From a virus (Duplodnaviria > Caudoviricetes), in the IMG/VR virus record IMGVR_UViG_3300026035_000001, positions 1,634 to 65,633 of that record: 64,000 bases of DNA, one strand, 5' to 3'. The notes beneath the pieces were generated by a model. That model saw only the letters and a program-made list of their open reading frames with translations. It was not told the origin of the DNA and did not search any database. Below, in pieces: positions 1-64,000 of this stretch (positions are counted from its first letter, which is position 1; each line of letters starts with the position of its first letter). The translations under genes were made by a program, and so were the position numbers.

Positions 1-55
1 AGGCAGGCGCCTGATGAGCGTCTATGAGGGTGTTCGATTCACTCAGGGACTACCA
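1..55 (+). tRNA. tRNA-Ile(GAT), 5'-truncated by window edge
   Basis: Anticodon arm GGCGC-CT GAT GA-GCGTC (6-22), T arm GGGTG-TTCGATT-CACTC, 3' AGGGACT-A-CCA ending at 55. Confidence 0.85.
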
Positions 56-69
56 TTCGGAGAAAGCCA

Positions 70-273
70 ATGCCGGTCGCTGTCGAGGTGTTGATGGAGG
101 AGGCTCGGCGCGAGCGCTGGCGTGCGCAGGACGCGATCCCGATCAGCTGCGGGTGCGTATTCTGCGACATCGGCATCGAGCCGGTGCGGCTGCGCCGCAA
201 TTGGGTGCACCACATCCGCGGCTCCGGCCGGCTGATTCGCTGCAACTTCAAGAACCTGAAACCGGGCGTCTGA
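70..273 (+). CDS. small Cys/His-rich hypothetical protein inside tRNA array
   Basis: GGAG SD upstream; 67 aa with CxCxxC and HH..C; fills the spacer between two tRNAs. Confidence 0.6.
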   Translation: MPVAVEVLMEEARRERWRAQDAIPISCGCVFCDIGIEPVRLRRNWVHHIRGSGRLIRCNFKNLKPGV

Positions 274-277
274 TCAC

Positions 278-359
278 GGACCCCGAACGTAAAGCAGGAT
301 GGTCTTGCAAGGGACTTTTAACCCCTCCGTAAGTGGCTCGAAACCACCGGGGTTCGCCA
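278..359 (+). tRNA. tRNA-Lys(TTT), irregular
   Basis: Acceptor GGACCCC/GGGGTTC, G73, CCA; loop CT TTT AA; 9-nt linker before a 5-6 bp D stem; T loop CTCGAAA. Confidence 0.85.
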
Positions 360-362
360 TTC

Positions 363-437
363 GGATCGATAGTTCAGTGCCAGAACGGCGGCCTCTTAAC
401 CCGCGCGTCCGGGGTTGGATTCCCCGTCGATCCACCA
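363..437 (+). tRNA. tRNA-Lys(CTT)
   Basis: Acceptor GGATCGA/TCGATCC, A73, CCA; loop CT CTT AA; D loop AGTGCCA, T loop TTGGATT. Confidence 0.9.
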
Positions 438-442
438 ATTTC

Positions 443-518
443 GTGCCTGTACCCCAACGGTAGAGGGATCGCGTTGAGGACGCGCTCAGTGGGTGTTCGA
501 GTCACCCCAGGCACACCA
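443..518 (+). tRNA. tRNA-Leu(GAG) with short variable loop
   Basis: Acceptor GTGCCTG/CAGGCAC, A73, CCA; loop TT GAG GA; variable region only TCAGT. Confidence 0.85.
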
Positions 519-525
519 TTTTTTT

Positions 526-624
526 GGGTCTGAAACCGTAGACGGTCTAGAAGCGGGACCGAAGATCGAAGTGCCCTTAGCGGCCGGAAGATCGCGGATG
601 TGGGATCGTCGCCCACCTGACCTA
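526..624 (+). ncRNA. tRNA-shaped RNA without a canonical anticodon loop
   Basis: Acceptor-like GGGTCTG/CTGACCT (one U.U), T arm GTGGG-ATCGTCG-CCCAC, V-arm-like GCGGCC-GGAA-GATCGC; no 7-nt anticodon loop, no encoded CCA. Confidence 0.6.
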
Positions 625-625
625 T

Positions 626-700
626 GGCCCTATAGCTCAACGGTGGAGCACCCCCCTGTCACGGGGAAGGTCCGGGGGTCAGCACCCCGTAGGGTCGCCA
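626..700 (+). tRNA. tRNA-Asp(GTC)
   Basis: Acceptor GGCCCTA/TAGGGTC, G73, CCA; loop CT GTC AC; T loop GTCAGCA. Confidence 0.9.
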
Positions 701-705
701 ATCAT

Positions 706-751
706 GGAGGCGTACCGCATAGGCGGATAACGGCGCCAGCCGGCCTCCACA
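706..751 (+). ncRNA. Y-shaped mini RNA (three-way junction)
   Basis: Stem GGAGGC/GCCTCC encloses hairpins CCGC-ATAG-GCGG and CGGC-GCCA-GCCG; 3' tail ACA. Confidence 0.5.
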
Positions 752-754
752 CTT

Positions 755-829
755 CGGAGTATGGGTCAGTGGTTGATCGCTCGGTTTGGGGCCGAGACAA
801 GGCGGGTTCGATTCCTGCTGCTCCGACCA
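755..829 (+). tRNA. tRNA-Pro(TGG)
   Basis: CGGAGTA/TGCTCCG, A73, CCA; loop TT TGG GG. Confidence 0.95.
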
Positions 830-834
830 ATTTT

Positions 835-924
835 GGGCCTTAGCACAGGTGTGCGGCTCGGTTTTATAAACCGGGGCACCGGACGGGTGTAGACGGCTCG
901 GCTCGATACCGAGGAGGCCTACCA
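835..924 (+). tRNA. irregular tRNA with UAU anticodon (nominal Ile) and long variable arm
   Basis: GGGCCTT/GAGGCCT, A73, CCA 922-924; D arm GCAC-AGGT-GTGC; loop TT TAT AA; V stem GCACC/GGTGT; T loop CTCGATA. Confidence 0.8.
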
Positions 925-1271
925 TGAAAGTCATCGCTAAGTATTTGGCGATGGAGCAGCCGCCGCTCCTGCAGCTGTGGGTACATGACGCGCCGCACCG
1001 GCGCATGCACGTGAGGGTGATCCAGGAGTACCGGCGCGCGATCTTGGCGGCGTGCCAGAAGGCTGGGATCATCACGCCGATCGCCGATCCGATCGAGCTC
1101 GATGTGCTGTTCGTCAATCCGTCGTCGCCCGATCTCGGCAATCTTTATCTGGCGCTGGAGCAAGCACTGGATGCGAAGGCACTGCGGCCGATGCCGGGCG
1201 TGGTGGTCGACGATAGCCTGATCGAGGCCGTGAAGATGGCCAAGTATTGGAATCAGGCGAAGAAAAAATAG
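924..1271 (+). CDS. RusA-like protein with degenerate active site
   Basis: PIELDVLF...PDLGNLYLALEQAL...VVVDDSLI matches the RusA pattern (DLDNxxKxxxDAL...DDxxV); SD GAGGAGG 6 nt upstream. Confidence 0.75.
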   Translation: MKVIAKYLAMEQPPLLQLWVHDAPHRRMHVRVIQEYRRAILAACQKAGIITPIADPIELDVLFVNPSSPDLGNLYLALEQALDAKALRPMPGVVVDDSLIEAVKMAKYWNQAKKK

Positions 1272-1348
1272 GATCTCTTAGCTCAACTGGATCGAGCGCC
1301 GGCCTCCGAAGCCGGGAGATCGGCGTTCGAGTCGCCGGGAGATCGCCA
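1272..1348 (+). tRNA. tRNA-Arg(CCG)
   Basis: GATCTCT/GGAGATC, G73, CCA; loop CT CCG AA; A20 present. Confidence 0.95.
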
Positions 1349-1351
1349 AAT

Positions 1352-1439
1352 GGATGGTCCAGGTGCAATGGTGCGCCAGCGGTCTTGAAAACCGTGGCCC
1401 GGGCAACCGGTGGGGGTTCGATTCCTCGGCCATCCGCCA
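1352..1439 (+). tRNA. tRNA-Ser(TGA)
   Basis: GGATGGT/GCCATCC, G73, CCA; loop CT TGA AA; long V arm. Confidence 0.92.
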
Positions 1440-1440
1440 A

Positions 1441-1589
1441 GAAGGGCTGATGCCTCACGACTGCGCCGGATTCGTAGTCATACGTTTGGGTTTGGTATCA
1501 CGATTCAAAGCCTTCCCGGAGGGCCCCGATCAATTCTGTGCAGGCCGGAGGTACGCCGCGCACGCGAGAGAGTTCAAAGCCTCGCACCA
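1441..1589 (+). ncRNA. two irregular structured RNAs, the second ending in ACCA
   Basis: 1441-1515: stems GAAGG/CCTTC, TGATGCC/GGTATCA, GACTGC/GTAGTC. 1538-1589: hairpin GCGAG/CTCGC followed by A-CCA. Both contain TTCAAAGCCT. Confidence 0.4.
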
Positions 1590-1591
1590 AT

Positions 1592-1666
1592 TGCAGGTAA
1601 AGGTCGGGTGACCCGTTCGGTCTCATAAGCCGGAACAGCAGGATTCGAGTTCCTGGCCTGCAACCA
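1592..1666 (+). tRNA. tRNA(CAT), elongator Met or Ile2 type
   Basis: TGCAGGT/GCCTGCA, A73, CCA; loop CT CAT AA; lacks the initiator GGG/CCC; 4-nt D loop. Confidence 0.85.
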
Positions 1667-1671
1667 ATTTC

Positions 1672-1762
1672 GGGTGGCGCAAGTAAGGATCGGCGGTCCG
1701 ATCGCCGCGCTGTAAACGCGGTCCCTTTGGGCAGGATGTTCAACTCAGTCCGTCACCCACCA
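1672..1762 (+). tRNA. tRNA-Tyr(GTA), irregular
   Basis: GGGTGGC/GTCACCC, A73, CCA; loop CT GTA AA; 9-nt linker, D arm GATCGG-CGGT-CCGATC; bulged T stem. Confidence 0.85.
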
Positions 1763-1763
1763 T

Positions 1764-1837
1764 GCGGCCATAGCTCAATGGCAGAGTTCGACCTTGCCAA
1801 GGTCGAGACGTCGGATCGTAACCGACTGGCCGCTCCA
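1764..1837 (+). tRNA. tRNA-Gly(GCC)
   Basis: GCGGCCA/TGGCCGC, U73, CCA; loop TT GCC AA; T loop ATCGTAA. Confidence 0.93.
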
Positions 1838-1841
1838 ATTC

Positions 1842-2096
1842 AGTCCGCGCCCGGCGGTGGATGGCCGGCGGCGGCTCGCGCGATCGATACTGCGGGAAGT
1901 ACAACCGCGAAGGGTCGACGGGAATGCGCCGCGGCGCCAATCGAAACGGGATGCCATCTGCCCTCTGGGACGGCTCCTCGCGCGATGCAATACGGTAAGG
2001 GTTTGGCGTGCCCTCCTACTTCAACGAAGACCCGCAACCGCGGCAAATTAATGAAGAGGTGACCGTGAAGGCGGTCGAATAAAACGCCATCTATTC
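1842..2096 (+). ncRNA. ~255-nt putative structured RNA between tRNA-Gly and tRNA-Phe
   Basis: No convincing ORF; hairpins CCGGC/GCCGG, GCGG/CCGC, AGGG/CCCT, GACCG/CGGTC, GAATA/TATTC; long-range GGGTC(1912)/GACCC(2029); CTCGCGCGAT occurs twice. Confidence 0.45.
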
Positions 2097-2172
2097 GCCC
2101 TGTTAGCAAATCTGGTGATTGCACGCGGCTGAAGACCGCAGGAGGCCTGTTCGAATCAGGCGCAGGGCACCA
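2097..2172 (+). tRNA. tRNA-Phe(GAA)
   Basis: GCCCTGT/GCAGGGC, A73, CCA; loop CT GAA GA. Confidence 0.93.
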
Positions 2173-2176
2173 ATTC

Positions 2177-2248
2177 GGGGAAAGCGTTGGGACGCAGTGA
2201 CCCTTTGCACGGCTCACGTTCGGAGTTCAATTCTCCGTTTCTCCACCA
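2177..2248 (+). tRNA. tRNA-Ala(TGC), compact core
   Basis: GGGGAAA/TTTCTCC with G3.U70, A73, CCA; D arm GCGT-TGGG-ACGC directly after the acceptor; loop TT TGC AC; 3-nt V loop. Confidence 0.85.
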
Positions 2249-2256
2249 TCTTCTAT

Positions 2257-2333
2257 TCCGGTCGGGCCATCTTGGTGATGGCGGGCGGCTGTTAACCGCC
2301 ATGCGGCAGGTTCGAAACCTGCGACCGGAGCCA
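2257..2333 (+). tRNA. tRNA-Asn(GTT)
   Basis: TCCGGTC/GACCGGA, G73, CCA; loop CT GTT AA. Confidence 0.93.
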
Positions 2334-2334
2334 T

Positions 2335-2409
2335 GCTGCCGTCGTCTACTGGCTAGGATGCTGGGTTCTCAACCCGGTGAAGCGGGATCGATACCCGCCG
2401 GCAGTGCCA
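2335..2409 (+). tRNA. tRNA-Glu(CTC)
   Basis: GCTGCCG/CGGCAGT, G73, CCA; loop TT CTC AA; T loop ATCGATA. Confidence 0.92.
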
Positions 2410-2414
2410 TTTAC

Positions 2415-2490
2415 GGTCCCGTAGCACAATGGATAATGCGCCAGACTACGAATCTGGGAGGTCGGGGTTCGAATCCTCGCGGGATCGCCA
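2415..2490 (+). tRNA. tRNA-Arg(ACG)
   Basis: GGTCCCG/CGGGATC, G73, CCA; loop CT ACG AA; A20 present. Confidence 0.95.
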
Positions 2491-2491
2491 T

Positions 2492-2565
2492 CAGGATGAA
2501 AGATTGCGGAAGTCGGGCGGCCTCGGATGCTGCCAGTGGAGGTTCGACTCCTCCCATCCTGACCA
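2492..2565 (+). tRNA. tRNA-Pro(CGG) with A37
   Basis: CAGGATG/CATCCTG (C1-G72), A73, CCA; loop CT CGG AT; 6-bp anticodon stem, 3-nt V loop. Confidence 0.85.
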
Positions 2566-2569
2566 ACAT

Positions 2570-2639
2570 TGCGGTCCTCCAGGGGATAAGCCCGGCTCTG
2601 ACCCGGGCGACGTGGGTTCGAGTCCTACGGCCGCAGCCA
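2570..2639 (+). tRNA. tRNA-Gln(CTG), reduced D arm (70 nt)
   Basis: TGCGGTC/GGCCGCA (U1-A72), G73, CCA; loop CT CTG AC; D region only 13 nt. Confidence 0.85.
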
Positions 2640-2646
2640 ATCCTAT

Positions 2647-2721
2647 GACCGGATGCCAGAGCGGCGATGGGCGGGCCTGCAAAGCCCGGCAAGGGGCGTT
2701 CGACTCGCCCTCCGGTCTCCA
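2647..2721 (+). tRNA. tRNA-Cys(GCA)
   Basis: GACCGGA/TCCGGTC, U73, CCA; loop CT GCA AA. Confidence 0.93.
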
Positions 2722-2723
2722 AT

Positions 2724-2800
2724 GCCCCGGTAGCTCAGTGGTAGAGCGCGCGTCTTCTAAACGCGATCTGGCGGGTGTTCGAATCACCCTCGGGGCTCCA
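2724..2800 (+). tRNA. tRNA(TCT), nominal Arg, with U73 and no A20
   Basis: GCCCCGG/TCGGGGC, U73, CCA; loop CT TCT AA; D loop AGTGGTA; 7-nt V region. Confidence 0.85.
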
Positions 2801-2804
2801 ATTT

Positions 2805-2880
2805 GGCCACGTACCGGTCGGGCCTCCTAAGCTCGATACCGTAACTGGAGATGGGCGTTCGACTCGCCCCGTGGCCACCA
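2805..2880 (+). tRNA. D-armless tRNA(CCT), nominal Arg
   Basis: GGCCACG/CGTGGCC, A73, CCA; only TACCGGT between acceptor and anticodon stems; loop CT CCT AA; 17-nt variable region; canonical T arm. Confidence 0.75.
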
Positions 2881-2881
2881 T

Positions 2882-2969
2882 GGAAGGCTAACCCGGCGGG
2901 GCCGGGCGTCGATTGCTAACCGATCGGCGGCGACTATGCCGTGAGGATCGTGCCCTCAGCCTTCCGCCA
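2882..2969 (+). tRNA. tRNA-Ser(GCT)
   Basis: GGAAGGC/GCCTTCC, G73, CCA; loop TT GCT AA; long V arm; T loop ATCGTGC. Confidence 0.9.
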
Positions 2970-2974
2970 TTCAT

Positions 2975-3049
2975 GCGACCTTGGGTCATTGGTTGATCGC
3001 CGGCCTTCCAAGCCGTGCCAAGGGAGTTCGATTCTCCCAGGTCGCTCCA
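2975..3049 (+). tRNA. tRNA-Gly(TCC)
   Basis: GCGACCT/AGGTCGC, U73, CCA; loop CT TCC AA. Confidence 0.95.
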
Positions 3050-3050
3050 T

Positions 3051-3125
3051 GCTGCGTTCGTCTACTGGCTAGGATAGCGGTCCTTCAAACCGCGGGAAGG
3101 GGATCGAAACCCCTACGCAGCCCCA
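3051..3125 (+). tRNA. tRNA-Glu(TTC) with C33 and C73
   Basis: GCTGCGT/ACGCAGC, C73, CCA; loop CC TTC AA; D arm identical to that of tRNA-Glu(CTC). Confidence 0.85.
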
Positions 3126-3130
3126 AATTT

Positions 3131-3204
3131 GGGCGGTTCGTTTAACGGTAGGACGGCAGTTTTTGAGGCTGCCTATGTGGGTTCGAATCCTACACCGCCT
3201 GCCA
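3131..3204 (+). tRNA. tRNA-Gln(TTG)
   Basis: GGGCGGT/ACCGCCT, G73, CCA; loop TT TTG AG. Confidence 0.92.
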
Positions 3205-3205
3205 A

Positions 3206-3276
3206 CGCTCTCCCTCCGGCGAGGAAACGGCTTTCATACGGCTGTCAGGCGCGATCGACACGCGCGTGAGCGACCA
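3206..3276 (+). tRNA. tRNA(CAT), compact core
   Basis: CGCTCTC/GTGAGCG, A73, CCA; D arm CCTC-CGGC-GAGG with no connector; 6-bp anticodon stem, loop TT CAT AC; V loop CAG; T loop ATCGACA. Confidence 0.75.
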
Positions 3277-3281
3277 ATCAT

Positions 3282-3358
3282 GCTGGAGATGCTCGATGGC
3301 AACGGGCGGCCGGACTGTGAATCCGGAGTACTCGGTTCGATTCCGAGCTCCAGTACCA
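3282..3358 (+). tRNA. tRNA-His(GTG), alphaproteobacterial type (no G-1)
   Basis: GCTGGAG/CTCCAGT (G1.U72), A73, T at -1, CCA; loop CT GTG AA. Confidence 0.92.
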
Positions 3359-3363
3359 AAATT

Positions 3364-3435
3364 ATCGGTGGGCTCCGGGAGCCGGCAGGTCTCCAAAACT
3401 TCGCCGCGAGGGTTCGACACCTTCCACCGGTGCCA
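3364..3435 (+). tRNA. tRNA-Trp(CCA), compact core
   Basis: ATCGGTG/CACCGGT, G73, CCA; D arm GGCTC-CGG-GAGCC with no connector; loop CT CCA AA; extended, bulged anticodon stem. Confidence 0.8.
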
Positions 3436-3443
3436 ATATCAAG

Positions 3444-3476
3444 CCCGGTCCCTTTCCCAGGGGCCGGCCTTTTTTA
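3444..3476 (+). terminator. intrinsic terminator of tRNA array
   Basis: Stem CCGGTCCCT/AGGGGCCGG followed by CCTTTTTT. Confidence 0.85.
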
Positions 3477-3484
3477 TTGTGATG

Positions 3485-3679
3485 TCAATGCAAATCGCGG
3501 TCTTCCTTGGAGTACGGCCCCTTGGCCGATGGCGTCCTTTCGATGCGACAGCCGGACCCACACATGCGCCCGTTCGGCGTCTGGTCGAAGCGGCCCCCGC
3601 ATGTCTCACAAGTCTTATTGTGACGCGCCAACCCCATGGCGCGGCGAACCTTTGTTGGCGTCACGTTGTTGGCCATCAC
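3485..3679 (-). CDS. small Cys-rich hypothetical protein
   Basis: 64 aa, CxxC...CxxxC; TGATG coupling to the upstream gene. Confidence 0.55.
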   Translation of the reverse strand: MMANNVTPTKVRRAMGLARHNKTCETCGGRFDQTPNGRMCGSGCRIERTPSAKGPYSKEDRDLH

Positions 3680-3885
3680 AGTTCCTTTAACTGCTGATTA
3701 GTGACGCTCTGTCGCGTCACGTAGGCTTGCGCATAGGCAATTGCTGACCCGAGATTTCGCAACACCTCTTGGATGTCGCCGAACTCCGGTTCCGGATTGG
3801 TGGCGATCTCGTCAAAGAATTTTTCATCCTTCAGCCAGCGCCGATAAATCGCTTTGACTTTGCGGGCTTTCTGCGCTGGCGTCAT
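3676..3885 (-). CDS. hypothetical protein
   Basis: 69-aa ORF in a tightly packed operon. Confidence 0.65.
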   Translation of the reverse strand: MTPAQKARKVKAIYRRWLKDEKFFDEIATNPEPEFGDIQEVLRNLGSAIAYAQAYVTRQSVTNQQLKEL

Positions 3886-3895
3886 CGCTAACTAC

Positions 3896-4618
3896 CTACT
3901 TCGGAAATTGCCTGATCATCAGATCGTCCGGGATTGCAGTCTTTCCGGTCATCTGCTTCATGAAGAACGGAACCTCCCGCTCGGCGCATTCGTCGCGGAG
4001 CTCCCGCGCCCAGGCCGGCTCCATCATGCGGGCGCCGGGCCCGCTCTCTCCGCCGCAGATCAGCCAATCCGGGAGATGAGATTTTGGAAACTTGCGCGTG
4101 GTGAGCGGACCGAGCGCTGGTTCATAGGAGATAAACCGCACGATGGCGGGGAGCTCCAGCATGATCTCCCACCGGCGGTCGAAAGCGTCCTGGTCTTCGG
4201 TCGTGGTGCCGAGCCAGATATTGCCCGGGAACCAGAACGGATGCATCATCTTTTCGATGTTCTCCGGGCGCTTGGTCAAGAGCAGCCAATCAAGCTCTGG
4301 CGTATCCATGATCATATGGAACAGGTCGGCCCGCGCGCCGGCAGGGGCCTTGTTGTCGAACACGTCGGCAAGGCTGGCACAGAAGACGCGCGGGCGCCGG
4401 CCAGAGGCTTTGGCAGCCTTGGCCCATCGGTAGGGCTGGCGCCAGTTTGACGCACTGGTGCGCACGCGGGCGCCGTGAGGACCCCATTCGACGCGATGGT
4501 ATCGCTTGTCCATCAGGGTCTCCGCATAGCAAAGGTCGCAGCCGGCGGAGACCTTCTGGCAGCCGATCCAGGGGTTGAACGTATGATCGCACCATGCGAT
4601 TGCAGTTTTCTCGCCCAT
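3896..4618 (-). CDS. DUF5131 (phage Gp37/Gp68) family protein
   Basis: IAWCDHTFNPWIGCQKVSAGCDLCYAE, VFCASLADVFD, LLLTKRP, RFISYEPALG, WLICGGESG, FFMKQM; start at MGEKT by TGATG coupling. Confidence 0.9.
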   Translation of the reverse strand: MGEKTAIAWCDHTFNPWIGCQKVSAGCDLCYAETLMDKRYHRVEWGPHGARVRTSASNWRQPYRWAKAAKASGRRPRVFCASLADVFDNKAPAGARADLFHMIMDTPELDWLLLTKRPENIEKMMHPFWFPGNIWLGTTTEDQDAFDRRWEIMLELPAIVRFISYEPALGPLTTRKFPKSHLPDWLICGGESGPGARMMEPAWARELRDECAEREVPFFMKQMTGKTAIPDDLMIRQFPK

Positions 4619-5031
4619 CAGATCGGTTCCCATTTGATCAGGTCGCCATTGAAGTAACCGACTCCATGCTCCTGGCGCCAGAAATCGTACATATCGCCGC
4701 AGTCGTTGAAACCGTCGGCTTGGGCGAAATCGATTCGCTCAAGATCGGACAGCCAGTGCTTGCCGACGCGGATATCGAGGCCGTAAGGGGTTGGCGAGAC
4801 ATTGATCCGGATCGGGACCACCTCGATGCAGCGGGCCTCGCCGATCTTCTGACAGTGCTTTGTCCTCTGGGCATAGTAAAGCTGCAGGATTTCCCCCGGC
4901 CGAGCGTGGCGCCGCCGCGGCAGGCGGATTGTCTGCCGCTTTGGTGCGCAATCGAATGACAGGCTGACCGACGACAGGCCAACCCGGATCGGCTGCACAA
5001 ACCGCTGTTTGAAGCTATAGGCGACCATCAT
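4618..5031 (-). CDS. ASCH/PUA-like domain protein
   Basis: YSFKQRFVQPI...KRQTIR...RPGEILQLY...FAQADGF pattern typical of ASCH-like phage proteins. Confidence 0.7.
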   Translation of the reverse strand: MMVAYSFKQRFVQPIRVGLSSVSLSFDCAPKRQTIRLPRRRHARPGEILQLYYAQRTKHCQKIGEARCIEVVPIRINVSPTPYGLDIRVGKHWLSDLERIDFAQADGFNDCGDMYDFWRQEHGVGYFNGDLIKWEPI

Positions 5032-5240
5032 GCTCTCCGGTGATAGACGCCGATGCCCTTGTTCGGCGTGCCGGTGCGGGTGATCACGTCATCGGCGAGC
5101 ATGGTGCTGACCGCACGCAATACCTTCTGCGTCGAGAGGCCGGTTGTGGCGGAGATGTCTTTCAGGCTGGCGCCGGCCGGCGGGATTGCGCTCAGGACCC
5201 CATTAAGTATTGCGACGTCTTCGCTTCCACGGTTTTCCAT
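5028..5240 (-). CDS. winged-HTH protein
   Basis: ASLKDISATTGLSTQKVLRAVSTML...ITRTG; start refined to MENRG. Confidence 0.65.
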   Translation of the reverse strand: MENRGSEDVAILNGVLSAIPPAGASLKDISATTGLSTQKVLRAVSTMLADDVITRTGTPNKGIGVYHRRA

Positions 5241-5437
5241 CGTTTCCCCTTGATGATGCTTTCGATGCACCATTCTGACACGCCGTAAGCGACGGCGAGG
5301 CGCTTGGCCAGTCCGTTAGTTCCGCGCGCGAAGCCGGCCTTTCTTCGCTCGTGGCGGTCCAGGCGCACGATGCCGCGAATCATCGCAACCTCGGTGGCCG
5401 TCAATTTGACCGGAAACTCGTATCGCTTCTTGCCCAC
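5192..5437 (-). CDS. HTH DNA-binding protein
   Basis: KLTATEVAMIR...LAVAYGVSEWCIESIIKGKRWK; GTG start just after the upstream stop. Confidence 0.65.
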   Translation of the reverse strand: MGKKRYEFPVKLTATEVAMIRGIVRLDRHERRKAGFARGTNGLAKRLAVAYGVSEWCIESIIKGKRWKTVEAKTSQYLMGS

Positions 5438-5441
5438 GTGG

Positions 5442-5843
5442 TCACCGTGGCGGCGGCAGGAGCGGCGTTGTTTCACCGGCATAGACCTTGGCGATTGTCG
5501 CGCTCGTGTGGTCGCCGACGGTTTTCCCGTCGGGCATCACTACATGGGCCAAGAAGGCTTCTTCGAACGTCTCGATCTTGCTGTCGACCGCTTCCAGCTT
5601 GGCCTTGATGCAGAGCAGGAGTGCGCGCCAGCGCTGCCGCGCCATCTGGCCTTTGCGGTCATCCTGGTCCTTGGGCAATGGTAGATCGAAGCGAATGCGC
5701 CGGTTCTTCGCTTCGAAGACCACGATGGCACGCTGGCCCTCTGCGAAATAAGCGAATCGGTCAGCACCATATTTCTTCAACGTGGCCTCGATCTCGCCCC
5801 TGGAACGCTCGACCGGCACATCGGTTCTGGCTGCGTACATCAC
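5442..5843 (-). CDS. conserved phage hypothetical protein
   Basis: YAARTDVPVERSRGEIEATLKKYGA...RWRALLLCIKAKLEAV...FEEAFLAHVVMPDG. Confidence 0.8.
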   Translation of the reverse strand: MMYAARTDVPVERSRGEIEATLKKYGADRFAYFAEGQRAIVVFEAKNRRIRFDLPLPKDQDDRKGQMARQRWRALLLCIKAKLEAVDSKIETFEEAFLAHVVMPDGKTVGDHTSATIAKVYAGETTPLLPPPR

Positions 5844-6454
5844 TTGCTCTTTTTGTCGTAAGGGTCCTTGACCGGCGGCATCATGTTCTGGTCGCGAAGC
5901 GCGCGCAGGATGTTGAGCGCGCGTGTGGCGCCGTGGATCGCGCGGTGCGGCTTGGGCTCCTGTTCAAAGCCGAAATGGATGCAGGCTTCATCCATCGTCG
6001 GAACCTTGCTGCGCCCGGCCGCGGTCTTGGCGTTGACCAGTTTCCGGCAGCCCTGCATCACGCACATATAGCGGGTCTGCATGTAGCGATCCGGATAGCC
6101 GGAGTGGCGGAGCTCGGCGCGCATCATCTTGATGTCGAACGGCGCGTTGAATGCGACGATCAGCCGGCGCTCATCGATCGCGGCGCCATAGTCGCGTGCG
6201 ATCTCGCGGACCGGGACTCCCTCGGCCTCAAGCCGCTGCTGGGTGAGACCATTCACGCGGGCGGCCTCGCTGTCGTCGCGCAGCAGCCAGCCCTCCGGCT
6301 TGATGAGGTGGTCGATGGTGCGCTCGATCTCCAGGGCATCGTTGACGAATAGCAGCGCGGCCTCACAGAGCCGGGGCTGGCCGATCGCATCGGCCGGCTT
6401 GGTGAAGTCGAACAGATCGCTGGTCTCCACGTCCATCACGAGATATTTTGTCAT
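5840..6454 (-). CDS. DnaQ-like DEDDh 3'-5' exonuclease
   Basis: ExoI DVETS, ExoII FNAPFD, ExoIII HRAIHG (terminal Asp absent); start MTKY. Confidence 0.85.
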   Translation of the reverse strand: MTKYLVMDVETSDLFDFTKPADAIGQPRLCEAALLFVNDALEIERTIDHLIKPEGWLLRDDSEAARVNGLTQQRLEAEGVPVREIARDYGAAIDERRLIVAFNAPFDIKMMRAELRHSGYPDRYMQTRYMCVMQGCRKLVNAKTAAGRSKVPTMDEACIHFGFEQEPKPHRAIHGATRALNILRALRDQNMMPPVKDPYDKKSK

Positions 6455-6966
6455 GCCGATCTCCCTGCATTGTCCTGTAGCTGGCGGGTGCTGGTGTGGA
6501 TCATGGCCGAGATCGCATCCAGGACCGCCCACTTGGATGCTTGGAACTCTTTTTTACCCATTGCCGCGAGAGACTGTGATTTTGCCTCGTAAACGCGGAT
6601 CACGTTCCCGCGCACCTCGACGATGCCGTATTGGTGCAGCGGTGCTATATAAGCCGCCATAATTGCCGCGTCGTGCGCGGTGTCGCAGACCGTAACCTTT
6701 TCGTTGGCATATCCGGACTTGATCAGCATCTTTTTCCGCAGCGCATCTGGAGAGGGATATTCCGCGTCCAAGGCTTCGGGGAGATTCTTCCAGGCCTCGT
6801 TGATCGAGGCGAAGTAATGGCTGTGCGAGTTCATGTCGCGCTCCTCGTGGCGCTCCAGCATGACGATCTCGCCGTCGCCAAACTGCTCGCGGCATTGGCG
6901 CAGCTGGCTGTTCTGCGGAACGAAATGGGTGCCGGTCCACATGCACCGGATCGGGCGCTGACGCAT
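6451..6966 (-). CDS. NinB/DUF1367-like recombination accessory protein
   Basis: SHSHYFASINEAWKNLPE...PDALRKKMLIKSGY...SLAAMGKKEF; sits in the recombination cluster. Confidence 0.6.
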   Translation of the reverse strand: MRQRPIRCMWTGTHFVPQNSQLRQCREQFGDGEIVMLERHEERDMNSHSHYFASINEAWKNLPEALDAEYPSPDALRKKMLIKSGYANEKVTVCDTAHDAAIMAAYIAPLHQYGIVEVRGNVIRVYEAKSQSLAAMGKKEFQASKWAVLDAISAMIHTSTRQLQDNAGRSA

Positions 6967-6969
6967 TGA

Positions 6970-7134
6970 TCATCTCCAGCCGGTCAGACTCATAACAGCC
7001 AAAATTGCACAGAAACTGATGATCCACCCCCAGGTCCCGACGACCTGTTTTTTACCCGATCCAATGTCATGGCCCTGGCCGAAAGCAAAAAACGACCCGG
7101 CCATATAAAGCATAAAAACGACTAAATCCCTCAT
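6970..7134 (-). CDS. small membrane protein
   Basis: 54 aa with two hydrophobic stretches; ATGA coupling. Confidence 0.55.
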   Translation of the reverse strand: MRDLVVFMLYMAGSFFAFGQGHDIGSGKKQVVGTWGWIISFCAILAVMSLTGWR

Positions 7135-7751
7135 GTGACACCTCGGATCAATTCGACGATTTGGTCGACTTCCTTGTTGAAGATGTGAACCTGCCCCTCC
7201 AGATGCTCGATAAAGGAAACGTCCTTGTCGAACCGGTGAATGAACAGCGGCAGGCCTTTGCAATAGATCGCCAGATCAATCCACTTTCGCCGCGCCACCA
7301 TCAACCCGCCCTGGCATTGGGCGTAATGCATGGTCGGCGGCAGTCGGCGGCGCCAGATGTCGATCAGGAGGTGCGGCTCGGTCGATTTGAACTCGACCAT
7401 GCCATCGTCGCCGATCAAACCGTCCGGGCTGCACCCGCACCGATAGCCGCGGATGAAGCCGACGCGCTGCACCGTATGCCCGGTGAGGAACTCGTACTGC
7501 TGTAGCGCTTCCGGTTCATCGACGTGGCCGCGCTCCATGGCGGCGTTCTTCCATGTCTCCATGGGAACGCCGGTGATGCGCTCGCCGGCCAACTGGTTCA
7601 GATAGGTGCGGCGCGTCTTGCTCTCGCCACCGGCGCCCCTGCCTTCCTCGCGCAGCACCTCATTGAAGCGGCTGGCTGTCGGCAGCCCGAGCCGAGCCGC
7701 GAACCATTCCGGAGAACCCTGCTCGCAGTCGATGATATCTGGCTCGATCAC
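7131..7751 (-). CDS. YqaJ/lambda-type exonuclease
   Basis: EQGSPEWFAARLGLPTASRF, GHVDEPEA, CSPDGLI, VEFKS, YAQCQG. Confidence 0.93.
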   Translation of the reverse strand: MIEPDIIDCEQGSPEWFAARLGLPTASRFNEVLREEGRGAGGESKTRRTYLNQLAGERITGVPMETWKNAAMERGHVDEPEALQQYEFLTGHTVQRVGFIRGYRCGCSPDGLIGDDGMVEFKSTEPHLLIDIWRRRLPPTMHYAQCQGGLMVARRKWIDLAIYCKGLPLFIHRFDKDVSFIEHLEGQVHIFNKEVDQIVELIRGVT

Positions 7752-8530
7752 TGCGGCTCACCCTGGCTTGCGGTCCTGGCCTGCTCGGCGCGCAGTTTGC
7801 GCTCCAGCTGCCGCCTTGCCTCATCGAACAATTTGGCCGGGATCGCGGCGAAGCTTGAGACCTTCATTACCTTGCAGAACTTGGCCTTGTCGGCGCCGGC
7901 CTCATCGGCGAGGGCCACGAGCTCGGCTAACTGCTCCTGGCTAATTGGCTCGATGCCGGCGGCGCGGTTGCCGTCATCGTCGGCCGGGCGCCCGGGATCG
8001 CCGATCGTGACATTGAAGATCGCGAGTTCCAGGTAGCGCTTGCCATAGGAGAAGCCGGAGCCGCCGGCATGCGTCTTCGTCATCACGTCATTGCCCTTCG
8101 GGCCCTTGGTATCGATTGCGACGTCGTATTGGTAACGGCGGGTGAAGAGGCCGCGCCCGACGTAGCAAACCACGCGCATATGCCCCTCGATGGGACAGTC
8201 GGTGGTGTCGAAACTCAGGCTGAATCGGTATTTCGAATAGATCGGCCGCAGCGCCTTGTCGACGGCATAGAGCGTGGCGTATTTGCTCCTGGTGCTGTCG
8301 TTGGCAGCGTCAGCCTCGATCGGCCGCATCTCCTCCTGGCAGTCTACCAGCGCCTGATTGAATGCTTCCTCGGCATCATCGAGCCGCATCTGCCGGCGGA
8401 GCTCGGCGATCTCTTTCAGCCGAGGGACCGGGATCGATGGGTTGCTGGCGATCCGCAGCAATTGCTCATCGAACGACATCGGTTCCCGGACCTGATCCAG
8501 GGTTATGACTTCCTTTTTCCGCGCAGCCAT
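7748..8530 (-). CDS. erf: ERF-family single-strand annealing protein
   Basis: KYATLYAVDKALRP...GSGFSYGKRYLELAIFNV...DDDGN; adjacent to the exonuclease. Confidence 0.88.
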   Translation of the reverse strand: MAARKKEVITLDQVREPMSFDEQLLRIASNPSIPVPRLKEIAELRRQMRLDDAEEAFNQALVDCQEEMRPIEADAANDSTRSKYATLYAVDKALRPIYSKYRFSLSFDTTDCPIEGHMRVVCYVGRGLFTRRYQYDVAIDTKGPKGNDVMTKTHAGGSGFSYGKRYLELAIFNVTIGDPGRPADDDGNRAAGIEPISQEQLAELVALADEAGADKAKFCKVMKVSSFAAIPAKLFDEARRQLERKLRAEQARTASQGEPQ

Positions 8531-8751
8531 TCGTCGCCTCCTATTTCCACGTATTGTTCCGCAACCTTGGCCGCGAAAAGACGGTCAACCGCCTTGATCT
8601 CTCCGCCGCATACTCCGCCGTCCTCGCGAATACCGAGGATTCGCCAGATAGGGTCGATATCGACACCAGAGGGCGGCATTACCAGAAAGCCTCGACCGCA
8701 GGACGTGCAGATCAACACCGGGTTCGTATCTGGCTTGAGAATCGTACTCAT
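8503..8751 (-). CDS. hypothetical protein
   Basis: 82 aa, CxxC; coupled stop/start. Confidence 0.55.
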   Translation of the reverse strand: MSTILKPDTNPVLICTSCGRGFLVMPPSGVDIDPIWRILGIREDGGVCGGEIKAVDRLFAAKVAEQYVEIGGDEWLRGKRKS

Positions 8752-9842
8752 TTTTCCACCCGATATGTCTTGACGATCTTTCCCAAGCGCTCATCGCCGC
8801 GGTTGTGCTCTCTCACCTTGACCAGTCGGGTGCCGCCGTCGGGCGTCTTGATCCGCCGCAGGTGGTGGCGCACTTCATGGAACCTCTTCTTGTGGCCAGA
8901 GATCACCCGCGCGGCAACTTTATCCGCGGTCATCTTGCGGCCGAGTTTGATGGTGAGCACCTTATGCTCGATCGGAAATAGCGTCTTTCCTTTGGCCTCG
9001 AAGGGCGCCGCGGCGCTCGGCGCCTGCGGGGAAAACGAAGGGGTCGCGCCGGCATTGGAGGCGCCCAGCGTCAGCAGCAGGGCAAAGATGTAGCGGAGTT
9101 CGCCAGAAAGCTCGAACATCAGGTCGACTTCCTGGCGGCTCAATACAAATTCCCCCTCGCCGGGGATCGGCCATGCTTTTGTAATGGAAGCGTCGTCAGT
9201 GAGAACGCCACTTCCTTTCATGTTGAAGCACATGCGGTCATTATTGGCGACCGAGGTTGGCGTATCCTTGGGCGATTGGATGCCGCGCGCGCCGGTGCGC
9301 CAGCGATAGGCCATAGGGGCGATAACCGGGCCCTGCAGCGTCACGCAACAATAGTTCGCGAGGTATTCGTCGCCGTGCGAGGTGATCAGCCAACCGACGC
9401 GCGCGACCGGATCATTGCTGGCCATCTCCGACAGTTTATGGCCGAGCTCGACGATGCGCCGCAGCCGCGCCACGTTGTCAATTTCGAACCATGTCGTCGG
9501 GAACGGCGGCGCCGCCAGTTGGCGAACGCTGTCGAGATCGGTGGAGATTGCGATGCTGAAATCGGCCAGCAGCGCCGATGTCGCGGTATCGATCGTGAAG
9601 CAGTGCGCTTTCCGCAATGCGGTACGGAATGCATAGATATCATTGACCCATTGCAGGCCGATCGGGCGAGAAAATGTCGCCTCATGGATGATATCGATCA
9701 GCGGACGGTCGACCTCGGCATTGGCCAAGATGCCTTTGCGGATCGGCATGCCCTGGCCAATGCGCATATAGCCGGCCGGCGGCTGGCTCGGATCGGGCCG
9801 CACCGCGGTGTTGTAGAGCCAATCGCCGGTGATCTTGCTCAT
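8748..9842 (-). CDS. hypothetical protein
   Basis: 364-aa ORF, C-terminal RFHEVRHHLRR...VREHNRGD; coupled at both ends. Confidence 0.8.
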   Translation of the reverse strand: MSKITGDWLYNTAVRPDPSQPPAGYMRIGQGMPIRKGILANAEVDRPLIDIIHEATFSRPIGLQWVNDIYAFRTALRKAHCFTIDTATSALLADFSIAISTDLDSVRQLAAPPFPTTWFEIDNVARLRRIVELGHKLSEMASNDPVARVGWLITSHGDEYLANYCCVTLQGPVIAPMAYRWRTGARGIQSPKDTPTSVANNDRMCFNMKGSGVLTDDASITKAWPIPGEGEFVLSRQEVDLMFELSGELRYIFALLLTLGASNAGATPSFSPQAPSAAAPFEAKGKTLFPIEHKVLTIKLGRKMTADKVAARVISGHKKRFHEVRHHLRRIKTPDGGTRLVKVREHNRGDERLGKIVKTYRVEK

Positions 9843-10291
9843 CGAAATCCCCTGGTGTTTTTCGGGAATGGCCGCGACGGAATCTTATGCTTCGGGCGCC
9901 GTGATGCCTTGGTCCGTTTCTCCAGCTTCGCGAATTTTGCCTTTAGGCCGATGTCGGAGCCTTTGGTGGTGATGGTGCGCTCGGCGCCGGGCTTGCGACC
10001 GGTGGTTTTCTGCTGGTGCTCGGCTTTCTCGCGGTAGACCAGATAGGCCGGATCGTTGGCCAGTGGCGAATAGAAGCCGTCGACATAGGGGCGCAGGATC
10101 AGCGCGGGATCGTGGTCAAGCTGGGCGCCCTTCGGCAGGTGCCCGAGCAGGATCATGAGGCGCTTGCCAAGCGTCAGCCGCCCTCTCTCGACTGCCAGAG
10201 AATAGAGCTCCCACCATGCGCCCTTCGGCACGTCGCGCTCGGCGACTTCCACCCGGACGGCCAGCGGGATGTAGGGGCGGGGCCGCTTCAT
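9839..10291 (-). CDS. HNH-like protein
   Basis: LDHDPAL...ANDP...EHQQKT degenerate HNH pattern. Confidence 0.55.
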   Translation of the reverse strand: MKRPRPYIPLAVRVEVAERDVPKGAWWELYSLAVERGRLTLGKRLMILLGHLPKGAQLDHDPALILRPYVDGFYSPLANDPAYLVYREKAEHQQKTTGRKPGAERTITTKGSDIGLKAKFAKLEKRTKASRRPKHKIPSRPFPKNTRGFR

Positions 10292-10518
10292 GGCTCGTAT
10301 CCTCCAAAGACGTCAGAGGCATCTTCACGCAGGGGCTCCACCTCATCGAAAGAGCCACCGGTGATCTCGCCATGGACCAAGCGACCGGTAACGGCCAGAG
10401 CAAAATCCTCTGGCCGCAACTCGACGCGGATGCGTTGCCTACCACGCTTGATGGTGATCGCGATCGGCGGCGGGTCGACCGGGCCATGCATGGGCGCGAT
10501 GGTGATCTCGACCTTCAC
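10288..10518 (-). CDS. hypothetical protein
   Basis: 76-aa coupled ORF. Confidence 0.65.
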   Translation of the reverse strand: MKVEITIAPMHGPVDPPPIAITIKRGRQRIRVELRPEDFALAVTGRLVHGEITGGSFDEVEPLREDASDVFGGYEP

Positions 10519-11423
10519 CGCGTCACGCCCTTATTGCGCTGGCCGATCTCGGCGCCTTCCATCCTGGTCCGATAGCCGGTGGCCTTGGCCCAGCCGCGCA
10601 GAGCCTTCTCGATCTCGGCGTCGGTGAAGTATGGCCGCAGCGCGTTCATATCGACCTTGTTGCGGTCGACCAGCAGCGCGTAGTTTTCCTTGGCAGAGGT
10701 GAGCAGCACGCCGGCTCCGGAGGCATCGCTGCCACGGGTGCGCACTAGATCGGCGGTAGAAGCCAGCGAATTGAGACGCGCCTCCTCCGCCTGTTCGGCC
10801 TGTCGCTTGGCCTCGATCTCGACCTCGATCGCGCGGCGCTCCTGCTCGACGGCCGCGGCGCTCTTGGTCGCGATGTTCTCCGGCTTGCGCGCGCGCTCCG
10901 CGGCCAGCCGGGCTTCCTCGGCCTGTCGCGCCTCCTCAGCGGCCTTGCGGGCGGCCTCTTGCGCCACGCGCGCAGCTTCGGCCTGCTCAGCGGCAAGGCG
11001 AGCGCGCTCGACGGCCAGCTTGCGATCCTGGTAGTCGTTGATGCGGGCCTGCAGAACGTCGGCGGCGCCGGGCTTGGCGGAACGGTCGGTCTTGACCCTC
11101 TTGCCGATCTTGTCGCGCAGGGCATTAAAGAACGAGTCCACCGCGTTGCCGCCGCGCAGGTACGGCTCTTTCTCCAGGACCCGCACCGCCTCGACCCGGC
11201 CGTCGAGATCGCGGAAGCGCTTGATCAGCGCGCCGCTCGACAGGGCGTCCTCATCGTTGTGGATCGGGCTCGGCAGCGCGCGGGCCTGATCGAGCATTTC
11301 GGCCAAGGTGGTGTTGAACTCGGCATATTCCGCCGCGATGCGCTCGGTAACGAGCTTGGCATAATCCGGAGCCTCATTGGAACCGGGGACAGCGCGAGGA
11401 TTAAGGGGTTCGTTCAAGGGCAT
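10515..11423 (-). CDS. coiled-coil hypothetical protein
   Basis: GGGAG SD before MPLNE; long Ala/Glu/Arg coiled coil. Confidence 0.8.
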   Translation of the reverse strand: MPLNEPLNPRAVPGSNEAPDYAKLVTERIAAEYAEFNTTLAEMLDQARALPSPIHNDEDALSSGALIKRFRDLDGRVEAVRVLEKEPYLRGGNAVDSFFNALRDKIGKRVKTDRSAKPGAADVLQARINDYQDRKLAVERARLAAEQAEAARVAQEAARKAAEEARQAEEARLAAERARKPENIATKSAAAVEQERRAIEVEIEAKRQAEQAEEARLNSLASTADLVRTRGSDASGAGVLLTSAKENYALLVDRNKVDMNALRPYFTDAEIEKALRGWAKATGYRTRMEGAEIGQRNKGVTR

Positions 11424-11433
11424 TGGGGTCTCC

Positions 11434-11526
11434 CTAGAAAAAGAGGTGAATGACGAAAGCAGCAACGGCGAGCACGAAGCCTGCCGCGCCGCAGCAGGCG
11501 ACGTCGAGGTGGGTGAGCGGCTTCAC
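11434..11526 (-). CDS. 30-aa membrane peptide
   Basis: Own translation VKPLTHLDVACCGAAGFVLAVAAFVIHLFF; GTGA coupling; below the ORF-track cutoff. Confidence 0.45.
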   Translation of the reverse strand: MKPLTHLDVACCGAAGFVLAVAAFVIHLFF

Positions 11527-11789
11527 GACTTGGCCACGCTGAACAGGCAAGACAGCGCGGCCTTATTGGGCGTTTCCACCCAGGTGGCCTCGCCGCTATC
11601 CAAGACGTGCTTCACCTCTCCGGCGAGCCCGGCAATATTGCGGCCGGTGGTGCGGGTGGCGCGGCGACCGTTGACGGACTGCCAAACGATGGTCTCACCG
11701 GTGTTGCTGTTGGCGCCGATGAAAAGCGCGGTCTTGTTCCCGTTGGAGAACTGGAGGATGCCGATCGGGGAAGCGGACTTGTTGATCAT
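11523..11789 (-). CDS. hypothetical protein
   Basis: GGAG SD before MINKS; ATGA coupling. Confidence 0.65.
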   Translation of the reverse strand: MINKSASPIGILQFSNGNKTALFIGANSNTGETIVWQSVNGRRATRTTGRNIAGLAGEVKHVLDSGEATWVETPNKAALSCLFSVAKS

Positions 11790-11983
11790 GTTGTGCTCCT
11801 GGCATTTCTGCCGTCTGCAGCCAAAACCAGACCGTCCGTGGTACGGCGATCGACCCAGCGCTCGATGCTCCAAACCAAATCGAACCGGCCCAACGGAACC
11901 TGATCATAGGAGATAAAGTCGCGGCCCTCGACGAAGCCGCGCTTTGCCGCCATGATGCCTTGGCCCTTGCTCAGAACAATCAT
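11786..11983 (-). CDS. hypothetical protein
   Basis: Start 11983 (GAGG SD) or 11953; coupled downstream. Confidence 0.5.
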   Translation of the reverse strand: MIVLSKGQGIMAAKRGFVEGRDFISYDQVPLGRFDLVWSIERWVDRRTTDGLVLAADGRNARSTT

Positions 11984-11984
11984 T

Positions 11985-12140
11985 TCAGGCCTCGGTGATG
12001 GTGACGGTCGCAACGATGCCCTCTGCCGCATAGTCAGCGATGAGGTGCGCCGCGGCGCGTTCTGCGCCAGCCTTGGAGAGGAACTCTACATTAGAGATGG
12101 AAAGGCCGGTCGAGAGCTTGGCGGAAACGAGGTAGACCAT
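11985..12140 (-). CDS. 51-aa hypothetical protein, first gene of the leftward operon
   Basis: Own translation MVYLVSAKLSTGLSISNVEFLSKAGAERAAAHLIADYAAEGIVATVTITEA; GGAG SD. Confidence 0.65.
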   Translation of the reverse strand: MVYLVSAKLSTGLSISNVEFLSKAGAERAAAHLIADYAAEGIVATVTITEA

Positions 12141-12182
12141 GTGATGCTCCAGAGCCGCGATGGCTCGTTTCGGTGTACCCCC

Positions 12183-12224
12183 TATTTACGCCCGGTCGCC
12201 GCTATTGTCAACCTCGCGTTGACG
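12183..12224. promoter_or_regulatory. back-to-back sigma70-type promoters with palindromic operator
   Basis: Minus strand TTGACA-N17-TAAATA (12211-12183); plus strand TTGACG at 12219; the two -35 boxes form the inverted repeat GTCAAC-N5-GTTGAC. Confidence 0.7.
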
Positions 12225-12241
12225 TGATAATCAGACAAATC

Positions 12242-12466
12242 ATGAAAAATGCGCTTTCCCCGATCCCAGCGACTGATGAGGAGGCCTTCGCCGATCTGAC
12301 GGCAAAGGACGGTTGGGGTTGGACCAAGACGCAAGTTGCCGATTTTTTGGGGATTTCGAAACAGGCGGTCAGTAAGTGGAAGACTTTGCCCGTGAAATAT
12401 GTGACCGTAATCAACCAAAAGACCGGAATACCCAAAGCGCATCTCCGACCCTCGGATTTTGCGTAA
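12242..12466 (+). CDS. Cro-like HTH regulator
   Basis: TKTQVADFLGISKQAVSKW...TGIPKAHLRPSDF (Cro/YdaS-like). Confidence 0.85.
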   Translation: MKNALSPIPATDEEAFADLTAKDGWGWTKTQVADFLGISKQAVSKWKTLPVKYVTVINQKTGIPKAHLRPSDFA

Positions 12467-12487
12467 AACAACGGAGCGAGAACACCC

Positions 12488-13360
12488 ATGACGAAGGAAA
12501 AGAGCGCGGAGGCGCCGCGCCGCGGCCGGCCACCGATGACGGAAGAACAGAAGGCGGCAAAGGCAGCTGCGAAGGCCGCGGCCGGTGGCGCGACGGCGCC
12601 AAAGCCCCCGAAGGCTGACAAGAAGGCCAAGGACAAGACGCCACCTCCGATCGAGCAGCGGTTCAATTCCCCGGTCGATGAGGAAAGCCGCGCGTTGTTC
12701 CTGCAGACACTGCCGAAGATCGCCGATCTCAAGGCCAAGTTGAACACGGCAAACGCCAATCTCCGCAATGCCTACAAGACGGCCAAGAAGGACGGTTTTC
12801 TCAAGAACGACTTCGAAATCGCTTTCCAGCTGCAGCAGGCCGAGGGTGAGAAGGCCCGCAAGGCGGCGATTGCCCGCGATCTCACCATCGCGAAATGGAT
12901 GGGCTGCGATCTCGGCGCCCAGCTGGATATGTTCGTCCAGGATGAGCGGGTTCCGGCGGTCGACCGCGCCTATGACGAGGGCGTGACATGCAGCATGCAG
13001 GGCGAGGCGGCCAAGCCGGGCTATGATCCCGGCACCGAGCAGTATCGCGCCTTCATGAAGGGTTTCCACGACGACCAGGAGAAGCGGATCAAGGGTGGCA
13101 TCAAGAAGCTGGAGCCAGAAACTCCGGAGGCTGCGATTGCCGCGGACGAAGCGCAGAAGGCGGCCGAGCGCGCCAAGATCGAAGCGCAGAAGGCCGAGGA
13201 TGCCGCGGAGTTCGAGGGCGGCGACGTCGAAAGCGTCACGGTGAGCGAGCCAACCTCTGGCACGCCGATGACGCGCTCTCAGTTCGCTGCTCGCCAGCGT
13301 GAGTTGGCCGTGGCTGATGAAGCGCCAAGCGGCGGCAGCGGCATTTTCCAGAAGCATTAA
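12488..13360 (+). CDS. GapR(DUF2312)-like / RMF-like fusion with AT-hook N-terminus
   Basis: PRRGRPP; IADLKAKL...LRNAYKTAKKDGF (GapR-like); DRAYDEG...GYDPGTEQYRAFMKGFHD (RMF-like). Confidence 0.65.
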   Translation: MTKEKSAEAPRRGRPPMTEEQKAAKAAAKAAAGGATAPKPPKADKKAKDKTPPPIEQRFNSPVDEESRALFLQTLPKIADLKAKLNTANANLRNAYKTAKKDGFLKNDFEIAFQLQQAEGEKARKAAIARDLTIAKWMGCDLGAQLDMFVQDERVPAVDRAYDEGVTCSMQGEAAKPGYDPGTEQYRAFMKGFHDDQEKRIKGGIKKLEPETPEAAIAADEAQKAAERAKIEAQKAEDAAEFEGGDVESVTVSEPTSGTPMTRSQFAARQRELAVADEAPSGGSGIFQKH

Positions 13361-13515
13361 CGGTTACCGAACGGCGGAGGACCAATATCGGTCGGCGGGA
13401 GGATCGGTGCCGAAAGCTAATCTGGGGCGCTTGTTCGGTTTCTTGGTGGACCCTGCAAGGTTAGCAACTCCCGCACACTTCTTCTGGAGCCATAGGGGCT
13501 CGAAAGGAATATCAC

Positions 13516-14043
13516 ATGGGGCTGATTATCGGTTTCGATCCCGGCATCAATGGGAGCGCCGCGGCTCTATGCCCGGCTGATGCCGACGGACCCGAGTTTA
13601 TCGCTGATGCCATCGATCTCCCGACCATGCCCGACGGCTCCAAGCGCCAGATCGATGACTTCGCTCTGGAAAGGTGGCTGCGCCGGCTTGGGAGGGTCTC
13701 CCATGCGGTGATCGAGAACGTGAGGGCGATGCCCTCGATTCCTGATGAGGACGGAGAGCGGCGCTCCATGGGCTCGGCAAGTGCCTTCCGGTTCGGCATG
13801 GCCGCGGGCCAGCTGCGCGCCACGGTGCGCATGGTGTTGCAGATCGAGCCGGAGTTCGTCGAGCCGGCAGTGTGGAAGCGATATTTTGCGCTCAGTTCCG
13901 ACAAAGAGGAGTCGCGTCGCTTGGCGCTGCGCCTGTTCCCGCATTCGGCCTATCTCCTGACCCGGAAAAAGGATCACCAGCGCGCCGAGGCCATGCTGGT
14001 GGCGAAGTGGCGCGCGCGGCCGCTAATTGGGAGGGGCTGGTGA
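13516..14043 (+). CDS. ruvC: RuvC-like Holliday junction resolvase
   Basis: IIGFDPG, VIENV, SAFRFG, PAVWK, DHQRAEAML. Confidence 0.85.
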   Translation: MGLIIGFDPGINGSAAALCPADADGPEFIADAIDLPTMPDGSKRQIDDFALERWLRRLGRVSHAVIENVRAMPSIPDEDGERRSMGSASAFRFGMAAGQLRATVRMVLQIEPEFVEPAVWKRYFALSSDKEESRRLALRLFPHSAYLLTRKKDHQRAEAMLVAKWRARPLIGRGW

Positions 14044-14669
14044 CGCTGCTTGAAGGGCTGCCCTATCGCCATTTCCGCGCGGTGCACGCGGATGTCCCCT
14101 GGCGTTTTGAGGCCTATTCCGAGAAGGGCGAGGAGAAAAGCGCCCAGGCCCATTATGACTGCATGTCGCTGTCCGACATTATGCGCTTACCGGTCGAGGC
14201 GCACACTGCCGACGACTGCCATCTGTTCTTTTGGGTAACCGGGCCGTTCCTGTCGACCGGGCAGCATGTGCCGATCATGCGCGCATGGGGCTTTGAGCCA
14301 ACCGCGATGGCGTTCGTATGGCTGAAGCTGAACGAGCGCTGGCACCCGCAATGGCTCTGCTACATGCAGGACGCAATGTGGTTTTTTGGACAGGGCCACA
14401 CCACCCGGCAGAACGCCGAATATGTGGTCCTCGGCCGCAAGGGCAGCCCGGAGCGGCGTTCGGCCTCGGTGCGCCAGATCATCACCGCGCCGCTGCGGGA
14501 GCATTCCCGCAAGCCGGATGAGACCTTCGCGCGGATCGAGCGCTACTGCGAGGGGCCATACCTCGACCTGTTTGGGCGCGAGCAACGGCCGGGCTGGATA
14601 GTGCGGGGGAACGAGGCCAACAAATTCAACATTTGTCAGCAGCAAAGGAAAGTCGATGGAGATTTGTGA
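14040..14669 (+). CDS. MT-A70 family adenine methyltransferase
   Basis: ADVPW (DPPW variant), HYDCM, LFFWVT, WGF, TRQNAE, HSRKP, LDLFGR; GTGA coupling. Confidence 0.9.
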   Translation: MTLLEGLPYRHFRAVHADVPWRFEAYSEKGEEKSAQAHYDCMSLSDIMRLPVEAHTADDCHLFFWVTGPFLSTGQHVPIMRAWGFEPTAMAFVWLKLNERWHPQWLCYMQDAMWFFGQGHTTRQNAEYVVLGRKGSPERRSASVRQIITAPLREHSRKPDETFARIERYCEGPYLDLFGREQRPGWIVRGNEANKFNICQQQRKVDGDL

Positions 14670-14829
14670 TCGCTGCGGCAAAGAGTGCACCGTCACCTAT
14701 GCCGTTAAAGGTCCGGTCAGGATCGAACTGGTTTGCATCGAATGCAAGCCGAAGAAAAAACCGCGCACCAAGGGAACAACATCACATGATCCCGATTCCA
14801 GCACCAAAATGGGAATCCGTCAGTATTGA
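14656..14829 (+). CDS. 57-aa zinc-finger protein
   Basis: Own translation MEICDRCGKEC...LVCIECKPKKK; AAGGA SD. Confidence 0.55.
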   Translation: MEICDRCGKECTVTYAVKGPVRIELVCIECKPKKKPRTKGTTSHDPDSSTKMGIRQY

Positions 14830-16180
14830 AGCCGAGCAAGGCCTGCTCGGTGCGATCCTGATCAACAATGCAGCCTTCGGCTACGTCAACGGCATCGTCA
14901 GCGAGGAGGATTTCGGGGAACCGATCCACGGCTACCTCTTTCGGATCATGTCCGAATTGGTTGCCGCGGGAAAACTCGTCGATTGGAAAATCCTGATCAG
15001 CATTGTCGAGGATGTCGAGATCACCCCGGGCATGACGACGCGCAAATATCTTGCGCGGCTGGCCGCCGAGGCGACCACGATCATCAATGCTCCGGACTAT
15101 GCGCGCCACATCCACGAGCTCGCCGATCGGCGACGGATTGCCGAGGTTGGCCGCGCCCTGGCACCCAGGGAAGACCTGGACGCGGTGTCGATGGCGGCCG
15201 AGGCAATCGATGCCCTCGATGCCGTGGTCTCACAGCGGGCCACGGCAGGCCGGGCAATCACTATGCGGCGCGCGGTGGCGGAAGCCATCGACGCCACCGC
15301 CAAAGCCTATGCCAACGATGGGCGGCCGATGGGCGTTGCGTTCACGCTGCGCGATCTCGACGCCAAAACCGGCGGAATGAGTCCTGGCGATCTGGTGATC
15401 CTGGGCGGGCGCCCAGGCATGGGCAAGTCGGCCATGATCCTCACGCTGTTACGCCGGCAGGCCGAGATGGGCCGCAGGGTGATGATCTCCTCCCTGGAAA
15501 TGAGCGCTCTTGCCCTGACCCAACGCATGATCTCCGACGTCATTTTCGATCATAGCACTGAAAAGATGCCGTATTTCTATCTGCGAAACGGCAGATTCCA
15601 CGAGCGGATGTTCGATAAGGTGCGGGACGCCGGGGTGCGGTTGGCCGACTTGCCCATCACGATCGACGATCGCGCTGGCGTCACGATGAGTCAGATCGGC
15701 GCGCGCGCGCGGCAGTTGAAGCGGCGGGAGGGCCTCGATCTCCTGGCAATCGATCACCTCGACCTGATCAAGGCCGGCACCCGCTATTCCGGCAACAAGG
15801 TCTATGAGCTCGGCGAGATCACGGCCGCGGCGAAGGCCCTGGCCAAAGAGCTCGAAATCCCAGTGGTTCTGCTCGCGCAGCTGAACCGCGTCGTTGAGAC
15901 CCGGGAGGACAAGCGGCCTACGCTTTCCGATCTCCGCTCCTCGGGCTCGATCGAGCAGGATGCCGACACCGTGATTTTTCTATACCGGCCATCCTATTAC
16001 CTGCAAAACTCGGAACCGGAGCAGGGCACACCGGCGCACGGGGAATGGGAACGAAAGGTGGACGCGGCCCACAACATGCTGCAGGCGATCATCGCAAAGC
16101 AACGCATGGGCCCGGCCGGGACCGTCGAGCTATTCTGCGATATCGGCTCTAATGCGGTGCGCGACATGGATAGGCGCTAG
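14786..16180 (+). CDS. dnaB: DnaB-like replicative helicase
   Basis: EAEQGLLGAIL, GGRPGMGKS, SLEMS, IDHLDLI, LAQLNR, RPTLSDLRSSGSIEQDAD, IIAKQRMG. Confidence 0.95.
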   Translation: MIPIPAPKWESVSIEAEQGLLGAILINNAAFGYVNGIVSEEDFGEPIHGYLFRIMSELVAAGKLVDWKILISIVEDVEITPGMTTRKYLARLAAEATTIINAPDYARHIHELADRRRIAEVGRALAPREDLDAVSMAAEAIDALDAVVSQRATAGRAITMRRAVAEAIDATAKAYANDGRPMGVAFTLRDLDAKTGGMSPGDLVILGGRPGMGKSAMILTLLRRQAEMGRRVMISSLEMSALALTQRMISDVIFDHSTEKMPYFYLRNGRFHERMFDKVRDAGVRLADLPITIDDRAGVTMSQIGARARQLKRREGLDLLAIDHLDLIKAGTRYSGNKVYELGEITAAAKALAKELEIPVVLLAQLNRVVETREDKRPTLSDLRSSGSIEQDADTVIFLYRPSYYLQNSEPEQGTPAHGEWERKVDAAHNMLQAIIAKQRMGPAGTVELFCDIGSNAVRDMDRR

Positions 16181-16222
16181 GGCTAGTGTCTTGCGAGTCA
16201 ATGTGACGAAGGCGTAAAAGAA

Positions 16223-16252
16223 AGGGCGGCCCCCCGGCAAGGGAGCCGCCCT
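16223..16252. terminator. GC hairpin flanked by A tracts (possible terminator)
   Basis: AGGGCGGC/GCCGCCCT stem preceded by AAAAGAA. Confidence 0.4.
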
Positions 16253-16377
16253 AAAATTCGGAACCGGTGCGAACGGAAACCGAGCCATCGAGTGGACGCA
16301 TCTCGTTTATAGCAGCGAGAAGCAGTTTTTCAAGGGCTCCGTTCTCATTTGGTTCTTCACATTTGGAAGGACTGGAA

Positions 16378-17319
16378 ATGAGTCATCAAGCCGTTGCGTG
16401 GGCCATGGAAATCCGGGTAGGGGACCCGACCTTGAAAAGCCTGCTGATCGCGATTGCGCACCGCGCCGATCGCCTGACATGGGCCTGCTGGCCTTCCCTG
16501 GACTGTCTCGCCTATGACACCGAGGTGTCGCGCCGCACGATCCAGCGCCGGCTCGATGAATTGGTGGAGCGCGGCCTGATTCGCATCGATCGGCGCCGCC
16601 GACCGGACGGCACCCAAGACAATTCATTGATCACGATCACCGGTGGACAAATTGTCACCCTGTCACCGCCGGTGGACAAAAGCGGCCTCACCGGTGGACA
16701 AAAACAGGGGTCACCGGTGGACACTGCTGACCACCATAATAAACAGGAAGAACAGGAAGAACAGGAATCTAGTCCTCCTGCGAAGCCGCAGGAGCGTAAG
16801 CGCAAAGCCAAGGGTGGAATCGAATACACAGAACAGTTCGAGAACGAGGTGTGGGGACCATATCCGCGCAAAGAGGGAACTTCGAAAAAGAAGGCGTTCG
16901 AGAAGTTCCGGTGGTTGGCGGAGGAGGATCAGGCCTTGGTGATCAAAACCATCCCGATCTACGCCAAGCAGAAGGCTGGTAAGGACCCGGAATTTATCAA
17001 GCACTTGCAGTTTTTCCTCAGTGAGAGGATTTTCGATACGATCGGGATTTCGAAACTGGTCGCGGGCGCCGAGCCACAGAGCTATCAGCAATTCAATCAT
17101 CGCCAGTGGGAAAAAGTTCTCGCTAAGTGGCGGGATGATCACGTTTGGCGGGATATGTGGGGTCCGGCGCCATGGTTGCCGACGACGCGAGTCCCAGTCG
17201 AATTGCTGTGGCCGCACGAATTGAGTAAACCGGCAGTTGACAGCACCGCCCCGCCGTGCAATAAGAACGGCACTGGAGAGCCACAGGGGCTCGCCACTTC
17301 AACCAGGAGCATCTCATGA
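16378..17319 (+). CDS. replication initiator (lambda O-like, N-terminal wHTH)
   Basis: MSHQAVAWA...KSLLIAIAHRAD...CWPSLDCLA...SRRTIQRRLDEL; C-terminal WGPYPRKEG; internal iterons. Confidence 0.85.
   Translation: MSHQAVAWAMEIRVGDPTLKSLLIAIAHRADRLTWACWPSLDCLAYDTEVSRRTIQRRLDELVERGLIRIDRRRRPDGTQDNSLITITGGQIVTLSPPVDKSGLTGGQKQGSPVDTADHHNKQEEQEEQESSPPAKPQERKRKAKGGIEYTEQFENEVWGPYPRKEGTSKKKAFEKFRWLAEEDQALVIKTIPIYAKQKAGKDPEFIKHLQFFLSERIFDTIGISKLVAGAEPQSYQQFNHRQWEKVLAKWRDDHVWRDMWGPAPWLPTTRVPVELLWPHELSKPAVDSTAPPCNKNGTGEPQGLATSTRSIS
16637..16770 (+). repeat. putative origin: 4 iterons plus purine-rich repeats
   Basis: CCGGTGGACA at 16640, 16669, 16691, 16714, then ATAATAAA and (CAGGAAGAA)x2 CAGGAA. Confidence 0.75.
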
Positions 17320-18401
17320 AATCAGGTCGCACCCTTACCGAGCTCGCCCAGGAAATCGAACGCCGCGCCGCTGCGAAGTCTGATCTGGTCGCCAACACCA
17401 AGAACATGGGTTTCACCGCCCAGGCCGAGCTCTGTGTGGGCCACGACAAGTCTTTCCAGGTGAACGATATCGCTCACGCGCAGATCGGCTCTCACCTCGA
17501 AATACCGAAGGTCTATTACGACCGCATGCTGGCCCAGGACCCCGGCTTGCTCGCCAACAACGTGAACGCATGGTTCCAGAAGAATCCGGCGCCGCGCATG
17601 GTGCGCACCCTGGACGGCAAGGCCCGCGCCTTCCTATCGGACAAGTTCTCGCCCGACATGGAGAACGAAGACCTCGCCGAAGCCGTCCTGCCGGTCCTGC
17701 TCGACATGAATCTCGCGATCATGTCCTGCGAGATCACCGATCGTCGGCTCTACATCAAGGCCGTCGACAAGAAGGTCGAGCGCGAGCTCGCCAAGACCGG
17801 CGCGCGGTTCGGTGACGGTGGCCACACCATCGTGCGGGTGACGTCGCCCTCGATCACCATTTCCAACAGCGAAGTTGGGATGGGCGCGCTTTCGATCCAG
17901 GGCGGGGTTTACGACAGCTTCTGCTCCAATCTGGCCTCGTTCGGTGAGCGCTCGATGCGCCGCGCCCACCTCGGACAGAAGCAGAACATCGCCGAGGGCG
18001 AGCTCTACGCGATGCTCTCGGACAAGTCCAAGAAGCTGAACAACGCCGCGCTGTGGAGCACGGTTCGCGATGTGGTCAAGGCGGTGTTCGACCGCGCCAA
18101 GTTCGATGCCCTGGTCGACAAGATCGAGGGCACCGTGGCCGACAAGATCGTTGCCGACGACATCGTGAAGGTGGTCAACCTGTCAGCCAAGAAACTGGGT
18201 CTCAACGAGACCGAAGGAAAGGGCGTTCTGCGGCATCTGATCGAGGGCGGAGACCTGTCGAGGTTCGGCATGTATAACGCCATCACCCGGTACTCGCAGG
18301 AAGTTCCGGATTACGATCGCGCCACCGAGTTGGAGCGGGTTGGGGCTCAGATCATCGAGCTCCCGAAGGCCGACTGGAAGGTGCTCGCCGAGGCCGCGTA
18401 A
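17316..18401 (+). CDS. DUF932-family protein
   Basis: MKSGRTLTELAQEI...RMVRTLDGKARAFLSDK...ISNSEVGMG...CSNLA...SRFGMYNAITR. Confidence 0.75.
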   Translation: MKSGRTLTELAQEIERRAAAKSDLVANTKNMGFTAQAELCVGHDKSFQVNDIAHAQIGSHLEIPKVYYDRMLAQDPGLLANNVNAWFQKNPAPRMVRTLDGKARAFLSDKFSPDMENEDLAEAVLPVLLDMNLAIMSCEITDRRLYIKAVDKKVERELAKTGARFGDGGHTIVRVTSPSITISNSEVGMGALSIQGGVYDSFCSNLASFGERSMRRAHLGQKQNIAEGELYAMLSDKSKKLNNAALWSTVRDVVKAVFDRAKFDALVDKIEGTVADKIVADDIVKVVNLSAKKLGLNETEGKGVLRHLIEGGDLSRFGMYNAITRYSQEVPDYDRATELERVGAQIIELPKADWKVLAEAA

Positions 18402-18411
18402 GACGGCACAA

Positions 18412-18459
18412 TGCGGAGGGGCCTCCTCAGCCCCCAGCCCCCAGATGGGCCCCTCCGCA
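18412..18459 (+). terminator. 12-bp hairpin after DUF932 (terminator or processing site)
   Basis: TGCGGAGGGGCC/GGCCCCTCCGCA with a loop containing (CAGCCCC)x2. Confidence 0.45.
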
Positions 18460-18592
18460 ACTTCCTGGATATCGACGGGCGGATTAGCATAAAAGTCCTG
18501 CGGACAAGCGTCTTAGGGCATGTTGCGAGAATGGTTGCATAGCGCGCGGCGGGTCGGCAGCATCCCGCTTAATCCGTCCTTCGATATCCACG

Positions 18593-18690
18593 AGAGCATC
18601 CCGAGGTGGGCACCTAATCCGGCCCGGGAGTAGCGGCCCAGCCGGCGGTCAGAACCGCTATCCAGACCGGGGCCCACCGCGGAATGCTCT
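18593..18690. ncRNA. multibranched RNA on a 19-bp stalk upstream of the MTase gene
   Basis: 18593-18611 pairs with 18672-18690 (17 of 19 positions), enclosing hairpins CCGGC/GCCGG and GCGGT-CAGA-ACCGC. Confidence 0.45.
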
Positions 18691-18712
18691 TTCCCCAAAA
18701 ATAGGACGCATC

Positions 18713-19489
18713 ATGCCTCTCCAGATCGACCAGGAAACCTTGGCTATCCTTTCTGAATGCACGCTCGCGCCGGCCTGCGTAGTGATGCCGCCGCGGCAAC
18801 TCGACCGCAAGCTTTACGAAAAGGTCGACAAGGTATTGCGCGCTGCTGGCGGCAAGTGGAACAAAAAGACCAGATCGCACCATTTCGAGGAGGACGCCAC
18901 CGAGATCATCGATCAAGCGATCCTGACCGGCACGATCGGCAACGCCAAGCAAGAGCTCGGCATTTTCTACACCCCGCCGGCCCTGGCCAAGCGCGCCGCG
19001 CAACACCTTAAGCTCGATCACAGCGGGATGTCGATCCTGGAGCCGAGCGCCGGCATGGGCGCTCTCGCTATCGCCGCGCGCGATGAGGCGCAGGCCGACG
19101 ATGAGCGCTGCAGCTGGGCCAATATCGCCTGTTTCGATATCGTGCAGCGTCACGTTGCGGCGCTCCAAGAACTCGGTTTTGCCGCTACATGCGCCGACTT
19201 TATGAAAGTCGAGGCAGAACCAGGATTTGACCGAATCATCATGAATCCGCCGTTCGCCAAGCAGCAGGATGCGGCACATTTCCTCCATGCATGGGGTTTC
19301 TTGAAGCCCGGCGGGAGGATCGTGGCGATCATGTCTGCCGCGGTGATGTTCCGCCAAACACCGCTCTATCAGCATGTACGGCAGATGATCGAGGGCTGCG
19401 GCGAGATAGTCCCTCTGCCGGCCGGATCATTCAAGGAATCCGGCACCGGGGTGAACGCGGTCCTCGTGATTTACGACAAGCCGCTGTAA
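18713..19489 (+). CDS. N6-adenine DNA methyltransferase
   Basis: FYTPPALA, ILEPSAGMG, DRIIMNPPF, LPAGSFKESGTGV. Confidence 0.92.
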   Translation: MPLQIDQETLAILSECTLAPACVVMPPRQLDRKLYEKVDKVLRAAGGKWNKKTRSHHFEEDATEIIDQAILTGTIGNAKQELGIFYTPPALAKRAAQHLKLDHSGMSILEPSAGMGALAIAARDEAQADDERCSWANIACFDIVQRHVAALQELGFAATCADFMKVEAEPGFDRIIMNPPFAKQQDAAHFLHAWGFLKPGGRIVAIMSAAVMFRQTPLYQHVRQMIEGCGEIVPLPAGSFKESGTGVNAVLVIYDKPL

Positions 19490-19491
19490 AC

Positions 19492-19526
19492 TAGCAGTTG
19501 ACCATAGCTGCTATTTCTGGCAATGT
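19492..19526 (+). promoter_or_regulatory. promoter of accessory operon with operator-like inverted repeat
   Basis: TTGACC(19498)-N17-CAATGT; TAGCAG/CTGCTA inverted repeat flanks the -35 box. Confidence 0.55.
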
Positions 19527-19561
19527 TCCGGTCGAGCCATTGGGGCTCTGGAGCCAGCATC

Positions 19562-20482
19562 ATGAACACCGATTTTTTCCCCGCTGACGCGCTCGACGAA
19601 GCGATCACCAATGCCAGCGAAGTCCGGGCCACCGCTGCGCGCGCGCCGGCCGGCTATACCCCAATGAATTGGGAGCCATGCACCCGCTGCCGGGGCACTG
19701 GCCAGACCCGATGGGGAATTTGCTTCAAGTGCAAGGGTGCACGCGGTCAGAACTTCAAGACCAGCGCTGCCGAGCGTGCCGCGAATCGCCAGCAGGCCGC
19801 CCAGCGCACCGAGCGCAAGGCTGATGCGGCGTGGGCCGCTTTTGCTGCGCAGCATGCGGACGTCGCGGCGTGGATCGAGGCCAAGAAGGCGACCTTTGAA
19901 TTTGCCGCCAAGATGTATGACGCCGTGGCGCGCTTCGGCGACATCACCACCGGCCAGCGCGAGGCCTGCCTGCGTTGTCTGGAAAAGGACCGGGCTCGGC
20001 AGGCCCAGGCAGCCGAGCGCGCACAGGCGGCGCCGCAGGCTGATGCAGCCGGGATCAATCGGCTGAAGGCTTCGTTCGATCGCGCCAAGGCACATGCAGC
20101 CAAGAATGGCCTTTCGATGCGCACGCCGAAGATCACGATCGGCGGCATCACGATCTCCCCGGCCAAGGCCGACGGCAAAAACCCTGGTGCGCTTTATGTC
20201 AAGGGTGGCTCGACCTACCTTGGCAAAATCCAGAATGGGCGGCTATTCGCCTCGCGTGAGTGCTCCACTGAGCAGGAAAAGCAGGTTTTGGCTTTCATCG
20301 CTGATCCGGCCGAGGCCGCGAAGGTTTACGGCCAGACCACTGGCATTTGCTGCGTCTGCAATGCGACGTTGAGGTCAAAGTGGAAGAACGCCGGTATCGG
20401 CCCGGTATGCGCCGAGAAAATGGGGTGGGCGCCTCTGGCCCGCGATGTCGGTGGCCTGCCCTCTGATCGCAAGGAGGGCTGA
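19562..20482 (+). CDS. zinc-finger / DUF6011-type protein
   Basis: CTRCRGTG..CFKCKG N-terminus; C-terminal YGQTTGICCVCNATL...GIGPVCAEK. Confidence 0.8.
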   Translation: MNTDFFPADALDEAITNASEVRATAARAPAGYTPMNWEPCTRCRGTGQTRWGICFKCKGARGQNFKTSAAERAANRQQAAQRTERKADAAWAAFAAQHADVAAWIEAKKATFEFAAKMYDAVARFGDITTGQREACLRCLEKDRARQAQAAERAQAAPQADAAGINRLKASFDRAKAHAAKNGLSMRTPKITIGGITISPAKADGKNPGALYVKGGSTYLGKIQNGRLFASRECSTEQEKQVLAFIADPAEAAKVYGQTTGICCVCNATLRSKWKNAGIGPVCAEKMGWAPLARDVGGLPSDRKEG

Positions 20483-20485
20483 TCG

Positions 20486-20743
20486 ATGTTCAACCCCAAA
20501 CTCCTCATCACCGCGCGCGGCGAGATCGACCGCGCCTATCTGGTCGCTATAGCCAGCGCTCGCGCGCAAGTGAAGTTTGACGGACCCAACCCGCCGGCCG
20601 CCTATGTGCGGCCGGAAATCCTCAACCTGGAGACAATCGCCTATTTCGAGCGCCGCGACTGGCGCCGCGCGCGCGGCCTGCGCGACGACACCGATTACAT
20701 CGGCGGGTTCACCGTGATCGAGCCGGACAGGAGATTCGCATGA
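20486..20743 (+). CDS. hypothetical protein
   Basis: 85 aa, GGAGG SD. Confidence 0.7.
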   Translation: MFNPKLLITARGEIDRAYLVAIASARAQVKFDGPNPPAAYVRPEILNLETIAYFERRDWRRARGLRDDTDYIGGFTVIEPDRRFA

Positions 20744-20967
20744 CGGAACTGGAGGGATGCACGGTTACGTCGCGCCATAGCTTTGGCGGCGATGATGACG
20801 GCCATCCGGTCAAGATGGTCACCTATGTGGACGGAGGAGTGCTGCTGAAGGGACAGAATGGCGAAATGGTGCTGCTGTCCCCGTTGCAGCTGAAGTTGAT
20901 GGCGACGGTCTTGGGATGGACCGTTGCCGCGCCGGTGGCGCCGCGTCCGGTCAGGAGCGAGCGATGA
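20740..20967 (+). CDS. hypothetical protein
   Basis: 75 aa, coupled. Confidence 0.65.
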   Translation: MTELEGCTVTSRHSFGGDDDGHPVKMVTYVDGGVLLKGQNGEMVLLSPLQLKLMATVLGWTVAAPVAPRPVRSER

Positions 20968-21233
20968 ACGGCGCGGAGCTCAAGCGGCTGCGGCTCGCCA
21001 TGCGGCTCGATGAGCTCCAGGTCGGCCGCGCCATCGGCTACACGGGCACCGATCGCAACGTCATCAACCGGATTCGCGAGTTCGAGCGGGACAAAAAACA
21101 GGTCCCGCTCTATATCGCCCGGCTGGTCTGGCTGATGGGTCGGTTTTTTGCCAAGACCGGTGGTTTGCCGAAGTTCCCGGCATGGCCCGGCTATGAGTTC
21201 GAGAGCATTCCAGATCAGCAAGGTGAAGCATGA
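20964..21233 (+). CDS. XRE-like HTH regulator
   Basis: MNGAELKRLRLAMRL...VGRAIGY...IREFE...VP. Confidence 0.75.
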   Translation: MNGAELKRLRLAMRLDELQVGRAIGYTGTDRNVINRIREFERDKKQVPLYIARLVWLMGRFFAKTGGLPKFPAWPGYEFESIPDQQGEA

Positions 21234-22258
21234 ACGCCGCAGCAATTCTGGCCATCCCGGTCGACCAGCCCGAGCGCCTGTTCAAGACGCCCACGCTGCT
21301 CCGTAGCGAGTTCGGCGGCTTGGTGATGGAATGGCACCCGGACCGCAACAAAGCGCCGGAAGCCGCAGCAGTGGTCGACCATATCCAGGCACTCTATCGC
21401 GCGGCGCAGCAGCGGATCAAGGCTGGCCTATGGTCGCCAGCGAATGAGATGCACGTCACCGCGGTGACTGGCAAGAAATACCGGATCAGGTTCCGGAAAC
21501 GTCATGCTTTCGAGCTCGGCGAAATGCTGGTCGGGATGCATTTTGTCACATTCGTGATCGACAAAAAGCACGAAAACCTGATGCTGCGCGGGGTGAAGCG
21601 AATCGGATCGCTGAAATATCCAACCGAGCAATTCCGTCGCAGCATCGGCCCGTTGATGCCGGCGATCGGCCGCAATATCGAGACGGCAGAAAAGTGGATC
21701 ATCTCGACCCGCAAGCAACCCGATGAGGTTTTGCTCTCCGATTTGATCGCTTACCTCGGCGGGAAGATCGAGGCCAAGCATACCGCATGGGTCATCTCCA
21801 GGCTGCTCAATCTGGCCTGTTTCCTGACCGTGGCCAATATCTCCCACAACGGCATCAGCCCGACCACGGTATTCGTCTCTCCTCAGAAGCACGCTGCAGC
21901 CTTATACGGAGGCTGGTGGTACGCTGTCGACCCGGGCAAGCTAATTACCCATCTGCCGCCGGCAACGTATCAGCTGGCCTCGCGGCGGCTCCTGGCGCAC
22001 AAAATAGCCACCCACGAACTCGACCTTGAGAGCATCAAGGCGGTTGGCCGCGCCTGTCTCGGCGATCTGTCCGGTGGATCGCTGCGCGGTAGCGCCGATA
22101 TCCCTGCCCCCATAGCTCAGTGGCTCCAGATGCCGCCGGCCAAGACCGCCTTTGCCGAATATGAGAGATGGCCGAAGATTCTCTCCGACAGCTTTGGACC
22201 CCGCCGATTCCATCAGCTGCCTATCACCGGCGAAGACGTTTACCCAGAAGGAACGTAA
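21230..22258 (+). CDS. J-domain-like / protein-kinase-like (pseudokinase) fusion
   Basis: N-terminal EWHPDRN (J-domain HPD); kinase-like lobe WVISRLLNLACFL...HNGISPTT...LYGGWWY...DL lacking the HRD and DFG Asp residues. Confidence 0.7.
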   Translation: MNAAAILAIPVDQPERLFKTPTLLRSEFGGLVMEWHPDRNKAPEAAAVVDHIQALYRAAQQRIKAGLWSPANEMHVTAVTGKKYRIRFRKRHAFELGEMLVGMHFVTFVIDKKHENLMLRGVKRIGSLKYPTEQFRRSIGPLMPAIGRNIETAEKWIISTRKQPDEVLLSDLIAYLGGKIEAKHTAWVISRLLNLACFLTVANISHNGISPTTVFVSPQKHAAALYGGWWYAVDPGKLITHLPPATYQLASRRLLAHKIATHELDLESIKAVGRACLGDLSGGSLRGSADIPAPIAQWLQMPPAKTAFAEYERWPKILSDSFGPRRFHQLPITGEDVYPEGT

Positions 22259-22259
22259 A

Positions 22260-23174
22260 ATGGGAAACACCACATTCGACCCTGGCGCCTATGCGGCATA
22301 CGCCCGCTCGACGTCGCACCTGGATCATACGACGAAATTCAGGGCGAGCTCGGCCAAAGCCGCGTTCACAGCGAAAGAGATCAAGGTCCGCGAATCTGTC
22401 AAATCGGACATCAACCCGCACCCGACACCGATCATCGTGGGCCTCGACGTCACCGGCAGCATGGGCCCGGTGGTCGACGCCTGCCACAAGGCGCTCGGTA
22501 CGCTGTTCGAGGAGATCATCAAGCGCGGGCCGGTCTCCGATCCGCACGTGCTCGCGATGGCGATCGGCGACATGGACTATGATCGGTCGCCGGTGCAGGC
22601 CACCCAATTCGAGGGCGATCCCGTGACCATCGGTAAGCAGGTCGAGGAGCTCCACCTGGAGCGCGGCGGCGGCGGCAACGACCATGAAAGCTATCTCGGG
22701 CCGCTCTATTTCGCCCTCAATCGGACGAAATGCGATGCCTTCGCCGAAGGCCGGAAGGGCTATATCTTCACCGTCGGCGACGAAGGGCCCCAAGAGAGGA
22801 TAGAGTCCTCCCAGATCGAGCGCTGGTTCGGCGATCAGGTCACCAGCTACATCTCGGCCGAACGTCTCATCGATTCGGTGCAGCGCAATTGGCATGTGTT
22901 CCACATCATCATCAAGCAAGGCACATTCCAGGGCTATCCGGCGGCGCCGCGGGCCAACGCGCGTTGGCGGGAATTGCTCGGCCAGCATGTGATCGAGCTC
23001 AATGACCACACCAAGATGGTAGAGACCATCATTTCGGTGATCGAGGTGACCGAGGGCCGCGACAAGGATGCGGTCGCGCATTCCTGGAGCGGGGACACCA
23101 GCCTCGTTGTGCGGGATGCGATCAAGGGACTGACGCCGGCCGAGAAGGCTGGTAGCGGCCCCGTCGCGCTCTGA
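22260..23174 (+). CDS. von Willebrand factor A domain protein
   Basis: MIDAS IIVGLDVTGSMG, AIGD, GGGGNDHESY, FTVGDE. Confidence 0.88.
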   Translation: MGNTTFDPGAYAAYARSTSHLDHTTKFRASSAKAAFTAKEIKVRESVKSDINPHPTPIIVGLDVTGSMGPVVDACHKALGTLFEEIIKRGPVSDPHVLAMAIGDMDYDRSPVQATQFEGDPVTIGKQVEELHLERGGGGNDHESYLGPLYFALNRTKCDAFAEGRKGYIFTVGDEGPQERIESSQIERWFGDQVTSYISAERLIDSVQRNWHVFHIIIKQGTFQGYPAAPRANARWRELLGQHVIELNDHTKMVETIISVIEVTEGRDKDAVAHSWSGDTSLVVRDAIKGLTPAEKAGSGPVAL

Positions 23175-23245
23175 TGGAATACGTGTTTGTCAGCCTTGGG
23201 GTGCTGCTGATTTGGGCGCTCCTAGGGGCAATCTTCGCGCCATAG
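23174..23245 (+). CDS. 23-aa single-TM peptide
   Basis: MEYVFVSLGVLLIWALLGAIFAP; TGATG overlap with the vWA stop; ends at the PurA-like SD. Confidence 0.55.
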   Translation: MEYVFVSLGVLLIWALLGAIFAP

Positions 23246-23258
23246 AAGGAAGCGACCA

Positions 23259-24362
23259 ATGAAGCGCGCCACCGCGGTAATCGGAGCAGTGTTCGGAGAC
23301 GAAGGTAAGGGCCTTTTCACGGACTATTTTTGTCGGCTAGCTGGCTCCGAACCGCTGGTGGTGCGCTTCAATGGTGGGGCCCAAGCAGGACATACCGTCG
23401 TCACTCCGACCGGAATCAGGCATGTGTTCCACCATTTCGGATCGGGAACGCTTGCCGGCGCGCGCACCTATTTGTCGCGGTTCTTCCTGGTCAACCCGAT
23501 CCTGTGGATGAAGGAACATCAGGAGCTCCAGGCTCTGAGCCAGCAGCACAATCTCGGCCTTCGGCTGCGCCTGTTCGTCGATCGCGAGGCACCGCTGACC
23601 ACCGTTATCGACATGATCGAAGGGCAGGACCGCGAGCGCCAGAAGCGCCATGGCAGCTGCGGCGCCGGCATCCATGCGACAATGGTGCGCCAAAAATACG
23701 CCCAGTACCGCCTATTTGCTGGCGACCTGGATAATCCAATGTTTCTCAGCGACCGGGTTTACAAAATACGCAAACAGGTCGATTCGACGATCAGCGATGA
23801 GGTGATCGAGCGATTTCTCGAAGACTGCCGGCTGATGCGCTCGCATATCAGTTTTTGCGATAGTCGCCTGATGGCAGCGCACCCGGGCGATATCGTGTTC
23901 GAGGGAGCCCAGGGCCTACTTCTGGATCAGGACAACATGACGTTTTTCCCGCATGTGACCCACAGCCACACGGGCTTGCGCAACGTCTCGGAGCTCTCCC
24001 GCGAATGCAATATCGATCGAATGAACGTGGTCTATGTGCTACGCTCCTACATCACCCGGCATGGCGCCGGGCTGCTTCCATCGGAAGCGTCTGAACTGTC
24101 TTATCCAGATGACACAAATGTCGAAAACGAATGGCAGGGGAAATTACGATTTGCCCCGCTCGACGCGCGGAACAGAGAAATGGTTGGCAATGCGATCATC
24201 CGCGACTTTTCGGGAAACGAGCGCGCTGGCATGAAATTGTCAGTCGCAATGACGCATTTAGACCAATGCGAGATACCCAATTTTGAAAAATTACGAACGA
24301 CATTCCGCTCTCACGGGCCCTCCGCCGGCAATATCGAGGGAAAAGCGGAATGGCCGCATTAA
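23259..24362 (+). CDS. adenylosuccinate synthetase (PurA)-like enzyme, divergent
   Basis: FGDEGKG, RFNGGAQAGHT, GSG, GSCGAGI, FEGAQGLLLD, FPHVTHS, YITRHGAG; aspartate-binding TTGR loop replaced. Confidence 0.9.
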   Translation: MKRATAVIGAVFGDEGKGLFTDYFCRLAGSEPLVVRFNGGAQAGHTVVTPTGIRHVFHHFGSGTLAGARTYLSRFFLVNPILWMKEHQELQALSQQHNLGLRLRLFVDREAPLTTVIDMIEGQDRERQKRHGSCGAGIHATMVRQKYAQYRLFAGDLDNPMFLSDRVYKIRKQVDSTISDEVIERFLEDCRLMRSHISFCDSRLMAAHPGDIVFEGAQGLLLDQDNMTFFPHVTHSHTGLRNVSELSRECNIDRMNVVYVLRSYITRHGAGLLPSEASELSYPDDTNVENEWQGKLRFAPLDARNREMVGNAIIRDFSGNERAGMKLSVAMTHLDQCEIPNFEKLRTTFRSHGPSAGNIEGKAEWPH

Positions 24363-24384
24363 AGACCGCAGAGGGAAACTCAAA

Positions 24385-24558
24385 ATGAGCGACCATAAAG
24401 GCGACAAATCAAAGCAGCCGCAAGGCTGTCAGCCGGAAAAGTACGCGGGCAACCCCTGCCCAAACATGAAGGAGACCGGAGGCGGGATGGATGGCGAGCA
24501 ATATCGCTGTGAAGTCTGCGGCGAGGCTTTCTATCTCGACTACGACGAGATGCGTTAG
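24385..24558 (+). CDS. 57-aa zinc-ribbon protein
   Basis: MSDHK...PCPNM...YRCEVCGEAFYLDYDEMR; GAGGG SD. Confidence 0.6.
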   Translation: MSDHKGDKSKQPQGCQPEKYAGNPCPNMKETGGGMDGEQYRCEVCGEAFYLDYDEMR

Positions 24559-24577
24559 ACGCCACTTAAGGAAACCG

Positions 24578-25420
24578 ATGAACCCCTACCTGATCCAGGG
24601 CCCGGCCTTGATCTCGTTCAGCGGTGGCCGCACCTCGGCCTATATGCTGCACGAAATCCTGCGCGCTCACGACGGCAAATTGCCGGAAGATGTGCGGGTC
24701 TGCTTTGCCAACACTGGGAAAGAGCGGGAGGAGACGCTTCGCTTTGTCCATGAGTGTTCGGTGCGCTGGGATGTTCACGTCAACTGGATCGAATATCGCG
24801 ACAATACCGTAGGCTTCGAACTGGTCGGCTATAATTCGGCAAGCCGGAACGGAGAGCCGTTCCAGGCGATGATCGACAAAAAGAAGCGCCTACCGAACTG
24901 GAAAGAGCGGTGGTGTACTGATCGGCTCAAGGTGCAGCCTATGACGGATTTTGCTGCCTCGCTAGGTCTCTTGCCCGGCGCCTATACCGAAGTGATCGGG
25001 CTGCGCCATGACGAAGGCATGCGAATCCTCAAGGGCATGGAGAACGCAGAGAAGCGCGGCAGGAAGTGTGCGTGGCCGCTGGCGAAGGCCAAGGCGACCA
25101 AGAACGGCCACGTCATGCCGTTCTGGCGCGAACAACCATTCGATCTTGGCCTTGAGCCATGGGAAGGCAACTGCGATGTGTGCTTTTTGAAAGGACGCGG
25201 TATCAAAAAGCGCATCATCGCCGATGATCCTAGTCGGGCGATTTGGTGGTCCAACAACGAGAGCAAGCACAAGGGTAAGCAAGAACGGGGATGGTTCGAC
25301 CGGCGCGACAGTATCGCCGGCTTAGTTGCCGAGGTGCGCAAAGCACCAACCCTTTTCGAGCCGATAGATGATGCGGACTATGACGTGGAATGCGGGCTGA
25401 CATGCTCAGCCGATCTTTAA
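24578..25420 (+). CDS. PAPS-reductase/PP-loop family protein
   Basis: ISFSGGRTSAYM, FANTGKE, RWCTDRLK, IGLRHDE, GNCDVCFLK. Confidence 0.88.
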   Translation: MNPYLIQGPALISFSGGRTSAYMLHEILRAHDGKLPEDVRVCFANTGKEREETLRFVHECSVRWDVHVNWIEYRDNTVGFELVGYNSASRNGEPFQAMIDKKKRLPNWKERWCTDRLKVQPMTDFAASLGLLPGAYTEVIGLRHDEGMRILKGMENAEKRGRKCAWPLAKAKATKNGHVMPFWREQPFDLGLEPWEGNCDVCFLKGRGIKKRIIADDPSRAIWWSNNESKHKGKQERGWFDRRDSIAGLVAEVRKAPTLFEPIDDADYDVECGLTCSADL

Positions 25421-25519
25421 TTAACGAGTTGATTTAGTGGAATCTACCGGTACGCAATAAATCCCTGGTCAACCTGCGATAGACAGGATACAAGGGAACA
25501 AACAACAGGCTTGAGGAAA

Positions 25520-25741
25520 ATGGCTAAACGGCAACCCATCGTTCATCGTCGAACGGGAACCAAGGCTGACACATCAGCAATGGAGCTCTCGATCCTGATC
25601 AAGAAGGACACAGGCGTCGATTTCCCGCCGGCCAAGCTCATCGAGTTCATCCGCCTCAACTTCGTTCTCGGATCGGTGCTTGCCCATGAAATCCATGACG
25701 ATCTTGCGATGCAAGCGGCGGCAAAGGGATTTAACCCGTGA
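25520..25741 (+). CDS. hypothetical protein
   Basis: GAGGA SD; 73 aa. Confidence 0.65.
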   Translation: MAKRQPIVHRRTGTKADTSAMELSILIKKDTGVDFPPAKLIEFIRLNFVLGSVLAHEIHDDLAMQAAAKGFNP

Positions 25742-25887
25742 GCTCAGAAGAGGAACGAGATCGCCAAGCCACATGGCAGCGGCTCCGCGATGAGATCGAC
25801 CGCCGGCCTTTCCCGCCATCCCATCTTACCGAAGGCCTGATCGAAGCAATCATCGGCCTGATCAAAGGGAGGACCGACCATGCTTGA
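25738..25887 (+). CDS. hypothetical peptide (49 aa)
   Basis: GTGA coupling; own translation. Confidence 0.45.
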   Translation: MSSEEERDRQATWQRLRDEIDRRPFPPSHLTEGLIEAIIGLIKGRTDHA

Positions 25888-26047
25888 GATCAAGTCAGAA
25901 CTCCGCGCCTTGGCCGACGATATCGAGGCCCAGGTCAAGACGCCGGCCCAACTGCGCGCCAAGGTGATCGAGATCATCCAGATGATGGACGATTTCGATG
26001 AGCATTACGTGCCGCCGTCGACCGAGAGGGATTTCATCCATGGGTAA
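25880..26047 (+). CDS. hypothetical peptide (55 aa)
   Basis: GGGAGG SD; MLEIKSELRALADD. Confidence 0.6.
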   Translation: MLEIKSELRALADDIEAQVKTPAQLRAKVIEIIQMMDDFDEHYVPPSTERDFIHG

Positions 26048-26624
26048 CCGTTTCGGCCGGAACCAAAAGCGCCGCATGCGCGCGGAGATCGCCGCAAAAG
26101 AGGAACAGGCGCACAATATGCGGCATCTCTTGGCTGGTGAGCGAGTGACCAATGGCAAGCTGCGCGATAAATTCGACCGCCTAAAGCAAGACGTCGAAAC
26201 ATGGGATGCGGAGATCAAGCATCTACTGGGCGATTTCTCCTCATTCCGCCCAGGAACGCATGGCTATAGCCACCCGCACCCAGAAAATATGGCGCAGTTG
26301 CGTATTATGCCGAATTTGGGGCCGCTGGTGACCGACAGCGGCACGCTATCCGATAGCGTCACTTACACGATCGAGCGATTGCTGCAGGTCGTGGTCGATA
26401 GCGACACGACATGGGAAGGCCGCAAATACCTGCGGCTCCGCATTACCGATGCGGGATATGCCGAGCATGACATGCGCTATGCGATCAGCAGGGTGCAGTT
26501 TGATCGGGCCCAGCTGGGCCCGCGCGAGCGCCGCTATGTCGCCGAGCGGATCGCCCAGGAGCTCTGCGACGGCATCAACAGGGGCCTCGGTGATCGGCGG
26601 ATACGCGAAGGCGGAGCGATATAA
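26040..26624 (+). CDS. hypothetical protein
   Basis: MGNRFGRNQKRR; GAGGG SD. Confidence 0.75.
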   Translation: MGNRFGRNQKRRMRAEIAAKEEQAHNMRHLLAGERVTNGKLRDKFDRLKQDVETWDAEIKHLLGDFSSFRPGTHGYSHPHPENMAQLRIMPNLGPLVTDSGTLSDSVTYTIERLLQVVVDSDTTWEGRKYLRLRITDAGYAEHDMRYAISRVQFDRAQLGPRERRYVAERIAQELCDGINRGLGDRRIREGGAI

Positions 26625-26625
26625 A

Positions 26626-26970
26626 ATGCGCCGGCAGATCGAGCGCACCACTTGGTATCTCGACGCGATGCAGGCGATCCATGACAAAAGCCTCGCCTCG
26701 ATGGCTCACGGCGGCGACGGATGGGTGAAGACCGATTGCATCCCTGGATATCGGCCAAACCCAGATTCTGATCGGATCAGGAGGCTGCAGCACCGGGGCC
26801 TTGTCATCCGCATGTTCCATGGTTCAAGGTGGCTGCGACTCACTGTTCTTGGAATCGCCCACATCGAAAGAGAGAAAAATGCCGGATATCCGCGACAACC
26901 GGAACATTATCGACAAAGCGTTCGAGGTATTCGACCGCGTGCAGCGAGGCATGGGCAGCCCAGCGCCTGA
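26626..26970 (+). CDS. hypothetical protein
   Basis: GGAG SD; overlaps the next gene. Confidence 0.5.
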   Translation: MRRQIERTTWYLDAMQAIHDKSLASMAHGGDGWVKTDCIPGYRPNPDSDRIRRLQHRGLVIRMFHGSRWLRLTVLGIAHIEREKNAGYPRQPEHYRQSVRGIRPRAARHGQPSA

Positions 26971-27190
26971 TGAGGTGTCATTCGTCGGCGGCTTTATGAC
27001 GTGCTTCGGAATTATGGTGGGCCGCGTCGACATCGGCCTCGACCAGCACGCGCCGCTCGACAAGATCATGGACGCCATTCACAAGGACATTGCCGCTTTC
27101 GGCCTGCGCATCGCCGAGAACCAGCGGAAGCAAGACGCGCTCAACGAGACCATCAGGACCGCGGCGAAGAACGCGGCCAAGAGGAATTGA
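26879..27190 (+). CDS. hypothetical protein
   Basis: MPDIRDNRN, 103 aa. Confidence 0.7.
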   Translation: MPDIRDNRNIIDKAFEVFDRVQRGMGSPAPDEVSFVGGFMTCFGIMVGRVDIGLDQHAPLDKIMDAIHKDIAAFGLRIAENQRKQDALNETIRTAAKNAAKRN

Positions 27191-27192
27191 AT

Positions 27193-27405
27193 ATGGGAAA
27201 TAGCACGCCTGACACTCCGATGAAGTTCGACAACGGGCTTACAGCTAAGCAGGATGACCAGATCGACGACATCATGATCGATCTCAACCGGATCGAGGAG
27301 CGGATCAATGCCCTCGGCCGACACCGCAGCTATTCGCTGGCGATCACCAAGATCGAAGAGGCCATACACTGGCTGCGCGACCGCAAGCACAAGCCGGCGG
27401 GTTGA
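27193..27405 (+). CDS. Acb2/Tad1-like helical-hairpin protein (candidate immune-signal sponge)
   Basis: HRSYSLAITKIEEAIHWL resembles the RE(x)SLA(I)TKLEEA(x)MW hairpin. Confidence 0.55.
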   Translation: MGNSTPDTPMKFDNGLTAKQDDQIDDIMIDLNRIEERINALGRHRSYSLAITKIEEAIHWLRDRKHKPAG

Positions 27406-27408
27406 GCC

Positions 27409-27801
27409 ATGAAATCCAAGCCAACGAAGAAGCGCACACCGCTCGCCGAAGCGCGCCACCAATTGAAGCTGGCCACCGAGGAGGTTCGCAAGGTCTCGGA
27501 TATGGCCGATGATGTCGCGGGCCAACTGCATGATGCGCGCGACGATCTATCCCGGGTCCGGCAAGCGGCCGAACGCAATGCCCTGCGCGTGGCCCGGCTG
27601 GAGGGCTATATCGAGCGCGTCCACGAGATCGAGCGCAAGCAGCCTGTCACAAACCTAACCCCAGGCGATCCGATCGACCGGCTGCGCCAGCGCATCGCCA
27701 CCGGGCCGGAACATCAGGCCCAAGCGATTCTCGACGCACTCGATTCCTCGCTGGGCTTGATGGACGATATTATGGGGAAAGAAAGTTATGTCGATCGCTA
27801 G
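27409..27801 (+). CDS. coiled-coil hypothetical protein
   Basis: 130-aa ORF in operon. Confidence 0.7.
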   Translation: MKSKPTKKRTPLAEARHQLKLATEEVRKVSDMADDVAGQLHDARDDLSRVRQAAERNALRVARLEGYIERVHEIERKQPVTNLTPGDPIDRLRQRIATGPEHQAQAILDALDSSLGLMDDIMGKESYVDR

Positions 27802-28201
27802 GATTATCGTCATCTGCATCCTGGCCGGTGTCGTGGTCGCGCCATCATTAATTGGAATGTGGTTCCGCCGCGCCCGACAAGTGCGGACACGCCACATCGA
27901 GCCGGAGGGCATCGAGCTCGATGACGACGATTATGCGATGCTGATCATCGATTACGAAACCGGTCAGGAATGGCGAATTTACCAGGACGGCCAAGTCTCC
28001 GGCTGGGAGGGCCGCAAGATCACAATCATAAATCGCATCCCGGCCCTGGTCGCGGCGGCTGGCGAGCTCGGATATTCGGAGGCCGAGAGCCTCAAGGATA
28101 TCCCGGAAACCAAAGAGGAATGGTTTCGACAAGCAAGAATGCAATCAGACCTCGATAAATATGGAGTAAGGCCAGACCATGGGCGGAAGCAAGAAGGGTG
28201 A
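27788..28201 (+). CDS. membrane-anchored hypothetical protein
   Basis: N-terminal TM IIVICILAGVVVAPSLIGMWF. Confidence 0.7.
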   Translation: MSIARIIVICILAGVVVAPSLIGMWFRRARQVRTRHIEPEGIELDDDDYAMLIIDYETGQEWRIYQDGQVSGWEGRKITIINRIPALVAAAGELGYSEAESLKDIPETKEEWFRQARMQSDLDKYGVRPDHGRKQEG

Positions 28202-28733
28202 GCGGCGCGGCAACGCGCGCAAGCGGCCAACAGGCTCGCCCCACGAGACGCCGGCCGAGGTAATGAAGGAAGCGGTATCGCGCAAGCCAAACAAGCGCGG
28301 CGACCGTGGCCAGAGCGTGACCACGATCGAGCGCCGCATTCACATCGCACGTGTGATCCATGGCCAGAGCGGCAGTGTGCTCGACATGACGCCGAAAGAG
28401 GTGATGCTGGCCGGCATGCACCACAATATGCAGGCGGTGTCCGACTGGAAGGCGTTCCTGATGGAAATGGCGGCCAAGCCCATCACCGAGGAGACCACGC
28501 GCCTCGTGGCGCATGCTGAAGCCGAGATCGAGCGCCTCCTCGATAAGGCGGTGGAGCATGCATTCAAGGTTGCGCCGATGATCCACCCGCGCCTCTCTGC
28601 CATCGCCCTGGCGCCGTCCCAGGGGGACAACCCCGCCTCGGTGCTCCAGGACCTCCTCGACGAAATCGATGAGCGCCAGCGCTCTGAGCCAGTGCTGATC
28701 GAGTACAATCCGCAAACCAAGAGGAGCGCGTGA
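28179..28733 (+). CDS. candidate terminase small subunit
   Basis: MGGSKKGERRG N-terminus and APMIHPRLSAI motif seen in small-terminase-like phage proteins. Confidence 0.5.
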   Translation: MGGSKKGERRGNARKRPTGSPHETPAEVMKEAVSRKPNKRGDRGQSVTTIERRIHIARVIHGQSGSVLDMTPKEVMLAGMHHNMQAVSDWKAFLMEMAAKPITEETTRLVAHAEAEIERLLDKAVEHAFKVAPMIHPRLSAIALAPSQGDNPASVLQDLLDEIDERQRSEPVLIEYNPQTKRSA

Positions 28734-29266
28734 TGAGTTTCTACGACAGCGTTATTCGCAATAAATCGGCTACAATTCGCAGCGATGTCGTCTGCAAGGA
28801 CACCGCCCTGCTGGAGCCGGGCACGCGCAAGGCCGTCCAGGCTCTCCTCGACGACGCGCGCGCCGCCGGCCACGACTTGCGGGTGCTGGAGACCTTCCGA
28901 TCCCAGGCCCGGCAAATCGTCCTTTTCAGGAAGGGGGCGACGCAGCTGCGGAAGGTGGGCTGCCACGGCTATGGGGTGGCTGTGGATTTCGGGGTTTTTG
29001 TGAACGGCAAATATGCCGAGGCAAACGGCCCCTACGTATTCCTCCGCGATCTGGCGAGGAAGCATGGACTGATTTCCGGTCAGGACTGGGGCCATGCGCG
29101 CGAGGGAAGCTTTGTCGATTCCGGCCACGTCCAGCGCATTCCGGTCTGGCGCCAGAGCGCGCTTTTCGCTGGTACGTGGTATCCCCCGGAAATCTATGAT
29201 CCGTATGCCGACAGTGCGGAACATGGTCACACTGATGTCGTGGGAGTAATCAAGGATGGCACGTAA
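28730..29266 (+). CDS. M15-family peptidoglycan peptidase (endolysin candidate)
   Basis: ETFRSQARQ, CHGYGVAVDF, GQDWG, FVDSGHVQ. Confidence 0.85.
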   Translation: MMSFYDSVIRNKSATIRSDVVCKDTALLEPGTRKAVQALLDDARAAGHDLRVLETFRSQARQIVLFRKGATQLRKVGCHGYGVAVDFGVFVNGKYAEANGPYVFLRDLARKHGLISGQDWGHAREGSFVDSGHVQRIPVWRQSALFAGTWYPPEIYDPYADSAEHGHTDVVGVIKDGT

Positions 29267-29489
29267 CAAAGAGCTCGAAGAAATCACCGATGAGGAACTC
29301 GAAAAACTGCCGAAGCCGCAGCGGGAAGCGCTGCTGCGCGCGCGCAGCCATAGCTACAAGCTCGCTGCCGAGAGTCTCGGCATCAAGATCGGCACATTCA
29401 AGAGCCGGATCACACGAGCCCGGGATCGCGTCGAGCGCATGCGCATCCAAGAAATGGTCTCCGCCGCTGCAGCGCCGTCGGCACAATAG
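29256..29489 (+). CDS. stand-alone sigma70 region 4 (ECF-like) protein
   Basis: LPKPQREALL...SYKLAAESLGIKIGTFKSRITRAR. Confidence 0.8.
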   Translation: MARNKELEEITDEELEKLPKPQREALLRARSHSYKLAAESLGIKIGTFKSRITRARDRVERMRIQEMVSAAAAPSAQ

Positions 29490-29516
29490 GTCGACAGCGG
29501 ATAATTTTGCTGTAGG

Positions 29517-30116
29517 GTGATCATGCAGCGGGTGGTGTTTTATCGGAGGTTGGAAATGCGGTTATTGACGATAGAGCACCATCATTTTCACCACTTGGAC
29601 AGGCCGATGACCGAGGCGCTTGCCAAGATTTCAATCCAACTCGGTTCCTTGCAAGGACAAATGAGGCAAATCATGATCGATACGTCAAAACTGCTCGCGG
29701 TGGTCGCGCGCGAGAAGACCGATGGCGACAGCCTGCGGGCCCTGGTCGCGGCGAATACCTCGGCACTGGACAATATCGCCGTGCAGCTGAAGGCCGCGAC
29801 TGACGCGCTGGCGGCCCAGGGCGCCAACGTGGAAGCTTTGAAGGCGGTGCAGGCCGACATCGACAAGGCCGCGGACGATCTGTCGCTCGATAGCGACAAG
29901 ACCGAGGCAGCGCTTGCGGCAAATATCCGGCCAACCCCGGCATCCAAGCCGGTTGACCAGCCTCCGGCCGGCGCCGGTGACGCGGCAAAGACGGATGCAC
30001 CTCCAGCACCGCCGGCTGACCAGACGCCGCCTCCGGCTCCCCTGGCTGGCACTGGGCAGCCTCCGGCCGACCCGACGCCAGCCGCTGCGCCGTCGACAGA
30101 CCCGGCCTCCGGCTAG
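29517..30116 (+). CDS. coiled-coil protein with Pro/Ala-rich tail
   Basis: 199-aa ORF; start uncertain. Confidence 0.7.
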   Translation: MIMQRVVFYRRLEMRLLTIEHHHFHHLDRPMTEALAKISIQLGSLQGQMRQIMIDTSKLLAVVAREKTDGDSLRALVAANTSALDNIAVQLKAATDALAAQGANVEALKAVQADIDKAADDLSLDSDKTEAALAANIRPTPASKPVDQPPAGAGDAAKTDAPPAPPADQTPPPAPLAGTGQPPADPTPAAAPSTDPASG

Positions 30117-30136
30117 ACGTCATCGTAAACGGTGGG

Positions 30137-30165
30137 TTGACAAAAGAGGCCGGATCAGAGATGAT
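30137..30165 (+). promoter_or_regulatory. sigma70-type promoter
   Basis: TTGACA-N17-GATGAT, about 8 nt upstream of the structured RNA. Confidence 0.65.
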
Positions 30166-30173
30166 GCGGCCTC

Positions 30174-30316
30174 GCTTCTTTCGTCAGGACCGGACCCGCA
30201 GCACCGGCCGGTGCAATAAATCTGGAGTTGGATACTCCCGGCGGCCCTAAACCAGCCGCTGATTGTGGGGTTCGATTCCCCACCGGATTTTGGGCGTCGG
30301 CCCTGACGAAAGAAGC
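30174..30316 (+). ncRNA. 143-nt RNA: perfect 15-bp stalk carrying a tRNA-like domain (possible CUA anticodon)
   Basis: GCTTCTTTCGTCAGG/CCTGACGAAAGAAGC; D arm GGAG-TTGGATA-CTCC; bulged 6-bp arm with loop CC CTA AA; T arm GTGGGG-TTCGATT-CCCCAC; acceptor-like AAATCT/GGATTT; no CCA. Confidence 0.7.
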
Positions 30317-30550
30317 ATACCCGAAGGGGAGCGCCGCGTGGTCAGGGACTTGTCCCATTAGCCCGCCCTGGACAATGAGAAGGGGCAAACAGCGGCAACT
30401 TTATTGAGTTCGGCGGACCCTGCCAGCTGCGTTGGCCCCATTTCCTCCCGGGCTTGGACCCAGCTAAGCGCGCAGGCCTCGCCGGGATGGCGGCGTGTCC
30501 AGCGCCGTCAGCGGCCCCGGTTCGGTGATGCGGCCGGGGCCGCATTCGTT
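30317..30550 (+). ncRNA. structured 3' domain with kissing-loop potential and terminal hairpin
   Basis: Loop TGTCCAG (30496-30502) of an 8-bp hairpin is complementary to CTGGACA (30368-30374); 10-bp hairpin 30511-30543 followed by ATTCGTTT. Confidence 0.5.
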
Positions 30551-30564
30551 TCAGGGAGGATTCG

Positions 30565-30705
30565 ATGCGATCGAAGGCAAAGCGCATGAATGTTGCCCGT
30601 GGCGGCAAGCGCGGTCGATCTGGCTTTAAACTGTCTTGTCGACGTCGTTTCCGTAGGGAGGAAAATAAGAATGTCAAATGCACCGGCCCATACCCCAGAG
30701 CATGA
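30565..30705 (+). CDS. 46-aa Arg/Lys-rich peptide
   Basis: GGGAGG SD; MRSKAKRMNVARGGKRGRSGFKLSCRRRFRREENK... Confidence 0.45.
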   Translation: MRSKAKRMNVARGGKRGRSGFKLSCRRRFRREENKNVKCTGPYPRA

Positions 30706-30910
30706 CGAGATCATGAAGATTGTTGCTATAATGCAGCAGCGGTCGAAACTGATCGATTTGGCCATTCTGATCACGATTGGGAAAGATGGAAGACCCGTCG
30801 TCGCCGGCAATGCGACACCGGAAGAAATGAGCAACATCATGTCGACATTGGGAGGAGCTCGCGATTTTATCGCCGGGACTACCGTTCTCCCAGATTGGCA
30901 GGAAAACTGA
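30671..30910 (+). CDS. hypothetical protein
   Basis: GGAGG SD before MSNAP. Confidence 0.7.
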   Translation: MSNAPAHTPEHDEIMKIVAIMQQRSKLIDLAILITIGKDGRPVVAGNATPEEMSNIMSTLGGARDFIAGTTVLPDWQEN

Positions 30911-30912
30911 AA

Positions 30913-31143
30913 ATGCCGAATCCATCCGAACAGACGGTCGCCGGCATCCAGGCCAAATGGGACGAATGGCGCCGCAAGATCAATGACCGGTCTTGCACCG
31001 AGTTCGAGTGGCCCCATGCGGCACAGCCGCAGCAGTTGGGCCTTTGCGAAGTCCTGGTCGATGAGCTCGGCAGGCTCTGGCGCGTCGAGCCGAGCCGGGA
31101 CAGCATCAAGATGAAAATGGTGATCGACCCGAGGCCATCCTGA
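30913..31143 (+). CDS. hypothetical protein
   Basis: 76 aa, in operon. Confidence 0.65.
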   Translation: MPNPSEQTVAGIQAKWDEWRRKINDRSCTEFEWPHAAQPQQLGLCEVLVDELGRLWRVEPSRDSIKMKMVIDPRPS

Positions 31144-31337
31144 TGAGGTTCCTCCGCCGCATCGCCTGTCTCTTCAAAGCCTGCCCCGGTCGCATCGACC
31201 ACGACAAGCATTCGGTCTATTGGGAATGCGTGATCTGCGGCAAGAAGGATCGCGCTGAGCCATGCGGTGATCACTGGAAGCCGTTCCCGCCGAGCGTTCC
31301 GCAAGTCCCTCCAACATGGTCGAGAAAATCAACATGA
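31143..31337 (+). CDS. small Cys-containing protein
   Basis: TGATG coupling; CPG...CVICG. Confidence 0.55.
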   Translation: MRFLRRIACLFKACPGRIDHDKHSVYWECVICGKKDRAEPCGDHWKPFPPSVPQVPPTWSRKST

Positions 31338-31648
31338 GCGAGTTCAAGAAATATCGCCGCACCCAGATCGCCGAAATGCGGCCATGGACACCGGACGTCG
31401 ACATGACGACGGTTTCCGTCAGCGTTCCGGACAAGGAAGCGGGATCACCGAAGGCCGGTGATATGATCGCGCGCAACCCGAAGAATCATGCCGATCAGTG
31501 GCTGGTAGCGGCTCAGTATTTTGCAGATAATTTCGAGCCTATGCATCCGGCCGATTCCTTTCTCCTAAGCAGGCAGGCCGAGAAGCCTCCGGTGGTCCTC
31601 GACCCAGACGATCTCCAGGCCCAGCTTGGCCACCCAGCGAAGGACTGA
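31316..31648 (+). CDS. conserved phage hypothetical protein
   Basis: FKKYRRTQIAEMRPW...SPKAGDMIARNPKNHADQWLV..YFADNFE; start may be 31334. Confidence 0.75.
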   Translation: MVEKINMSEFKKYRRTQIAEMRPWTPDVDMTTVSVSVPDKEAGSPKAGDMIARNPKNHADQWLVAAQYFADNFEPMHPADSFLLSRQAEKPPVVLDPDDLQAQLGHPAKD

Positions 31649-31653
31649 AGACC

Positions 31654-31878
31654 ATGGCGCAATACATCGCTATCGTGGCCTACGGCGGCGGTGCCGTTGC
31701 CCATTACGGTCCGTTCGACGATCGAGATAGCGCCGAATCCTATGCCGACGGGATAACGAAGAGGCTGGACAATTGCACAAAGCGGGTGGTCGAGCTCATC
31801 CCGCTGGGCACCGGGAAGTTTCCCGGCGACCCAAATTTCGGGGATTACAACATCCCGCCGGGAGGAAACCACCCGTGA
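31654..31878 (+). CDS. hypothetical protein
   Basis: YGPFDDRDSAESYA motif; 74 aa. Confidence 0.65.
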   Translation: MAQYIAIVAYGGGAVAHYGPFDDRDSAESYADGITKRLDNCTKRVVELIPLGTGKFPGDPNFGDYNIPPGGNHP

Positions 31879-32057
31879 ACACGCTGCAGAATATCGCCCA
31901 AGACATGCGCGACAGCGATATCGATCAAGGTCACGCTGGCGCCGATGTCCAGTGGGGGCGGTACGAAGTACTGGCGCGTGTTGCGGTGGAGCGGATGGGG
32001 AAGGAAGGAATAATCAGCAAGATGGCGCTGAAGTCGATCCTTGAGGGCAAGTCGTGA
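31875..32057 (+). CDS. hypothetical protein
   Basis: GGAGG SD, GTGA coupling. Confidence 0.6.
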   Translation: MNTLQNIAQDMRDSDIDQGHAGADVQWGRYEVLARVAVERMGKEGIISKMALKSILEGKS

Positions 32058-32257
32058 AGCTCACTCGCCGGCAGCGCCATTTTCTGGAGCTCCTATATCC
32101 CGACGGTACGATCGCCATCGGCCTTACCGTGGGCGCTGATCTGCGCCTGATGGGATTGGTGCGGATCGCGAAATACGGCCGTTATGGGATCACCGAGGCC
32201 GGCGCCCAGGCGATCGGCAAGAGCGGCGGTCATCAGCAGAAAAGGAAAGAGCCATGA
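32054..32257 (+). CDS. hypothetical protein (wing-helix-like)
   Basis: KLTRRQRHFL...LMGLVRI..YGITEAG. Confidence 0.6.
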   Translation: MKLTRRQRHFLELLYPDGTIAIGLTVGADLRLMGLVRIAKYGRYGITEAGAQAIGKSGGHQQKRKEP

Positions 32258-32412
32258 TATGGTGCGTTATGTTTTTCTATATCGACACGCACGAGCCAGT
32301 GAACGTCGCGGCGGTAAGGGACCTTCCGCGCGCAGAAGCCGAATCCTTCGCGGCTGAACGTCGCCCCGGAATCTACGGCGTGGCGCGGCCTCAACCGGCT
32401 AAAGGCTGCTAG
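32254..32412 (+). CDS. hypothetical peptide (52 aa)
   Basis: ATGA coupling, AGGA SD; own translation. Confidence 0.45.
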   Translation: MIWCVMFFYIDTHEPVNVAAVRDLPRAEAESFAAERRPGIYGVARPQPAKGC

Positions 32413-32444
32413 TTTTCCTTTTCATCACAATAATGGAGGCCGCT

Positions 32445-32570
32445 GTGATCCGCTGGGACGCCACGCCATTCGACCAGATTTGCAGATGGGCCGGGTTCTT
32501 CGGCTTCCTGGCGCTCGGTGCGCTCTGGTTCGATATTGTCGTGATCAGGGGAGGGATGGCGCCATGTTGA
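32445..32570 (+). CDS. small membrane peptide (41 aa)
   Basis: GGAGG SD, GTG start; WAGFFGFLALGALWFDIVVI. Confidence 0.5.
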   Translation: MIRWDATPFDQICRWAGFFGFLALGALWFDIVVIRGGMAPC

Positions 32571-32722
32571 GCGCCCACTACTCGCCGCTTGTGGATATCG
32601 TCTGCAGGGTCGTGATCCTGGCCGCGATAGCCCTCGGACTTTGTGCTATCCCGGGTTTCGTGGTCTATTTGCTGTGGGACAGCGAACCGCACCGGGAGGC
32701 TCCCGGCAATCGAAGGAAATAG
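32564..32722 (+). CDS. small membrane peptide (52 aa)
   Basis: GGAGGG SD; VVILAAIALGLCAIPGFVVYLLW. Confidence 0.55.
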   Translation: MLSAHYSPLVDIVCRVVILAAIALGLCAIPGFVVYLLWDSEPHREAPGNRRK

Positions 32723-32726
32723 CATA

Positions 32727-33050
32727 ATGGCCTATCAAAAGACCAATTACCCGAATGCCCTCGGTAACGCTCCAGCCGGGTTGGCAACATCCGCGCCGCA
32801 GCCTCCGACATCGATCAGCGGCCAGATCGCGGCCGTTCAGAACGAGGTGGAGATGTTCAGCATGATCCTCGGCCGGGTGCGTAATATCGCCGACGCTCTG
32901 AACGGAGCACACCCGCGCGCCATCGAGGGTATTGCCGAGGCCACACCAGATGAGGGACTGGCGGATCAGATCAACCGCAAGCGAGCGCAGTTGCGTGATC
33001 TCGGCAACGCGATCCAGTCCGAGCTCGATGGGATTGAGCGCGCCCTCTGA
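32727..33050 (+). CDS. coiled-coil hypothetical protein
   Basis: AAGGA SD before MAYQK. Confidence 0.7.
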   Translation: MAYQKTNYPNALGNAPAGLATSAPQPPTSISGQIAAVQNEVEMFSMILGRVRNIADALNGAHPRAIEGIAEATPDEGLADQINRKRAQLRDLGNAIQSELDGIERAL

Positions 33051-33091
33051 TTGCTCTATGGTGCGGGCCTCGACACCAGTGAGGCCCGCCC

Positions 33092-33325
33092 ATGTCCATT
33101 ATGCGAAATCTCACGCTCGCCAGCGCGAAGCACCTCATGAGCATGGGGCACATCACTCCTGACCACCATGCGCGGATCGTGGCCAGCGCCGGCAAGAGCC
33201 GCAAGCCGCGGCCATTCGGCTCGATGGCGCCACAGCAGGCCCAGGCGCCGATCCCAGGCGCCATGCCATCCCAGGCAGTCCCAGCCGGCACGGCGACTGG
33301 CTACGGCCAAGATGAGGCTGGATAG
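33092..33325 (+). CDS. hypothetical protein
   Basis: 77 aa, GAGG SD. Confidence 0.65.
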   Translation: MSIMRNLTLASAKHLMSMGHITPDHHARIVASAGKSRKPRPFGSMAPQQAQAPIPGAMPSQAVPAGTATGYGQDEAG

Positions 33326-33327
33326 GG

Positions 33328-33594
33328 ATGGAACAAGCCACCCAACTGATTCTAGCCATCGGCTTTCTGCTGAACGTGTTTATTGGGCTGATTACGGCCA
33401 TCCATACCATCAGGAATGGCAAAAAATCAGACAGGATCGAGGCCCAGCAAGCCGATATCCAGGAAAACGTCGCAACGCTGGAAAAGAACACAAATTCGAT
33501 CAAGGACGCGCTTGTTCTGTCGGTTGCAAAGGCTAACCTCGCCGAGGGCACCGCAATCGGGCTTGAGCAGGGCCGCAACGAACAGAGGCGGTGA
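33328..33594 (+). CDS. TM plus coiled-coil protein (holin/spanin-like)
   Basis: LILAIGFLLNVFIGLITAI followed by a helix. Confidence 0.6.
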   Translation: MEQATQLILAIGFLLNVFIGLITAIHTIRNGKKSDRIEAQQADIQENVATLEKNTNSIKDALVLSVAKANLAEGTAIGLEQGRNEQRR

Positions 33595-33776
33595 TGCCGA
33601 TCGTATCCAAGGCGCAGCAGCGCTGGGCCTACGCGAATCAGAACGAGGACAGCAGCGAGGGCGCCGCGGCGCGCGACTTCATCGCAGCCACGCCGAAGGG
33701 CGCCTACAAGAGCTTGCCGGCGCGCAAGAAGCCTGCGAAGAAAGAGCGCAAGTTCGGCCAGCTTGGAGGTGACTGA
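33591..33776 (+). CDS. small basic phage protein
   Basis: MPIVSKAQQRWAYA, common upstream of terminase genes. Confidence 0.65.
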   Translation: MMPIVSKAQQRWAYANQNEDSSEGAAARDFIAATPKGAYKSLPARKKPAKKERKFGQLGGD

Positions 33777-34147
33777 TGGCGTTCAACGTCCGTATATTCG
33801 GCTATTCGGGCCTCGCCCAGATGCATGCTTCGCAGCTGCGCCAGTACAACGCCCAATCGGTGTTCCTGGCCGAGGAGCCGCCGCTGTGGTCGGCGGTCGC
33901 AGCGTCGAACGGCGCGGTCGCGGTCGCGATGGTCTCGCCGATCGCTGCGAACCTGGATTCCGCCCGCGTGCTCGGCATCGAAGTCCCTGACGGCCAGCAG
34001 ATACGCTATGAACTCCAATTGCTCGGGCCCCTGGCCTCGAACGCGCGGACCCCGGGCAATCTCTCGCGCCGCATGAGCGGCTTCGATTTCATCACCTGGA
34101 ATGCCAGCGCCACCTTCAGTTTCGTGGACGCGGCCAACTTCCTGTAA
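33776..34147 (+). CDS. hypothetical protein
   Basis: GGAGG SD, TGATG coupling. Confidence 0.75.
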   Translation: MAFNVRIFGYSGLAQMHASQLRQYNAQSVFLAEEPPLWSAVAASNGAVAVAMVSPIAANLDSARVLGIEVPDGQQIRYELQLLGPLASNARTPGNLSRRMSGFDFITWNASATFSFVDAANFL

Positions 34148-34148
34148 A

Positions 34149-35714
34149 ATGCTCGATCTCCCCGACCAGCAGCCGGTCGGAAAGAACACGCCGGCCTATG
34201 TCGCTCTGCTGAAGAAATTCGCGGATCGCGACGTCCGCATGAACACGCTGTATTTCGTGCTCGACGAAATCGGCAACTTGGTTCCGTATCGGCGCCGCGC
34301 CGCGCAGCTGCAGTACTCCTCGGCCCATTGGCTGCTGGATATCATCGTCAAGGCCCGCCAGCTTGGGTTCTCCACCGAGATCGCGATCGACATCACCGAT
34401 TGCTGCGTCTTCCGGAAGAACTTCAAGGCCGGCATCATCGATTTCACCCTCGACGACGCGAAGCTGAAGCTTCAGAAAATCAAGATCGCCTATTCCGGAC
34501 TGCCGCAGGCGATCCGCGATGTGGTCCAGATCATCAAGAATAACGAGGAGGAAATCTGGTTCTCGAACGGCTCCTCGGTGGTGGTCGGCACGACCCACCG
34601 CGGCGGCACGCTGCAGTATCTGTGGATTTCAGAGTTCGGCAAGATCGCCGCTGAAAAGCCGGACGTCGCCACCGAGATCATCACCGGCGCTCTCAACACG
34701 GTGGCCCCTGGTTGCATCGTCAAGATCGAATCAACTGCGCATGGCACGTCTGGCGCCTTCTATGACATGGTGCGCAAGGCCGAGGCGCGGATGAAGTCCG
34801 GCCGGCCGCTCTCGCAGCTGCATTACATGCTGCATTTCTTCGGCTGGTGGATGGACCCGAAATATCGGCTCCAGGCCTCGCTCATTACCGTACCGCAAGA
34901 GCTCATCGAATATTTCGCGGAGCTCCAGACCAAATATGGGATCAGCCTCGATGCCGACCAGCGCGCTTGGTATGCGCAGAAATACGAAGACCTTGGCCCC
35001 GACAAGATGCACGAGGAGTTCCCCTCGCACATCGATGAGTGTTTTTTCAATTCCCTGGAGGGGACATGGTTCAAGCGGCAATTGACCAAGGCGCGCGAGG
35101 AGCGCCGCATCGGGTATCCGATCCCGCATGACCCGAGTTATCGAGTAAACACCTTCTGGGACAAGGGGATGAACGAGAAAAACGATCTCAACTCGATCAT
35201 TTTCCACCAGACGGACGGCACCCGCCACCGAATTATCGATTATTACGAAAATGCCGGTGAGGGCATCGAGCATTACTGCGCGAAGGTGCTGGAGATCGGT
35301 GCCAAGCGGGGATTTGTGTTCGGCGAGCACTTCGGGCCGCACGATCTGACGCATCGCATCTGGGCAGCCGGCGCTCGCACCAGCGTCGAGATCGCCTCCA
35401 AGCTGGGAATCAAGTTCACCGAGGTGCCGCGGATCATCATGAAAGAGGACGCGATCGAGGCCGCGCGCAAGATGCTGAACCTGACCTGGATCGATGAGGA
35501 GCATTGCGCGCGACTGATCGAATGCCTCGACAACTACCGAAAGACGTGGAACAAACAACTGGCCCAGTGGACAAATGTGCCCTTGCACAATTGGGCATCG
35601 AACGCGGCCGATGCGCTCATGACCGGCGCGGTGGGCCTCAAGCCGGAAGCGGTCGAGACCGCAAATGGCCGGTCAAGAAAGAACCAGCCGCGAGGCTCGC
35701 AATGGTCGAGGTGA
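34149..35714 (+). CDS. terL: terminase large subunit
   Basis: IVKARQLGFST (Walker A), LWISE (Walker B), ESTA, FWDKG, GPHD, HNWASNAADA. Confidence 0.93.
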   Translation: MLDLPDQQPVGKNTPAYVALLKKFADRDVRMNTLYFVLDEIGNLVPYRRRAAQLQYSSAHWLLDIIVKARQLGFSTEIAIDITDCCVFRKNFKAGIIDFTLDDAKLKLQKIKIAYSGLPQAIRDVVQIIKNNEEEIWFSNGSSVVVGTTHRGGTLQYLWISEFGKIAAEKPDVATEIITGALNTVAPGCIVKIESTAHGTSGAFYDMVRKAEARMKSGRPLSQLHYMLHFFGWWMDPKYRLQASLITVPQELIEYFAELQTKYGISLDADQRAWYAQKYEDLGPDKMHEEFPSHIDECFFNSLEGTWFKRQLTKAREERRIGYPIPHDPSYRVNTFWDKGMNEKNDLNSIIFHQTDGTRHRIIDYYENAGEGIEHYCAKVLEIGAKRGFVFGEHFGPHDLTHRIWAAGARTSVEIASKLGIKFTEVPRIIMKEDAIEAARKMLNLTWIDEEHCARLIECLDNYRKTWNKQLAQWTNVPLHNWASNAADALMTGAVGLKPEAVETANGRSRKNQPRGSQWSR

Positions 35715-35719
35715 GGAAA

Positions 35720-35965
35720 ATGGGTGTCAAAAATCTCCGCGAATCGTTCAATGCTATAGCGGCGCCGACCTATACCGCGACGCTTGCGCTGATGGACACC
35801 AGCCGGGTTCACGATGTAGAATGCAATATCCTCACGTTCATAGGGACCAAGAGCAGCGGCGAGAAATTCACGATTTCGTCGCGACCGGTCAAAGGCGGGG
35901 AGGATGTGAATCTCGTTGCGGCCGAGACGGCGCACAAGCTTATGGATGAGGAAAAGCAGCCATGA
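35720..35965 (+). CDS. hypothetical protein
   Basis: GAGGA SD; 81 aa. Confidence 0.7.
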   Translation: MGVKNLRESFNAIAAPTYTATLALMDTSRVHDVECNILTFIGTKSSGEKFTISSRPVKGGEDVNLVAAETAHKLMDEEKQP

Positions 35966-36429
35966 ATGACCCGATCCTATCGATCCTGTTGAGGCGCCTT
36001 GTTCTCCCCGTCGCATTCTTGATCGCGGTCACGGTCATGGCATTGCTGTTTCCTCTGCCGGCACCGAGCCGCGCCGGCTCCGGCAATGCTATCACTTGCG
36101 ACAGCGCACCGCTGATTTACGACGCCTCGACCAACGGCGCTACGCGGCTATTCGCATCATCAGACACCAAGCGGACGCTCTATATTTGCGGCTATCTGAT
36201 CAACGTCGGCGGCACCGCCACGAACGTGAAACTGCAATATGGCACCGGATCGGCATGCGCCTCCAATACGGTAGACCTCACCCCGAATTGGGTGCTCGGC
36301 ATCTCCGGTCAGGTGAACATGCAGGGCGGCAACTGGGAGGGCATGACTGCGCCTCCTGGGTTTGATTTCTGCATCAAGACGTCTGCCGGCAACCCGGTCC
36401 AGGCCCTGGTATATGTGACCTATTTCTGA
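35962..36429 (+). CDS. predicted secreted beta-rich protein
   Basis: RR + long hydrophobic stretch + PSRA cleavage-like site. Confidence 0.75.
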   Translation: MNDPILSILLRRLVLPVAFLIAVTVMALLFPLPAPSRAGSGNAITCDSAPLIYDASTNGATRLFASSDTKRTLYICGYLINVGGTATNVKLQYGTGSACASNTVDLTPNWVLGISGQVNMQGGNWEGMTAPPGFDFCIKTSAGNPVQALVYVTYF

Positions 36430-36431
36430 TG

Positions 36432-36509
36432 CAGCCCGGCGGTGTCGCTTTCCGCTGAATCGGGCTGACAGGGGGCCGCACAAGCGACCTGAAAGACGTT
36501 GCGGCCCCC
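36432..36509 (+). promoter_or_regulatory. tandem intergenic hairpins
   Basis: CAGCCCG/CGGGCTG and GGGGGCCGCA/TGCGGCCCCC. Confidence 0.4.
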
Positions 36510-36529
36510 GAATAAAAAAGGATTGAGGA

Positions 36530-37000
36530 ATGTCGCATTTGATGAGCTCAGTGGAAAATCTGGAAGGATACGACCAGATCACGAAGGTTGGCGTGGGAGC
36601 AAACGTCCTGTTCCATATCCAGCCCGGCAGGCAGCGGCAGGGCCGCGACACTTTCCCAGCGCTGGTGCTGTCGCAGCACCCCGACGACGGGACGCTCGAT
36701 CTCCTGGTGTTTTTCGAGCCGGAGGATTTGATTTGGGAGCGCCGTGTCCCGGCCTTCACCGAGAATATGCCGAATCGCTGTTGGTCACCCGTCACTGATC
36801 AGCCGGGCGATGCACCCCTGGTCGGCGCCGACGGTGAGGCTCTGGAGGCGATCCGCTCCAGCATCGCGGATTTGAAGGCAAAAATGCTCGGGCCCTATCG
36901 GGAGCCGCCAAAATCGGTTATGGAGCATTTGGCGGATTTCGATGAGCGCTTGACGAAGCTGGAGCGTGCGGCGCAGCCGAAAGGCAAGAAGGGAAAGTAA
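36530..37000 (+). CDS. hypothetical protein
   Basis: 156 aa immediately before the portal gene. Confidence 0.75.
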   Translation: MSHLMSSVENLEGYDQITKVGVGANVLFHIQPGRQRQGRDTFPALVLSQHPDDGTLDLLVFFEPEDLIWERRVPAFTENMPNRCWSPVTDQPGDAPLVGADGEALEAIRSSIADLKAKMLGPYREPPKSVMEHLADFDERLTKLERAAQPKGKKGK

Positions 37001-39412
37001 ATGGCGCGGGGCGGGATTATCGATGACGTCGACTATGAGGACGTGACCGATAGCGGAGCGGCGGAGAACGACGACGCTTCCTCGCCAGATAGCCCACAGG
37101 CGCCGATCCCGCTCAGTAAGCGTAAGCCGAGCGCGCAGTTCCGCACCATGAAGTCGAGCATCCTGGCCGATCTCGAATACAGCGCAAAATGGCGCAAGCA
37201 GGCCACCGAGGACCTCGGATTTATCGCTGGCGACCAGTTGGCCGAGGAGGACAAGCAACTCCTCGACGAGCAGGGTCGGCCGCACATCGTCTTCAACCGA
37301 GTCGAGACGATCCTCAAAGCCATCGCCGGCATGGAGATCAACGGGCGGCACGAAATCCAGTTTCTGCCGCGCAATAATGCCGACACCGCCAAGAACGAAC
37401 TCCTCACCGCGGCATCGAAGTGGATGGCCGACGGCTGCGATGCCGAGGACGAGCAGAGCGAGGGTTTTCAGCAGGCGCTCGGCACCGGCATGGGCTGGGT
37501 GGAATGCCGCTATTCCTTCGAAGATGAACCGGAGGGCTCCTACATCGAGGAGGAGATTGACTGCCGCGAAATGGTCTGGGATCGCACCGCGCGCAAGAAG
37601 AACCTGCGCGACAGCCGCCGCATGGCGCGGCTCCGCCGCATGCCGCTCGCCGATGCGATGGAAATGTTCCCAGGCAAGACCAGACTGCAGATCGACGCGG
37701 TATGGGCGAACAACACCTATCTCGATGAGGCCACGCTGAAGTCGATCGAGGAAAAGCGTATCCGCGACGAAAACGACAGCGAGGACCATTACGACGATCG
37801 CAACGAAGTCACCGTAGTGGTGATGCAGTGGCGCGAGAAGGAAACCTATTACCGGGTTGCCGATGAGGCGACGAACACGATCCAGGAATACACCGAGGAG
37901 GAGCACGAAAAGATCAGTGCTCGCCTGAAGATGATCGGATCGCGCGTCGGGATGACGCCGAAGCTGCATTCGCGCAAAGCCTCGCGGTGGGCCTATTATC
38001 AGGCGTTCCTCGGCTCCGAAGGGCTCCTGGACAAGGTGACACCGGCGCCATGCGGCAAGCAATTCAGCTGGGCATGCATCACCGGCAGTTTCGACAAGAA
38101 AAAGCGCCAGTGGTACGGAGTGATTCGCGTGATGCGCGATCCGCAGATGTGGGCCAACAAGTTTATGTCCCAGATCATGCAGATTATGAACGCGACTGCG
38201 AAGGGCGGCATCCTGGCGGAGACGGACGCCTTCGATGATCAGCGCGAGGCCGAGGAGACCTATGCCCAGCCAGAGGCGATCACGTGGGTGGCGCCGAACG
38301 CGCTCTCCGGCGGAAAGCCGAAGATCATCCCGAAGCCGGGGCAGGGCGACGCCTCCGCCTATGTGAATCTCCTGACCTACGCGGTGAGCGCGATCACCGC
38401 GGTGACCGGCATCAACCTGGAGCTCCTCGGGCAGCAGGATCAGAACCAGCCGGGTATCGTCGAGCACATGCGCAAGCAGGCTGGAATGACCGTGCTCGCC
38501 ACCATGTTCGACAGCCTGCGCGGGTTCCTCAAGATCGTGGGCCGTAAGCGCCTGTTCTATATTCAAACCCGCGTGCCGGAGGGGACGCTGATCCGCGTCG
38601 CCGGGCAGGACTATCAGGGCGTGGCCGCGATCACGAAGGACAAGACCACCGGCCGCTATGACGTGGTGGTCGACGACGCGCCGACGTCGCCGAACCAGAA
38701 GGAAGCCAATTGGGCCGTGATGCAGCCGATGCTCACGATCTTCAAGGACCAACTGGCGGCCAATCCCGAGCTCCTGATCATGGCGCTGGAATACTCGCCG
38801 CTGCCGTCGGCGTTCGTGAGCGCGATGAAGAAGGTCATGGGGCAGCAGGCGGCTGATCCGGAGGCCCAGAAGTACAAGGAAACGATGAAGCAACTGGCGA
38901 TCTCCAAGCTGACGGCCGAGATCGACAAGGATCAATCGATCGCCGAGATGAACAATGCGAAGGCCGGCGCGACGTCGGCGACCGCGACATACGATCTCGC
39001 CATGGCGCAAAATCTCCTCGCAAAGAACGATATCGAGGGATTCCAGCATCACATCGAGGCGATGTCGACGGCGGCCAAAGCGGAAGTGGACAAGGCAAAT
39101 GCGGTCAAAGCGCATATCCAGGCGCAGCGCGAAGCGGTCGCGATCGGCCACGACCAGCAGCAGCATCAGTCCGATATGGCAGATGCCCATACCCAGCGGA
39201 CTGTTGACGTGCACCAAGCGCTCACCGACAGACTTCGGGCCCATCTTGAAGGGGCAAAAGTCGCTCATGGAGCGGTCAACGACCGAGGAGTCGCGGCCAT
39301 CAATCATATCGCCGCCCTGGCAGGAGCTCACCGCGACCTTGCCGGAGCTCACCGCGATAGAGTTGGCGCGATGGTGGACGCTCGGCCCGAGCCGAGGCCA
39401 GCAGCGCAATGA
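37001..39412 (+). CDS. portal protein (P22-like)
   Basis: 803 aa; FIAGDQL...GRPHIVFNRV, GMGWVE, RDPQMWANK, TGINLELLG, GRYDVVVD, long helical C-terminus. Confidence 0.88.
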   Translation: MARGGIIDDVDYEDVTDSGAAENDDASSPDSPQAPIPLSKRKPSAQFRTMKSSILADLEYSAKWRKQATEDLGFIAGDQLAEEDKQLLDEQGRPHIVFNRVETILKAIAGMEINGRHEIQFLPRNNADTAKNELLTAASKWMADGCDAEDEQSEGFQQALGTGMGWVECRYSFEDEPEGSYIEEEIDCREMVWDRTARKKNLRDSRRMARLRRMPLADAMEMFPGKTRLQIDAVWANNTYLDEATLKSIEEKRIRDENDSEDHYDDRNEVTVVVMQWREKETYYRVADEATNTIQEYTEEEHEKISARLKMIGSRVGMTPKLHSRKASRWAYYQAFLGSEGLLDKVTPAPCGKQFSWACITGSFDKKKRQWYGVIRVMRDPQMWANKFMSQIMQIMNATAKGGILAETDAFDDQREAEETYAQPEAITWVAPNALSGGKPKIIPKPGQGDASAYVNLLTYAVSAITAVTGINLELLGQQDQNQPGIVEHMRKQAGMTVLATMFDSLRGFLKIVGRKRLFYIQTRVPEGTLIRVAGQDYQGVAAITKDKTTGRYDVVVDDAPTSPNQKEANWAVMQPMLTIFKDQLAANPELLIMALEYSPLPSAFVSAMKKVMGQQAADPEAQKYKETMKQLAISKLTAEIDKDQSIAEMNNAKAGATSATATYDLAMAQNLLAKNDIEGFQHHIEAMSTAAKAEVDKANAVKAHIQAQREAVAIGHDQQQHQSDMADAHTQRTVDVHQALTDRLRAHLEGAKVAHGAVNDRGVAAINHIAALAGAHRDLAGAHRDRVGAMVDARPEPRPAAQ

Positions 39413-39798
39413 TTCGCGAGCGCTCTGCCCTTGCGCGGCAGGCCCAGCAGATGTTCCACGATCACCTCGTCGGAATTTATGCTTGGGACCAAGCGAGGAT
39501 CGCCAAGCCGCGCGAGGTGGCGCGGCAGCCCGGGCAACAGAGGGAAGCTGGTAAATTCCACGACCAGATTTCGATCAGGCTCGGCCAGTTCGATATCGAG
39601 ATCATGGGACCGTTCGAGGACCCGCAATGGCCATGCGGGATGGTGCGCGTAAAGTTGGGTAAACTCTCGCTTGACGGCCCGCTCGATGCTAAGACGTGGC
39701 TGCAAGTCGCAAATTTCATAAAAGAACATCGCAACGAGGAATTGGAATATGGCGGTTCAGCCGAGAATGCTGCAAGCGGAGCAGATTGGGGACGTTGA
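39409..39798 (+). CDS. hypothetical protein
   Basis: ATGA coupling to the portal gene. Confidence 0.65.
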   Translation: MIRERSALARQAQQMFHDHLVGIYAWDQARIAKPREVARQPGQQREAGKFHDQISIRLGQFDIEIMGPFEDPQWPCGMVRVKLGKLSLDGPLDAKTWLQVANFIKEHRNEELEYGGSAENAASGADWGR

Positions 39799-41014
39799 CG
39801 AAGGAACGCCTGTCGAGAGCCGCGATGAGTTCGGGTTTAACGCGGAAGAACGCGCGGCATGGGATGCCATGCAAGCGGGACCGGCTGATGGTGATGGTCC
39901 GGCCGAGCCGGAGCCAGCGTCGGACCCGGAGCCGACAGAGCCTGCGCCTGATGCCCCGCCGGCCGATCCCGCCGCCGTAGCGCCGCCGGCCGAGGAGGAC
40001 GATGATGCGCCCGACGTCATCACCACGGACCCGAAGACCGGCAAGCAGCAAAAGACGATCAATTATGGCAAGCACCAGCGCCTGATCACCAAGGCGCAGA
40101 AGCAGGCCGAAGATGCGCGCCTCCTCGCGGAGCAGCAGCGCGTCGACAATGCGAAGCTCGCCGAGCGGCTTGCGATCCTCAATGAAGCGCTGATGGCGCC
40201 GCCGCCTTCATCCGCACCGGCGGCACCGGCGGCTCCGGCAAATCCCATGCTGGAGCCGACGATCAATCCGGCCGAAGACGCTATTGCAGCCCTTGACCAA
40301 ATGCAGCGCCGTCAGGTGTGGTTGGCCGAGAGCTCGATGCAGGTCCAGGAACAGACGCAGGAGCAACTCCAGGACCAGCAGGTTGTCGCCGATTTCACCC
40401 GCGACACGCAGACATTTGCGCGCACCGAGGAGGGGCGGCATTTCTTCGGCGATGAGGGCGCCTATCAGTTCCTCAAAAACAGCCGGTTGATAGAGCTCGG
40501 CATCTCGCTGTTCGACAAGGACCCGACCGACCCGAACGCGGTCTTTTCCCAGACCGAGATCAACAAAATGGTCGCGGATTACAACGCCGAGGAAAAGTGG
40601 GTTGTGACCAATGCTCTGAAGGGCGGAAAGTCGCCCTCCATGGCGATCATGAAGCTGGCGCGCGGCCGCGGCTGGAAAGCGCCGGCCGCTGCAGCACCGG
40701 CACCGCCCGCACCGGCGCCAGCCGCGCGCGCCGCAGCGCCGGCAGTCCCGGGATTGGCGCGGCCACCGGCTGCAGCCCCACCACGCGCGCCGGCAGCGGC
40801 AGCGCCAGCCAGCGCGGCAGCCAAACTCCAGGCCGAGATCGACGGTGCGGCGGCGTCGCGCTCGCTGTCCGATGGTGGCGGATCGCCGCCGGCCGAGCCG
40901 CTCACGCCTGAGGCGCTGTTGCGCATGAACGATGAGGAGTTCGGCCGCTATGTCGACAGCCTGCCGAAAGACCGGCTCGACGCGATCATGGGCAAGCAAT
41001 TCCCTGGCCGGTGA
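39749..41014 (+). CDS. capsid scaffolding protein (putative)
   Basis: Acidic, Pro/Ala-rich and coiled-coil; lies between portal and MCP. Confidence 0.7.
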   Translation: MAVQPRMLQAEQIGDVDEGTPVESRDEFGFNAEERAAWDAMQAGPADGDGPAEPEPASDPEPTEPAPDAPPADPAAVAPPAEEDDDAPDVITTDPKTGKQQKTINYGKHQRLITKAQKQAEDARLLAEQQRVDNAKLAERLAILNEALMAPPPSSAPAAPAAPANPMLEPTINPAEDAIAALDQMQRRQVWLAESSMQVQEQTQEQLQDQQVVADFTRDTQTFARTEEGRHFFGDEGAYQFLKNSRLIELGISLFDKDPTDPNAVFSQTEINKMVADYNAEEKWVVTNALKGGKSPSMAIMKLARGRGWKAPAAAAPAPPAPAPAARAAAPAVPGLARPPAAAPPRAPAAAAPASAAAKLQAEIDGAAASRSLSDGGGSPPAEPLTPEALLRMNDEEFGRYVDSLPKDRLDAIMGKQFPGR

Positions 41015-41020
41015 ACTCGC

Positions 41021-41256
41021 TTGACGGCGCAACAATCTTTCGCTAGGAGTGTTGCACGCGGGGACTGCGGGAAGTGTCCCACCTCTTTTCTGGCTGCTGT
41101 CGCCATATCCTCCGGGGATTAAAAGCACAGAGGCTCCGCCGCCATCGGCGAGGATATCGCTCGCAGCGAGCGTTAATCGTTTGCACCCAGCACTGATCTT
41201 AATCGCGCCTTTGCGCCCCCACGGGGGCGTGCTCGCGCCAGCAGGGGTGCCCCGCG
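41021..41256 (+). promoter_or_regulatory. promoter plus ~200-nt structured leader of the capsid gene
   Basis: TTGACG-N17-TAGGAG; hairpins GGGAC/GTGTCCC, CTCGC/GCGAG, GCCCC/GGGGC. Confidence 0.5.
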
Positions 41257-42369
41257 ATGGGAACCACGAATTTTCCTGTCAACGACGCAATGGCGGTCAA
41301 GCTTTGGTCGCGCGTTCTTGACCACGAAGCGCTGAAGTACACGGCGATCGGGCCGTTGATGGGTGACGACGAAAACTCGATCATCCATATGCAGGACTCG
41401 CTCTCAAAGGGCCCCGGCGACGCGATCACCTATGCGATCGTGATGCAGCTGTCGCAGGCCGGTTTCTCGGAGAACCAGTTGGCCGAGGGTAACGGCGAAT
41501 CGCTGACCACCTATAGCGACCAGCTTGTCATCAACGAGCTCATGGCGGTGGCGGGCGTGAAGTCGCGCCGCACGATCGACCAGCAGCGCGTGCCGTGGGA
41601 CCTCCGCAACACCGCTAAGGGCCGGCTGGGCGACTGGTACGCCAAGCGCTACTCGGTAGCCTTCTTCAATCAGGTGTGCGGCTACACCCCGCAGGTCGAT
41701 ACCCGTTTTACCGGGTTGAATCCGGTGACTGCGGCATCGACCACGCGTATCATTCGCCAGTCGAACCGGGCATCCGACGATCTGCTCGTGGCCGGCGACA
41801 CCTTCACCTTGGACATGCTCGACAAGGCGAAGGAATTGGCGATCACGGCCACGCCGATGATCCGACCGATCAAGATCAAGGGTACCTCGCCGCGCAGCAA
41901 CGGCCGCAGCGATTACAACAACACGCTTGAGGATATGTACTGCGCATATCTTCACCCGTACCAAGTCACCGCGCTTCGCCGCAACACGGCGACCGGCCAG
42001 TTCCTCGATCTTCAGAAGGCGGCCTCGATGGGCCGCGAAGAGACCGGGAACAAGATTTTCTCCGGCGCGATCGGCGTCTACAATGCCGTGATCATGCGGT
42101 CCTCGATCGACGTCAGCGACGGCGTGTCGGCGGCAGGCGCCGATGTCGCGACCGTGCGGCGCGCAGTGCTGCTCGGCGGGCAGGCCGCGATGATGGGCTT
42201 CGGCCGCGACAATGGGCCGAACAAGATCACGTGGAACGAGGAGCTTTTCGACCACAAGCGCCGGCTCGAAATCTCCGCGCTCACCATCCATGGTCTGAAA
42301 AAGACCCGGTACAACAACGTCGACTACGGCACGGTGGTCATGTCCACCTACGCCCAGCCGGCCGTTTAA
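41257..42369 (+). CDS. major capsid protein (N4-gp56/DUF4043 family)
   Basis: AVKLWSR...DSLSKGPGDAIT...AEGNGESL...GAIGVYNAVI...RAVLLGGQA...GLKKTRYN...DYGTVV. Confidence 0.9.
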   Translation: MGTTNFPVNDAMAVKLWSRVLDHEALKYTAIGPLMGDDENSIIHMQDSLSKGPGDAITYAIVMQLSQAGFSENQLAEGNGESLTTYSDQLVINELMAVAGVKSRRTIDQQRVPWDLRNTAKGRLGDWYAKRYSVAFFNQVCGYTPQVDTRFTGLNPVTAASTTRIIRQSNRASDDLLVAGDTFTLDMLDKAKELAITATPMIRPIKIKGTSPRSNGRSDYNNTLEDMYCAYLHPYQVTALRRNTATGQFLDLQKAASMGREETGNKIFSGAIGVYNAVIMRSSIDVSDGVSAAGADVATVRRAVLLGGQAAMMGFGRDNGPNKITWNEELFDHKRRLEISALTIHGLKKTRYNNVDYGTVVMSTYAQPAV

Positions 42370-42384
42370 GGGAGGGTCTGTGAC

Positions 42385-42801
42385 ATGACCACGGGTGTCG
42401 CTGGAGTCGCTGACCGCGTTGATCCGCGTCAAGTGACGAACACGCTGAAGAAGACGGTCAACTGGAACGACAACGCGGCGAACGTCGCCGCGGCCTTCGC
42501 CAACTACCTCCCCCAGGGCGCGTTTCTGACGCGCACGCTGGTCGAGGTGGTGACCGCCTTCAACGGCACCACGCCAACGGTTGCAATCGGCACCGTCGGC
42601 GCCGCCTACAACAACATTGTCGCCGCCGGTGACGTCAACTGGGGCGTTGCGGGCGTTTACGAGGCCACGCGCGGTCTCGGCCGCTCGCTCACCGCAGCAG
42701 CGGCGGTGCTTCCCTTCGCGCTCTACAACAATGGCGGCGGCGGCCCATCGGCGGGCCAAGCCATCATTGTGATCGAGTACGAGGGCGGCTGGCAGTCGTA
42801 A
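42385..42801 (+). CDS. capsid decoration/cement-like protein
   Basis: Beta-rich LPQGAFLTR..VEVVTAFN..VAIG...GQAIIVIEY directly after MCP. Confidence 0.65.
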   Translation: MTTGVAGVADRVDPRQVTNTLKKTVNWNDNAANVAAAFANYLPQGAFLTRTLVEVVTAFNGTTPTVAIGTVGAAYNNIVAAGDVNWGVAGVYEATRGLGRSLTAAAAVLPFALYNNGGGGPSAGQAIIVIEYEGGWQS

Positions 42802-42813
42802 GGGAGAAGGACC

Positions 42814-43206
42814 ATGAATTTTCTGCGCTCACTCAAGGCGATCCCGGCGGCTCTCGCCGCCCTGGTCGTGGCCTCGGCGATCAGCTGGGCAGCCTTCACC
42901 TTCTCGACGGACCGCATCATCGGCACCGGTGTTGCGGCTCCGGCGCTCACGTCCTGCGGCACCTCCCCGGCGATCACCGGCACCGATCTGGCGGGTACCG
43001 TCACGATGGGTACCGGCACCCCGACCGGTTGCGTGATCACGTTCAACGTGCCGAAGACCACCGCGCCGCATTGCCTCGTGGTCTGGATCGCAACCCCGCT
43101 GGCTTCGCAGTCCTATGCGACGTCGGCCACCGCCATCACGTTGACCCAGACCGCGACGTCTTCGAACGTCGTGAAGTATTTCTGCGTCGACGTGGCAGGC
43201 GGATAA
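42814..43206 (+). CDS. signal-peptide-bearing structural-module protein
   Basis: MNFLRSLKAIPAALAALVVASAISWA|A; Thr/Gly-rich beta mature part. Confidence 0.75.
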   Translation: MNFLRSLKAIPAALAALVVASAISWAAFTFSTDRIIGTGVAAPALTSCGTSPAITGTDLAGTVTMGTGTPTGCVITFNVPKTTAPHCLVVWIATPLASQSYATSATAITLTQTATSSNVVKYFCVDVAGG

Positions 43207-43222
43207 TCGTTTCCTCCAACTG

Positions 43223-43251
43223 GCCGGGGCCTCCAGGCTCCGGCACCTTTT
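43223..43251 (+). terminator. putative terminator
   Basis: GCCGGGGCC-TCCA-GGCTCCGGC then ACCTTTT. Confidence 0.5.
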
Positions 43252-43266
43252 GACGCGAGGGCAGAC

Positions 43267-43752
43267 ATGCTGAAGCGACTTTTCAATTCCGCCGCGGCAG
43301 GCTTGGTCTTCGCGCTGGCGGCTCTGGTAACGGGCGCCTTCGCGCTGTCGATCACCGGGCGCGATAGCCAGTTCCAGCGCTCGATCTTGCAGGCTGGCAT
43401 CCCGGCGGTGTCGACCGAACTAGCGATCACCGCCTCGACCACCCAGACCCTTGCTGGAGCCTATCAGCTATCAGCTGGTTTCAGTCAGGTTGGAACGGCA
43501 AGTTCGAATGATGCTGTGAAGCTTCCGTCGCTGACCGCGTTGGGCTCTCCGAGCAATCTTGATGCATCGCTCAATATGGTCATCGCCAACAATACGGCGA
43601 ACTCGATCACGGTATTTCCGTTTGCATCGACCGATGTCATCGTGGTTGGCAACACCGCATTGGGCGCTGGTGCAGCCTTCACCTTGACGACGCTGAAGGT
43701 GATGGAATGCTGGTCGGCCAGCAGCGGGCGGTGGTATTGCACTGCGAGTTGA
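43267..43752 (+). CDS. signal-peptide-bearing structural-module protein
   Basis: MLKRLFNSAAAGLVFALAALVTGAFA|L; DAVKLP...IANNTANSITVFP fibre-like motif. Confidence 0.75.
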   Translation: MLKRLFNSAAAGLVFALAALVTGAFALSITGRDSQFQRSILQAGIPAVSTELAITASTTQTLAGAYQLSAGFSQVGTASSNDAVKLPSLTALGSPSNLDASLNMVIANNTANSITVFPFASTDVIVVGNTALGAGAAFTLTTLKVMECWSASSGRWYCTAS

Positions 43753-43789
43753 TGTGGCTGATGCTATAGTCGGCCCATAGGAGGCTGCT

Positions 43790-44506
43790 GTGGCAAACGA
43801 TCTTGCGGCGATGGTGTTTCGCATCGCGGCCGAACTCGGCTCCAGGTTTGATCTGGCAGGTGCTGTGGGATCGGCGAGCCAATCGGCGCCGAATGCGGAG
43901 GCGATCCGCAATGCGATCACCACGGCTATCTCCGAGTACCAGAAAGAGCGCTTTCGGTTCAACGAAATCGACCCGTCGGTGCCCTCGACGTTCTCGACTG
44001 TCGCGCTGCGCTCGGTCTACACGAACGCCGATTCGCCGCTGATCGGGACGGCCTTCTATTTCGATTACCTCAACATCCAAATCGGCAACACACTTCAGCA
44101 ACTGGGCCGCGTTACGCCCGAGCAGCAGCACCTCAATATCCAGCTATACAACCAGTTCGGATTCCCATCGTCATGGGCCTATGAGGGCAACTCGATCATT
44201 CTCTATCCGGTGCCAGACACGGCCTACACGCTCTACATCGGCGCCCACCTCAACCTTGCGGCGCCGGCAACCGACAATGAGGCCGGCAACCCGTGGATGA
44301 CGTCGGCGGAGGCTCTGATTCGCTCGCGCGCGAAATACGAGATCGCCACCCATGTGACCCGCAACCCGGCGATGGTGAAGGCCATGTCTCCGCTGCCTGA
44401 TGGCAACGATGGGCGCCCTGGCGCGACCTATATGTTCTGGCGCTCACTGAAGGGTGAGGCCAACAAGGTGACCGGGACCAGCCGCATCAAGCCGATGAGG
44501 TTCTGA
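43790..44506 (+). CDS. head-tail adaptor (putative)
   Basis: IRNAITTAISEYQKERFRFNE...ILYPVPDTAYTL...NPWMTSAEALIRSRAK. Confidence 0.7.
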   Translation: MANDLAAMVFRIAAELGSRFDLAGAVGSASQSAPNAEAIRNAITTAISEYQKERFRFNEIDPSVPSTFSTVALRSVYTNADSPLIGTAFYFDYLNIQIGNTLQQLGRVTPEQQHLNIQLYNQFGFPSSWAYEGNSIILYPVPDTAYTLYIGAHLNLAAPATDNEAGNPWMTSAEALIRSRAKYEIATHVTRNPAMVKAMSPLPDGNDGRPGATYMFWRSLKGEANKVTGTSRIKPMRF

Positions 44507-46212
44507 TGCCGGCCAATATCGTCAAATTCCCGCCCTACGCTCCCGATGTGACCGATCTCGGTACGGACACCTCGGCCCTGGTGCTCAACTGTGTGCCACG
44601 GTCGGACGGCTATGGCCCGATGCCGAGCCTGCAATCATTCACGCAGGCGCTGCCGGCGGCGTGCCGCGGCTATTTTTTCGCGCGCAAATCCGACGGATCG
44701 ATTGCGGTGTTCGCAGGTACTGCGACGGAGCTCTACCTTCTCAACAACACGGACTTTTCGTGGGTGGTGGTATCGAAGGCGACCTACTCACCGCTGGTCT
44801 CGACCGATAATTGGCAGTTCGTGCAGTTCAACGATCTCGTCATCGCAGTACAGGCCAACACGCCTCCGCAGAAGTTCGCGCTGTCGAGCTCAACGCAATT
44901 CGCGGACCTCGGCGGCTCGCCTCCGGCGGCCGGCGGCGTGGCGGTGGTAGGCTTCTTCGTGGTGCTGACCAATCTGGTCACAAATTCGCGCCGCGTGCAG
45001 TGGAGCGATCTGTCGGGACCGGAGACCTGGACCGCAGGCGTAGGCCTGTCCGACTTCGAAGACCTCCCCGACGGCGGCCAGACCATCGGTGTCTCGGGTG
45101 GCGATGCCTATGGCGTTGTGTTCCAGGAAAGCGCGATCCGCACGCTGATTTATGCGCCGGGCAGCCCAGCGATTTTCCAGATCAACCGCATCTCGACGCA
45201 GGAATCGCTTTTCGCGAAATATTCGATCATCAACGTTGGGAATCGGACCTTTTACTGCGGAGCGGCCGGCTTCAAGGAGATTGTCGGCGGGGGCGATCCC
45301 TCGCCGATTGGCAAGGATCAGGTCGACCAGACATTCTTTACCGACGTCGACCGTGGCAATTTGCAACTCGTGATTGGAGCATCCGATCCTACATCGACGA
45401 GGGTTTATTGGGCCTACAAGTCGCAGAGCGGCGATGCCGGGCTGTTCGACAAAATCCTCTGTTACGACTGGGCGCTGCGGCGGTGGTCTCCGCTTGAGGT
45501 ATCAGGCGAATATGTGGCATCGCTGGCAAAACCCGGCCTGACGCTCGAACAGTTGGATGCGATTGCCCCGGGCGCGCTCCAGGTAACGGGCGCCGCCAAC
45601 AACGGCTCCGGCCTGATCCGGCTGACGCTGAATGCGACATCGAACGCTTTTTTCAATATTGCCGGCCAGAACTTCATTGAAGTGCAAGGGGTGACGGGAA
45701 CGACGGAGGCTAATGGCTCCTGGCGCGTCAACATCATTGACGGCACGCATATTGATCTGATCGGGTCGGTCTTCGTAAATGCGTATGTCGCCGGTGGCGC
45801 GATCGGCGGATCGCTAGATGCTCTCACGTTTTCTCTCGACAGCATCTCAAAATCCTCGGTGGCGCAGCTGTCCGCTTTCAATTCGGCGCATCTGCTCGGG
45901 TTTTTCTCCGGCCCTAATCTTGAGGCGACGCTGGATACAGCGCAAATCGACACCGGAGGCCAAATGGTGTTCACCACGCAATTGATCCCGCTGACGGATT
46001 GCTCGATAGCCTTCGGGTCGATCGGCACCCGCAACAATGCGAACGCTGCGATCACCTACACCGCGGAGAGCCAGATCGACGACATGGGGCAAATCTCGAT
46101 CAACCCAACCGAATCTCGATATCAGCGCATGCGGCTGCGGCTGCCGGCGGGCGCAGGCTGGTCCTATGCCCGAGGCGTCCACCCCGACACGATTGTTGCC
46201 GGGGATCGCTGA
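44506..46212 (+). CDS. tail nozzle/tubular protein with FCCH-like insertion
   Basis: LNCVPRSDGYGP, WQFVQFND, VQWSD, LVVFQE-like propeller motifs; insertion VTGAANNGSGLIRLT...VTGTTEANGSW. Confidence 0.75.
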   Translation: MPANIVKFPPYAPDVTDLGTDTSALVLNCVPRSDGYGPMPSLQSFTQALPAACRGYFFARKSDGSIAVFAGTATELYLLNNTDFSWVVVSKATYSPLVSTDNWQFVQFNDLVIAVQANTPPQKFALSSSTQFADLGGSPPAAGGVAVVGFFVVLTNLVTNSRRVQWSDLSGPETWTAGVGLSDFEDLPDGGQTIGVSGGDAYGVVFQESAIRTLIYAPGSPAIFQINRISTQESLFAKYSIINVGNRTFYCGAAGFKEIVGGGDPSPIGKDQVDQTFFTDVDRGNLQLVIGASDPTSTRVYWAYKSQSGDAGLFDKILCYDWALRRWSPLEVSGEYVASLAKPGLTLEQLDAIAPGALQVTGAANNGSGLIRLTLNATSNAFFNIAGQNFIEVQGVTGTTEANGSWRVNIIDGTHIDLIGSVFVNAYVAGGAIGGSLDALTFSLDSISKSSVAQLSAFNSAHLLGFFSGPNLEATLDTAQIDTGGQMVFTTQLIPLTDCSIAFGSIGTRNNANAAITYTAESQIDDMGQISINPTESRYQRMRLRLPAGAGWSYARGVHPDTIVAGDR

Positions 46213-46571
46213 TGCTTCGTTCTGCTCTTGTTCTCACCGCTCTTGCTGCGGCCTCGCCGGCTATGGCCGATAGCATTCTGCCTCATCCTGCTGGTTGCCC
46301 GGCTCGACAGTTCTGCGGCTGCGGTGTGGCGGTGGCAGTGTTCGGTGCGCCGGTGCGGGCCTTATGGCTGGCTGCGGAATGGCCCAGGCGCTTCCCGCGC
46401 GCGCCGCCGGCTCCCGGCATGGTGGCTGCGCGCGCCCATCATGTGATGCTGCTACGTCAGCATATCGAAGGATCGATTTGGGTGGTATATGATCCGAACA
46501 GTGGGCGACATCGCACCCGCGAGCATGCGCGTTCGATCGCCGGCTATACGATTGTAAACCCGCATGGGTGA
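46212..46571 (+). CDS. secreted CHAP/NlpC-like Cys-His protein
   Basis: MLRSALVLTALAAASPAMA|D; FCGCG...LAAEW..FPR..PAPGMVAARAHHV...YDPNSG. Confidence 0.65.
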   Translation: MLRSALVLTALAAASPAMADSILPHPAGCPARQFCGCGVAVAVFGAPVRALWLAAEWPRRFPRAPPAPGMVAARAHHVMLLRQHIEGSIWVVYDPNSGRHRTREHARSIAGYTIVNPHG

Positions 46572-46580
46572 GGGCAGCGC

Positions 46581-49500
46581 GTGGCCGACGGATTTGGTTC
46601 TCTCATCACCGATATGTCGCCAGACGAGCAGGCCATGTCGCCGGAGACGTATCGGTCACCGCTTGGCAAGGTGGCGGTCGGGCTCCCTGCCATCATGGCG
46701 AAAAACCTGCTCTGGGACCTTCCGAAGCAGTTGATCGGCGCCGCCCAGGATAATCCGTTGCCGGGTCTGCGCCGCGAGGATTATACCGACATCCCAGGTA
46801 CCTCGCAGCCGGTTGACCCGCTGGTCGAGGCCTCGACGCAAACCGCGATGAACGCGCTCGGCACCGCCGCGCCATTCGCCAAGCCCGGAACGATCGGGGT
46901 GTTCGGAGGCAAATCGGCAAAAACGGCCGATCTGAATGCGCTGGCAGAGGCGCAGAAGATGCACGCTGCCGGCCACGACAAAGTTTCGATCTGGGATCAG
47001 ACCGGATGGTTCCAGGGCCCGGATCAAAAATGGCGGTTCGAAATCCCTGATAACCGCTCAGTGATGCCGACGGCGGCACAGGATGCTTTTAGCGGCGGGG
47101 GAGCACGCGCGGAGGGCCCCGCCTCATCTGTCCTATCGCATCCAGACCTTTATGCGGCCTATCCTGATTTGGCGAATATCCCGACAGTGGCAAAGCGTAA
47201 GGGAATGGGAGCTCCTCGGAGTGGGAGCATTGCCCGTGATCTCGGAGACATGCGCGTCGACGTTCCTACCGTCAGTGATGCGCGCGATGTCATGCTGCAT
47301 GAACTTCAGCATGCTGTGCAGGGCGAAGAGGGTTTCACTGCCGGTGGCAGCCCGTCGATGTTCAAGCCTCAAGAGGGAATTGAGGCATCCGATGCATTGG
47401 CGTGGCGGCGCGAACTTGAAGCGCAGCCCGCGCATTTGAGCATCCTGGAAAGGAATCAGGCAGCGGAAAAGGCCTATCGCGATGCTGGAATGGCGGATCA
47501 AATCCCGGGACAGCGCGTGCGCCAGCTTGCATCCGATCCAGAGAGCAACCCAACGGCAGAATTGTCCAGGATTGTCGAGCTTTATGGTCTCGATAAAAGA
47601 ACAAAACCGACATCAGCTGATAAGCTCTATAGGCAAATCCCAGGAGAGATCGAGGCGCGTAACGTGCAGCGGCGCAAGGATATGTCTCCGGAGGAGCGCC
47701 GGAAAATGCCGCCGTGGGTCACAGAGGATCGCGAGACAAGCCCGGGGCTCGCAAAAATGATGTTGCCGGCAAGTCGACAAGAGATGCTCGACGCGCCATA
47801 TTCTGATTGGCATTCAGCGATGGAGGGACCGACAAGTGGGCAAAAATCCGTATCCGAAGGACAGCCAGCAGCCGCCCCAGCCGGACAAATGGGACCCGGA
47901 GGAGGAGGGCCGCTTGGAGCAGGCAGCCTACCAGAAGCACAGGCAAAGGCAGCGCGGTGGTCAGGAGACCGAGCGCCCCTAGAGGGCATTCCTGGCCCGC
48001 TCAAGATCGGCGATGAGCATTTCGTTCCTGGCCCGATCGGGAAGGTTCATGACGTCGCCGACGCTTATATGCGGGAGCACTTCCCCGAGCGGCCCTACAA
48101 ACCCCCGACGAAGTACCATCAGATTGATCCGGAGCACTCGCAGGCTATCGCGCGCGCCTATGAGGACATGAAGCATACCCCGGACGATCCGGCCACCAAG
48201 GCATCCTATGATGCGCTGATCGACGAAACCGCAAAGCAATATGAGGCGATCAAGAAAACGGGCCTCAAGATCGAGCCAATCCGCGCAGATATGGAAGACC
48301 CTTACGCGGCCAACCCGCGGCTTGCGGCGCATGATGTCGCGGAAAATAATCATCTGTGGTTTTTCCCCACCGAACAGGGATTCGGCACGGTCAACAAGAT
48401 CAGCGATAATCCGATGTTGCGCAACACCGGAGAGAAGATCGGTCAGCACGATCTCCTGGCGAACGATATGTTCCGCATCGTCCACGACTACTTCGGCCAT
48501 CTGAAGGAAGGGCACGGCTTCCGCGCGGCCGGCGAGGACAATGCATGGCGCACGCACTCGGCGATGTATTCCGATCTGGCGCGGCCGGCGATGACGACGG
48601 AGACGCGCGGACAGAACTCATGGGTGAATTACGGCCCGCATGGCGAGAAGAACCGCAAGGCGAGTGCCGCTGATACCGTCTATGCCGATCAGAAGGTGGG
48701 CCTGATGCCGGAATGGACGATGCGCGACCGCGGCTCGCCGGAGCCGACTATTGCCTATCACGGTACGCCCTACGCCTTCACCCATTTCAACCCGGCGCGC
48801 ATCGGCGCCGGTGAGGGCAATCAGGCTTACGGCCATGGGCTCTATTTTGCCGAGCACTCGCCGGTGTCGGAATGGTATCGGCATCAGCTGGCCTCGCGGC
48901 GTGACCCGCTGCTGGAAAAATACGGGTTGAGCTCGGAGGACGGCGCGCGGATCGGAATCGATCTCGCCTCGACGAAGGGCGACACCGCGCCGGTGATCAA
49001 GGGGCTGAAAGCATATATCAAGGAAAACCAGAAGCGACAGGCCGACGGCGACACATCGAAGGCGACGGCCAATATCATCGATACATCGCAAAAAATGATC
49101 GCCTATATGCAGGACCCCGGGCGCCACAAGGGCCATATGTATCAGGTGGCGATCGACCACCCGCCGGAGCACTTCCTGGACTGGGACGCGGCGCTGAAGG
49201 ACCAGCACCCGACCATTCAACAGGCAGTGCGGCCGGTGCTGGAAGAACAGCGCGCCGCTCACGCGATCAAGCGGAAAGAGCTTCTGGCTCGCGGCACTGA
49301 CGCATTCGGAAAGCCGTTTAAGCCTGCGCGACTCAAGCAACTAACCGATGAACCGCGACCGCTCGACGAATTGAAGGGTGAAGACGTCTACCAAATGATG
49401 GGATTACCTGCGCGCGATCAAAGCGAGGCATTCGTCACGGCAGCGCAGCGGCTGAAGGAAAAGGGCGTTCCTGGCATCCGCTATCTCGATCAGGCCTCGC

Positions 49501-49634
49501 GTCTGGCCGGCGGCGGCACCAAGGCCACGCGCAATTTCGTCACCTTCGATGCACCGCGCATTTTGAAGCGCTACGCGATCCCAGGTGCGATCGGCGGCGC
49601 CGGTTTCGGTTCACTCGCGCAGCGGGATCAATAA
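46581..49634 (+). CDS. large polyvalent protein (LPD23-like, two zincin-like motifs, ART-PolyVal-like)
   Basis: QTGWFQGPDQKWRFEIPD; HELQHAVQ..EGF.GGSP; VHDYFGH...GE; AYHGT...G.GEG.QAYG.GLYFAE; GIRYLD...NFVTFD. GTG start. Confidence 0.8.
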   Translation: MADGFGSLITDMSPDEQAMSPETYRSPLGKVAVGLPAIMAKNLLWDLPKQLIGAAQDNPLPGLRREDYTDIPGTSQPVDPLVEASTQTAMNALGTAAPFAKPGTIGVFGGKSAKTADLNALAEAQKMHAAGHDKVSIWDQTGWFQGPDQKWRFEIPDNRSVMPTAAQDAFSGGGARAEGPASSVLSHPDLYAAYPDLANIPTVAKRKGMGAPRSGSIARDLGDMRVDVPTVSDARDVMLHELQHAVQGEEGFTAGGSPSMFKPQEGIEASDALAWRRELEAQPAHLSILERNQAAEKAYRDAGMADQIPGQRVRQLASDPESNPTAELSRIVELYGLDKRTKPTSADKLYRQIPGEIEARNVQRRKDMSPEERRKMPPWVTEDRETSPGLAKMMLPASRQEMLDAPYSDWHSAMEGPTSGQKSVSEGQPAAAPAGQMGPGGGGPLGAGSLPEAQAKAARWSGDRAPLEGIPGPLKIGDEHFVPGPIGKVHDVADAYMREHFPERPYKPPTKYHQIDPEHSQAIARAYEDMKHTPDDPATKASYDALIDETAKQYEAIKKTGLKIEPIRADMEDPYAANPRLAAHDVAENNHLWFFPTEQGFGTVNKISDNPMLRNTGEKIGQHDLLANDMFRIVHDYFGHLKEGHGFRAAGEDNAWRTHSAMYSDLARPAMTTETRGQNSWVNYGPHGEKNRKASAADTVYADQKVGLMPEWTMRDRGSPEPTIAYHGTPYAFTHFNPARIGAGEGNQAYGHGLYFAEHSPVSEWYRHQLASRRDPLLEKYGLSSEDGARIGIDLASTKGDTAPVIKGLKAYIKENQKRQADGDTSKATANIIDTSQKMIAYMQDPGRHKGHMYQVAIDHPPEHFLDWDAALKDQHPTIQQAVRPVLEEQRAAHAIKRKELLARGTDAFGKPFKPARLKQLTDEPRPLDELKGEDVYQMMGLPARDQSEAFVTAAQRLKEKGVPGIRYLDQASRLAGGGTKATRNFVTFDAPRILKRYAIPGAIGGAGFGSLAQRDQ

Positions 49635-49948
49635 TGGCGATCAATCTATCGATCCTCGAAAAAGACATTGGCCGGGTTGTGCGGGTGGTGATCGAGCTCA
49701 TCGCCGGCCGCGCGAACAGCGTGGTTGATGTTACGCTTGCAGCAAATGCCGCCTCGACCACCGTTCCTTTTGTGAATTGCTCATCGGCATGTGGTCCGAT
49801 CCCTATCCCGCTGACTGCGCATGCTGCGGCCGAGATCGGCAACGGAACGCTGTTCATCAGTTCGATCCAGAATGGCGCGTTCACCATCACGCATGCGAAT
49901 AACGCACAAACCGATCGGAATTTTCGATTTGTCTGCTCTGGCGGTTAG
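49634..49948 (+). CDS. small virion-associated protein
   Basis: Beta-rich ITHANNAQTDRNF; coupled. Confidence 0.7.
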   Translation: MAINLSILEKDIGRVVRVVIELIAGRANSVVDVTLAANAASTTVPFVNCSSACGPIPIPLTAHAAAEIGNGTLFISSIQNGAFTITHANNAQTDRNFRFVCSGG

Positions 49949-50345
49949 CACGCTGCCATGCGCGCCATGGCAGGTTGACGGGATGTGGCCGATCGTGCGG
50001 CCGTTTCTGGAACGCTCCTATGCGAAGGCAAACCAGGATATCCCGGAGACGGTGCTAGATGATCTCCGCGCAGATCGCCGCAGGCTGTGGGTTGTGGTGG
50101 TTGGGTCGGACGAAATAATCGCTGCCGGGACCACCGCGCTCTATCAGATGAAAACCGGCAAAATGTGCAAGATCGAGCACTTCGGCGGGATGGGAATGAA
50201 TTTCTGGCTCGATCAACTTGCTGTAATCGAGCAATATGCAAGAGAGCAAGGGTGCGATAGAGTGATGTTCGAAGGGCGCCGCGGCTGGGGCCGCAAGCTT
50301 GTCGACTACCAGCAAACCGCCGTCATTCTGGAAAAGAGATTGTGA
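49929..50345 (+). CDS. GNAT-like acetyltransferase-fold protein
   Basis: MWPIVRPFL...LWVV...IEQYAREQGCDRVMFEGRRGWGRKL; start uncertain (TTG 49929). Confidence 0.7.
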   Translation: MSALAVSTLPCAPWQVDGMWPIVRPFLERSYAKANQDIPETVLDDLRADRRRLWVVVVGSDEIIAAGTTALYQMKTGKMCKIEHFGGMGMNFWLDQLAVIEQYAREQGCDRVMFEGRRGWGRKLVDYQQTAVILEKRL

Positions 50346-50346
50346 T

Positions 50347-51417
50347 ATGGGCGACAAGACGCCGGCCACAACAACCCAAAATCAGAACTCGACATCGACG
50401 GCTTCACCGTATGCGCCAGCTGTCGGGATGATCGACAATCTGATCTCGAAATATTCCGGGATTTCGACGGACCCGACGAAGGCCCAGACGAATGCCGCAC
50501 AGGCTGGCGTCGATGCCACTGCCGGGCTGCAGAATTTCGCGCCCCAGGCGACATCGGCGATCAATAGCTCCTTCGGCAATGCCGGAATGCTCAATTCAAA
50601 TCTCGCCACGATCAACAAAAACCTCGGTGGCATGGCGGGCGGCGCCGGCCTCAATCCATACGAAACCCCGGGTTTCGGCGATGCGCTGAAGACTATGACC
50701 GAGGATATCACCAGCGCGACGAAGGGAGTCTATGCGGGCGCTGGGCGCGATCCGTCGGGCGCCGGCAGTTTCTCACAGTCGCTCGGCCGAGGGCTGACAC
50801 AGGGCCTCTCTCCGGTCCTGCAGTCGCAGTACAATACGAACGTTGGCAACATGATGAATGCCAACAACACGCTCTATAACGCGGGGAACTCGACGGTCGG
50901 CGCGCTCAACAGCAACACTGCGGCCGCGCTCTCTGGCGCTGGCATGATTCCGGGGCTTTCGCTCGCCCCGTCGAGCGCAGCATTGTCGGCAGCCAACACG
51001 CAGCAGGGATTACCATACCAGAATCTGATGCAGCAGCTGCAAGCGGCGGGCCTGCTCGGCGGCATGGGAGGAACAACAACATCGACGGGCTCTGCCACGG
51101 GCACACAGACTCCGGCCAACGATCCGATGTCGAACATCATCGGCGGCATATCAGCCGGTGCCGGACTGGTCGGCGCGTTCTCCGATGAGGACCTGAAGGA
51201 AGACATCAAGGAAGTCGGCAAACTGCACGACGGCCAGAAGGTCTACAGCTATCGGTTCAAGGGTCACAACGTTCCGCAAATCGGTCTGCTTGCGGGTGAA
51301 GTCGAGAAGCATGCGCCGGAAGCCGTCAGCCGCGACGCTGGCACCGGCTATCGCAAGGTTCGCTACGACGTCGCGACGAAGAAAGCAGCCCGCATGGGCA
51401 TGATGGAGGCCGCATGA
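50347..51417 (+). CDS. ejection/pilot protein with C-terminal S74 (ICA)-like domain
   Basis: TTTQNQNSTS..PYAP, G/A/N/Q-rich body; FSDEDLKEDI...VYSYRFK...IGLLAGEVE..PEAV. Confidence 0.75.
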   Translation: MGDKTPATTTQNQNSTSTASPYAPAVGMIDNLISKYSGISTDPTKAQTNAAQAGVDATAGLQNFAPQATSAINSSFGNAGMLNSNLATINKNLGGMAGGAGLNPYETPGFGDALKTMTEDITSATKGVYAGAGRDPSGAGSFSQSLGRGLTQGLSPVLQSQYNTNVGNMMNANNTLYNAGNSTVGALNSNTAAALSGAGMIPGLSLAPSSAALSAANTQQGLPYQNLMQQLQAAGLLGGMGGTTTSTGSATGTQTPANDPMSNIIGGISAGAGLVGAFSDEDLKEDIKEVGKLHDGQKVYSYRFKGHNVPQIGLLAGEVEKHAPEAVSRDAGTGYRKVRYDVATKKAARMGMMEAA

Positions 51418-51866
51418 ACGCACCCGCACCGATGCAATTTGCCCCGCTGCAATTTGCTCAATCCCCAGGTCTTGGCGCCCAGCTGCAGCAGTTGGGCAAG
51501 GCGGTTGGCCCCGCGGCTGGCGTGATGAAGGGCATGATGGCGCCGGGAGCGATTGATCCTGGTGCTGCGATCCCTGGCGCTGCGGGCCCGACGGCGGCTG
51601 GCGGCCCGAGCGGACCAGCACCGCTGGCACCACCGAACGCAGCGCCAGCCATGGCCGGCAGCCCAGGCAGCCCTTATGCTGGTCCGGTCAATCCGCAGGC
51701 GCAGCCCGGAATCATGGATGCGCTCAAGGGAATGCAGCCGCAACAGATTTTGGACGTGCTTCGCAATATGTCGGCGGGCGGGCAGAAGGTGATCCCGCCG
51801 GGCATGCCGGGATCGGCAGCACTGGCTGGCGCCGGGTTGTTGCCGTCGGGAGGCTATGGAGGCTGA
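51414..51866 (+). CDS. low-complexity internal virion protein
   Basis: Pro/Gly/Ala/Met-rich; in ejection cluster. Confidence 0.7.
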   Translation: MNAPAPMQFAPLQFAQSPGLGAQLQQLGKAVGPAAGVMKGMMAPGAIDPGAAIPGAAGPTAAGGPSGPAPLAPPNAAPAMAGSPGSPYAGPVNPQAQPGIMDALKGMQPQQILDVLRNMSAGGQKVIPPGMPGSAALAGAGLLPSGGYGG

Positions 51867-53751
51867 TTTGAATTTGCTTGAGGAAATCCTGGCGCGCGCG
51901 GCGTCGCCGCAGTCGCAATTTGATCCTGCTATGTTTCCTCCGGCAGCGGCGCCGAAGCTTTCCCTGATCGAGCGATTGATGGGGCAGCGCAAGCCCGGCG
52001 CCGCGCCGGCATCGCCTTTCCCTGATATGCAGGCTCCGGGAGCGCCGCCGGCAGCACCGCCATGGGCGGCACAAGCTGGCATCATCGCGCCGGGGATCGG
52101 GGGGCTCGGTAATATGGACGCAGCGACCACGCGCGCGCCGACGTCGCCAGTTGACCCGAACTATGCTGAACCATCGAGCGACACTGAGCGCCAATTGCAG
52201 GCCATGGTGCAGCCATCCGGTGCCAAGCCGCTCCCGCCGCCTCTGCCGCAGGCCCGGCCTCGTGAGGCTGATGGCTCGCTCTCGCCCGATCCTGCTCGGC
52301 CATCTCCGACGGATGCCTCCTCGCAACAGCGCGGGCCGGCTGCGGAGGATGATCACGCGGCGGCGCCGAACTCGCAAGGACTAGCACCGGCTGGACCAGC
52401 ACCGGCGGGCAACGTGCCGCAGATGGCGCAGCCATCGCTTTGGGATAACGTCGGCGGCCTCGCCAACAAGGTGATGAGCGGGCTTTCTGACCATTCGGCG
52501 ACACTGCTTGCCCTCGGCGCCGGGTTCGCGGGGGCGCCGAATATCGGGCAGGGCATCAGCCGAGCATCGCAATATGCGATCCCGGCGACGCAGCAGGATT
52601 TGAAGAATCGTCTTCAGGTGCAGAACCAGTCCTCGACCTACCGGGCGATGATCGAGGCGGGCGTGCCGCCGAATCAGGCGCTGGCCGCGGTCGGCAACCC
52701 GGAGCTCGCCAAGCGGCTGATGGATGCCTATATCGTCGACCGCAAATCCGAGATCAAGACGATCAAGAGCAAGGATATGTTCGGCAATGAGACCGAGCGC
52801 CTTGTGGCGGTCAACCCCTATGACGGCACCTCGAAAGAGATCACCGGCAAACCTGGAGCAGCCGCTGCAACGCCGGGCGCTGCCGCGCCAGCACCGGGCG
52901 GGACAAGCGGCGTATTTGCGTCTGGCGTTTCGATGGACACGTTCGACCACAGTAAGAGCGGCGCCGATTATCTGGCACAGTTCTCGCCGGAGGTGCAGGC
53001 TGGTGTCAAAAAGTATCTCGCGGGGGAATCTCTCCCGACGGGCAGGCAATCGCAGGCGCAAGCGATCAAGTATGCGGCTCAGAAATATGCCGATGACGTC
53101 GGGTTGCCGGCGGGTGAGCAGGCCTACAACCAAAAAAAGGTCTTCAAGAACGCACTGGCCGACACCAAGAGCGGCGTGGGCCTCCAGGTGAAGGGCTTCC
53201 AGCAGGGCCTTTCGCATGCTGCGGCGCTGGCCGATCAGATCGTGAAGATGGGCAACTGGAACGGCCTCGGGATCGCGCCGGTGGCCCATGTCGTCAACGA
53301 CGTCCGAAACCAGAGCACGACGCAAAAAGGCAAGGTCATCGCTGCGGAGAACAGCGCGCAGGCGTTGTCCGGTGAAATCGGCAAACTGTTCTCGGGCGCG
53401 AGCGGCGGCGGCGTGCATGAACGGCAGGCGACAGCCAAGCGATTTGCCGGCAACCTGTCTGGACCGGAGGCAGCCGGCGCGCTCGAATCGACCTTGGAGT
53501 TGATGCACGGCGGCCTCAACTCGATCAACCAGACCCGGGATCGCGTGTTCGGTCCTGGCGCCGGTGAAATGCCGGGGCTGAACTTCGTCGGCCCGGAGGA
53601 GCAGGCCAATATCGACAAGATCGAAAAGGCGATCAAGGTGCTGCGCGGCGAGGCACCGCCGGAGGCTCCGGCAAAAACTGGTGTTGTGGCTCCGCCTCCA
53701 GGCCGGTATGTCTATGATCCCGCCACCAAGATGATGAAGCCGCTGCAATGA
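51856..53751 (+). CDS. ejection protein (putative)
   Basis: 631 aa; LLALGAGFAG, C-terminal PPPGRYVYDPA. Confidence 0.7.
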   Translation: MEADLNLLEEILARAASPQSQFDPAMFPPAAAPKLSLIERLMGQRKPGAAPASPFPDMQAPGAPPAAPPWAAQAGIIAPGIGGLGNMDAATTRAPTSPVDPNYAEPSSDTERQLQAMVQPSGAKPLPPPLPQARPREADGSLSPDPARPSPTDASSQQRGPAAEDDHAAAPNSQGLAPAGPAPAGNVPQMAQPSLWDNVGGLANKVMSGLSDHSATLLALGAGFAGAPNIGQGISRASQYAIPATQQDLKNRLQVQNQSSTYRAMIEAGVPPNQALAAVGNPELAKRLMDAYIVDRKSEIKTIKSKDMFGNETERLVAVNPYDGTSKEITGKPGAAAATPGAAAPAPGGTSGVFASGVSMDTFDHSKSGADYLAQFSPEVQAGVKKYLAGESLPTGRQSQAQAIKYAAQKYADDVGLPAGEQAYNQKKVFKNALADTKSGVGLQVKGFQQGLSHAAALADQIVKMGNWNGLGIAPVAHVVNDVRNQSTTQKGKVIAAENSAQALSGEIGKLFSGASGGGVHERQATAKRFAGNLSGPEAAGALESTLELMHGGLNSINQTRDRVFGPGAGEMPGLNFVGPEEQANIDKIEKAIKVLRGEAPPEAPAKTGVVAPPPGRYVYDPATKMMKPLQ

Positions 53752-56300
53752 CCATCGAAGTCATCGGGCCCGACAAGTCATCGTTCCAGTTTCCGGACGG
53801 TACGCCCGAGGCTGCGATTACGGCCGCGCTCGATCAGCACTATGGCGGCAAGCCAGCAGATGAAGGGTTCGACCGCAACGATCCAGCCTTGAAGAATCAG
53901 GATACGCGCGCTTTGCTGCGCGGCGTCCCCGTCGTCGGACCGCTGGTCACCAACAAGCTCGCCGCGGGGCTGCGCACCGCCTTCAACGGGGGCAAGTATG
54001 CGGAAAACCTGCAGCAAGAGGATGCGGCGCAAAAGGCTTTCGAGGCGGAGCATCCGGTTCTTGACACTGTGTCCGAGGGTATCGGCGGCACATTGGCGCT
54101 GGGTGGTTTCGGCGGTCTTGTCCCGCAAGCGGCGCGGGCGCTGGGAATGACCGGAAAGCTGCTGCCGGCGATGAAGAACGCCGCGCTCTCTGGTGCGGCG
54201 ATCGGCGGCGCAGATGCGGCGGCGCGCGGCAATGACATCGGCAGCGGGGCGGTCGCAGGCGGCCTCACGGGCCCGGCTGGTGTGCTGCTCGGCAAAGGGG
54301 TGGGCAAGGCCTATGACGCGGTAGCGCGCAATCTGCGCGGGGCTCCGCCGGTCCCGACGCGAACGATGGACGTCAATGGCACACCGGTCCCGATCCGCGA
54401 ATCGGTGGAGACCGGTAGCCCGGATACCAGCCGCACCGAGCAGACGCTCTTGAAGTCGGGGCAGCCTGCCGCGCTTCAGGGCGAGGAAGCCACCCAGGCG
54501 GCTATGGCGAAGGCCCACAGCGATCTTTCGGCCGGCCTCGACCCGACAGGCACCAGCCCAGGAGCGGCGCCCCTGGAGGCTGGGGACGCGGTGGCGCGCG
54601 ATCTTGCCGCGCAGGAGCAGCAGCGCGCCGCGGCCGAAGTTGCGCGGACCCGCGCGGCGATCGAACAGACAGCCGGCATCCACAGCGAGATGGACAAGCC
54701 GCCGTTCGCGCCGGCACCGCAGGCGCCGCAGGAGGCAGGACAGTCCCTCTCCGATCGTATCCGGGGGATGTTCCAGACAGCGCGCGGAGCCACGCGCGCG
54801 GCTTATGACAGGGCTGGACAGATTGCGGGCGAGTTCAACCCGGCACGTCTGCTCGGTGCTGGCGAAGATATCCGGCTCCGCCTCAACAGCGCGCCCGGCA
54901 ACGAGCGGGTGCGAATCAGTCCCGAGGTGACCCCCACCGCCCAAGCTGCGCTTCAGACGATCGATAGCGAGATCGCGCAGCTGCGTTTCACCAACGATGC
55001 GGCGCGCGGCCAGCGCCCGATCACGCCTGCCGACATGGAGCAGGTACGAAAGCAACTGGTGATCTTGCGCCGGCAGGCCAACAATGCCGCGCGCACTACC
55101 GGCAATTGGGAGGATGCGCGCGCCGTCGGCCGCGTGATGGATGAGTTCGGCGGCTGGCTGGAGCGGACGGTGCGCCGTCCTGGCGGATTCTCTGGCGATG
55201 CCGAGGCCTATCTGCGAGCGCAGCAGGCTGCGCGTACCGCGCACGCCACCGAGCGCGCGGCATTCTCACGCCGCGGCCCAGGCGATCAGGTCGGCGCGAT
55301 GATGGAAGGCGTCATCGGGAAATACCCTGGACAAGAGATGTCGCCGGACAAGATCATCCGGACGCTGCTCGGATCGCCGGACAACCCGGGCGGATCGGAG
55401 CACGCCGTTGCGGTCTTGAACCACTTGCGCGAAGGGCTCGGAGCGGATTCGCCGGAATGGGCGGCGCTGAAGAAAGCGGCGATCTCGCATTTTACGGAGC
55501 CTGCGCCCGGCGGCGAGGCGGTGCCGATGACCAAGCAGGCGGCGCGCATGCTGCGCTTTCTGGGCAATGAGCGCCATTCGTCGGCGATGTTCACGCCGGA
55601 GGAGCGCGCGCGGCTGTCGTTGCATGCCCAGCGCCTCGCCAGCGCCGAGGATGTGCTGCCGGCCAAGGGCACGGTCGAACAGAAGATCGCGATCCTTTCC
55701 GGACGCATCACGGGCGAGCCTGCCACCGGCACCCAGGTGGTGCACGCGCTGCTCAACCCGGCCGCGGACAATGCGCCGAAGCTCGCCGCGGCGATCCGTG
55801 AGCGCGTCAGCCCGCAAAGCTGGGCGCTGGTGAAGCAAGGCCTCTGGAAGATGATCAGCGAGGCCCCGGAGGGCATGACGGCATGGGGTGATCAGAAGAT
55901 CGGGCAATCGATCGCGAAGTTCCTCAACACCGAGCTCGCCCGTGAGGTGTTCACGCCGAATGAGCGCATGCTGATGAAGACGATCGCCGATGCTCACCAC
56001 AAGCTGATCCCGATCCCTGGGACGACAAATCCGAGCGGCACCGCGCACACCGCCGCAAAGCTGGTCCAGGGTGCACGGCATCAACTCCTGGCACTATTCG
56101 GTTTTGCGCATGGCGGGCTGCCGGGCGCCGGCGTCGCGCTGGCGCTGGGCAAGGCGCTCGATTGGTCGGTAAACCGGCGCGCAGCGAATCAGGCAACGAA
56201 ACTGTTTCTCGGCCCGCAGCCGAAGGGCCCGGCCTCGACGGCAGCACAGCGCGCGCTTGTTACGGCCGCGCAAACACCGGCTCTGCGTCAGTCGAGGTAA
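53748..56300 (+). CDS. large ejection protein (putative)
   Basis: 850 aa, helical; MTIEVIGPD...FPDGT N-terminus, TNPSGTA near C-terminus. Confidence 0.75.
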   Translation: MTIEVIGPDKSSFQFPDGTPEAAITAALDQHYGGKPADEGFDRNDPALKNQDTRALLRGVPVVGPLVTNKLAAGLRTAFNGGKYAENLQQEDAAQKAFEAEHPVLDTVSEGIGGTLALGGFGGLVPQAARALGMTGKLLPAMKNAALSGAAIGGADAAARGNDIGSGAVAGGLTGPAGVLLGKGVGKAYDAVARNLRGAPPVPTRTMDVNGTPVPIRESVETGSPDTSRTEQTLLKSGQPAALQGEEATQAAMAKAHSDLSAGLDPTGTSPGAAPLEAGDAVARDLAAQEQQRAAAEVARTRAAIEQTAGIHSEMDKPPFAPAPQAPQEAGQSLSDRIRGMFQTARGATRAAYDRAGQIAGEFNPARLLGAGEDIRLRLNSAPGNERVRISPEVTPTAQAALQTIDSEIAQLRFTNDAARGQRPITPADMEQVRKQLVILRRQANNAARTTGNWEDARAVGRVMDEFGGWLERTVRRPGGFSGDAEAYLRAQQAARTAHATERAAFSRRGPGDQVGAMMEGVIGKYPGQEMSPDKIIRTLLGSPDNPGGSEHAVAVLNHLREGLGADSPEWAALKKAAISHFTEPAPGGEAVPMTKQAARMLRFLGNERHSSAMFTPEERARLSLHAQRLASAEDVLPAKGTVEQKIAILSGRITGEPATGTQVVHALLNPAADNAPKLAAAIRERVSPQSWALVKQGLWKMISEAPEGMTAWGDQKIGQSIAKFLNTELAREVFTPNERMLMKTIADAHHKLIPIPGTTNPSGTAHTAAKLVQGARHQLLALFGFAHGGLPGAGVALALGKALDWSVNRRAANQATKLFLGPQPKGPASTAAQRALVTAAQTPALRQSR

Positions 56301-56455
56301 TTGCGCACGCCATATCCGACGGCAAAAACCGTGGCGATTGCGATGAGGCCACCGGCGATCCCGCCCGCATTGACGATCGCAACAGAGGCGATGCGCACGC
56401 CGATACATCCTGCTATGATGATGAGGACGCACGCCGCGAGCAGGGCATAATTCAT
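56288..56455 (-). CDS. antisense two-TM membrane protein (superinfection exclusion candidate)
   Basis: MNYALLAACVLIIIAGCIG...GGLIAIATVFAVGYGVR fills the only gap in the late operon. Confidence 0.6.
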   Translation of the reverse strand: MNYALLAACVLIIIAGCIGVRIASVAIVNAGGIAGGLIAIATVFAVGYGVRNYLD

Positions 56456-57128
56456 GGACGGTCCAACTATCATGAGGGGGCTGATCGAGCGGGGGTACTC
56501 CCCTGTCCAGGCAGCCGCGCTCGCGGGTCATGTCCTACAGGAAAGTGGGGGCGACCCCACAAACGTCAACCCGAAAGAGGACGCGCATGGCCTGCTGCAG
56601 TGGCGCCTAGACCGCTGGAAATCCCTCCAGGATTTCGCCAAGGAACGAGGTACAGCCCCGACCGATCCGCAACTCCAGCTTGATTTCATTGGCCGCGAGC
56701 TTGGGGGAAGCGAAGCGAAAGCTGGAGCAGGTTTCCGGGCTGCCACCGATCTTCCTTCAGCCAGCGCCGCTCTCAAGCCGTATATCCGATTTGGCGACAA
56801 TTCCGATCAAGCGAGGTTGAACAATGCTCGTGGGCTCTTTGGCCAAGCGCCGCAGTCTGCTCCAGCGCCGGCATCGGCCGCATCGCCTTCACCTCAAGTT
56901 GCTCCAGGAGTTCCAGGGACCTCCCCGGCCCCAGAGCAGCCCGACAGCGGACTTGCCGAAGCCATTGCAGCCATCCCCAAGCGCATCGCCGAGCAGCAGC
57001 AAGTAGCGGCTCCGCCGCCGCTCGATCTGCAGCCCGTGCAGCCGATGATCACCCCGCAAATGATCCGGGCGCGACAACTCGCACAGGCCATGCTATCTCG
57101 ATCGCTCAACCCTGGAAGCCAGTCATGA
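56454..57128 (+). CDS. phage tail lysozyme domain protein
   Basis: GYSPVQAAALAGHVLQES...GLLQWR..RW..L...QLDFI..EL...RLNNA. Confidence 0.85.
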   Translation: MDGPTIMRGLIERGYSPVQAAALAGHVLQESGGDPTNVNPKEDAHGLLQWRLDRWKSLQDFAKERGTAPTDPQLQLDFIGRELGGSEAKAGAGFRAATDLPSASAALKPYIRFGDNSDQARLNNARGLFGQAPQSAPAPASAASPSPQVAPGVPGTSPAPEQPDSGLAEAIAAIPKRIAEQQQVAAPPPLDLQPVQPMITPQMIRARQLAQAMLSRSLNPGSQS

Positions 57129-58204
57129 AACTCAAGAACTTTTTCGGGATGGTGTTGCTGGTGCTGATCGCGGCTGGATCGCAGCCGGCGATCGGCGCGT
57201 TTTGGCAATGGTCGAAAACGACAGCAACGAATGCCACAGCTGATCCGTCGATAAATTGGGCGGAAGGCATGTCGCCGTCCTCGATCAACGATTCCGGCCG
57301 GGCCATGATGGCGCGCGCTGCCGAGTATCGCGACGATATTTCCGGGGCTTTGGCTCTAGCCGGCTCGTCGACGGTTTATACGGTTACGACGAACCAGACG
57401 CTATGTGTGGCGCCGGCCTCTACTACCACGCCGACCACCGGGCAAATGCTCGCGTTTGTTCCGAACGTCACGAATGGGATTGCGCCGACGCTGAAGGCCG
57501 ATGGCTGCAATGCTTTTCCATTCCAGGTCACAGCTGGAACGGCGCTGCCGGCTGGGACGATCGTAGGTGGGACACCATATCGTGCATCATTCAGCGGCAC
57601 CGCATGGGTGCTGGAAGCTGGCTACGGAAATCCCTATGCGGTTCCGCTCGGTGGATTGCTGGATTCGACAATCGCAACTCCGCCGAATAGCAATTTCATC
57701 CTGCCGGCTGGCCAGTGCATTTCATCGACCACCTATAACGCCTATTTCGTAGCCCTCGGATCACCGGCGAGCGGCGGATGTGCGGGCGGTCAATTTGCGG
57801 TCATCGACATGCGTGGCCGGGTGTCGGCAGCGCTAGATAATCTGAATGGGTCACCAGCAAGTAGGTTAACCACGGCTGGTTGTGGCGTCACGTTTCAGAC
57901 GATGGGGCTCGCCTGCACGAGCACTGAAACGGTGGCGCTTGGGCCAACCAATATGGCTCCGTATACCCCTTCAGGATCGGTTGTTCTCAACTCGCTGGCG
58001 TTCAACTCGGCGAATATCAGTTCAACAGGCGGTGGCGGTCCTGGCAACGTCACCGTTGGTGGATTCTCCACAACGGGGCCGCTTGTGCTCAATGCGCCAA
58101 CTTCATCTCTGACATTTACCGGCACCGCTGGACCTGGAACTAGCGCACCTTTCGCGCGCGTGCAGCCTACCGTAGGAGTCTATCGGTTTCTGAGGGTGAT
58201 CTGA
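57125..58204 (+). CDS. tail fibre/collar protein with N-terminal signal peptide
   Basis: MKLKNFFGMVLLVLIAAGSQPAIG|AFWQWS; INWAEGMSPSSINDSGRAMMA; collar-like LPAGQ...FAVIDMRGRV. Confidence 0.8.
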   Translation: MKLKNFFGMVLLVLIAAGSQPAIGAFWQWSKTTATNATADPSINWAEGMSPSSINDSGRAMMARAAEYRDDISGALALAGSSTVYTVTTNQTLCVAPASTTTPTTGQMLAFVPNVTNGIAPTLKADGCNAFPFQVTAGTALPAGTIVGGTPYRASFSGTAWVLEAGYGNPYAVPLGGLLDSTIATPPNSNFILPAGQCISSTTYNAYFVALGSPASGGCAGGQFAVIDMRGRVSAALDNLNGSPASRLTTAGCGVTFQTMGLACTSTETVALGPTNMAPYTPSGSVVLNSLAFNSANISSTGGGGPGNVTVGGFSTTGPLVLNAPTSSLTFTGTAGPGTSAPFARVQPTVGVYRFLRVI

Positions 58205-58632
58205 TGGCTGTTGTCGATACAGAAATGACGTTGCGGCGTCAGCGTGAATCGGCTCGACGGCTTCGCTTTGAGCCGAGCGCGATAATTCCAGCGACAGACG
58301 TGCAGACCGCTATTGAACAAGTAGTCGGTATCGCGCAACCCGGTGCCAAGGCAATAACCAGCGCAGCCTCGCCGTATACGGTTCTTTCGTCCGATCGCAT
58401 TCTGCTGGTTGACACGACGGGCGGTCCCGTCACGATCAACATGCAACCCTCGGCCGCGCGCCAATATGATCTGGAGATCAAGGACGACAAGGGGACCGCT
58501 GCGACCAACAATATATCCGTCGTGCCGAGTGGCGCAGAAACGATCGATGGTCTTGCGCCCTACACCATGGACAGCAACTACAGCAACGTAGTCTTTGGTC
58601 TGCAAGCTGGTGGGTATTATGTCAAGAATTAG
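58204..58632 (+). CDS. tail-associated protein
   Basis: ATDVQTAIE, VDTTGGPVTI.M, IKDDKG, ETIDG fibre-type motifs. Confidence 0.7.
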   Translation: MAVVDTEMTLRRQRESARRLRFEPSAIIPATDVQTAIEQVVGIAQPGAKAITSAASPYTVLSSDRILLVDTTGGPVTINMQPSAARQYDLEIKDDKGTAATNNISVVPSGAETIDGLAPYTMDSNYSNVVFGLQAGGYYVKN

Positions 58633-59770
58633 GGCTCTCGCTGCAGCACTGAGTTTGTTTCTGGCGCCTGCCGCCGCATTCGGTCAGGCTGCACAATTCG
58701 GCCCTGGCCAGATTTACGGAAACTCGACGGCTGCACAGCGCAACGGCCGCGCCGAGAACGTGACTGCGATCCTGGATCGCGCTCTTTCCAGTGTGCGTGG
58801 TTCGATCATCGAGCGCGGCGCCTCGGGGTGGGGCGTTATAGGGCCGGGCACGTCAGGGCTTGCCTTTATCAGCGGTGGCGCCGGTGCCGATCCAGCTTAT
58901 GGCATTCTCGGTTACCCCGGTGGCGGCTGCGGTGCTGCGATCTCGGCATCCAATGGCGGGGTATTCTTTTCTGGCGCCTCGGCATGTTCGCTCCTCGCTG
59001 GAACGGCAACGGCTCGGCTCCCGCTCTTGTCCGGGGCCAATGTCGTTGGCGTGTGGGGAGCGTTCACGCTTCCGGCCAGCGTCACGAGTGGCGGCGTAGC
59101 GTGCTTTACGTCAGCCACCGCCATGAGTTCCAGTGGTGGACTTACGGCCGGCGCGATTATGCTTGGTGGGGGCTCCGGAATATGCCCAGGCTCTGCAGGT
59201 CTCGGCACAACGACAACTGTCTACCACGGCAATGCGGGCGGGGCCGGAGCGTTCGGTTCGGTGGTGTCGGCCGATCTTAACATCACGACGACGAGTTGCA
59301 CGAATCAGGTCATAACGGCGATTTCCGCGACTGCATCTGGGACATGCACCTCGATCGCCTATGCCATGATTGCCGCGAGTTCTCTTGCGACTGCGGCCAA
59401 CCTGGAAGCTGGCGCGGCCAATGTGCTCTTGAGCGCAGCAATCATCTATGATGCCGAGCAGACGATCACGTTCAACGCCACCCAGACGTTCGATTTCAAC
59501 ACGTTCCTTAATGGCCGCATCACGCTCACCGCGAACATCACGTCGTTGACGTGCTCGAATATGAAGGCCAGCCAGAGCGGCGTGATCACGCTGGTGCAAG
59601 ACGGCACCGGAAGCCGGACGATGGTGGCTGGATGGTGCACGCAATTCAGATGGGCCACTGGTGTGAGAGGCGTTCTTTCGACCGCGGCATCCTCCGTCGA
59701 TGCCCTGTTCTATCAGTGCGTATCGACGTCGATCTGTTATGTGTCCCTCAGTAAGGCGCAGGCAAACTGA
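58619..59770 (+). CDS. Gly/Ser/Ala-rich tail fibre with signal peptide
   Basis: MSRIRALAAALSLFLAPAAAFG|Q; C-terminal LTANIT..SN.KASQSG.ITLVQDGTGSRT...LSTAASSVD. Confidence 0.8.
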   Translation: MSRIRALAAALSLFLAPAAAFGQAAQFGPGQIYGNSTAAQRNGRAENVTAILDRALSSVRGSIIERGASGWGVIGPGTSGLAFISGGAGADPAYGILGYPGGGCGAAISASNGGVFFSGASACSLLAGTATARLPLLSGANVVGVWGAFTLPASVTSGGVACFTSATAMSSSGGLTAGAIMLGGGSGICPGSAGLGTTTTVYHGNAGGAGAFGSVVSADLNITTTSCTNQVITAISATASGTCTSIAYAMIAASSLATAANLEAGAANVLLSAAIIYDAEQTITFNATQTFDFNTFLNGRITLTANITSLTCSNMKASQSGVITLVQDGTGSRTMVAGWCTQFRWATGVRGVLSTAASSVDALFYQCVSTSICYVSLSKAQAN

Positions 59771-60693
59771 TGTCCCGACGCAAATTATTGCTGATCTCGG
59801 CGCTCTGCCTTTCGCTCCTCGGCATCATCGGCCAAGCGATCAACGTATCGGCCAATCCTGGAGCAACCCAGCAGCCGATGATGGTCGGAGGCTCGACGCC
59901 TCTGGCATGCACCGGTGGCACGCACACTACGGTCGGCGGCCATGAGATTTACACGTTCACATCCTCCGCCACGTTGAATTGCTCTGGCTCTGGAATTGTA
60001 ACCTATCTTCTGGTTGCCGGCGGTGGGGCTGGAGGGTCGGCAACGGCCCTGGCAAATGGCGGCGGAGGGGCCGGAGAATACCGAGAGCACACAACTTTCC
60101 CGCTTAGCGCCGGTTCATATCCAATCGTGATTGGCGCCGGAGGCATTCCGAATAATGCCGCGGCCAATGGCGGAACTTCTTCCGCTTTCGGGTTCAATTG
60201 CACGGGCGGAGGAGTGGGCGCGGGTGCGCTTGCTGGCAATGGAGCAAATAACGGCACGGGTACGGCCGGCGGCTCTGGTGGTGGCGCTGGAAACGGCATC
60301 ACGACGCAAGCGGGAGGAGCCGCGGGGGCGACGTGTGCCGGCCTTGCCAATGCGGGCGGCAGCAGCACGGCAGCGAATCGCGGCGCCGGAGGCGGCGGTA
60401 GCGGCGGGGCTGGCGTCAACAGCCCGGATGCCAACAATGGCGGCACCGGCGGCATTGGTACGTCGAGCTCTGCATCGGGGTCTGCTGTCACGTATGCGTG
60501 CGGCGGCGGCGGATCGAGCGCATCAGCGGGATCGGTCAAAGCTGGAGGCTGCGCATCGGCCGGCTCTGGCGGTATTCAGGGCGGTGCCGGTCCTACTGCG
60601 GCAGCGGCGAATAGCGGCTCTGGCGGCGGCGGCGGGTTTGCTGGAACCGGCGGGGCCGGAGGCTCTGGGATTTTCATCCTCAGTATCAACTAA
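59770..60693 (+). CDS. glycine-rich domain protein with signal-like N-terminus
   Basis: HEIYTFTSS..YLLVAGGGAGG...GGAGGSGIFIL; MSRRKLLLISALCLSLLGII. Confidence 0.8.
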   Translation: MSRRKLLLISALCLSLLGIIGQAINVSANPGATQQPMMVGGSTPLACTGGTHTTVGGHEIYTFTSSATLNCSGSGIVTYLLVAGGGAGGSATALANGGGGAGEYREHTTFPLSAGSYPIVIGAGGIPNNAAANGGTSSAFGFNCTGGGVGAGALAGNGANNGTGTAGGSGGGAGNGITTQAGGAAGATCAGLANAGGSSTAANRGAGGGGSGGAGVNSPDANNGGTGGIGTSSSASGSAVTYACGGGGSSASAGSVKAGGCASAGSGGIQGGAGPTAAAANSGSGGGGGFAGTGGAGGSGIFILSIN

Positions 60694-60711
60694 AAAAGGA
60701 AGGACTAAACC

Positions 60712-62220
60712 GTGAGATTTTTGGGGCATTTTCTATTCGCAGCAATCGCTTTACTTTCCTCGCCACTCTGCGCGCAGTCCGTTACGTGGACTCAGATGCC
60801 GGACAATCCGATCCCGTGCTGCGACGGCATGGCCGGAGTGATCTCGCCAGCGAACGGCGACATTCTGTCGATTGACCGATGGGACGCCACAGGACCAGCC
60901 GGGAGCTCTACCCATAGCGAGACGTGGCGATCATCGGACCGGGGGCAGACCTGGACGTTGAGCAACGTCACGAAGTCTTACCAGGGTTGCCACTCCACTC
61001 CGGTCGTGCCGTTCAACGGGCGGCTTTATCAGATCGGCTGCGATGGCGTTGGAGGGACTTCCGGCACCCCTGGCTATGACAACCGGGTCAAATCATGGGA
61101 TGGTGCCGAATACCCGACATCCACGGGCTGGCGCGTCGATGCCACCTTGGCTTCCCTCAACCGGGTAGGGCACTTCGGGTTTGCGCTTGGCGGTCAACTC
61201 TGTTTTGGCGGTGGCCAGACTTTTACCTGGATTTCGAGCACTCCGGCCCCGACCAAGGTGTTAACTGACCTGATCTGCTCCCCCGACGGGACAACGTGGA
61301 CCCAGGTTACCGACACGCTTCCGGCAGGCATACACGGGTTCATCTCCTCCGCTTCTCTCCCGATCATCGGAAGCGAAGCCATCGCATGGAGCGGCGGTAT
61401 CTATGCGACCGCTGATATCCCAAATCGCCTTTACAACGGGATGCAGAGCATCGTTGCTATTGGAGGGCCTCCGACCTTCACGGTTCGGCTGCTTAGCGGC
61501 TACAACGCGATGCCTCCGCTGTTCTACAATTCGACTGCGGTCATGCCTCTGGCGAGCTCGCCAAGCGGGCAAATCCTGCTGACTCTTGCCGGGCACAACG
61601 GCAACAATCTGCAATCCGTGTGGGCATCCTTCGACGGTGGCAGAACGGTCTCGCAGCTTACCAACTTCCCCGGAACCCCTATGCATGCGGCGTCGGTAGC
61701 TGTCGTCGGAAATGAGATGGTCACGTGGGGTGGGACCAAGGTTACGCCGAACTCCAAGACGTGGCATCTGAACGACAGTGCCAGTATCCACCTTGGTGCC
61801 CCGGCAAACGGAACAACGAACCTCGGAAGCGTCTACACCATCTGCGACCGCACGAACGCCTTGACGCCGGGCAAGGCCGTGAAGTGGCTCCGCCTCTATA
61901 TGAATGGATCGCATGCGGTGCGGCCAAAGATCGCCCGCGAGAACCCGACGAATTACGATTTCGTCTTCAACGGGACGTCGGCACAGCACCCTGGAGGAGG
62001 ATATGCGGATTTTTCCGGCGGCAACTACGTTGTTCCTAGCGATGGATTCAATTACCGGGTGTGCTTCGCGATGTCATTCACGCCGGGTGTCCCTGATGCT
62101 TTCTCGTTCGGCGGAAGCGCCGCGCGCTCCCAGGCAGCTGGCGATCTTTCCGGAAGCTCAGTCACGCTGACAGCGATGCCGGATGCCGCGACGATCCCGG
62201 TCGGGTGGACGGAAAATTGA
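60712..62220 (+). CDS. Kelch/BNR-like beta-propeller receptor-binding protein with signal peptide
   Basis: MRFLGHFLFAAIALLSSPLCA|Q; WRSSDRGQTW, SPDGTTW, SFDGGRT, LYQIG, GGQ repeats. Confidence 0.75.
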   Translation: MRFLGHFLFAAIALLSSPLCAQSVTWTQMPDNPIPCCDGMAGVISPANGDILSIDRWDATGPAGSSTHSETWRSSDRGQTWTLSNVTKSYQGCHSTPVVPFNGRLYQIGCDGVGGTSGTPGYDNRVKSWDGAEYPTSTGWRVDATLASLNRVGHFGFALGGQLCFGGGQTFTWISSTPAPTKVLTDLICSPDGTTWTQVTDTLPAGIHGFISSASLPIIGSEAIAWSGGIYATADIPNRLYNGMQSIVAIGGPPTFTVRLLSGYNAMPPLFYNSTAVMPLASSPSGQILLTLAGHNGNNLQSVWASFDGGRTVSQLTNFPGTPMHAASVAVVGNEMVTWGGTKVTPNSKTWHLNDSASIHLGAPANGTTNLGSVYTICDRTNALTPGKAVKWLRLYMNGSHAVRPKIARENPTNYDFVFNGTSAQHPGGGYADFSGGNYVVPSDGFNYRVCFAMSFTPGVPDAFSFGGSAARSQAAGDLSGSSVTLTAMPDAATIPVGWTEN

Positions 62221-62280
62221 CGAAATGATGTCGACGGGATGGGCCTAATGCTGTATTCCGATTCGCTACAGGAGATGCAT

Positions 62281-62733
62281 ATGGCCGATCTCGCAACCGA
62301 CACGACGAACAAGGCAAACGCCGCAGCACGATACGTCGGTTCTAATTTCTCCGGCGCATTGATGTTGATGGCGGTGCTGGCCGGTCTGCCGCCTGACAAG
62401 GCGCAATCGGTTCTGACCAGCCTGCATGCGATTTACGCGGCGCTCCAGGACATGATCGGGGCGTTCTCCAATATCTGGTACATCGTCTTTCCGGTGATCT
62501 CGGCATATCTGCTGAAGGTCGGCGTCAACTCATCCGGGTTTGGCGTCATGATGGACAAGATTTTGACCGCGGCGAAGGCTGGCAACATCGATGCGGCCAA
62601 GTCGATCGTGACGGCCGCGGCCTCTCCCGAGATCGGGACAAAGGGCGTGATCAACCCGGTTTTGGCGCCGGACCCATCAACACCGTCAAACGTCGTCGCG
62701 AGCGCGTCAGACTTGCCAGCCCAAGCAAAATAG
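62281..62733 (+). CDS. membrane-associated protein (holin-like)
   Basis: AGGAG SD; two hydrophobic segments. Confidence 0.6.
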   Translation: MADLATDTTNKANAAARYVGSNFSGALMLMAVLAGLPPDKAQSVLTSLHAIYAALQDMIGAFSNIWYIVFPVISAYLLKVGVNSSGFGVMMDKILTAAKAGNIDAAKSIVTAAASPEIGTKGVINPVLAPDPSTPSNVVASASDLPAQAK

Positions 62734-62743
62734 GAAAAGGGAA

Positions 62744-63157
62744 ATGAGGAAGGCACTTGTCATCGTTGCAGCATTGCTCTCGCTTTCGAGCGTATCCTGC
62801 ACCCCGGCCGAGATGGAGAGATTCCAGACGGTTGAGAAAGTAGCGGTCGCCGTGATCTCTGCCAAGGTTCCGGCGGAGGCAGTTCTGGTCGCCGTGAACT
62901 CCTTCGATATCATCCGCGAGGGTGCGACCGGATATCTGGTCTATTGCAAGACCCACCTTTCCCAGCCGGTGTGCAGCCGCGGCAATCGGCGCCTCGTGAT
63001 CCGGTATGGAAGGCAGGGCACGGTGGCACGCAATAGGCTGGAGGACGCGATCTCCGAGGGCCAGCCGGCGGGGCCAAGGGATTTGTATGACGCCTTGATC
63101 TCGGCGACGTCTTCCCTCAAATCATCACCGGCGCAACAGTTCGTAGGAGCGAAATAG
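62744..63157 (+). CDS. lipoprotein (spanin-like)
   Basis: MRKALVIVAALLSLSSVS|C lipobox. Confidence 0.65.
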   Translation: MRKALVIVAALLSLSSVSCTPAEMERFQTVEKVAVAVISAKVPAEAVLVAVNSFDIIREGATGYLVYCKTHLSQPVCSRGNRRLVIRYGRQGTVARNRLEDAISEGQPAGPRDLYDALISATSSLKSSPAQQFVGAK

Positions 63158-63159
63158 CC

Positions 63160-63480
63160 ATGGACGCACTTGCCATCATCACAACGGTGCTCGGCCTGAT
63201 CGAGCAGGTTTTGCCAATCGTCGGCGGCATTGCGGGATCGAGCGGACCGGTCGGGGCTGTCATCGCCACGCTGATCAAGTTTGAGCCGCTGATCGTGCAG
63301 GCGATCAGTTCGGCGCCGTCGGTCTATGCCAACGTGAAGAACATCATCATCGCTCTGAAATCGGACCCGAGCACGATCCCGGCGCAACTCAAAGAGCTCC
63401 GGGCTTTGGAGGTGCGCATGGACGCGGCGTTCGACGCGGCAGCTGCCGACGTCGACCCGGATGCTCCTGGCGCTTCCTAA
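63160..63480 (+). CDS. amphipathic hypothetical protein
   Basis: GGAG SD; 106 aa. Confidence 0.7.
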   Translation: MDALAIITTVLGLIEQVLPIVGGIAGSSGPVGAVIATLIKFEPLIVQAISSAPSVYANVKNIIIALKSDPSTIPAQLKELRALEVRMDAAFDAAAADVDPDAPGAS

Positions 63481-63501
63481 ACCGTAGGGAAAGAGGAATG
63501 G

Positions 63502-63714
63502 ATGCCTCCCGAGCTCTTAGAGATGATCAAGGCGGGAGGCGCCGCGCTCGCGCCGATCTTCGGTATACTGTGGTGGATGGAGCGGCAGCGAGCGCAATCC
63601 CTCCAAGACAAATTAGACCATATGACCGAGAGGGTCATCGTGGCCATGACAGAGACAAAGACGTCTCTGCAAGCGTTCTCCGATTTGTTGCTTTCGCCGC
63701 GGAGAAAGCCATGA
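63502..63714 (+). CDS. TM plus coiled-coil protein (holin-like)
   Basis: AGGAALAPIFGILWWMER then helix; GAGGA SD. Confidence 0.6.
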   Translation: MPPELLEMIKAGGAALAPIFGILWWMERQRAQSLQDKLDHMTERVIVAMTETKTSLQAFSDLLLSPRRKP

Positions 63715-63923
63715 AATTTATCGACTGGATTTTTCGGCGCCGAGGCCACGAGCGCTATGAGGAGGCCGAAAAAAAGACAGAGGAGGCCACGGCATCTGCG
63801 CGTGAGTTGAGCACGAAACTCGGGCACTACAGGAACCAGCTTGACCCGTTCCAGGCATTGATGATCGACATCCACAACCGGCGGAATGAGGTTCTTTATC
63901 CTGGCCGCAACAACGGGAAGTGA
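63711..63923 (+). CDS. hypothetical protein
   Basis: GGAG SD, ATGA coupling. Confidence 0.6.
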   Translation: MKFIDWIFRRRGHERYEEAEKKTEEATASARELSTKLGHYRNQLDPFQALMIDIHNRRNEVLYPGRNNGK

Positions 63924-63924
63924 G

Positions 63925-64000
63925 ATGACAACAACAAATCATATCCTTGAACTTGCGAATAATCTTGTGACGCTGAACCGCGCCGCGCTGGTGATCTACC
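63925..64000 (+). CDS. partial CDS, truncated by window end
   Basis: MTTTNHILELANNLVTLNRAALVIY... Confidence 0.45.
   Translation, partial: MTTTNHILELANNLVTLNRAALVIY

Follow-up and report, generated by a model that had tools for sequence, protein, structure and literature searches.

Among tailed phages, large tRNA gene clusters are known from T5, the Felix O1-like Ounavirinae and Bxz1-like mycobacteriophages, in which 22–37 genes stand in tandem on one strand of 80–165 kb genomes, are transcribed together and serve nearly all amino acids (PMC13015707). The podoviruses tabulated in the same source have 0–9 tRNA genes, with one 167-kb entry that has 11 (PMC13015707). The array analyzed here is organized likewise, but it comprises about 35 genes in 65.6 kb, roughly a third of them depart from the cloverleaf, and it is common to phages with unrelated head genes.

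Polycistrons of irregular tRNAs, together with an 8/4 tRNA with an 'extra loop', are described in the main text of Mukai et al. (PMC5389517), according to which the 8/4 tRNA-Ser and tRNA-His of alphaproteobacterial phage clusters and the allo-tRNAs were found via a tRNA-Sec model. Compared with that main text, the Ser(UGA) unit of our array is alike in its 8/4 branch, long variable arm, G73 and match to the tRNA-Sec model, and this type is already known since 2017. The link to allo-tRNAs drawn in the first-pass annotation holds for this unit alone. The His unit is 7/5, although it shares A73 and the lack of an encoded G-1, which the same text gives as the alphaproteobacterial type, and the allo-tRNAs described there mostly place non-Ser anticodons on a tRNA-Ser body and are associated with toxin-antitoxin loci, whereas in our array anticodons and identity marks agree (PMC5389517).

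Composition and packing of the array

The complete 65,633-bp phage genome contains about 35 tightly packed tRNA genes for all 20 amino acids. The window, a 64,000-nt stretch of this genome, holds 29 anticodon-bearing units for 18 amino acids (ARAGORN, a CCA-anchored parser and the cut Ile(GAU) gene), exactly the count of the first-pass annotation, which had also rightly suspected Thr and Val before the window start: three Thr genes, one Val gene and two Leu genes lie upstream, giving 35 units. Likewise borne out were the tight packing, with gaps of 1–8 nt, the encoded CCA, which follows N73 at the end of every unit, and the single terminator, the only one on the + strand within positions 1–3800 (3445–3467). 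A search for a promoter-like site upstream of the array found none. The region is the larger part of a single-strand, probably polycistronic array of about 4.2 kb closed by this terminator.

ARAGORN reported 24 complete tRNAs in the window, at 363–3435 and throughout on the + strand, and 30 in the whole 65,633-bp genome, missing 5 of 35. The parser, which was written for this analysis, recovered all of these and added Lys(UUU) at 278–359, Tyr(GUA) at 1672–1762, Arg(CCU) at 2805–2880, a CAU tRNA at 3206–3276 and the upstream Leu(CAG). Outside the array it yields 0 to 3 matches per 60 kb of the same genome, so that the array is far above chance. About 12 of the 28 complete window units did not reach the Rfam gathering score; that irregular units would be missed or score low had been predicted. 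By ARAGORN and parser, two in three units are of standard dimensions. Non-standard architecture was found in about 11 of the 35, 10 of them inside the window, and odd T loops or C33 in about seven more; irregular tRNAs are thus present as described beforehand, but 'dominated' by them was too strong a word. The standard or near-standard units and the array boundaries are:

1–55, +, 3' part of tRNA-Ile(GAU); the gene begins 19 nt before the window (ARAGORN, genome 1614–1688, score 116)
363–437, +, tRNA-Lys(CUU), odd T loop, standard dimensions (ARAGORN; Rfam 53 bits)
626–700, +, tRNA-Asp(GUC), non-TTC T loop (ARAGORN, Rfam)
755–829, +, tRNA-Pro(UGG), canonical (ARAGORN, Rfam)
1272–1348, +, tRNA-Arg(CCG), canonical (ARAGORN, Rfam)
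1764–1837, +, tRNA-Gly(GCC), A first in the T loop (ARAGORN, Rfam)
2097–2172, +, tRNA-Phe(GAA), canonical (ARAGORN, Rfam)
2257–2333, +, tRNA-Asn(GUU), diverged sequence on a cloverleaf fold (ARAGORN score 116; no Rfam match)
2335–2409, +, tRNA-Glu(CUC) (ARAGORN, Rfam)
2415–2490, +, tRNA-Arg(ACG), canonical; the closest relative has a class A gene instead (ARAGORN, Rfam)
2492–2565, +, tRNA-Pro(CGG) (ARAGORN, Rfam)
2647–2721, +, tRNA-Cys(GCA), U73 (ARAGORN, Rfam)
2724–2800, +, tRNA-Arg(UCU), canonical (ARAGORN; Rfam 62.8 bits)
2882–2969, +, tRNA-Ser(GCU), odd T loop, long variable arm (ARAGORN; no Rfam match)
2975–3049, +, tRNA-Gly(UCC) (ARAGORN, Rfam)
3051–3125, +, tRNA-Glu(UUC), with C33, as in 13 of 26 family members (ARAGORN)
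3131–3204, +, tRNA-Gln(UUG) (ARAGORN, Rfam)
3282–3358, +, tRNA-His(GUG), 7/5, A73, no encoded G-1 (ARAGORN, parser)
3445–3476, +, intrinsic terminator ending the array, 9-bp stem (3445–3467) followed by a T run

Irregular designs, interleaved RNAs and their conservation

The irregular units of the window follow several designs:

278–359, +, tRNA-Lys(UUU), class B (parser; missed by ARAGORN default)
443–518, +, tRNA-Leu(GAG), short variable loop (class I shape), A73 (ARAGORN)
835–924, +, UAU-anticodon tRNA, long variable arm, A73 (ARAGORN; nine unique relatives)
1352–1439, +, tRNA-Ser(UGA), 8/4 acceptor/T branch, long variable arm, G73 (parser, 8/4)
1592–1666, +, tRNA(CAU), 3-nt connector, 6-bp anticodon stem (ARAGORN score 100.7; no Rfam match)
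1672–1762, +, tRNA-Tyr(GUA), class B', Sec-like 8/5 (parser; missed by ARAGORN default)
2177–2248, +, tRNA-Ala(UGC), compact class E (alignment A6; no Rfam match)
2570–2639, +, tRNA-Gln(CUG), compact, 70 nt (ARAGORN; Rfam 24.7 bits, below cut-off)
2805–2880, +, tRNA-Arg(CCU), class A (parser; alignment A2)
3206–3276, +, tRNA(CAU), 71 nt, compact class E (parser; missed by ARAGORN default)
3364–3435, +, tRNA-Trp(CCA), compact class E, G73 (ARAGORN; best Rfam score 17.8 bits)

In class A, the D hairpin is missing and the D stem is re-threaded around the anticodon arm: the bases preceding this arm pair with those just following it, in a nested topology, and a D-loop-like GG-A segment comes next. 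Among the 30 sequences of alignment A2 (91% paired), the new pairs are formed in 30/30 and 28/30 as CG, GC or AU and show the best covariation among 161 candidate column pairs, which served as specific control. RNAalifold alone did not predict the new helix from the class A alignment, and the two new pairs hardly vary among 35 class A genes of a second set collected independently. U8, A9, an A14-like A and the GG-A with its A20-like base are kept in 30/30 genes; A20 is an identity mark for ArgRS. We found no published description of this rewired Arg design, which stands alongside five or more other non-standard designs in a single conserved array. D-armless mitochondrial tRNAs, such as tRNA-Ser(AGY) and those of nematodes, likewise lack the D hairpin and have an extended anticodon helix (PMC7609411), but class A retains a full T arm, U8, A9 and the GG-A strand after the anticodon arm, and it occurs in a bacterial virus that depends on standard bacterial factors.

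Lys(UUU) combines an 8/4 branch with an insert of 8 nt, the beginning of which is base-paired to the variable loop; in alignment A3 95% of cells are paired, and this extra core helix, also found in the upstream Leu(CAG), is 100% paired with double changes. Tyr(GUA) has an 8-bp acceptor stem, an 8-nt connector, a 6-bp D stem with 4-nt loop, a variable hairpin and A73 (alignment A9, 94% paired), and an unannotated homologue is present in Sinorhizobium phage Phosso. The Ala(UGC) unit lacks a connector and has a 4-bp D stem with 4-nt loop, a 7-bp anticodon stem, a 3-nt variable loop and G3-U70, which is present in 23/23 sequences of alignment A6 (98% paired). The CAU unit at 3206–3276 (alignment A7, 19 sequences, 95.5% paired) conserves a U-U mismatch in the acceptor stem. 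Class E resembles tRNA-Pyl in its short or absent connector, tiny D loop, lengthened anticodon stem and 3-nt variable loop, and class B' Tyr resembles bacterial tRNA-Sec in its acceptor and D stems; however, the units described here bear the anticodons and identity marks of Ala, Trp, Gln, CAU and Tyr, and Tyr adds its 8-nt connector. The main text of PMC5389517 contains no description of classes A, C and E. The UAU unit, with a 1-nt connector, a 4-bp D stem with 4-nt loop and a 6-bp anticodon stem, stands in for a CAU tRNA at the same slot in the array comparison. The variable loop is 5–6 nt long in 20/28 family Leu(GAG) genes, and Ser(UGA) matches Rfam tRNA-Sec with 48.2 bits (cut-off 47).

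Syntenic arrays were found at 68 related loci (17 IMG/VR, 47 metagenome and 4 genome loci, a Bradyrhizobium isolate among them), over which gene order is kept and the odd designs recur in the same slots. Collecting homologous arrays from IMG/VR had been proposed as a check for covariation, and compensatory base changes were indeed present in every helix of the irregular tRNAs, standard and new alike, with 91–100% of cells paired over 4–35 distinct homologues per class; classes B, B' and C comprise 4–7 sequences each and the new helices are short (2–4 bp). None of 500 shuffles reached the covariation observed for class A Arg, Lys(UUU), Leu, Ala, CAU and Tyr, and slid-alignment controls stayed far below it for all six designs tested. 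The discriminator base follows bacterial rules without variation in Leu(CAA/CAG/GAG/UAG) and Ser(GCU/CGA) as well as in Ala, Asn, Asp, Cys, Gln(CUG), Phe, Pro, Trp, Tyr, Val and Ile, and it does so almost without variation in Met (68/70), Ser(UGA) (15/17) and Leu(UAA) (7/8). At the same slot, some genomes carry a canonical and others a rewired form, so the two appear interchangeable. Recurrence of designs and slots in dozens of related loci, together with the compensatory changes, upholds the earlier view of a co-evolved, maintained toolkit rather than pseudogenes. The same annotation had tied the array to a defined phage genome, which held only in part, as complete relatives carrying the array lack the head genes of this phage.

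Between the tRNA genes lie further elements:

519–625, +, spacer with a cloverleaf-like fold lacking CCA, unconserved (fold z-score about 0; marginal likeness to Asn tRNA)
701–754, +, E2, conserved structured non-decoding RNA, three-way hairpin (fold z-score -3.57)
1440–1530, +, unconserved spacer (conservation, fold energy and tRNA likeness compared)
1534–1589, +, E3, conserved non-decoding RNA (13 unique homologues, 91% paired, hairpin covaries)
1838–2096, +, unconserved 259-nt spacer (compared in the same three respects)

E2 is 89–92% identical in loci L003 and L019, and its 3' half alone occurs in three further loci. In E3, a bulged hairpin (8 bp, 9-nt loop) is followed by a 5-bp stem capped with a T-loop-like loop, and the RNA ends in ACCA. 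From the four to five structured non-decoding RNAs announced beforehand, these two stood up by conservation, covariation or fold energy and the others did not. The three spacers look like unconserved filler or relics, which indicates some decay within the array; the one at 519–625 is possibly a tRNA relic.

Proposed function and alternative explanations

Judged from sequence, we favor, with some reservation, the reading that the approximately 35 units are working tRNA genes that would provide a near-complete decoding set of the phage's own, a third of it via alternative folds. RNase P and 3' trimming would release the individual units, which may then be charged by host (alphaproteobacterial) synthetases and used on host ribosomes. 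The alternative folds still present the acceptor/T branch, the anticodon arm and the synthetase identity marks. E2 and E3 might be by-products of this release or tRNA-like accessory RNAs. The likeliest purpose would be to sustain phage translation once host tRNAs run low or are cleaved by tRNA-targeting defenses, which phage tRNAs can evade (PMC10264068, PMC11555353). The rebuilt D-arm and core, the lost long Leu arm and the C33 loops may weaken recognition by tRNA-targeting enzymes, and nuclease evasion is a plausible, putative role of the array. The nuclease-escaping tRNAs of the T5 type are likewise phage replacements altered relative to host tRNAs, and C33 is an anticodon-loop change as well; however, their experimentally established resistance is due to point mutations in the anticodon loop of otherwise normal cloverleaves (PMC10264068, PMC11555353), whereas here the core architecture is altered and resistance is putative.

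It appears rather unlikely that the array is an ordinary phage cluster that compensates for codon usage or tRNA supply, with odd shapes as tolerated neutral drift and no link to defense. Such a cluster would agree with the standard dimensions of most units, with the large sets known from Felix O1-like, T5-like and mycobacteriophage genomes of 80–165 kb (PMC13015707) and with the slot swap, which fits functional equivalence and not a special role. The few designs, however, are each found again with the same amino acids across many genomes, some of them outside the family: other IMG/VR contigs hold 49 or more Arg(ACG) genes of class A. This points to selected solutions rather than drift. The GC content of 61% is host-like and therefore neither requires nor excludes codon compensation; given this and a near-complete set, which covers 87% of codon occurrences when wobble is strict and about 99.6% when U34 is allowed to read four-fold boxes, rare-codon supply alone would explain little.

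We regard it as improbable that the canonical units decode while the irregular ones act as tRNA-like regulators or decoys, titrating away tRNA-targeting nucleases, toxins or modification enzymes. E2 and E3, conserved and clearly unable to decode, the latter even ending in ACCA, would suit such a role, and some irregular tRNAs are charged yet unused in translation, according to the main text of PMC5389517. Yet by the parser results, this genome has nothing but irregular tRNAs for Ala, Tyr and Trp, for the codons AGG, AAA and AUA and with the anticodon CAU, and the conservation of anticodons, discriminator bases and G3-U70 is what charged decoders would be expected to show. Decay of the irregular units to pseudogenes would be in line with the tRNA finder results and with the unconserved, unstructured and marginally tRNA-like spacers, but it is contradicted by the covariation of these units, with many double changes in every helix, and by intact CCA ends and conserved slots and identity bases, and we consider it very improbable. 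Since related phage and Bradyrhizobium sequences conserve the alternative designs, tRNA shape looks more flexible than in the textbook view.

Reading frames within the array

Two open reading frames are embedded among the tRNA genes:

70–272, +, small Cys-rich ORF of 67 aa (DNA conserved in about 10 related loci)
924–1271, +, ORF of 115 aa with RusA-like fold (225 homologues; AlphaFold2 pLDDT 91.7)

The 67-aa ORF had no match in Pfam or PHROG. The A of the ATG of the 115-aa ORF is the last base of the CCA of the UAU tRNA, and the best four PDB fold matches of its model are E. coli RusA (probability 0.96–0.99, E 0.025–0.075).

Composition of the array and its recovery by tRNA finders

The cloverleaf is regarded as nearly universal outside mitochondria. 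The array analyzed here combines several conserved alternative tRNA wirings in one small complete phage genome, and canonical versions of the same isoacceptor occur in sister genomes. ARAGORN identified 24 complete tRNA genes in the window, all on the plus strand between positions 363 and 3435, and 30 tRNAs in the whole 65,633-bp record (G000), of which the window covers bases 1634-65633. Because tRNA-sized gaps remained, we wrote a CCA-anchored parser that requires N73 and CCA after a 7-bp acceptor pairing, together with a T arm and an anticodon arm. The parser found ARAGORN's genes again except for Thr(UGU), whose score falls just under the cut-off, and added five units.

Units added to the ARAGORN set by the CCA-anchored parser
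278-359, plus strand: Lys(UUU)
1672-1762, plus strand: Tyr(GUA)
2805-2880, plus strand: Arg(CCU)
3206-3276, plus strand: CAU tRNA of 71 nt (CAU-71)
upstream of the window: Leu(CAG)

The 30 ARAGORN and five parser units lie in tandem on one strand (genome 865-5068), as is characteristic of a phage tRNA array, and in the remaining 60 kb of the genome the parser returned no hits on one strand and three weak hits on the other. The first-pass annotation had counted 29 units for 18 amino acids in the window, which agrees exactly with our inventory if Ile(GAU), truncated at the start of the window, is included, and the Thr and Val genes that it suspected before the window start were both found upstream in the genome. 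Its description of tightly packed genes with encoded CCA and a single terminator was equally accurate: neighbours are separated by 1-8 nt, CCA is present in all units and one intrinsic terminator (3445-3467) ends the array. A scan for sigma-70 promoters upstream of and within the array gave nothing above chance.

The Rfam RF00005 gathering score of 29 bits was reached by 15 window units, and Ser(UGA) reached the cut-off of the Sec model. Eleven or twelve complete window units reached no Rfam cut-off, the uncertainty being due to Cys, for which the Rfam output shows the Sec-model row alone. Below the RF00005 cut-off were Lys(UUU), the UAU tRNA, the CAU tRNA at 1592, Tyr, Ala, Asn, Gln(CUG), Arg(CCU), Ser(GCU), CAU-71 and Trp. 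When units were compared with standard cloverleaf geometry (7-bp acceptor, 2-nt connector, D hairpin, 5-bp anticodon stem and 5-bp T stem), 11 of the 35 genome units, ten of them in the window, deviated. These were class A (Arg with a re-threaded D stem), class B (Lys(UUU)), class B' (Tyr), class C (Leu(CAG)), the compact class E, the 8/4 Ser and the UAU tRNA, and their alternative pairings are backed by covariation. Across the array family, ARAGORN left 238 of 999 unique units uncalled, which, together with the low Rfam scores in the window, bears out the expectation that irregular tRNAs are missed or score poorly. With about one quarter of the family's units uncalled by ARAGORN, standard annotation under-counts phage tRNAs. 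Family-wide tallies of parser dimensions are approximate, because a few canonical Gln(CUG) genes are misread as 66-nt units.

Four to five non-decoding structured RNAs had been proposed to be interleaved with the tRNAs, and this was upheld for two elements: 701-754 is conserved and has a favourable fold (z-score -3.57), and 1534-1589 is conserved across 13 loci, with a hairpin that covaries and a short stem that ends in ACCA. The other spacers (519-625, 1440-1530 and 1838-2096) are unconserved with z-scores near 0 and were ruled out as structured RNAs. A third conserved non-tRNA element of about 58 nt with two hairpins is located upstream of the window (genome 1110-1166, window -524 to -468); it has 83-88% identity in the related loci L008, L016, L043 and L050, where it fills the gap between two Val tRNAs. 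The array also contains open reading frames. The ATG of a 115-aa ORF (924-1271) uses the A of the preceding tRNA's CCA, an overlap that is retained in most relatives. The ORF has no match in Pfam, PHROGs or a PDB sequence profile, and its predicted fold is nearest to E. coli RusA resolvase with high probability but a weak E value. A Cys-rich ORF of 67 aa (70-272) between Ile(GAU) and Lys(UUU) has no family match in Pfam or PHROGs, and its DNA is conserved in about ten related arrays.

Arg tRNAs with a re-threaded D stem

Class A, represented by window 2805-2880 and 29 relatives, has no D hairpin. Only 7-8 nt separate the acceptor and anticodon stems, while 17-23 nt follow the anticodon arm, and the strand preceding the anticodon arm pairs with the strand just after it. 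The core pairs are formed in 30/30 and 28/30 sequences, with CG, GC and AU types, and a third pair is formed in half of the 30. By covariation score, the predicted pair ranks first among the 161 column pairs that the two segments can form. On the 3' side of the anticodon arm follows a segment resembling the Arg D loop, with an A14-like A and GG-A in all 30 sequences. U8 and A9 are invariant, the acceptor stem is 99.5% and the T stem 100% paired, and CCA is intact. RNAalifold predicted the three standard helices for this set and omitted the short new helix; the evidence for the latter comes from pair counts.

We read these alignments as suggesting that the counterpart of positions 22-25 has come to lie on the 5' side of the anticodon arm, with the equivalents of positions 10-13 and the D loop on its 3' side. 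The stack of D and anticodon stems and the contact between D loop and T loop could thereby persist under an altered chain connectivity. A pattern scan of other IMG/VR contigs added at least 49 Arg(ACG) genes of class A in a full tRNA context; the bare pattern count of at least 120 was set aside because chance matches are non-negligible. In these additional genes, pairing in the standard helices reaches 99-100% and double changes are abundant, and the two new pairs hardly vary, partly because the search pattern fixes one base. The new helices of the irregular tRNAs are short.

Other departures from the cloverleaf

Among approximately 1000 unique family units, identical departures recur for identical isoacceptors. 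The class B Lys(UUU) gene (278-359) has an 8/4 acceptor/T branch, and one relative has A-U instead of G-C at the eighth pair. An 8-nt insert pairs through its first three bases with the variable loop, forming a helix that is 100% paired with double changes at two pairs. In the class C Leu gene upstream of the window, a 7-nt insert behind U8-G9 pairs with the first three of the six bases in the variable loop; the D arm remains that of a normal Leu tRNA, and all 23 pairs are formed in 6/6 sequences. Class B' Tyr (1672-1762) has an acceptor of 8 bp and a connector of 8 nt, its 6-bp D stem closes a 4-nt loop and a variable hairpin is present; it is 94% paired. A pairing of the 8-nt connector with the loop of the variable arm, inspected by eye, was inconsistent across four sequences and was rejected. 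The sample sizes for classes B, B' and C are small. An unannotated Sec-like Tyr(GUA) gene of the same design is present in the cultured 469-kb Sinorhizobium phage Phosso (PV764938.1, 422325-422413, corresponding to L070:1491-1579). The annotated tRNAs of this phage include a 78-nt Leu(GAG) that lacks a long arm.

In class E, which comprises Ala, CAU-71, Trp and Gln(CUG), the connector is absent, the D stem has 4-5 bp and its loop 3-4 nt, the anticodon stem measures 6-7 bp and the variable loop 3 nt. Pairing amounts to 98% in 23 Ala sequences and 95.5% in 19 CAU sequences. The compact CAU tRNA (3206-3276) is not initiator-like, and Met and Ile2 are its candidate identities. In this gene and its 18 relatives, a U-U mismatch occurs at acceptor pair 6-67 in 18/19 sequences, and C1-G72 is kept.

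Ser(UGA) (1352-1439) has the 8-bp acceptor, 4-bp T stem, long variable arm and G73 that define an (8/4) tRNA-Ser. The link to allo-tRNAs made in the first-pass annotation therefore stands insofar as this gene belongs to the 8/4 type described in PMC5389517, but not in the strict sense of a Ser body with a non-Ser anticodon: the sole 8/4 unit with a long arm has a Ser anticodon, and the UAU tRNA is of the 7/5 type with A73. Lys(UUU) is 8/4 without a long arm, and units other than these two were assigned as 7/5, with an 8-bp acceptor in Tyr. None of the array units tested combines the UCA anticodon, 8/5 frame and 6-bp D stem of tRNA-Sec; the match to RF01852 (48.2 bits) is Ser(UGA), and the anticodon of the Sec-like Tyr is GUA. 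A long arm is missing from most of the family's Leu genes, among them Leu(GAG) (443-518). The UAU tRNA (835-924) has one, and most relatives carry a CAU tRNA with an Ile-like D arm in the same slot. Relatives of the UAU tRNA include L012:5894-5985, L039:498-588, L068:733-824, L013:5889-5983 and L061:594-687, and in six of nine relatives the long variable arm is capped by a 7-nt loop with central GAU, resulting in a second hairpin resembling an Ile anticodon arm that is absent from the window copy; it could be a lure for IleRS or a relic of arm duplication. C33 was found in 84 of 990 unique units, with a concentration in Ile, Glu and Val, and 44% of the T loops depart from the usual TTC start. 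Lys(CUU) (363-437) has G at the expected C56 of the T loop and G-C in the D loop where G18-G19 is expected, which may represent a swapped tertiary 19-56 pair.

Neither phage tRNA arrays nor 8/4 tRNA-Ser are new. For classes A, B, C and E, our literature search, which covered the main text of PMC5389517, found no published description, and the 'extra-loop' 8/4 tRNA mentioned there may resemble class B.

Possible function and mobility of the array

Decay into pseudogenes is contradicted by the covariation that supports the alternative helices across homologues. The discriminator base never varies and agrees with bacterial rules in Ala, Asn, Asp, Cys, Gln(CUG), Phe, Pro, Trp, Tyr, Val and Ile as well as in Leu(CAA/CAG/GAG/UAG) and Ser(GCU/CGA), and nearly invariant in Met (68/70), Ser(UGA) (15/17) and Leu(UAA) (7/8). 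G3-U70 is present in 23/23 compact Ala genes. The main identity mark for ArgRS is A20, and class A Arg contains an A20-like base. Canonical and rewired forms replace one another in the same array slot across genomes, and the 34 anticodons read 87% of the phage codon occurrences under strict wobble, or about 99.6% if U34 reads four-fold boxes. Because identity marks are kept, forms are exchanged within slots and codon coverage is high, we interpret the array as a probably working, near-complete tRNA supply. Its motive may be escape from tRNA-targeting immunity, for which published phage precedents exist (PMC10264068, PMC11555353, PMC13056530).

The array is not the property of one phage lineage. 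Homologues of the 115-aa ORF (225 in number) led to 17 IMG/VR, 47 metagenome and 4 genome loci, and the same ordered array surrounds the ORF in every locus with enough flank. With G000 as positive control, its portal, large terminase (TerL) and major head protein were absent from four to five complete array-bearing relatives, two of which share its helicase (51-61% identity). Since these head genes are missing from complete carriers, the array is a module rather than a lineage marker. One related locus lies on a 361-kb contig of Bradyrhizobium sp. BR13661 (L066, NZ_JARXWB010000006.1, 200594-209935) and another in an alphaproteobacterial MAG, in agreement with the 61% GC content and with a tRNA-His with A73 and without G-1, a type ascribed to a group of alphaproteobacteria in PMC5389517. 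The BR13661 genome contains no homologue of the G000 portal, and the array may occupy a different prophage or an island there. The array, with its rewired Arg and compact Ala and CAU genes, is found inside very long contigs of bacterial size, namely L066, L029 (a 1.06-Mb metagenome contig) and L021 (485 kb). Blastn searches against 50,697 phage records yielded only short single-tRNA matches for the whole region and none for the class A gene.

A joint reading, which we offer tentatively and with considerable doubt, would be that the array is a portable cassette of alphaproteobacterial phages with a near-complete working tRNA set of at least five non-cloverleaf designs (a re-threaded D stem, an added core helix with the D and anticodon arms inside it, a Tyr resembling tRNA-Sec, compact Ala, Trp, Gln and CAU tRNAs resembling tRNA-Pyl, and Leu without a long arm) that would be charged by host synthetases, used by ordinary ribosomes and selected since their rebuilt cores escape tRNA-targeting immunity. 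Relatives exist in a Bradyrhizobium isolate that can be cultured and in a Sinorhizobium phage already in culture. The natural matched pairs of rewired and canonical forms make the core requirements of synthetases, EF-Tu, RNase P, modification enzymes and the ribosome testable, and allow tests of core rewiring as counter-defence against the growing list of tRNA-cutting immune systems and of the scaffolds as new chassis for orthogonal tRNA engineering.

G000, an IMG/VR virus record, has direct terminal repeats and an estimated completeness of 100% (CheckV), and encodes TerL, portal, major head protein, a virion protein and a DnaB-like helicase; no tyrosine integrase was found in it. The podovirus-like character initially assigned to it is plausible, because its portal resembles those of small phages (39-44 kb) of Microcystis, Rhizobium and Paracoccus with 33-41% identity, at least one of which bears the name of a podophage; ten PHROG scans gave no assignment of the tail type. 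Among the phages tabulated in PMC13015707, those with 20-37 tRNAs have genomes of 80-165 kb, and the podoviruses contain 0-9 tRNAs, with 11 in one 167-kb entry. Next to the array on its downstream side, the minus strand (window 3896-4633) codes for a DUF5131 protein (Pfam E 1.5e-71).

Follow-up and report, generated by a model that had tools for sequence, protein, structure and literature searches.

Results

Two long-connector tRNA genes in a phage tRNA array

The window, a stretch of 64,000 nucleotides from the Caudoviricetes record IMGVR_UViG_3300026035_000001 (positions 1,634 to 65,633), contains a co-directional tRNA array. Two members of this array, a tRNA-Lys(UUU) gene and a tRNA-Tyr(GUA) gene, have an 8-nt connector between the acceptor stem and the D stem (Table 1). 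In each of them the acceptor helix is free of mismatches, the anticodon loop has 7 nt, and a T arm, a discriminator base, and an encoded CCA end are present. The Lys element (278–359) adjoins an ORF (70–273) on the upstream side and the tRNA-Lys(CUU) gene on the downstream side, and the same order is found in relatives. The remaining tRNAs of the phage cover 19 amino acids, and Tyr alone is absent from them; the element at 1672–1762 is the sole tRNA-Tyr.

Table 1. Positions of the two long-connector tRNA genes, their parts, and the end of the array (window coordinates; MFE, minimum free energy)
Feature	Position	Strand	Basis or remark
tRNA-Lys(UUU) gene, long-connector (8/4) design	278–359	+	82 nt with encoded CCA; MFE fold; model R2, 97.1 bits
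Lys acceptor stem, 5' strand, 8 nt	278–285	+	pairs with 348–355; 99% of cells paired, compensatory change in 5/8 pairs
Lys fifth helix (helix X), 5' strand, ACG	287–289	+	pairs with variable-loop 328–330 (CGT)
Lys spacer TAAA, helix X to D stem	290–293	+	4–6 nt in homologues; first U and last A kept
Lys D hairpin, 6 bp, loop TGG	294–308 (stem 294–299/303–308)	+	sequence and MFE fold
Lys anticodon arm	310–326 (stem 310–314/322–326, A314·C322 mismatch)	+	loop CTTTTAA, anticodon TTT 317–319
Lys fifth helix, 3' strand	328–330	+	within the 6-nt variable loop 327–332
Lys T arm, 4-bp stem (333–336/344–347), 7-nt loop CTCGAAA	333–347	+	100% of cells paired
Lys acceptor 3' strand (348–355), discriminator G356, CCA (357–359)	348–359	+	sequence, MFE fold
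tRNA-Tyr(GUA) gene, long-connector (8/4 plus bulge) design	1672–1762	+	91 nt with encoded CCA; model R1, 98.4 bits
Tyr acceptor stem, 5' strand, 8 nt	1672–1679	+	pairs with 1751–1758; 8/8 pairs compensatory, 97.9% of cells paired
Tyr 8-nt connector CAAGTAAG	1680–1687	+	last four bases (1684–1687), TAAG, invariant in Tyr class
Tyr D hairpin, 6 bp, 4-nt loop CGGT	1688–1703 (stem 1688–1693/1698–1703)	+	6/6 pairs covary, 96.3% of cells paired
Tyr anticodon arm, 5-bp stem, loop CTGTAAA	1705–1721	+	anticodon GTA 1712–1714
Tyr long variable arm: U, CCC/GGG stem with 3-nt loop, CAG	1722–1734	+	flanking U and C invariant
Tyr T arm, 4-bp stem (1735–1738 with 1746–1747 and 1749–1750), loop TTCAACT	1735–1750	+	G1748 bulged
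Tyr acceptor 3' strand (1751–1758), discriminator A1759, CCA (1760–1762)	1751–1762	+	
Intrinsic-terminator-like hairpin and T run	3445–3476	+	just 3' of the last tRNA of the array

The original prediction placed a 9-nt linker between the acceptor and D stems of both elements, and its sequences, GAACGTAAA (285–293) and GCAAGTAAG (1679–1687), were found at these positions. In the MFE folds, however, the first G of each linker (G285 or G1679) pairs with C348 or C1751. This eighth acceptor pair covaries in the homologues (GC in 29, UA in 4, and AU in 3 Tyr genes; GC in 17, AU in 1, and UA in 1 Lys genes). Therefore, the acceptor stem has 8 bp, and the connector, although indeed long, has 8 nt. A perfect 6-bp D hairpin with a small TGG (Lys) or CGGT (Tyr) loop follows each linker, as had been described. 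The tetranucleotide GTAA, to which attention had been drawn as a shared element, occurs in both linkers but is not a conserved unit, since Tyr genes keep UAAG and Lys genes keep ARCG.

The two elements depart from the canonical arrangement of a 7-bp acceptor stem, a 5-bp T stem, and a 2-nt connector by having 8 and 4 bp in these stems and the 8-nt connector. They retain a 7-nt anticodon loop with U33 and a purine at position 37, the T-loop motif TTCRA, the GG of the D loop, and an NCCA end. In default mode, ARAGORN gave no call at 278–359 or 1672–1762, and the Rfam models RF00005 and RF01852 had no match at these positions even at E ≤ 10. When the ARAGORN threshold was lowered to 80%, canonical 7/5 folds were proposed for 285–359 and 1682–1758 with two to three acceptor mismatches. 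We rejected these folds because the alternative 8-bp acceptor stems are perfect and covary. A 5-bp T stem with an A·G mismatch was likewise considered for the Tyr gene. The 4-bp stem with one bulged base was preferred because it is paired in 100% of the cells, covaries in three of its four pairs, and fits the members that have no extra base (the bulge is present in 25 of 36 and absent in 11 of 36).

The Tyr class

Loci were retrieved by sequence pattern and then scored with covariance models (R1 for Tyr and R2 for Lys). Eleven of the loci (L076, L077, L085, L091, L095, L096, L113–L115, L119, and L121) were chance pattern matches without a tRNA fold. R1 describes an 8/4 frame, a 7–8-nt connector ending in UAAG, a 6-bp D stem with a YGGU or UGG loop, a variable arm of the UCCC...GGC type, and A73; the Tyr gene of the window has all these features. 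The class consists of 50 genes, 48 of them distinct, which come from contigs of phages, from tRNA arrays of Alphaproteobacteria, and from Phosso, a Sinorhizobium phage in culture. The Phosso gene is unannotated, and Phosso was the only GenBank phage found by BLAST with the sequences of the window and two other class members. Members score at least 70 bits, whereas ordinary tRNAs score at most 49. R1 gave 40 Tyr matches of at least 71 bits in the first loci, and a scan in which the D region was left free added 14 further Tyr genes at 70–97 bits.

In the Tyr alignment (A6), 98.1% of the cells are paired, whereas pairing was 36–65% in shuffled and slid controls, and compensatory change is seen in 22 of the 25 pairs. 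The connector ends in UAAG in 48 of 48 distinct genes, including the 14 that were retrieved with a pattern that did not constrain the connector. A73 is equally invariant (48/48), G1-C72 is found in 46 of 48, and CCA is encoded in 40 of 48. The long variable arm, the canonical T loop (TTCRAYT), and the D-loop GG are also kept, the D loop being YGGU or UGG.

No Watson-Crick partner of the Tyr connector was found when the mutual information between the connector columns and all columns was calculated. A CAAG-UUUG pairing between the connector and the variable-arm loop, noticed by eye in the window, is not kept in the homologues. The candidate pairs G16-C63 and A15-U52 are invariant (48/48) and so offer no variation by which pairing could be tested. 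Invariance is thus the one line of evidence that suggests a role for the Tyr connector.

The Lys class and its fifth helix

The Lys class comprises 19 distinct genes with R2 scores of at least 69 bits, compared with at most 52 bits for ordinary tRNAs, and ten of them were not used in building R2. The model combines an 8/4 frame with a connector that starts with A-R-C-G and pairs with a C-G-Y variable loop and with a D hairpin closed by a TGG loop. The Lys gene of the window agrees with it throughout. In the alignment, 92.1% of the cells are paired and 18 of 26 pairs show compensatory change. The D stem is less regular; it is paired in 76% of the cells over the homologues, and in several members it has shrunk to 3 bp. 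The discriminator is variable (G, A, or U).

Bases 2–4 of the Lys connector pair with bases 2–4 of the variable loop in 57 of 57 cells, forming a short helix X that encloses the D and anticodon hairpins. The pair types are GC (14) and AU (5) at the first pair, CG (19) at the second, and GC (17) and CG (2) at the third, so that two of the three pairs covary, although these two variable pairs represent perhaps three to four independent changes, and the model used to make the Lys alignment (A10) itself contains the helix. RNAalifold predicts helix X unaided, and the connector and the variable loop were associated regardless of which of the two had been fixed in the retrieval pattern. ARCG at the start of the connector is conserved except in two members, in which A-G-C-C is accompanied by a matching change in the variable loop; beyond it, only a U...A frame is kept. 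The helices of the Lys genes of L031 and L021 differ by double changes only, one of which lies within a helix X pair. Nearest-neighbour energies (−27.8 vs −29.2 kcal/mol) neither favour nor exclude the helix. By this comparative evidence from sequence, the connector of tRNA-Lys(UUU) is a nested fifth helix and not the free linker that had been proposed.

The pairing also bears on the idea that the extra bases are an intron-like insert, which would be removed or rearranged after transcription to leave an ordinary mature tRNA. Its sole support is the presence of about 6 extra nt at one site. We know of no bacterial mechanism for excision at tRNA position 8/9, the D loop would still be abnormal after removal of the insert, and in Lys the inserted bases are constrained by pairing with the variable loop. 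We regard an insert of this kind as extremely improbable.

Conservation and distribution of the two designs

Sequences outside model building reached 69–99 bits in the two classes, and the score distributions of both are bimodal and not graded. The clean gap in the scores and the existence of homologue families indicate that the pattern in the window is more than chance. A covariance search in homologues had been set beforehand as the test of the linker, and across the family the linker proved to be neither absent nor unconserved. Decaying or inactive tRNA genes with an insertion in the 8–9 region would account for the rejection of both elements by standard finders and for their replacement by other forms in relatives. 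However, compensatory change has preserved every helix in 48 and 19 distinct sequences, there is no variation in the anticodon loop, UAAG, or A73, and the scores are bimodal. The covariation already contradicts such a pseudogene origin, which is very improbable.

Among all tRNAs with a compact D arm in the examined loci, long connectors were found only with the anticodons GUA and UUU. An apparent long connector with the anticodon TGT (L025) arose from a wrongly chosen acceptor; the equivalent sequence in L006 has, by eye, a 2-nt connector. The Lys and Tyr types occur together in one array in the window, in L004, in L021, and in 10 of 18 alphaproteobacterial arrays. With R2, no Lys-class gene was found in Phosso or in four Tyr-class contigs of 180–360 kb. 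The conservation of both designs with abundant compensatory change, their confinement to two anticodons, and their frequent sharing of an array bear out the suggestion of a selected fold. In close relatives of the window phage, the syntenic positions are occupied by Lys(UUU) and Tyr genes of other designs, some of them canonical; therefore, the long connector is dispensable in that lineage.

A protein-binding handle had also been suggested. The connector, with or without the D hairpin, might be recognized by a dedicated phage or host protein, for example one that modifies, chaperones, sorts, or protects the RNA. Such a role would fit the invariant UAAG of Tyr, for which no RNA partner was found, the co-occurrence of the two types, and the D arms of Lys and Tyr in L004, which are nearly identical in sequence. 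However, we identified no partner gene that is conserved, the ORFs nearby (70–273 and 924–1271) match no Pfam or PHROG family, and the carriers range widely, from 65-kb phages to 470-kb jumbo phages. Furthermore, RNA-RNA pairing explains the conservation of the Lys connector. A dedicated binding protein is therefore quite unlikely.

Comparison with known tRNAs

The 8/4 tRNAs and allo-tRNAs described by Mukai et al. (Nucleic Acids Res 2016/17; PMC5389517) include Ser, His, Cys, Sec, and suppressor-type species, and the main text reports 8/4 tRNA-Ser and tRNA-His in alphaproteobacterial phage tRNA clusters. The window pair resembles them in the 12-bp acceptor branch (8 + 4, sometimes with one bulge), the Sec-like compact D arm, and the occurrence in such clusters. 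Thus, in the architecture put forward as new, the frame is the known 8/4 (allo-tRNA or Sec-like) geometry. The tRNA-Ser(UGA) of the window itself follows the 8/4 plan exactly but has a 2-nt connector. A long acceptor-D connector is not mentioned in the main text of PMC5389517, nor are members for Tyr or Lys(UUU), and the 8/4 tRNAs presented there have no counterpart of the Lys fifth helix. In the literature searched, which for PMC5389517 means the main text, we did not find such a connector described. Allo-tRNAs proper have a long variable arm and a Ser- or Leu-type identity, a combination that is absent from the window pair: the Tyr RNA has the long arm but carries A73 and GUA, and the variable loop of Lys has 6 nt.

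Bacterial tRNA-Sec (RF01852) shares an 8-bp acceptor stem and a 6-bp D stem with both RNAs, and a 4-nt D loop and a long variable arm with Tyr. The tRNA-Sec combination of a 6-bp D stem and a 4-nt loop is found in Tyr, whereas the 6-bp stem of the window Lys has a 3-nt loop. In contrast to tRNA-Sec, with its UCA anticodon and 13-bp branch (8 + 5), the window pair has GUA and UUU, 12 bp (8 + 4), an 8-nt connector, and no match to RF01852. The Sec-like D arm that had been pointed out is real but not peculiar to this pair, since compact D arms of 5–6 bp are common in these arrays (Ser, Thr, and Lys-CUU). Ordinary class II tRNA-Tyr and class I tRNA-Lys (RF00005) share the anticodon loop, the T loop, the D-loop GG, and CCA with the window pair, and ordinary tRNA-Tyr also shares A73, G1-C72, and the long variable arm with the Tyr class. 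The 7/5 geometry, the 2-nt connector, and the 7–11-nt D loop with A14, R15, and A21 of RF00005 tRNAs are absent here.

Discussion

We consider that both elements are probably genuine phage tRNA genes, kept by purifying selection on a non-canonical plan with a rebuilt core; judged from their sequences, they would be charged and used in translation. The 8-bp acceptor stem is stacked on the 4-bp T stem to give 12 bp, as in the known 8/4 tRNAs, the tiny D loop retains both Gs for docking to the T loop, and the 8-nt connector stands where U8-N9 would be. A D loop of 3–4 nt probably cannot supply A14, R15, and A21, and the usual 8–14 and 15–48 core contacts would consequently be lost. The pairing between the Lys connector and the variable loop adds a short fifth helix and converts the four-way junction of the cloverleaf into a pair of three-way junctions. 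The extra connector bases may rebuild the core next to the D stem, in Lys through this Watson-Crick mini-helix. In Tyr, the invariant UAAG may pack against the D stem and the foot of the long variable arm. Host LysRS and TyrRS are expected to charge the two RNAs and the phage to translate with them, because the identity elements are kept and Tyr is otherwise missing from the array.

The same two isoacceptors are known targets of defence systems. The PARIS nuclease AriB cuts tRNA-Lys(UUU), and the D-loop substitution U16>C impairs cleavage (bioRxiv 10.1101/2025.02.04.636281); AriB is blocked by changes in the D loop and the anticodon stem (PMC11464382; bioRxiv 10.1101/2025.02.04.636281). According to PMC11555353, PtuAB of retron-Eco7 degrades tRNA-Tyr, PrrC targets tRNA-Lys, and phage tRNAs counter both; T5 overcomes retron-Eco7 through tRNA supply and not through a resistant shape. 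T5 carries tRNA-Lys(UUU) and tRNA-Tyr, and its copies rescue translation after the host tRNAs are cut. As far as reported in these sources (PMC11464382; bioRxiv 10.1101/2025.02.04.636281; PMC11555353), the T5 tRNAs differ from those of the host by point substitutions, whereas the window pair differs by a rebuilt body. By analogy, the rebuilt D region may keep decoding and yet remove what tRNA-cutting nucleases read. Their being known targets may explain why just these two isoacceptors have the design.

The two RNAs could instead be decoys, that is, look-alikes with a perfect anticodon loop that soak up or mislead anticodon nucleases or other tRNA-binding defence proteins and are not used on the ribosome. 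The canonical anticodon loops on a strongly altered body, the match of both isoacceptors to known nuclease targets, and the several alternative Lys(UUU) bodies among relatives are consistent with such a function. However, a pure decoy needs neither A73 and G1-C72 (46/48) in Tyr, nor an encoded CCA, a 12-bp stack, or the canonical elbow of T loop and D-loop GG. Moreover, the Tyr gene fills the single gap in an otherwise full amino-acid set. A decoy function thus appears unlikely. It is conceivable, although less likely than not, that bacterial viruses employ tRNAs without a four-way junction in ordinary translation, the fifth helix of the Lys class producing two stacked three-way junctions, and that the design arose and was kept in just the two nuclease-attacked isoacceptors as a body that the nucleases fail to recognize.

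Few features of tRNA are as constant as the 2-nt link that joins the acceptor stem to the D stem. In its place, an 8-nt link is found in at least 48 distinct Tyr sequences and at least 19 distinct Lys sequences, and Lys adds a covarying helix. If these RNAs function as expected, bacterial RNase P, synthetases, EF-Tu, and the ribosome would accept a wider range of tRNA shapes. Default ARAGORN recovered 5 of the 50 Tyr-class and 1 of the 19 Lys-class genes, missing about 90%; therefore, phage genomes, including that of Phosso, are recorded as lacking tRNA-Tyr or tRNA-Lys(UUU) although such genes are present. The natural divergence of the Tyr and Lys scaffolds makes them candidates for the engineering of orthogonal tRNAs. 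The limitation of the long connector to the isoacceptors attacked by PARIS, PrrC, and retron-Eco7 leads to a testable hypothesis, namely that these phages may evade defence through the shape of their tRNAs.

Detection and fold of the two genes

The window, with a G+C content of ~61%, spans nearly all of a phage record from IMG/VR that is 65.6 kb long and carries direct terminal repeats. A co-directional tRNA array occupies the first 3.5 kb of the window, and a terminator-like hairpin lies 3' of the last tRNA gene. ARAGORN identified 24 tRNA genes within the window and 6 more just upstream in the same record. The called genes of the phage serve 19 amino acids, Tyr being the sole one absent.

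The tRNA-Lys(UUU) and tRNA-Tyr(GUA) elements were not called by default ARAGORN or by Rfam, either at the gathering score or at E ≤ 10. A canonical cloverleaf (7-bp acceptor and 5-bp T stems; 7/5), returned for both by ARAGORN at an 80% threshold, was rejected as a forced fold with mismatched acceptor stems. In the minimum free energy (MFE) folds, a perfect 8-bp acceptor stem is present in both; 8 bases are then left unpaired before a 6-bp hairpin without mismatches, whose loop of 3 or 4 nt contains GG, and the anticodon and T arms come last. The original prediction had described a 9-nt linker between the acceptor and D stems; the quoted bases are present in both genes and the long spacer is real, but in the MFE folds its first G is paired in the acceptor stem, leaving a connector of 8 unpaired nt.

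Features of the tRNA array in the window
Feature	Position	Remarks
Cys/His-rich ORF, 67 aa	70-273	stop codon 5 nt 5' of the Lys(UUU) gene
tRNA-Lys(UUU)	278-359 (+)	long connector
UAU-anticodon tRNA, 90 nt	835-924	long variable arm; 3' end ...CCATG
ORF, 115 aa	924-1271	inside the array
tRNA-Ser(UGA)	1352-1439	allo-tRNA-like plan
tRNA-Tyr(GUA)	1672-1762 (+)	long connector
Gln(CUG) tRNA	2570-2639	irregular; D arm very small
76-nt element	2805-2880	ARAGORN fold at low threshold only; 8-nt anticodon loop
tRNA-Ser(GCU)	2882-2969	allo-tRNA-like plan
CAU tRNA, 71 nt	3206-3276	irregular; D stem 2-3 bp

Both tRNA-Ser genes combine an 8-bp acceptor stem with a 4-bp T stem and a 2-nt connector; the loop on their 6-bp D stem has 3-4 nt, and their variable arm is long. 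Despite its UGA anticodon, tRNA-Ser(UGA) attains the gathering score of Rfam tRNA-Sec (48.2 bits). The ATG within the CCATG end of the UAU tRNA is the start codon of the 115-aa ORF, which shows 52-68% identity over 27 related loci. Neither this ORF nor the 67-aa ORF has a match in Pfam or PHROG. The position of the latter is kept in nearly all relatives, regardless of the Lys design downstream.

The tyrosine class

A BLAST search of GenBank phages with the Tyr gene found a single relative, unannotated within a tRNA cluster of the 469-kb Sinorhizobium phage Phosso. Anchoring on the 115-aa ORF yielded 27 related phage loci, and many unrelated loci were added through pattern scans of IMG/VR. A covariance model of the class (R1), run on all tRNAs of the retrieved loci, gave 40 matches at 71-106 bits, the remainder scoring at most 49 bits. 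Among 36 distinct sequences, 98.1% of the helix cells are paired (65% in shuffled and 36-49% in slid controls), and both partners have changed in 22 of the 25 pairs. This covariation rules out the reading of the genes as pseudogenes.

The consensus comprises an 8-bp acceptor stem (eighth pair GC 29, UA 4, AU 3), a 7-8-nt connector, a 6-bp D stem covarying at all six pairs, a YGGU or UGG D loop, G26, a 5-bp anticodon stem, a long variable arm and a 4-bp T stem, on whose 3' strand a single base is bulged in 25/36 sequences and none in 11/36. Because the first pattern scan demanded TAAG in the connector, a second one fixed only the anticodon loop, variable arm and T loop. It recovered 14 further tRNAs, all 14 of which belong to the class and have connectors ending in UAAG. 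In related tRNAs, where the prediction had proposed a covariance search, the linker of the Tyr class is conserved: UAAG ends the connector in 48/48 distinct sequences. In the same set, A73 is invariant (48/48), G1-C72 is present in 46, the T loop is TTCRAYT throughout and CCA is encoded in 40. The RNAs might possibly serve as decoys for nucleases, but this would leave A73, CCA and the elbow unexplained. A mutual-information scan and an inspection of candidate pairs found no pairing partner for the Tyr connector equivalent to that of the Lys class.

One member (L038:1522-1613) carries C1-G72 in place of the bacterial G1-C72, and its eighth pair is A8-U. In a second unannotated tRNA-Tyr(GUA) of Phosso (PV764938; L001:2674-2756), the connector is AAAA (4 nt), and the D stem of 5 bp carries a loop of 5 nt; with an R1 score of 45 bits, this gene stands between the canonical and the long-connector forms.

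The lysine class and its fifth helix

The Lys class was enlarged by pattern scans and a second covariance model (R2), which scored 19 distinct sequences at 69-99 bits and other tRNAs at 52 bits or less. The connector has the form A-R-C-G-U-N-N-A, and the 6-nt variable loop has the form N-C-G-Y-A-W. Bases 2-4 of the former are complementary to bases 4-2 of the latter in 19/19 sequences (57/57 cells), with G-C 14/A-U 5 at one pair, G-C 17/C-G 2 at the second and an invariant third. A scan with a fixed connector and an unconstrained loop showed the match, and so did the converse search. Two members with identical D arms (L031 and L021) differ in their helices by double changes only, one each in the acceptor stem, the anticodon stem and a fifth-helix pair. 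RNAalifold predicted the fifth helix unaided, and the thermodynamic model is indifferent to it. The helix is nested around the D and anticodon hairpins and is not a pseudoknot. That the inserted bases are constrained to pair in this way argues against their excision after transcription to give an ordinary mature tRNA, which we consider extremely improbable; we know of no mechanism for excising such an insert. Both elements are conserved RNA genes of the structure described.

Nearly all relatives have a gene with a UUU anticodon just 3' of the small Cys-rich ORF, and tRNA-Lys(CUU) comes immediately after it. The gene occurs in several designs: the long-connector form of the window, near-canonical forms and a form of 74-75 nt whose 17-nt D region is conserved. 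The last is found in many relatives (L003:4515-4589, L010:404-478, L023:3821-3894, L027:456-530 and others) and was not called by ARAGORN. At best, its almost invariant D region, GAGUAGGAAAGUAGCAC, folds into a stem of 4 bp with a purine-purine mismatch, and the 5-nt loop lacks GG. ARAGORN called Lys(CUU) in 23 of the relatives' loci and Lys(UUU) in 3 of these. Further unusual Lys(UUU) bodies were observed (L045:1640-1734, L055:9001-9095, L054:5945-6034, L056:1099-1181), and Lys(UUU) tRNAs with long variable arms are present in other phages. One class member, L110:2034-2116 (-), has the 8-nt anticodon loop CUUCUUAA instead of CUUUUAA; this is a loop of the frameshift type or else the product of a recent insertion.

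Distribution of the long connector

A descriptor scan (perfect acceptor stem, T arm, anticodon arm and compact GG-loop D hairpin) covered all loci retrieved by then. Connectors of at least 6 nt were confined to the anticodons GTA (35) and TTT (6); one TGT case was artefactual, the wrong acceptor having been chosen. About 20 other anticodons have the same compact D arm with connectors of 2-5 nt. The compact D arm is thus widespread among the tRNAs of these arrays, and in the loci scanned only two isoacceptors have the long connector.

One scan for the Tyr class over 185,579 prokaryote genomes gave 20 matches, 18 of them in dense arrays with 10-27 tRNAs per 8 kb. The carrier contigs belong to alphaproteobacterial MAGs (Xanthobacteraceae, Stellaceae, Hyphomicrobiales), one gammaproteobacterial MAG and the isolate Mesorhizobium sp. 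SP-1A. From this taxonomy, the hosts look alphaproteobacterial, in agreement with an earlier report of tRNA-Ser and tRNA-His with an 8-bp acceptor and a 4-bp T stem (8/4) from alphaproteobacterial phage clusters (PMC5389517). Ten of the 19 Lys-class sequences were found in alphaproteobacterial arrays fetched via the Tyr gene only; therefore, the two classes travel together.

Proposed structure and function

Neither the 8/4 frame nor the Sec-like D arm is new: the geometry of the Tyr class, including the optional bulge, is that described by Mukai et al. for other isoacceptors (PMC5389517), and the D arm is of the tRNA-Sec type. In the literature searched, no 8-nt connector, Tyr or Lys(UUU) membership or fifth helix was described. 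Default ARAGORN overlaps 5/50 Tyr-class and 1/19 Lys-class genes.

The core of a tRNA is normally formed by the 8-14 and 15-48 contacts. A D loop of 3-4 nt would lack the nucleotides for them, and the extra connector bases, located where strands 8-9 and 44-48 run alongside, could rebuild the core; in the Lys class, their pairing with the variable loop is shown by the sequences described above. That the connector is instead a handle for a dedicated protein seems unlikely. Because the Tyr identity elements are invariant, the elbow elements canonical and the acceptor branch of standard length (12 bp), and because the Tyr gene fills the sole amino-acid gap of the phage set, the RNAs of both classes are probably charged and decoding.

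The tRNA cut by PARIS AriB is tRNA-Lys(UUU), whose D loop it also reads (bioRxiv 10.1101/2025.02.04.636281), tRNA-Lys is cut by PrrC, and tRNA-Tyr is degraded by retron-Eco7 PtuAB (PMC11555353); all three are countered by phage-borne tRNAs. More speculatively, the choice of Lys(UUU) and Tyr may be linked to such anti-phage systems, and diversifying pressure on the body of tRNA-Lys(UUU) might account for the many forms that this body takes at a single syntenic site and in other phages. The Tyr-class gene of Mesorhizobium sp. SP-1A (L109; NZ_JAVXZD010000002.1) belongs to an array of 12 tRNAs on a contig of 1.19 Mb. The locus is presumably either a prophage or an array that has integrated, and this cultured isolate offers a host for experimental access to the Tyr class.

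Follow-up and report, generated by a model that had tools for sequence, protein, structure and literature searches.

Animal mitochondrial transcripts are reportedly punctuated by tRNAs, an arrangement attributed to the 1981 work of Ojala, Montoya and Attardi. Mitochondrial tRNA genes do not encode the CCA end, the mRNAs are leaderless and their stop codons are sometimes completed by polyadenylation. In Escherichia coli, the thrU-tyrU-glyT-thrT-tufB unit places tRNAs and an mRNA on one primary transcript, from which they are separated by RNases. Among phages, we consider the closest precedent for the locus described here to be segB of phage T4, which is located between tRNA genes and expressed from the precursor RNA of their cluster (Brok-Volchanskaya et al. 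2008, PMC2330249). A hairpin is predicted to contain both the Shine-Dalgarno (SD) sequence and the AUG of segB, and maturation of the adjacent tRNA-Arg involves a cut at the segB stop codon (PMC2330249). Its authors propose that processing of the tRNA precursor restrains expression (PMC2330249; review PMC2988022), and late transcripts of T4 homing endonucleases free the ribosome-binding site (RBS) (PMC2988022). Our literature search returned no direct description of an SD located inside a tRNA, nor of tRNA punctuation in bacteria or phages.

The DNA analyzed here (the window, 64,000 nt) covers positions 1634-65633 of a virus record that is complete, measures 65.6 kb and carries direct terminal repeats. 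The phage comes from soil, its terminase shares approximately 40% identity with the terminases of phages that infect Pseudomonas, Sphingopyxis, Klebsiella and Rhizobium, and its relatives include what is probably a Bradyrhizobium prophage. ARAGORN predicts 24 tRNAs at window positions 363-3435 and six more just upstream of the window, which makes an array of about 30 tRNAs, all on one strand, beginning ahead of the window at genome position 865. Two small protein genes (70-273 and 924-1271) are embedded in this array, the first of them behind a tRNA-Ile(GAU) that occupies genome positions 1614-1688 and ends at window position 55 (Table 1). The sole convincing intrinsic terminator on the plus strand follows the last tRNA directly and marks the end of the array transcription unit, and a scan of positions 1-4200 for promoters of the sigma-70-like type detected none near the second gene. 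Given the start of the array at genome position 865, this single terminator and the absence of a sigma-70-like promoter, it seems likely that the array is cotranscribed as one unit with both protein genes. In the cultured-phage collection, we identified no DNA-level relative of the array beyond single tRNAs and no homolog of the 115-aa protein encoded by the second gene.

Table 1. Features of the tRNA array and of the tRNA/protein junction, in window coordinates.
Feature	Position	Strand	Remarks
Small protein gene, first in array	70-273	+	67 aa, CxxC motifs; GGAG in 14-nt spacer after tRNA-Ile(GAU)
tRNA-Pro(UGG)	755-829	+	ARAGORN; Rfam tRNA 47.5 bits; 5 nt upstream of UAU tRNA
tRNA(UAU)	835-924	+	ARAGORN tRNA-Ile(tat); 90 nt, long variable arm
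SD-like GAGGAGG	911-917	+	T-stem 3' strand (911-913) and acceptor 3' strand (914-917)
Gene for predicted RusA-fold protein	924-1271	+	115 aa; ATG 924-926; TAG 1269-1271
10-bp hairpin	931-954	+	begins 5 nt after start codon; window-specific
tRNA-Arg(CCG)	1272-1348	+	ARAGORN; Rfam tRNA 50.9 bits; first base directly after stop codon
Intrinsic terminator	3445-3476	+	9-bp stem, 7 GC pairs, T run; directly after last tRNA (3435)

The second of the embedded genes is flush with tRNAs on both sides, the flanking gaps being -1 nt at its 5' end and 0 nt at its 3' end. The A of its ATG is A76 of tRNA(UAU), that is, A924 of the CCA, and G1272 is base 1 of tRNA-Arg(CCG). In tRNA(UAU), the acceptor strand 835-841 pairs with 914-920 (GAGGCCT), the anticodon lies at 865-867 and the T arm at 897-913, and the 3' side is completed by the T-stem 3' strand (909-913, CCGAG), the discriminator A921 (A73) and the CCA (922-924). 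From these strand boundaries it follows that the GAGGAGG motif spans both the T stem and the acceptor strand; it ends 6 nt before the ATG and forms an anti-SD duplex of -11.8 kcal/mol. The ATG is the first start codon past an in-frame stop at 867-869. An earlier note on this DNA had placed the SD at 911-917, the A shared by CCA and start codon at 924, the end of the TAG at 1271 and the first base of tRNA-Arg at 1272, and all of these positions proved exact.

The ARAGORN drawing of tRNA(UAU) presents the features of a cloverleaf (7-bp acceptor, G53-C61, 7-nt anticodon loop, U33, purine 37 and N73-CCA), and its minimum-energy fold is that cloverleaf, at -39.4 kcal/mol. The 4-nt D loop and the C at position 54 make it atypical. 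It falls below threshold in Rfam, where the only model matched is tRNA-Sec, which yields 25.9 bits when the gathering score is 47, and several further ARAGORN tRNAs of the array likewise fail Rfam. Across five homologous UAU tRNAs, one in the window (835-924) and four at the same position in relatives (L013:2394-2485, L046:498-588, L053:1411-1501 and L068:594-687), none of the 25 predicted pairs is broken, and in 18 pairs both sides have changed. More generally, the acceptor of the related upstream tRNAs is fully paired (7/7) in 38 of 39 cases, spanning many different sequences, and 6/7 paired in the remaining one (L019). The persistence of paired acceptor stems across so many sequences, together with the covariation, argues that tRNA(UAU) is a real gene and predicts that it is functional. 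As a class, the UAU tRNAs combine a long variable arm, a 4-nt D loop and A73 with covariation in all stems, and most relatives carry a CAU tRNA of normal length at this position. In the UAU tRNA, the combination of a long arm with A73 appears Leu-like.

The product of the gene at 924-1271 has 225 homologs (E <=0.01), mostly of 113-116 residues, with identities of 57-87% among the 120 homologs listed; the first Met is invariant, and the N-terminus MK[VI]IAKY aligns in every junction form. Taken together, these results indicate that the gene is real and that it starts at 924. Single-sequence scans of Pfam (E up to 1) and PHROGs gave no match for the 115-aa protein, PF05866 (RusA) matched nowhere in the whole phage genome and a search of the PDB with the family sequence profile found no RusA sequence. 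The AlphaFold2 model (pLDDT 90), on the other hand, has as its best structural matches the E. coli RusA structures 1q8r and 2h8c (Foldseek probability 0.97), with VIA Z scores of 7.0-7.5 for 1q8r, 2h8c and 2h8e (rmsd of about 3.0 A over 90-92 residues) against 5.1 for the next unrelated structure. On the basis of this model, we designate the product a putative RusA-fold protein of uncertain activity. The catalytic residues of E. coli RusA are D70, D72 and D91, together with K76. With residue equivalence read from the motif, an alignment of 27 family sequences shows D70, N73 and D96-D97 to be invariant and a Leu at 76, while position 72 is Gly in 26 sequences (PDLGN) and Asp in one (P0083, PDCDN). 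The PDLGN...DD motif thus keeps the first and last acidic positions, with Gly at the presumed second catalytic Asp and Leu at the presumed Lys, and the family may be catalytically degenerate.

A set of 75 related loci was gathered from viral, metagenome and genome collections. Their general gene order is a tRNA (CAU or UAU), the RusA-fold gene and a tRNA-Arg (CCG or UCG). Among the 44 distinct related junctions with a tRNA within 25 nt of the start codon, the start shares its A with the CCA (position -1) in 21, abuts the CCA (position 0) in four, lies at +2 in one and follows 9-21 nt downstream in 18; none of the 44 places it at +1 or at +3 to +8. The overlap, for which the earlier note had recommended a check in homologs, hence belongs to a fused configuration (-1 or 0) that is found in 25 of 44 distinct junctions. 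GTG starts always directly abut the CCA. In the spaced junctions, the CCA is followed by an A/U-rich stretch, an SD (GGAGG or GGGGG), a spacer and the ATG, and the occurrence of an SD within the spacer of nearly all of these relatives implies that the RusA-fold gene is normally SD-led.

The 3' side of the gene is similarly compact, with a gap of 0-4 nt between stop codon and tRNA-Arg in 33 of the 43 distinct loci with a scorable 3' end. In L013 (2827-2836) and L042 (1110-1119) the stop codon is formed by U8-A9-G10 of tRNA-Arg, and in L055 (512-518) it lies at tRNA-Arg positions 5-7. RNase P cleavage in these three loci would leave a non-stop message, and their translation would therefore have to use the uncut precursor. 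In one further locus (L001:3001-3417, on the same contig as L007) the ORF reads through the whole tRNA-Arg to reach 138 codons; a match to the family at its C-terminus requires a change of frame, and the likely cause is thus an indel of 1 nt, or else a misassembly, close to the end. The arrangement extends to a cultured organism, Bradyrhizobium sp. BR13661 (L073, with L076 listed alongside; NZ_JARXWB010000006.1, 203094-207435), where an array with the same gene and a GTG directly after the CCA adjoins ordinary host genes on a 360-kb contig and is probably a prophage in the chromosome. Junctions nearly identical to this one occur in L028, L036 and L074, and another of the loci (L072) belongs to an alphaproteobacterial metagenome-assembled genome. 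Other genes show comparable placements. Homologs of the CxxC gene (about 67 aa, with the motif RLRRxWVHH) are found in some 30 related loci, and in L019 (1754-1957) and L065 (253-450) they lack an SD and begin 2 nt past the CCA. In a similar vein, HNH-endonuclease-like genes (L001:1740-2129, L019:3752-4141 and L059:538-849) start 0-2 nt past the CCA without an SD, an arrangement that resembles that of the RusA-fold gene.

Within the last 20 nt, GGAGG is present in 9 of the 22 distinct upstream tRNAs of fused junctions and in none of the 13 of spaced junctions; when the other tRNAs of these arrays are examined, only 5 of 646 have it. An anti-SD duplex at least as stable as -8 kcal/mol can form at 56% of fused junctions, 44% of spaced junctions and 4% of the 3' ends of other tRNAs (Mann-Whitney p = 2e-8, uncorrected for relatedness). 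The distance from SD to start codon is 6-7 nt, and G.U wobbles put G on the 3' strand while the pairs are kept (U7.G66 in the window, U5.G68 in the CAU tRNAs). Judged from these comparisons, the SD within the tRNA looks selected. In 11 of the 25 fused junctions the SD is weak or missing (-1.7 to -7.2 kcal/mol) and the ORF is still intact and conserved. Pairing fused state with SD in the tRNA across phylogenetically independent contrasts yields six pairs only and p of about 1, a comparison that has no power. The SD-bearing acceptors may perhaps have arisen in only 3-5 tRNA lineages and then spread by recombination.

Thermodynamic prediction supports the proposal of the earlier note that folding of the tRNA sequesters the SD. 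With the minimum-energy cloverleaf formed and 36 nt of the ORF attached, the probability that 911-917 is unpaired is predicted to be 0.02, and the AUG is free (0.78). The former value rises to 0.28 when 86 nt of the ORF are attached, the acceptor stem being predicted to open partly, and to 0.36 in an RNA that starts at the T arm and has lost the 5' half of the tRNA. A search for a conserved alternative pairing that would free the SD found none. A conserved hairpin after the start codon was also considered and rejected, the folding energy of positions +1 to +45 having a median of -8 kcal/mol in relatives against -15.2 kcal/mol in the window. The hairpin at 931-954 of the window would hinder 30S binding under either initiation model, on the precursor or on a leaderless message.

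On the protein tree, the three junction states (fused with SD, fused without SD and spaced) are interleaved, and no fewer than 23 changes of state are required. Different upstream tRNAs and junctions precede proteins that are the same or almost the same in sequence (for example L009 and L043, L026 and L029, L038 and L040), the differences involving T arms, acceptor stems and an ATG at -1 versus a GTG at 0. Such patterns suggest that recombination is frequent within the arrays, with breakpoints at the CCA/start junction, and the lability of the junction argues against an indispensable, finely tuned switch.

Given that this layout is kept in many related phages, the unprocessed tRNA precursor is the probable template from which the protein is translated. 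Specifically, we assign a probability of about 0.5 to a model in which translation led by the SD on the array precursor competes with folding and cutting of the tRNA. The RusA-fold gene would have no leader of its own, its RBS being written into the T-stem and acceptor 3' strands of tRNA(UAU), and initiation at 924 would occur on the precursor, either cotranscriptionally or while the acceptor stem is open. Folding of the tRNA would hide the SD, the 3'-end cut would destroy the start codon and RNase P cleavage at tRNA-Arg would end the message. With the SD hidden and the start codon open to destruction, translation and tRNA maturation would compete for the same RNA, a competition that would probably hold the RusA-fold protein at a low, transient level. 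We envisage the arrangement as the passive outcome of extreme compaction, made workable by selection, and not as a dedicated sensor. What favors translation of the precursor is the SD-led configuration wherever there is room for it, the enrichment of the SD in the tRNA and the stop codons that lie inside tRNA-Arg. Against it stand the weak or missing SD of about 11 of the 25 fused junctions, though the ORF is conserved in them, the burial of the SD in a cloverleaf of -39 kcal/mol, which may keep a 30S subunit from reaching it, and the lack of power of the phylogeny-aware test.

The conflict between 3' maturation and translation that the earlier note had pointed out holds as stated, a cut at the mature 3' end taking away the A of the AUG. 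Its further claim that translation and tRNA production are mutually exclusive can be sustained in part. The hidden SD, the removal of the start A and the stops that relatives carry inside tRNA-Arg are all in line with it, but strict exclusivity for each molecule does not follow, because one precursor could be translated first and processed later, and a cut after C75 with subsequent re-addition of A76 could yield both products.

The strict positioning of the start codon also counts against translation of the precursor. The start is almost always exactly at -1 or 0, and since SD spacing alone would also permit +1 to +3, this strictness better fits a 5' end defined by cleavage. In such a scheme, akin to that of mitochondria, excision of the flanking tRNAs would free a leaderless mRNA or one with a 2-nt leader: a cut after C75 would give 5'-AUG and one after A73 would give 5'-CCAUG, the host CCA-adding enzyme would restore A76 and cleavage by RNase P at tRNA-Arg would produce a 3' terminus just past the stop codon, so that tRNA and mRNA would both derive from one precursor. 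The junction census (21 starts at -1, four at 0), the GTG starts abutting the CCA, the short gaps to tRNA-Arg, the poor SD of about half the fused junctions and the HNH and CxxC genes that start 0-2 nt past the CCA without an SD are all consistent with this scheme. Its commonest form (-1), nevertheless, requires a cut inside the CCA, and we know of no activity that cuts there in CCA-encoding proteobacterial precursors. Searches of the phage for its own CCA-adding enzyme (PF01743) and RNase Z (TIGR02651) found neither. In favor of the scheme, RNase Z is encoded by the Bradyrhizobium genome that carries the related prophage; its location about 7 kb from the array was rejected as evidence, since it is a host gene, surrounded by efflux, TetR, IclR, DHDPS and PdxA genes, and not part of the prophage. 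The hosts, moreover, are Alphaproteobacteria, and Caulobacter has 385 leaderless mRNAs (PMC8459731). In Caulobacter, however, leaderless initiation drops by half with every nucleotide added at the 5' end and a GUG start works poorly (PMC8459731), and yet GUG forms are common here. Excision would also leave the enrichment of the SD inside the tRNA unexplained and would turn the relatives with a stop inside tRNA-Arg into sources of non-stop mRNAs. On balance, we consider this route, the main rival to translation of the precursor, unlikely.

It is also conceivable that the junction is simply inherited and spread by recombination, the gene being expressed from an unrecognized promoter inside the upstream tRNAs. 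A transcript that began there would lack the 5' strand of the acceptor, leaving the SD free, as the greater exposure predicted for an RNA starting at the T arm illustrates. The shuffling of junction types among nearly identical proteins (L009 and L043, L026 and L029) agrees with such neutrality, and promoter-dependent unmasking of an RBS has a precedent in T4 (PMC2988022). Set against this are the result of the promoter scan, within its sigma-70-like scope, the tRNA constraints that any promoter within a conserved tRNA would have to satisfy across many different sequences, and the bimodal distribution of gaps, which argues for selection on the junction; we judge such an origin improbable. We are similarly doubtful that a functional tRNA acts as a translational operator whose SD can be reached only briefly, during transcription and before the acceptor closes. 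Were this so, the rates at which the tRNA folds and is processed during infection would determine the output of RusA-fold protein, and phages would tune this output by moving between forms with the SD in the tRNA, without an SD and with a spacer, the SD-less form being leaderless after a cut inside the CCA and A76 being repaired by the host CCA-adding enzyme. Still less credible, and in our opinion very improbable, is the dedicated sensor or switch put forward in the earlier note, in which the tRNA would sense processing capacity (RNase P or E load), read out as RusA-fold protein. Sequestration of the SD in the tRNA, the unavoidable conflict of 3' maturation with the start codon and the retention of the SD inside the tRNA in several lineages speak for such a device. 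It is contradicted by the interchange of forms among nearly identical proteins, close relatives swapping to a spacer with SD or losing the SD in the course of those 23 or more changes, by the lack of a good SD in about half of the fused junctions, by the absence of a conserved alternative structure that frees the SD and by the restriction of the 931-954 hairpin to the window. Moreover, the RusA fold is not known to be linked to tRNA processing.

The tRNA arrays of phages are usually interpreted as a plain supply of tRNAs; here, and in dozens of uncultured relatives, they embed protein genes that have no leaders of their own. In several lineages the RBS lies inside a tRNA that still keeps all of its base pairs, and a single RNA segment would thus answer to two selective demands, tRNA structure and base pairing to 16S rRNA, which would make it a clear natural case of dual selection. 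Annotation software that does not allow a protein gene to overlap a tRNA will either overlook these genes or give them a wrong start. The presence of a related array, with its GTG directly after the CCA, in a cultured Bradyrhizobium genome makes the arrangement amenable to testing at the bench.

Compared with the systems outlined at the outset, the locus combines elements of several. As in the tufB unit, tRNAs and an mRNA would share one primary transcript, but tufB has a leader of its own, and its SD lies far past the last tRNA, which it does not overlap. As in RNA thermometers, translational riboswitches and hairpins of the T4 I-TevI type, the SD is paired in a stable helix and initiation would need unfolding, but the sequestering helix belongs here to a tRNA, which is itself a product, and our analysis identified no ligand, temperature response or conserved alternative fold of the kind that would mark such operators. 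The likeness to mitochondrial punctuation lies in a gene set flush between tRNAs, with its start at the 3' end of one and its stop at the 5' end of the next; unlike in mitochondria, the CCA is encoded and overlaps the AUG, and the SD lies inside the tRNA. With T4 segB, the locus shares a nuclease-type gene in a phage tRNA cluster, an SD predicted to be occluded and a tRNA-Arg at the stop codon. It departs from segB in that the occluding element is the upstream tRNA itself and not a separate hairpin of the 5' untranslated region, in that the AUG shares a base with the CCA, in that the product has a predicted RusA fold and is not a GIY-YIG homing endonuclease, and in that expression control is here a prediction from sequence. 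Should the favored translation from the array precursor apply, the locus would broaden the view put forward for T4 segB, in which processing of the tRNA precursor restricts the expression of embedded genes, and would provide a bacterial-virus counterpart to the tRNA punctuation of mitochondria.
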